A stretch of 10,946 bases of DNA from an uncultured Deinococcales bacterium (GTDB lineage Bacteria; Deinococcota; Deinococci; Deinococcales; JAAFIG01): NCBI GenBank assembly GCA_964247135.1, contig CAXTTL010000109.1:4749-15694 (forward strand), written 5' to 3'. Position numbers and translations under genes: made by a program. The first letter of the stretch is position 1. Each line of letters starts with the position of its first letter. The notes below the pieces were generated by a model that did no database searches, was not told the DNA's origin, and saw only the letters and a list, made by a program, of their open reading frames with translations. Below are positions 1 through 10,946 of the stretch, piece by piece.

Positions 1-328
1 AAAGCGAACCAAAAAAATGACCAATGTTGCAAAAAATCGCGAAGCAAAACGAAACCCCCAAGCAAAAGCGTTCAAGTCTTAGACACGACTTTCACTTCAC
101 AGCTAAAACCTCGGGATAACCACAGTCAGAAAACAACCCGGTTAAGCCCCACAGCACTTCAACCAGAAAACTACCAATCTTTTTGGTCAAATGTTGTACC
201 TGACAACTAAAACCTAACTACACTACTGCGAACTGGTTGTAAAAAACTGGAAAAGATTGACAAGTCAGGTCAAATCTGACAATCTAAGCGTTAACGCGAG
301 GTGAGACTTAAAAAGCCCTTGGCTGGGC

Positions 329-423
329 AAAAAAGAACCCAACTTTTCAGTTGGGGTGGGAAACGCTAAAAAACCAACGACCTCAGAGACCGTCATTTTA
401 GCGTTTCCCATCCCCAGATGCAA
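329..423 (-). ncRNA. Putative small RNA cassette A (promoter, ~60 nt RNA, intrinsic terminator)
   Basis: Minus strand: TTGCAT (423-418), 17 nt spacer, TAAAAT (400-395). Downstream hairpin CCCAACT-GAAA-AGTTGGG (355-338) is followed by TTCTTTTTT (337-329). A 15 bp perfect inverted repeat (357-371 / 396-410) overlaps the promoter. Confidence 0.5.
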
Positions 424-676
424 GCCCTCAAGGCTTGAAGTCCTAGATTGTTGCCTCGAAATGGGGTGTAAGCCGTTGGAAACGTTACAACAGACCACTA
501 AGCTCTCTTCAAGCCTTCTAAATTTTTTTGATAATTCTTTCACAAACAAGTTACGCCCCCCTCATTTTCAAACCTCCATCTCACCCCTTCACCCTACCAA
601 GCTCGGGCCAAAGCATTTCAACACCCAAACCCTCAAATTTGACAGCCCCTCAGTGAAACTTGCCAAACTGAACGTC

Positions 677-1219
677 ATGACAAAGTATTGCCCAAAAACG
701 ACAATCTCAAGTACACCCATTGAGCTTTTAAAACTCGAGGTCTTCAACAAGCTCGAGTCGCGCCTTCAAAACCTACGCTCGAGGTCCGAGGAGGCAAGCC
801 AAGTCGCTGATCTGGTGATCAGCCAGCCCAGCATTCGCCAAGCACCCGAATTTGTCTACTTGGCGATGCAGGAAGGCGCGATCACTCGCCAGAGACTCGA
901 GCGAGCCGGCTACAAATGCAGCGACTCAGTGAGAAGCTGGCTGGGGCAACACTGGACTCACCTGAACGCCTATTTTGAACTGCTCGACTTCGTGCGGGTC
1001 ACCAGCGACATTACGTTTTTGCTGCTGGCAAAAGTCCACGACGCGCAACCAATGTTCTTGCAACACGAAATGAACTTGAGTCGCGCGGTCAACGCCAAGC
1101 GCAAGGTCAAAATACCAAGCGTTGTCCACTTTCACCTCGAGCCTCGAGATGAAAATTGTAGTATTGTCAGCATTATGTCCGCATATCCAGAATTAGCCCA
1201 GGAGGCAATCGGAATGTAA
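677..1219 (+). CDS. Hypothetical protein (~180 aa) upstream of rep
   Basis: The ORF track gives 356..1219, but the first ~107 codons are low-complexity, cross cassette A and lack the CTCGAG sites typical of coding DNA here. The in-frame ATG at 677 opens a globular-looking segment. No family recognised; start uncertain. Confidence 0.55.
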   Translation: MTKYCPKTTISSTPIELLKLEVFNKLESRLQNLRSRSEEASQVADLVISQPSIRQAPEFVYLAMQEGAITRQRLERAGYKCSDSVRSWLGQHWTHLNAYFELLDFVRVTSDITFLLLAKVHDAQPMFLQHEMNLSRAVNAKRKVKIPSVVHFHLEPRDENCSIVSIMSAYPELAQEAIGM

Positions 1220-1221
1220 CC

Positions 1222-1309
1222 AAATGAAGAACCCCACCATTTCTGGTGGAGCGCAACGACCTGCTCTTCGAATGGCAAAAGTCTAGCGCTCCAACGCCCC
1301 CGGTGTCAA
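1222..1309 (-). ncRNA. Putative antisense small RNA cassette B (~50 nt RNA)
   Basis: Minus strand: TTGACA (1309-1304), 18 nt spacer, TAGACT (1285-1280). Hairpin CCACCA-GAAA-TGGTGG (1249-1234) is followed by GGTTCTTCATTT. Confidence 0.55.
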
Positions 1310-1407
1310 GTCTTTGGCTTGCATCTCACGTCGGCTATTTCCTGACTCAATCTTAATCGTTGGGATGACCGACCGACCACGCTCGAGGAGGTTAGACCAT
1401 GTAAACC

Positions 1408-1517
1408 AAAAAAAACCCCACCATTTCTGGTGGAGCGCTATCAGCAATCGATTGTCGCAGATCGAAAGCAGTCATTCCGATAGCCCAAACGATAGCGCTC
1501 CGACGCCTCGGTGTCAA
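1408..1517 (-). ncRNA. Putative antisense small RNA cassette C (~75 nt RNA), counter-transcript to the rep leader
   Basis: Minus strand: TTGACA (1517-1512), 17 nt spacer, TATCGT (1494-1489). Hairpin CCACCA-GAAA-TGGTGG (1433-1418) is followed by GG and T8 (1415-1408). Confidence 0.62.
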
Positions 1518-1563
1518 GTCAAAAACTTGCACTTCACGTTAAGCATTGTCGTTAGGAGCTACC

Positions 1564-2931
1564 ATGTCCATCCAGCACAGCAAACCGCCCAGCAGCCCTC
1601 GAGCCTGGCCCTGCGCCCACCTCTCCCCTGTCGGCGACTGGTGCCGCCACGCCGCCAACACCAAATGCCCGATCGTCACAGGCAACCCCTGCCTCGAACA
1701 CCTCGAGTTTGAAAACGCTCCACAGTCAAAACTCGAGATCGAACCCAAAGCTGCTGCACAGCCCTTCCCAGAGTCCTTTGAAGCCCTCAAGCGTGCGCGC
1801 ACCCAAGCCTGCAAACCCAGCCGCGCCCAACTCGAGACGAGAACGTTCAACCAACAGTTGCAGGCAAACCTCGAGCACCAACAGTGGCCAGAGCGACTCA
1901 AAGCCTCTCTCGAACCTCACGTCCTTTTCGAGCAGATCACCGAGGAACTCGAGGTCACGACAGAAGCGGCTCGAGCGCTGGCAGAGAAGCATGTTGACGC
2001 ACTGCTTGATACAGGCTGGCAACTCTTGTTGGGCAAGACCACCAAACTGATTCGATTCTTGCTGGTCGAGAACCTGATGGCTCGAGCCATGTTTCACTTC
2101 GAGGCAGAATATGTCTTTGCCACCTATGCGGCATTGGGGAGGCAACTGGGATGCTCGAGCAAAACCATCGAACGACGGCTGTCGCCCAGAGCCAAGAACC
2201 ACGCCTGGGTCAAGTGCTGGATCGGCTGGCATCCGCAGGTCATCACCCGCCCAGACGGGCTGCCGTGTGTCGCCGGAACCATTTTCCGCATTGACTCGAG
2301 CGTCAAGAATTACAACCACGCCATACCAGTGCCCCAGCCATCCAACGCCGCCTTCCAGACCGCGTGGCGTGGGGTAGAAACACTGCCGCAACAGGTGTTG
2401 GCGTTGCAAAAAGACGACCAATTGCCTGTGGTTTCCAATAACCGACAAAAAAACAATGTGATTACAACGTTCCCAAAGAACATGGAATGTTTTGGAATTC
2501 GAGGGACGTTGGTCGTCGAAGGTCGGGACATGCGTCTTTCTACCGCATTGCTTTCTAATAACCGACAAAACGCAATCAACTTTGACTGGAAAGGCAAACT
2601 CTCAAACTCGAGCACGTACCACGCTCGAGCGCTCGAGCAGGCGGAAGCAATAAGCTCGAGACTGGGCGACCAAAAATCAACACCATTCTGGTACACCGTG
2701 TTTCGCAAGGCGTTGATTGATGGCTCGAGCACGGTGCCAGTCTTTGCCGCCGTGTCGCAAGCGCTCGAGGCTCGCAAGGTGGGCATGATCACACGCTCGA
2801 GCGTCGGAGGTTATGCGGTGGGCATCCTGCAACGCAGCGGATATTTGAGTCCTAAAAACCCAGCAACACTAATGCTCGAGCCTCAAAAGGGCGTGCTCGA
2901 GATGACTGATTTGCGGGTTGTCACGGGCTGA
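1564..2931 (+). CDS. Putative plasmid replication initiator (Thermus/Deinococcus RepA-like, HTH), 455 aa
   Basis: SD AGGAG (1554-1558) precedes ATG 1564. HTH-like segment TYAALGRQLGCSSKTIERRL. The C-terminal AEAISSRLGDQKSTPFWYTVFRKA...GGYAVGILQR resembles, from memory, the C-terminal domain of Deinococcus-Thermus plasmid Rep proteins. Confidence 0.65.
   Translation: MSIQHSKPPSSPRAWPCAHLSPVGDWCRHAANTKCPIVTGNPCLEHLEFENAPQSKLEIEPKAAAQPFPESFEALKRARTQACKPSRAQLETRTFNQQLQANLEHQQWPERLKASLEPHVLFEQITEELEVTTEAARALAEKHVDALLDTGWQLLLGKTTKLIRFLLVENLMARAMFHFEAEYVFATYAALGRQLGCSSKTIERRLSPRAKNHAWVKCWIGWHPQVITRPDGLPCVAGTIFRIDSSVKNYNHAIPVPQPSNAAFQTAWRGVETLPQQVLALQKDDQLPVVSNNRQKNNVITTFPKNMECFGIRGTLVVEGRDMRLSTALLSNNRQNAINFDWKGKLSNSSTYHARALEQAEAISSRLGDQKSTPFWYTVFRKALIDGSSTVPVFAAVSQALEARKVGMITRSSVGGYAVGILQRSGYLSPKNPATLMLEPQKGVLEMTDLRVVTG
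2432..2570. repeat. 19 bp direct repeat inside rep (candidate Rep-binding site or origin element)
   Basis: TTTC(C/T)AATAACCGACAAAA at 2432-2450 and 2552-2570, one mismatch, exactly 120 bp apart. Confidence 0.8.
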
Positions 2932-3221
2932 TAAGTTCGAGCGCCCGGAACACGGGTTGATTCCAGAATTTGGGTTGCTCGAGCATGGAAAGGCTGGTGA
3001 AGACAATGTGAATTGAAAACACGAGATGCCACGGTGCAGGATGCTGAGGGCGGGGATAATTCTTGAACAAGATTTTGGGGGCGGTGAACCCTGCTTGTGA
3101 AAGAAAGTGCGTAGTTATGGCTGGTCAAAACGTGAACGTCGAGGGGTGGTGATTGGAGAATAGTTGGCTGGCAATCCGATAATCACACCTGTTTTACGTC
3201 TCTATTGATGGCTGGGGCAAG

Positions 3222-3227
3222 TAGAAT
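3222..3227 (+). promoter_or_regulatory. -10 box of a leaderless promoter
   Basis: TAGAAT lies 6 nt before ATG 3234 with no SD, the typical Deinococcus-Thermus leaderless arrangement. Confidence 0.7.
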
Positions 3228-3233
3228 CGAGAC

Positions 3234-3938
3234 ATGCTACCAATTGAATTTGTTCAACAGTACCAACGTAAATATCCAAAAAGCTTCACCGTGTTCGAAC
3301 AAATGAGGCTTCAACGCGACAACATTGGCGGCGTGGCCTTGCCAGCCTGGGACACAAGTTGGTGTTTTTTACCACTGCTGGCAAGTCTAGGACATGTCAA
3401 GCGGCACATGCCACGCTCAGAAAATGCCGCAACACAAGACCAAATAACCCTCGAGACCATCATGGTCCACGCGGCTGTCACCTGGCACATCACCAAAGGC
3501 ATCTATCAGGTTCAATCTCAGATCAACGCCGCGTCCAACGATCCTGGGCGTGAACTCAAAATGGCTCAACACTTACCACAATGGTGTTTATACGTCGAAC
3601 ATCCCATGAGGCTGCAATCAAGTTCGGTCAGCGGATTTTTTATTTTCGCCGATTTCGAGCCTGGTTCCAACATCACCCGCCTGATCTTCATTTTTCTGGC
3701 AGACTCAGAACAAGGGGTAAGGGCGATACCAATCATGATCGATTGCGGCGCCACCGATGCAAAGACACAAGAATTAAGGCAAGAACTGGCGATCCCGCTC
3801 GAGCTGCTCTCAAAAATCACCGCCAACGACGCGATATTTTCAAAAGGGCAGCCGAGAAATCCGCAAGCTTTTTTGGCCACCAAAAAAGAGTTGAAATACC
3901 ACGTCGCCTCGTATCCAACGATTTTTAAAGTTCAATGA
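3234..3938 (+). CDS. AcrVA2/FinQ-family-like protein, lacking the C-terminal region (234 aa)
   Basis: Ordered motifs LPAW..WCFLP, TWHITKGIYQV, HLPQWCLYVE, VSGFFIFAD and LIFIFLAD match my recollection of AcrVA2 (AWRNTLGIYQL, NLPDWCVYVD, IKGFWAIYD, LDFVVDTD). The leaderless promoter supports the start. Confidence 0.62.
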   Translation: MLPIEFVQQYQRKYPKSFTVFEQMRLQRDNIGGVALPAWDTSWCFLPLLASLGHVKRHMPRSENAATQDQITLETIMVHAAVTWHITKGIYQVQSQINAASNDPGRELKMAQHLPQWCLYVEHPMRLQSSSVSGFFIFADFEPGSNITRLIFIFLADSEQGVRAIPIMIDCGATDAKTQELRQELAIPLELLSKITANDAIFSKGQPRNPQAFLATKKELKYHVASYPTIFKVQ

Positions 3939-4273
3939 TTGCTCGAGGCGCGAAAACAGTTGAGACAGAATTACAGCCCTGGAATAATCCAGCAATCGGC
4001 AACCAAGGTTGACTGTTTTGACTGAAAAGTTGTCGCGATCACGAAACCAAAACATATCTTTGGCGTCTACTAGGGCACTCTCGAGGCAACAGTACGGCGT
4101 TAAAAGCAACGATCGGAACCAAAACTCAAAACCGAAAAGGGAATCGGTGTCCAAGACGTAAAATAACCACGGAAGGTCACTGTAAAGGGTGTAAAGTGTA
4201 AAAAAGGGCAGGATTTGACAGTGGGTCACTGCAAACCACGAGAATGAATAAAAATTGAGGACTCGAGGTTGAA

Positions 4274-4981
4274 GTGACTGACCAACAAATTTACCCGGCA
4301 ATTGATCGCAGGACGCGCCCAGAGAAACGTATTGCCTGGTCAAAACCAAACACCTGGCAGCTCGAGGTTCAAATGCTGATGGAGGTGCTCAAACGACACG
4401 ACCTCGGCACTTGGAAACACTGCCAACGGGTCGCGCTGCTCGCCAAAGGAGTGTGCCGCGAAATCGAACTGACCCCCCTCATCACCGAACGCATTGAAAC
4501 AGCCGCCAGGCTACACGACATCGGCAAAATCAACATCGACCCGGAACTGATCAATCAAGCCCAAAAACTCAGTCAAAGCCAAATCCAAACCATACGCAGC
4601 CACCCAAACGAGGGGGTCAAATTCATACCCGACACACACGAATGGCAAGACATTAGAATCGGCATTCAGGATCACCACGAACTGTGGAACGGCACAGGCT
4701 ACCCTAACCAACGGCACGGCGAACAAATCAGCCTGACCGGAAGAATCATCACCGTGTGCGACGTGTTTGACACCATCACCTCCGACCGCCCCTACGCCAA
4801 GGCACGCAGCACCGAGGATGCCGTTGCGGAGTTGCAACGCTTCTCGGGGCGACAATTCGACCCGAGACTGGTGGAAAAGTTTGTTCAAAGCCTGAATGCT
4901 TCAAGCAACGCCGCTTATGATTGCAACATTGAAACAGCCTCTTCTACCGAGAGCGCTCGAGGTTCAAATTCAACGCGCTGA
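4274..4981 (+). CDS. Stand-alone HD-GYP domain protein (putative cyclic dinucleotide phosphodiesterase)
   Basis: Complete HD-GYP signature: HCQRVA, LHDIGK, HP..G, HHELWNGTGYP, RIITVCDVFDTITSDRPY, QFDP. GAGGT lies upstream of the GTG start. Confidence 0.93.
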   Translation: MTDQQIYPAIDRRTRPEKRIAWSKPNTWQLEVQMLMEVLKRHDLGTWKHCQRVALLAKGVCREIELTPLITERIETAARLHDIGKINIDPELINQAQKLSQSQIQTIRSHPNEGVKFIPDTHEWQDIRIGIQDHHELWNGTGYPNQRHGEQISLTGRIITVCDVFDTITSDRPYAKARSTEDAVAELQRFSGRQFDPRLVEKFVQSLNASSNAAYDCNIETASSTESARGSNSTR

Positions 4982-5337
4982 CCGGCGAGTCCAGCCAAAT
5001 CCGCAGCCAAAGCCAAACTCGGATGTTTGCGCCAACCGACGCTGCGCTCGAAATCAACATCAAGCATCAACTCGCGGATCAATGACAAAAAAGCTTGGTA
5101 AGGTTCAAACGCACAGGCGGGCACCGCCACCGCCTCAATCAGAAAGTTATACGAGCGCAAATCGTCCAACAAGACCCTCACTCGAGTTTCACGAAATCGA
5201 GGCATCGCCACGGCAAGCGCCTCGAGCAACAACTCGAAACCACTTGATTCAGAATCAGCAAACACGACGGACGCGGGACGATCAAAAACCACGCACCAAC
5301 GATGAAGGTTGGTTGAAATATAAAGCTGTTCAAACAT
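4915..5337 (-). CDS. Hypothetical protein with a degenerate RNase H-like fold (140 aa)
   Basis: TATGAT (5349-5344) lies 6 nt before the ATG (leaderless). The pattern LYIST / WCVVF / ELLLEAL / VRVLLDD / VDFERSVGWRKHPSLALAADLA parallels the RNase HI motif order. Overlaps the HD-GYP 3' end by 67 nt. Confidence 0.6.
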   Translation of the reverse strand: MFEQLYISTNLHRWCVVFDRPASVVFADSESSGFELLLEALAVAMPRFRETRVRVLLDDLRSYNFLIEAVAVPACAFEPYQAFLSLIRELMLDVDFERSVGWRKHPSLALAADLAGLAGQRVEFEPRALSVEEAVSMLQS

Positions 5338-5455
5338 TCAAAGATCATACCGACCCGCACCGAGCCACTGGCAAATTTGACGACATCACAGCCTGAAAAC
5401 GATACTGTAACCACATCAACAAGAGCATCCAAAACGGGTGTTCGGAAAGCGGCAA

Positions 5456-7153
5456 ATGAATAAATACTTCGGATTGACCTTTCTCGCCTGCGCCATCACG
5501 CTCGGCACCGTCTCAGCCACCGTACCCAACGACACCTTGGTGATCCTGGGTAACGCGGAAATCGCCGTCTCGCTCGACCCCGCACTCGCCTACGACGCCG
5601 ACTCGGGCGGATTCCTCGAGAACATCTACGAAAGCCTGGTCGGTTACGACGGCAAGAGCTTAAAAACCCTCAAACCGGTGCTCGCCACCGACTGGAAAAC
5701 CAGCAAGGACAAAAAGTCCATCAGCTTCAACCTGCGCCAGGGCGTCAAATTCCAATCGGGCAACACCATGAACTGCCAGGACGCCGAGTACAGCTTTCGC
5801 CGGGTGCTCGTGACCAACAATGCCGGATCGGCGGCCTGGTTTTTGGCAGAGGCGCTGCTGGGCACATCGAGCAACGCCAACGACGACAAATCCGTCACCT
5901 GGGAGGCGATTTCCAACGCGATCAAATGCAACTCCAAAGGGCAATTGGTCTTCACGCTGACCAAAGTCAACCCCGCCTTCGTCGCCATGACCGCGCACAC
6001 GGTCGGCTCGATTCTCGAGCGCAAGTACGCCGTCGACAACGGTGAGTGGAGCGGCACGGAAAAAGACTGGAAGGGATGGGTCGGCAAAGACCTGTCCCAA
6101 GGATTCCTCAATACCAACACCAACGGCACTGGGGCGTACAAAGTGGTCTCGATCAAGCCAGACGCCGCGCTGTTCACTGCCTTTAAAGACTACTGGGCAG
6201 GTACACCGAAAATCAGCAAGGTCTTGATGCAGAAAGTCGACAGCGAGGACAACAGAATATTGGCCCTCAACAAGGGCGATGCCGACCTGGCGGGCGTGCG
6301 CCGAGTCTTATTGGACCAGCTCAAAGACAACGTCAACGTCGTTGATGACCTCCAAAACCTGGCAACCGATTTTGTGATCATGAACCAAAAAATCGGTGAC
6401 ACAGCAGAATTGGGCAGCGGACAACTCGACGGCAAGGGCATACCAGCCACCTTCTTCAGCGACCTTCACGTCCGCAAATGTTTTGCCGCAACCTACGATG
6501 TGAATTTGATCATCAAAGAAAACCTGCTCGGCAAGGGCAAAGCCCGCACCATGGCGCTGCCAGAGGGGTTCTTGGGTTACGACCCGACCATCAAAACCGT
6601 GCCGTTCAACCTCGAGTTGGCCACCAAGGAATGCAAACTCGCCTGGAAGGGCGCGGTCTGGAAAAACGGTTTCACCCTCAAAGCCGAGTACTTCGGCTCG
6701 AGGGTGCCGACCACCTTCCAAATCATCGCCGCCAACCTGGCAAAAATCAATCCAAAGTTCAGGCTCGAGGTGCAGCGCATCCAGAGCAGCGATTACGAAA
6801 AACTCCAATCCGGCAAGGGGGCAATCTTTTTTGGAGCCTGGTATCCGGACTATTTGGATTCGGACAATTACATCTACGCAAATTACCACTCAAACGGATA
6901 TCAAAGCAGTTTCAGCAATTTCAGTGATAAATCCATCGACACGATGATTGAAAAAGCCCAAAACACCACCAGCACCCAACTGCGCGAAAGCCTCTACAAA
7001 CGCATCGGCAGGCGCGGCGCGGAACTCGTCCCGTACATCCTGCTCGCCGAAGGTGCCAATTACGCACCGGTCTCCAAAGCCTTGAAAGGTTACGAGGAAA
7101 ATTACAACCCCATGCGCAACGGACAAGTGCTCTGGAAATCACTGTCCAAATAA
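5456..7153 (+). CDS. ABC transporter substrate-binding protein, family 5 (DppA/OppA-like)
   Basis: Signal peptide MNKYFGLTFLACAITLGTVSA from ATG 5456. Motifs SLDPALAYD, NIYESLV, PVLATDW, FNLRQGVKF, GTGAYKV, FKDYW, VRKCFA and WYPDYLD. Confidence 0.95.
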   Translation: MNKYFGLTFLACAITLGTVSATVPNDTLVILGNAEIAVSLDPALAYDADSGGFLENIYESLVGYDGKSLKTLKPVLATDWKTSKDKKSISFNLRQGVKFQSGNTMNCQDAEYSFRRVLVTNNAGSAAWFLAEALLGTSSNANDDKSVTWEAISNAIKCNSKGQLVFTLTKVNPAFVAMTAHTVGSILERKYAVDNGEWSGTEKDWKGWVGKDLSQGFLNTNTNGTGAYKVVSIKPDAALFTAFKDYWAGTPKISKVLMQKVDSEDNRILALNKGDADLAGVRRVLLDQLKDNVNVVDDLQNLATDFVIMNQKIGDTAELGSGQLDGKGIPATFFSDLHVRKCFAATYDVNLIIKENLLGKGKARTMALPEGFLGYDPTIKTVPFNLELATKECKLAWKGAVWKNGFTLKAEYFGSRVPTTFQIIAANLAKINPKFRLEVQRIQSSDYEKLQSGKGAIFFGAWYPDYLDSDNYIYANYHSNGYQSSFSNFSDKSIDTMIEKAQNTTSTQLRESLYKRIGRRGAELVPYILLAEGANYAPVSKALKGYEENYNPMRNGQVLWKSLSK

Positions 7154-7164
7154 CTTAACCTGAC

Positions 7165-7202
7165 GCTCGAGCGACCGAACCAAGGGTTGCTCGAGCATTT
7201 TT
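7165..7202 (+). terminator. Intercistronic hairpin (terminator or mRNA stabiliser) after the binding-protein gene
   Basis: GCTCGAGCGACC (7165-7176) pairs with GGTTGCTCGAGC (7185-7196) with one G-U pair, followed by ATTTTT. Confidence 0.7.
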
Positions 7203-7221
7203 ATTGAGACTCGAGGGATGA

Positions 7222-8250
7222 ATGATTCAACTGATAATCCGAAGGTTGTTGGGACTGCCGATTGTTTTGCTGGGAGTGACCCTAATGATCGTTGGACTGA
7301 TGCAACTCTTACCGGCACGACAACGCGCCACCGCCTTCGTTAAAAATGCCGCGCAAATGCGCAACCTCGACGGGATCGTCAAAGAAAAAGGTTTGGACAA
7401 ACCATTCATCAGCCAATACCTGTCGTGGATGGGCAACGTGCTCGGCGGGAATTATGGCTACTCCAAAAGCTCCGAGCAAACCGTGCTCGAAACCATCAAA
7501 CAACGCTTTCCGGCCACGCTCGAGCTGAGCCTCTACGCTGGCGTGCTGACGATCGGGGCGGGGATTTGGCTCGGAACACGTGCCGCGTTGCGCCAGGGCG
7601 AGGCGATTGATCGGCTGATTCGAAGCTTTACCCTGCTGAGTTGGAACACGCCGAGCTATATCCTCAGCATTTGGTTGTTGCTGCTGTTTTACGGAACGCT
7701 GGGAATCCTACCGGGCTTTGGGCAACTCGGCTCGAGCAACGCGATCAGCATGATCACCAATCCGCCAATGCGCTACACAGGATTGCTGACCATCGACAGC
7801 CTGCTTGGAGGACACTGGACGACCTGGCTTGACGCGGTCACCCATCTGATCCTTCCCGTCTGTGCCCTCACCATCAGCAACGTCGGCAACATCGTTGCCG
7901 TCATGCGAGGCAGCCTGCTCGAGGTGCTGCCGCTCGAGTTCATCACGGCGGCACGAGCCAGAGGACTGAGCCAAAAACAGGTCAACCTCAAACACGCCAG
8001 AACCAATGCCTTGATCCCTGTGTTGACGCTCTCTGGAGGTACAGTGACCGGAATGCTAACGGGCGCGATCTTTATCGAATCCATTTTCGGACTGCCAGGG
8101 ATCGGCTCATGGGGGGCAAACGCCGCCCAAACCCTCGATTACGCGGGCATCCTCGGCTTCACGGCATTCACGGCGCTGATCGTCGTGGTTGGCAACCTGA
8201 TCACCGACCTTAGTTATGCGTTTGTAGACCCTCGAGTGAGGTTTGAATGA
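7222..8250 (+). CDS. Peptide ABC transporter permease (DppB/OppB-like)
   Basis: MIQLIIRRLL start, GLDKPFISQY, RFPATLEL, HLILP, EAA loop FITAARARGLS, IESIFGLPGIG, and C-terminal DLSYAFVDPRVR. Confidence 0.96.
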   Translation: MIQLIIRRLLGLPIVLLGVTLMIVGLMQLLPARQRATAFVKNAAQMRNLDGIVKEKGLDKPFISQYLSWMGNVLGGNYGYSKSSEQTVLETIKQRFPATLELSLYAGVLTIGAGIWLGTRAALRQGEAIDRLIRSFTLLSWNTPSYILSIWLLLLFYGTLGILPGFGQLGSSNAISMITNPPMRYTGLLTIDSLLGGHWTTWLDAVTHLILPVCALTISNVGNIVAVMRGSLLEVLPLEFITAARARGLSQKQVNLKHARTNALIPVLTLSGGTVTGMLTGAIFIESIFGLPGIGSWGANAAQTLDYAGILGFTAFTALIVVVGNLITDLSYAFVDPRVRFE

Positions 8251-9182
8251 CGAGCTGGTGGAACTCGAGAAGGGTTCAAAAGCTTAAGAGGAAGCGCGGG
8301 TTTTTAGTGGGCGTTGGAATCATTGGGTGTTTCGTGTTGATTGGCATTTTCTCAGCACAACTCGCGTCACCGCAAGGGTATTGTTTGCTGGAGCTTGGCG
8401 GGATCAAAGCGGGAAGCGTTTACAACCCAGCCTCGAGCCTCTTCTGGCGGGCGTTCAATGCCCCGGCAAGCTGCTATCAGACGCCAAGACTCAACTTCAG
8501 CCAACTCCCCACACCACCGTCTCGAGAGGCAATATTGGGCACGTCAGGCGGTTATGACGTGTGGTACGGGATGGTCTGGGGGACCCGCACGGCGTTCAAA
8601 ATTGGCTTGCTGGTGATCGTTAGCAGTGGACTGATCGGGGTGTTGCTCGGTGCAATCAGTGGGTATGTTGGCGGCTGGACTGACGAAATCATCATGCGGG
8701 TTACCGATGTCATGATGGCGTTTCCGAGCCTGGTGCTCATCATCGTGATCGTGTCGCTGGTGGGACGAAACTTGATGACCATCGCGCTGGCTTTCGCGCT
8801 AACCAACTGGTCTGGCTATACGCGGTTGGTGCGCAGCGAGGTGTTAAAAACCAAGACGCTTGAGTACGTTGAAAGTGCTCGAGCGTTGGGGGCGGGTTCG
8901 TGGGGGGTTTTGGTCAGGCATGTGCTGCCAAACTCGCTCGAAAACCTGATTCAGGTGACCATGCTGGACATGGGCAACGTGGTCTTGCTGTTGTCGGGAT
9001 TATCCATTTTGGGACTTGGGGCTGAGGTGGGTTACGGAGACTGGGGACAGTTTGTGAACCTGGCAAGGGTCTGGGTTTCAAAGCCAAAATACTGGTATGT
9101 GATGCTAATCCCTGGGGTATTGATAATGTTGTGGGGAGTGGGGTGGAACTTGATGGGGAGCGGGAGCAGCACTAGCAAGTAA
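8247..9182 (+). CDS. Peptide ABC transporter permease (DppC/OppC-like)
   Basis: ATGA overlap with the previous gene. Motifs LGT..GYDVW, GTRTA, DEIIMRVTDVMMAFP, EYVESARALGA, RHVLPN and DWG. Confidence 0.95.
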   Translation: MTSWWNSRRVQKLKRKRGFLVGVGIIGCFVLIGIFSAQLASPQGYCLLELGGIKAGSVYNPASSLFWRAFNAPASCYQTPRLNFSQLPTPPSREAILGTSGGYDVWYGMVWGTRTAFKIGLLVIVSSGLIGVLLGAISGYVGGWTDEIIMRVTDVMMAFPSLVLIIVIVSLVGRNLMTIALAFALTNWSGYTRLVRSEVLKTKTLEYVESARALGAGSWGVLVRHVLPNSLENLIQVTMLDMGNVVLLLSGLSILGLGAEVGYGDWGQFVNLARVWVSKPKYWYVMLIPGVLIMLWGVGWNLMGSGSSTSK

Positions 9183-9188
9183 AGACAC

Positions 9189-9224
9189 AAAAAAGAAGAA
9201 GTGCAAGGCAACTCGCACTTCTTC
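9189..9224 (-). terminator. Intrinsic terminator for the peptide genes (possibly bidirectional)
   Basis: 10 bp stem GAAGAAGTGC (9195-9204) / GCACTTCTTC (9215-9224). A6 at 9189-9194 forms the U-tract on the minus strand. Confidence 0.8.
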
Positions 9225-9264
9225 ATCTACCGATCAAATTCACTTCAAACCCTTCGAATCAAGG

Positions 9265-9450
9265 TTAAAACAGATCAAACCGAAAGATATTTGGAATAAC
9301 ACCTTGGTTACACGACAAGCAATTCTTTCCACCGCCACCACCACATTCTCCATCAAAGCAAGCGCCTCCACTGCCTCGAGAGGCAGCCATCGCGCCGGTC
9401 AGAAGTCCCAGGACAGAAACCGCAAGCAACACACGCAAAACTTTTTTCAT
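9265..9450 (-). CDS. Small secreted Cys/Gly-rich peptide 2 (61 aa)
   Basis: SD GAGGTGA precedes ATG 9450. Sequence MKKVLRVLLAVSVLGLLTGAMA|ASRGSGGACFDGECGGGGGKNCLSCNQGVIPNIFRFDLF. Paralogous to peptide 1. Confidence 0.88.
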   Translation of the reverse strand: MKKVLRVLLAVSVLGLLTGAMAASRGSGGACFDGECGGGGGKNCLSCNQGVIPNIFRFDLF

Positions 9451-9507
9451 AATCACCTCTTTCTGTACCACTTTTTTAAAACCAATTTTGTAACTGCAAA
9501 ACTAAAA

Positions 9508-9633
9508 TTACGGGTTGCAAGAGAAGCACGACTTGCCACCGCCAGAAATGGGTGGATCGCTTCGCATCGCCATTGCGCCGGTAAGGAATCCCAAAACGGC
9601 AAAAGCCATCAACACACGCAAAACTTTTTTCAT
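9508..9633 (-). CDS. Small secreted peptide 1 (41 aa), not in the ORF track
   Basis: Strong SD GGAGGTGA precedes ATG 9633. Hand translation: MKKVLRVLMAFAVLGFLTGAMA|MRSDPPISGGGKSCFSCNP*, with stop at 9510-9508. Confidence 0.88.
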   Translation of the reverse strand: MKKVLRVLMAFAVLGFLTGAMAMRSDPPISGGGKSCFSCNP

Positions 9634-9816
9634 AAATTCACCTCCCAAATTCCGAGCGTCGCCAATTCAACCACATCAGGTTTTCATGGTGCGTCAATCA
9701 AAGCACAGCACACTGAACAGTTGTCAAATTTAAAAATATGTAACTCTAGTCTTGCAATCAATCTAACATTTGAAAACTCACAAATTACTTACAGAAACTA
9801 CTGCGTTTACAGTGGG

Positions 9817-10946
9817 TTAGGCGCTGAGTCCAAAACGATCCAAAAAGTCAAAATCGAGTTCAGGTAAACCAAATTCTTCGACGGCATCAGTCCAAATCAC
9901 AACACGTTTTTGAGCCTCAGCCACGCGACCTGCTCGGCACAGCACACCGATGACCTTCTTGATCAGCTCGGTGTGGTCGTCCTCGAGATCAATGCCGTAA
10001 CTGGTTTGCAATTGAATCAAACGGTCATAGGCGGCGGTTAAGACTTGTATGTCATCAATGCCGGCGTGGACTCGAGATTGAATTGCGGTGAACAACATTC
10101 GATTAAATTTCACAGACAACGCTCGCTTGCCATCAGTATCCAACGGTGTACCGCCAAACGCTGGCTCAATTTTGACCAATTCTTGAATGGTCATATCGTC
10201 CAAATTGTTATAAACAGAGTCGATCGCGTATCTCGAGTGGTAATAGTCTCCGTCTCGAAAAATACAGAGTTTCTTGGAAATGAGTTTGTCAATGGTTTTA
10301 CAAATCTGCGAAATTGTAACATCAAATTTTCTCGAAATAGTCTTTGGGTCTTCAATTTCCCCAAAAATCAATGACCACAAATCCATTGCACTCGCTTGCG
10401 GGTACAGGCTTAGATAGGACAAAACCCAAAATGGAATACCAAGATGGAGGTCAAGGTTCAACCCATCAACTTTCGCAAACCATTCCTTTTTACCGCCAGC
10501 AATCGAAACAAAAATTTCGTGAGAAAGCGGTTCAGGCACAGTTAAAGGATTGTTTGAATAAAAAGCAATATTTTGAAGCGTCTGAGGGAATAAAGCCACA
10601 ATAGGGTTTAGGGCGGTTGAATTGTGGCAAACGTCCAAGATTAACAACGCTGGTATCCGGTACATTGGAGCGTAAAATTCACTTGGGTAAATAAGCCATT
10701 CCGAAGCTGCATCTAAGTTACCAATATCAAAATAAATGACACCCATAAAATAATGGGTCAGTAGTTTATCCCAGGGTGTATTCGTTGAAATTGCTCGCAG
10801 TTCAAAAAGCGCCTGATCGGCATTGATTTTATTCAAACGATATTGAACAAAGGCTTTTAAGGCAAAAATGCGTCCCACATCTGCCAAAATCCCCATCGAA
10901 GAAGCATAGGATTCAAGCACATCAAAGGCTTCCCACGCCTCCTCGA
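9817..10946 (-). CDS. TPR-like / winged-HTH / BTAD-like transcriptional regulator (5' truncated by the window)
   Basis: The frame is open to the window edge (..EEAWEAFDVLESY..). TPR-like helices (HYFMGVIYFDIGNLDAASEWL), an OmpR/SARP-type wHTH-like segment (WVLSYLSLYPQASAMDLWSLIFG...KFDVTISQICKTI), and a BTAD-like end (AAYDRLIQL...VLCRAGRVAEAQKRV...EEFGL). Confidence 0.65.
   Translation of the reverse strand, partial: EEAWEAFDVLESYASSMGILADVGRIFALKAFVQYRLNKINADQALFELRAISTNTPWDKLLTHYFMGVIYFDIGNLDAASEWLIYPSEFYAPMYRIPALLILDVCHNSTALNPIVALFPQTLQNIAFYSNNPLTVPEPLSHEIFVSIAGGKKEWFAKVDGLNLDLHLGIPFWVLSYLSLYPQASAMDLWSLIFGEIEDPKTISRKFDVTISQICKTIDKLISKKLCIFRDGDYYHSRYAIDSVYNNLDDMTIQELVKIEPAFGGTPLDTDGKRALSVKFNRMLFTAIQSRVHAGIDDIQVLTAAYDRLIQLQTSYGIDLEDDHTELIKKVIGVLCRAGRVAEAQKRVVIWTDAVEEFGLPELDFDFLDRFGLSA

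Follow-up and report, generated by a model that had tools for sequence, protein, structure and literature searches.

The window, by which we mean the whole 10,946-nucleotide stretch of DNA analyzed, comes from an uncultured relative of Deinococcus and carries the end of a large regulator gene followed on the same strand by two very small genes and a terminator, with an importer converging on them; all of these lie where the initial annotation had placed them. Coordinates are those of the window except in the last line.

4274..4981: HD-GYP gene (HD_5 Pfam, E 5.4e-31)
5456..7153, plus strand: family-5 (Opp/Dpp/Nik-type) solute-binding protein (Pfam SBP_bac_5, E 6.1e-59)
7222..8250, plus strand: ABC importer permease 1 (BPD_transp_1, E 1.1e-33, plus BPD_transp_1_N)
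8247..9182, plus strand: ABC importer permease 2 (BPD_transp_1, E 7.2e-30)
9195..9224, minus strand: intrinsic-terminator-like hairpin with a T-run (13-bp stem, 4-nt loop; also inverted repeat I1)
9265..9450, minus strand: pep2, 61-aa pre-peptide (ORF, Shine-Dalgarno, Sec-type signal, paralogy)
9508..9633, minus strand: pep1, 41-aa pre-peptide (ORF, Shine-Dalgarno, Sec-type signal, paralogy)
9760..9793, minus strand: SARP-type promoter box (heptamer pair and -10-like hexamer)
9817..10946, minus strand: C-terminal 375 aa of the regulator, with the last TPR-like repeats and a divergent wHTH-BTAD (profile alignment)
Contig C358, L001:1-1851, minus strand: N-terminal 591 aa of the regulator, with STAND NTPase, arm, and helical repeats

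As had been proposed, two tiny same-strand genes with strong Shine-Dalgarno sequences and Sec-type signals follow the regulator. Each starts with an ATG after a GGAGG-type Shine-Dalgarno sequence, and each product begins with a basic n-region, about 14 hydrophobic residues, and an A-x-A-like c-region; these signal-peptide calls come from simple hydrophobicity and charge rules and from reading of the translations, with no trained predictor. The predicted mature part of pep1 is 19 aa long and ends in a GGGK-C-x-x-C-N core, and pep2 consists of a Sec-type signal, a Gly/Cys-rich middle, the same core, and a 13-aa hydrophobic tail. The two are paralogues with 26 invariant columns. Over 32 aligned codons they differ at 9 synonymous and 6 non-synonymous positions (dN/dS 0.14), which shows that purifying selection acts on the pep frame and that these are not simply chance open reading frames. 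Beyond this pair we found no relatives. The search of 5.8 billion clustered proteins returned nothing except pep2 itself, a metagenome scan for pep2 returned nothing, no further copy of pep1 was found in its own genome, and pep2 gave only weak, chance-level matches in 363 other Deinococcota genomes, the best one checked being antisense to another gene.

The terminator predicted to follow the peptide genes is present as a hairpin with a T-run directly after pep2 (9224..9195, minus strand), where it closes the peptide operon 13 nt from the convergent permease gene; the scan for such hairpins is by itself not significant, since shuffled sequences average 1.4 such sites. Upstream, 24 nt past the regulator stop codon and with 127 nt left to the ATG of pep1, lies the box, TGTAAGT and TGTGAGT with starts 11 nt apart, and 10 nt later a TAGATT -10-like hexamer. 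[quoted passage not shown] The 5.09-Mb genome has the pattern at this site only. Its geometry (repeat, 4 nt, repeat, 9-10 nt, TAnnnT) was found at 6 of 9 independent regulator-peptide loci, the window included, and in 0.74% of 5000 random 185-nt windows. A heptamer pair by itself is commoner, at 13.9% of random windows, and the pair upstream of pep1 includes one mismatch. The strict box criterion excludes the three Deinococcus-genus loci. In five same-genus orthologous loci the intergenic sequences are 82% identical on average, yet one block, with its two TTTCCCA heptamers spaced 11 nt apart, does not vary. From these sequence patterns it seems quite likely that the regulator drives the peptide promoter.

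The regulator gene is cut off where the window and its contig end, its reading frame being still open there. The initial annotation had suggested recovering the full protein, and we did so through C358, which overlaps the window contig by 80 nt with one mismatch; the junction is spanned by P0001, the sole full-length homologue (967 aa), and the joined regulator has about 966 aa. The N-terminal fragment matches AAA_22 (E 6.5e-6), AAA_16, and, over residues 3-48, the MalT model, and a P-loop (Walker A) is readable in the translation, so that the NOD/STAND NTPase of large SARPs is present. Aligned end to end by hhalign, P0001 and both fragments match a class whose members in that alignment carry Pfam BTAD (probability 99.6%, E 4.5e-25, 869 columns, 19% identity); a member from genome G005, for example, has AAA_22 at 51-168, TPR at 515-635, and BTAD at 904-1016. 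The C-terminal 250 aa alone match the genome's own wHTH-BTAD regions with E values of 4.4e-4 (probability 33%) and 6.3e-4. The proposed TPR-wHTH-BTAD regulator thus survives in its C-terminal part at profile level only: the SARP module (OmpR-type wHTH, then BTAD) is found through collinearity with BTAD-positive class members, whereas Pfam sees neither TPR nor wHTH-BTAD in the window's 375-aa fragment (no family at E<=0.01 and nothing relevant at E<=10). TPR models have no match at E<=0.1 in P0001 or either fragment; class members do match them. A fold search, which used a poor AF2 model (mean pLDDT 57.6), returned TPR proteins at Z 8-9, inside the helical background. By profile alignment, the regulator sorts with a class of STAND NTPase-TPR-wHTH-BTAD activators, permuted, AfsR-like "large SARPs."

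A search of 1.84 billion proteins turned up one homologue of the regulator, and 363 other Deinococcota genomes contained none; as judged from these searches, the regulator and its peptides are orphans. Because the window regulator has one homologue and its peptides have none, the comparative support comes from distant members of the class. The pairing of regulator and exported propeptide is a real, recurrent cassette in Deinococcota. Among 31 evaluable C-terminal-BTAD regulators from 25 genomes, 11 have just downstream a small same-strand open reading frame with a Shine-Dalgarno sequence and a signal peptide (within 450 nt); the same filter retained 25 of the 1229 open reading frames of at least 400 aa in the window's genome, and of the nine background cases within 150 nt, three are themselves C-terminal-BTAD regulators. 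Within this genome, 5 of 11 such regulators adjoin a mini-gene, two of the five being near-identical copies. The filter found none beside the other 20 of the 31, and on a plasmid of Deinococcus sp. AJ005 the protein next to the regulator has 103 aa and no signal peptide. At all five same-genus orthologous loci that could be evaluated, 84-85 nt separate the regulator stop from the mini-gene start, and in their peptides the linker varies by 22 residues whereas the tail, HC[RT][ST]S[AK]PCTQP, is invariant or nearly so. The canonical AfsR order is found in 19 frames of the same genome, and a 3-kb survey around these revealed as the sole small signal-peptide open reading frames within 500 nt a 29-aa frame 361 nt from the C10 regulator; the genome-wide background scan adds a 97-aa frame that carries a lipoprotein-like signal and lies 301 nt downstream of that regulator.

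Our best reading, to which we assign a probability of roughly 0.4, is that the regulator activates an operon for exported peptides and that the peptide is probably its cognate signal. The cassette would consist of a cytoplasmic switch regulator of about 966 aa, with a STAND (MalT/AfsR-type) NTPase, TPR-like repeats, and a C-terminal SARP-type wHTH and BTAD, and of two Sec-exported pre-peptides, paralogues of each other, in which a short, Gly-rich tail with two cysteines is conserved. We suppose that the regulator binds the two heptamer repeats as a side-by-side dimer, the repeats lying one helical turn apart and replacing a -35 element, and that it activates the pep1-pep2 promoter as AfsR activates afsS. 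The pre-peptides would be exported by Sec, lose the signal peptide, and possibly be trimmed further, and the cysteine pair may oxidize to a small loop. The released peptide could then act as a diffusible signal, taken up by one of the genome's many Opp/Dpp-type importers and sensed by the repeat domain of the regulator, which would create a positive feedback loop of RRNPP-like logic. That the peptide is the regulator's own ligand is the step we advance most tentatively. As the initial annotation had supposed, we found no described system of this form in the literature searched, and the pairing may represent an undescribed peptide signaling system.

The known systems that it resembles differ from it in instructive ways. 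AfsR and AfsS of Streptomyces coelicolor share with it the SARP wHTH-BTAD and STAND/NOD NTPase modules, a putative TPR module, a target that is a small gene right beside the regulator, and a promoter whose direct repeats lie one helical turn apart and about 8-10 nt from the -10 element (PMC10936776, in the sections available). They belong to Actinomycetota, however, and the module order here is NTPase-TPR-SARP rather than the SARP-NTPase-TPR of AfsR. AfsS is a cytoplasmic regulator, in contrast to the Sec-exported pre-peptides with a Cys-pair tail predicted here. To our knowledge AfsR, the closest characterized relative, activates its small neighbor from the afs box and is not known to sense it. 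MalT and other LAL-type STAND activators likewise have an N-terminal P-loop NTPase followed by helical sensor repeats, but the LuxR-type HTH is absent here and the DNA-binding end is wHTH-BTAD. JGI annotates P0004, a distant relative, as a MalT-like LuxR regulator. With the RRNPP(A) systems (Rap-Phr, PlcR-PapR, NprR-NprX, PrgX, AimR-AimP), the cassette shares a cytoplasmic repeat-domain regulator, a small neighboring gene that encodes an exported pro-peptide, the presence of many distinct pairs in one genome, and a conserved C-terminal peptide core after a variable linker, as in a pro-pheromone. Unlike RRNPP receptors, in which an N-terminal HTH (or phosphatase) precedes the TPR, the regulator combines an NTPase switch with a SARP module at its C-terminus. 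Neither Pfam nor the fold search detected a family relationship: Pfam scans of the regulator held no RRNPP family, and on the poor model AimR (5zvv) ranked 50th, at Z 7.3, among generic helical and TPR matches. We considered the regulator as an RRNPP receptor and rejected that identity, since its N-terminus is a STAND P-loop NTPase and its DNA-binding module is C-terminal. Of the circuit analogous to RRNPP systems first suggested for this locus, the adjacent exported pro-peptide gene remains; the receptor family is replaced by a permuted STAND/AfsR-like NTPase regulator.

A serious, if still tentative, alternative is that information flows one way, as in AfsR-AfsS. The regulator would sense another cue (nucleotide state, phosphorylation, or a metabolite), and the peptides would be outputs without feedback on it, whether of an antimicrobial or cannibalism type, metal-binding, or a signal for a different receptor. 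The SARP-box promoter and adjacent small target mirror the AfsR-afsS arrangement in the available sections of PMC10936776, and the box is unique in the genome, so that the peptide operon may be the sole target. A toxin-type output finds room in genome G005, where downstream of the cassette come a secreted astacin protease, an SdpA-family protein, and a DCC1-like thiol-disulfide oxidoreductase fusion; as the sections of PMC6818787 at hand describe, Bacillus subtilis matures a Sec-exported toxin precursor with SdpA and SdpB. A 220-aa open reading frame beside the G005 SdpA is, however, by position and size an alternative candidate for the Sdp substrate. Immunity, exporter, and modification genes are absent beside the window's peptides and several other cassettes, and the mature peptides are predicted to be short, that of pep1 about 19 aa. 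Some cassettes stand alone amid housekeeping genes, such as that at G003:C465 beside radA, PIN-TRAM, and truA-like genes, with no transporter or immunity gene near them, and this setting fits a signal better than a toxin. The many distinct regulator-peptide pairs per genome also resemble families of receptor-pheromone pairs.

The remaining alternatives turn on the importer and on the island in which the locus lies. The initial annotation had the adjacent binding protein and permeases as a dedicated, PrgZ-like re-importer of pep1 and pep2 and the HD-GYP phosphodiesterase as a regulated output, which we now consider improbable. PrgZ, an OppA-like pheromone-binding protein encoded by plasmid pCF10, is indeed comparable in that a family-5 binding protein stands here beside a regulator-peptide pair on accessory DNA. 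The convergent adjacency is close (13 nt from permease stop to terminator), and the regulator, peptides, and binding protein all lack orthologues in five same-genus genomes and may have arrived together. The entire 10.9-kb window is accessory, however, so that being absent together elsewhere is nothing peculiar to these genes. Unlike the PrgZ case, two permeases are also present, the peptide specificity of the binding protein is putative, and the adjacency occurs once among the regulator-peptide loci examined: of 26 SBP_bac_5 matches in the genome, only the window's adjoins such a locus, and none of five other annotated loci has an SBP_bac_5 gene. The converging importer is thus as first described, and its conserved association with the peptides is not borne out. 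The Opp/Dpp five-gene set is incomplete, since the binding protein and both permeases are present and the ATPases are elsewhere (the oligo_HPY ATPase domain occurs at nine places in the genome, none on the window contig, and the importer locus has no ATPase gene); the importer may borrow ATPases. Nothing links the HD-GYP gene to the regulator: the pep1 promoter box is absent upstream of it, no heptamer pair precedes it or the binding protein gene, and contigs C109, C358, and C137 hold no box copy with two or fewer mismatches. The neighboring importer is probably there by coincidence; like the HD-GYP gene, it is most likely a bystander in a shared accessory island. The binding protein, whose longest frame starts at a GTG at 5438 and whose likely start is the ATG at 5456, has best relatives 60-62% identical and is at most 49% identical to named Deinococcus proteins; we found no orthologue in 20 relatives, the best match there (48%) being at the level of a paralogue in its own genome. 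Its matches to the NCBIfam models Opp4A, NikA, and DppA all fall far below cut-offs, and scores against Opp4A, NikA, and staphylopine-CntA are about equal, CntA too falling short of its cut-off. That ambiguity and the CxxC motifs of pep1 and pep2 would suit secreted metal-binding or otherwise modified peptides recaptured by a NikA/Opp-like importer for metal acquisition rather than signaling, a proposal we find very hard to credit, as no modifying-enzyme or metal-regulator gene was detected in the window, the peptides of other class members have no Cys pair, and an adjacent Opp importer is not conserved. An IS transposase and a ParB-like gene occur on a contig that may follow. This possible mobile context, together with the orphan status of regulator and peptides, could be taken to mean that the small frames and the regulator are mere neighbors in a decaying island; purifying selection on the peptide frame and the recurrent pairing and promoter geometry common to the class make that highly improbable.

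The available sections of PMC10075063 regard circuits in which a cytoplasmic receptor reads a peptide pheromone as characteristic of Bacillota, and neither they nor those of PMC9765709 at hand mention Deinococcota. The cassette defines, in another phylum, a conserved pairing of a permuted large SARP with a selectively conserved exported mini-peptide behind a SARP-box promoter. Even if the peptides are outputs only, it points to a group of small secreted peptides in this clade that has not been described before. For the TPR domain through which large SARP/STAND regulators such as AfsR would sense their cue, the pairing supplies one specific candidate ligand, and with its two genes it makes a simple test system. 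We can go further and speculate, doubtful as this is, that Deinococcota hold an unrecognized peptide quorum-sensing family, in which NLR-like STAND activators ending in a SARP module have Sec-exported, often disulfide-looped peptides as their ligands, each pair autoinducing from its own SARP-box promoter. It would be the first receptor-propeptide signaling of RRNPP logic outside Bacillota and would give a bacterial STAND transcription factor its first peptide ligand, the window carrying a divergent, island-borne pherotype with two tandem pro-peptides. Members of the class also occur in Deinococcus-genus genomes, some on plasmids of cultured strains, and the idea is thus testable at the bench.

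All elements of the gene arrangement described in the initial annotation, a regulator followed by two small genes and a terminator, with an importer converging on them, are present in the window:

356-1219, plus strand: ORF without a Pfam or NCBIfam family
1546-2931, plus strand: ORF without a Pfam or NCBIfam family
3234-3938, plus strand: ORF without a Pfam or NCBIfam family
4274-4981, plus strand: HD-GYP gene
4896-5396, plus strand: ORF without a Pfam or NCBIfam family
5438/5456-7153, plus strand: family-5 solute-binding protein
7222-8250, plus strand: permease 1
8247-9182, plus strand: permease 2
9224-9195, minus strand: hairpin terminator
9450-9265, minus strand: small gene pep2, for a predicted exported pre-peptide
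9633-9508, minus strand: small gene pep1, for a predicted exported pre-peptide
9817-10946, minus strand: regulator ORF, open at the contig end and converging on the plus-strand genes

Among the four plus-strand ORFs without a family, one of 461 aa has a stretch that looks HTH-like by eye, and another, a low-complexity ORF of 166 aa that runs over the last part of the HD-GYP gene, is unlikely to be a genuine gene. Immediately before the window is a scaffold gap of 10 N (positions 4739-4748 of the contig, C109); farther upstream (471-3267 of C109) are genes for a secreted-type S8 subtilase and a glutaminyl cyclase, both peptide-acting enzymes, about 10 kb from pep1 and pep2.

The window covers 4749-15694 of C109, and its right end is also that of this 15.7-kb contig, one of 386 in a 5.09-Mb genome assembly (G000; 52.7% GC, 84% complete). 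The final 80 nt of C109 are, with one mismatch, the start of a second contig, C358, on which the regulator frame runs on for 591 residues. A single homologue, the 967-aa protein P0001, was found among 1.84 billion representative proteins, with 40% identity over the part of the regulator in the window and 52% over the part on C358; since P0001 spans the contig junction, it supports both the join and a regulator length of approximately 966 aa. At its N-terminus the regulator carries a STAND/MalT-type P-loop NTPase (AAA_22 at 6.5e-6; the MalT model over residues 3-48). The 375 residues encoded in the window gave no Pfam match, even at E ≤ 10, and no match at E ≤ 10 in a sequence search of the PDB. 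An AF2 model of this fragment, built on a two-row alignment, was poor (mean pLDDT 57.6); with it, Foldseek found nothing in the PDB at E ≤ 0.001, and a wider fold search returned only generic matches to TPR or helical proteins, none with a Z score above 9.1. The nearest ESM Atlas clusters, which serve as leads only, are TPR, BTAD or Trans_reg_C proteins, most frequent in Deinococcota, with scores of 0.92 or below.

G000 shows a large expansion of BTAD regulators. Of its 31 BTAD matches, 19 precede a Walker A motif in the protein, the order seen in AfsR, and 10 sit at the frame's C-terminal end, two of the latter in proteins that have a MalT-like N-terminus and a length of about 905-911 aa. When a profile built from P0001 and both fragments of the regulator was compared with 12 C-terminal-BTAD proteins, the two aligned end to end over 869 columns (probability 99.6%, E 4.5e-25), including the wHTH and BTAD parts, and a full-length member of this class from a same-genus genome carries AAA_22, TPR and BTAD in that order. 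At the profile level, then, the TPR-wHTH-BTAD architecture read by the initial annotation is borne out. From the end-to-end alignment and the domain order of the class member, we regard the protein as a large SARP with an NTPase switch rather than an RRNPP receptor; it is permuted in that its BTAD is C-terminal, whereas in AfsR the BTAD precedes the NTPase.

Both pep1 and pep2 have GGAGG-type ribosome-binding sites and encode a basic and then hydrophobic N-terminus ending in A-x-A. They are paralogues, differing over 32 alignable codons by 9 synonymous and 6 non-synonymous changes (dN/dS 0.14), and their reading frame has therefore been kept by selection. No homologue of either peptide was found in G000, in 5.8 billion clustered proteins or in a metagenome scan; the 363 other Deinococcota genomes searched yielded only three weak matches, the best of them antisense to tatA/tatC-like ORFs. 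A search for direct repeats in 9190-9830 returned only the pep1/pep2 paralogy and the terminator.

Pairing of a regulator with a small gene of this type extends to other members of the class. We scanned regulator flanks for mini-genes, that is, small ORFs that have both a Shine-Dalgarno site and the features of a signal peptide, and found one within 200 nt of 5 of the 11 C-terminal-BTAD regulators of G000, two of these five being near-identical copies. As background, a same-strand mini-gene lies within 450 nt downstream of 25 of all 1229 G000 ORFs of at least 400 aa; the distance is within 150 nt for nine, and three of those nine are C-terminal-BTAD regulators, one of which, on contig C3, had escaped Pfam's BTAD model. 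When 40 relatives were searched with one class regulator and the downstream DNA was read, a mini-gene was present at 11 of 31 evaluable loci (two sets combined, 8/14 and 3/17; three loci on stretches lacking the regulator stop codon plus enough downstream DNA were left out), and these loci are not independent, falling into five groups by peptide similarity. In the best-sampled group the mini-gene begins 84-85 nt past the regulator stop codon at all five evaluable same-genus loci, and its product has a conserved signal peptide, a Pro-rich linker varying by 22 residues and a near-invariant tail, HC[RT][ST]S[AK]PCTQP. A variable linker joined to a near-invariant tail is what one would expect of a processed pro-peptide. 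The cysteine pair recurs in several unrelated peptide tails of the class, as it does in pep1 and pep2. In G000's own copy of this group's regulator (contig C45, 23124-24581) the open frame spans just 476-485 aa, where the five same-genus orthologues have 1026-1052 aa; the N-terminal half has been either interrupted or lost, and the peptide gene and promoter box are intact. In the complete genome of another relative (G011, contig C1; 3335-5137 of stretch L096), two class regulators flank a 600-aa ORF in which Pfam finds a thiol-activated-cytolysin-like domain (E 3.8e-10).

At most of the independent loci the intergenic region carries a SARP-type promoter box. Alignment of five orthologous regions revealed an invariant block of two TTTCCCA heptamers starting 11 nt apart, with a -10-like hexamer 10 nt further on. 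The same geometry, detected in the window solely by scanning for the 11-nt spacing, occurs there at 9793-9760 (TGTAAGT/TGTGAGT), ahead of the mini-gene, and likewise ahead of the mini-gene at the C3 locus and at loci in the relatives G003, G011 and G008, for a total of six of nine independent loci, the window counted. Three loci from the genus Deinococcus fail the strict test, one of them having the heptamer pair. Among 5000 random 185-nt windows of G000, 13.9% contained a heptamer pair and 0.74% a pair with a suitably placed TAnnnT. The box of the window has a single occurrence in the genome, with no other copy at two or fewer mismatches on C109, C358 or C137 (a contig possibly next after C358), and upstream of the binding-protein and HD-GYP genes there is no heptamer pair. 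We infer, with a probability of about three in four, that the pep1-pep2 operon is a direct target of activation by the regulator. Downstream of the class member's box in G008 (contig C18; 2893-3304 of stretch L056) are two tandem, near-identical 13-codon ORFs, each with its own Shine-Dalgarno site and no signal peptide, followed by a 48-aa ORF with one.

What the peptides do is a more tentative matter. We suspect, at somewhat less than even odds and on the strength of sequence features, that they may feed back as signals sensed by the adjoining regulator. This reading is favored by the short predicted mature parts, the many distinct regulator-peptide pairs within one genome, the occurrence of some cassettes (regulator plus mini-gene) alone amid housekeeping genes, and the neighboring cytoplasmic repeat domain as a candidate receptor. 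Co-folding of a class member's repeat domain with its peptide, both from the relative G005 (330-800 of the regulator, 26-62 of the peptide), gave a score of 0.01, which speaks neither for nor against this reading. A credible if somewhat doubtful alternative is a one-way circuit, in which the regulator drives the operon and the peptides are plain output. AfsR offers a precedent, and the genes that follow the best-conserved cassette, in G005 (contig C10; 10880-15775 of stretch L093), point the same way: an astacin-FG-GAP protease, a 220-aa ORF of no assigned family, an SdpA-family protein and a 439-aa protein with a DCC1-like thiol-disulfide oxidoreductase domain. PMC6818787 describes a Sec-exported toxin of B. 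subtilis matured by SdpA and SdpB, and the G005 genes may constitute a regulated Sdp-like toxin module. Full-text literature searching turned up no earlier account of such a regulator-peptide system for Deinococcota.

The initial annotation had gone further, proposing a dedicated peptide importer and the HD-GYP gene as a possible output, and this we consider improbable. No peptide importer adjoins the cassette at five other annotated regulator-peptide loci, and by our estimate one chance adjacency among a handful of cassettes is unremarkable given so many binding proteins. G000 has 26 SBP_bac_5 matches versus only 9 oligo_HPY ATPase matches, so binding-protein/permease sets without ATPases of their own are usual in this genome; of these sets, only that of the window adjoins a regulator-peptide locus. 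Every named top match of the binding protein comes from Deinococcus, with identities no higher than 49%, and a genome-contig scan for the genomic context of its 60% relatives turned up Deinococcus loci alone, none above 43%.

The regulator was not found in 40 relatives or in the 363 other Deinococcota genomes, the 10.9-kb window as a whole has no DNA counterpart in five same-genus genomes, and the best same-genus matches of the binding protein (48%) do not surpass a paralogue in its own genome. On these grounds, together with the lack of relatives of the peptides, we take the locus to be part of an accessory island. Scans of genome and metagenome contigs for the genomic context of P0001 gave no relative; a plasmid search with it returned three distant matches on Deinococcus plasmids, and in the one examined the next ORF, of 103 aa, lacks a signal peptide.

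The region beyond the regulator start on C358 holds a perfect 9-nt direct repeat, ATTTAACAG (1937-1956, starts 11 nt apart), between the regulator and a divergent 146-aa ORF of no Pfam family (2186-2626, plus strand). Its sequence is unlike the pep1 box, which makes it a possible second activator site. A third small gene, of 45 aa, follows (2701-2838, plus strand), with a Shine-Dalgarno site, a signal-peptide-like N-terminus and C-x3-C at its very C-terminus. The far end of C358 overlaps C137 by 55 nt, an uncertain link that runs through an IS end, as C137 opens with a DDE transposase. The transposase is followed on C137 by genes for a ParB-like protein, two S41 peptidases and a TPR-GGDEF protein (the whole at 9685-12871 of stretch L043).
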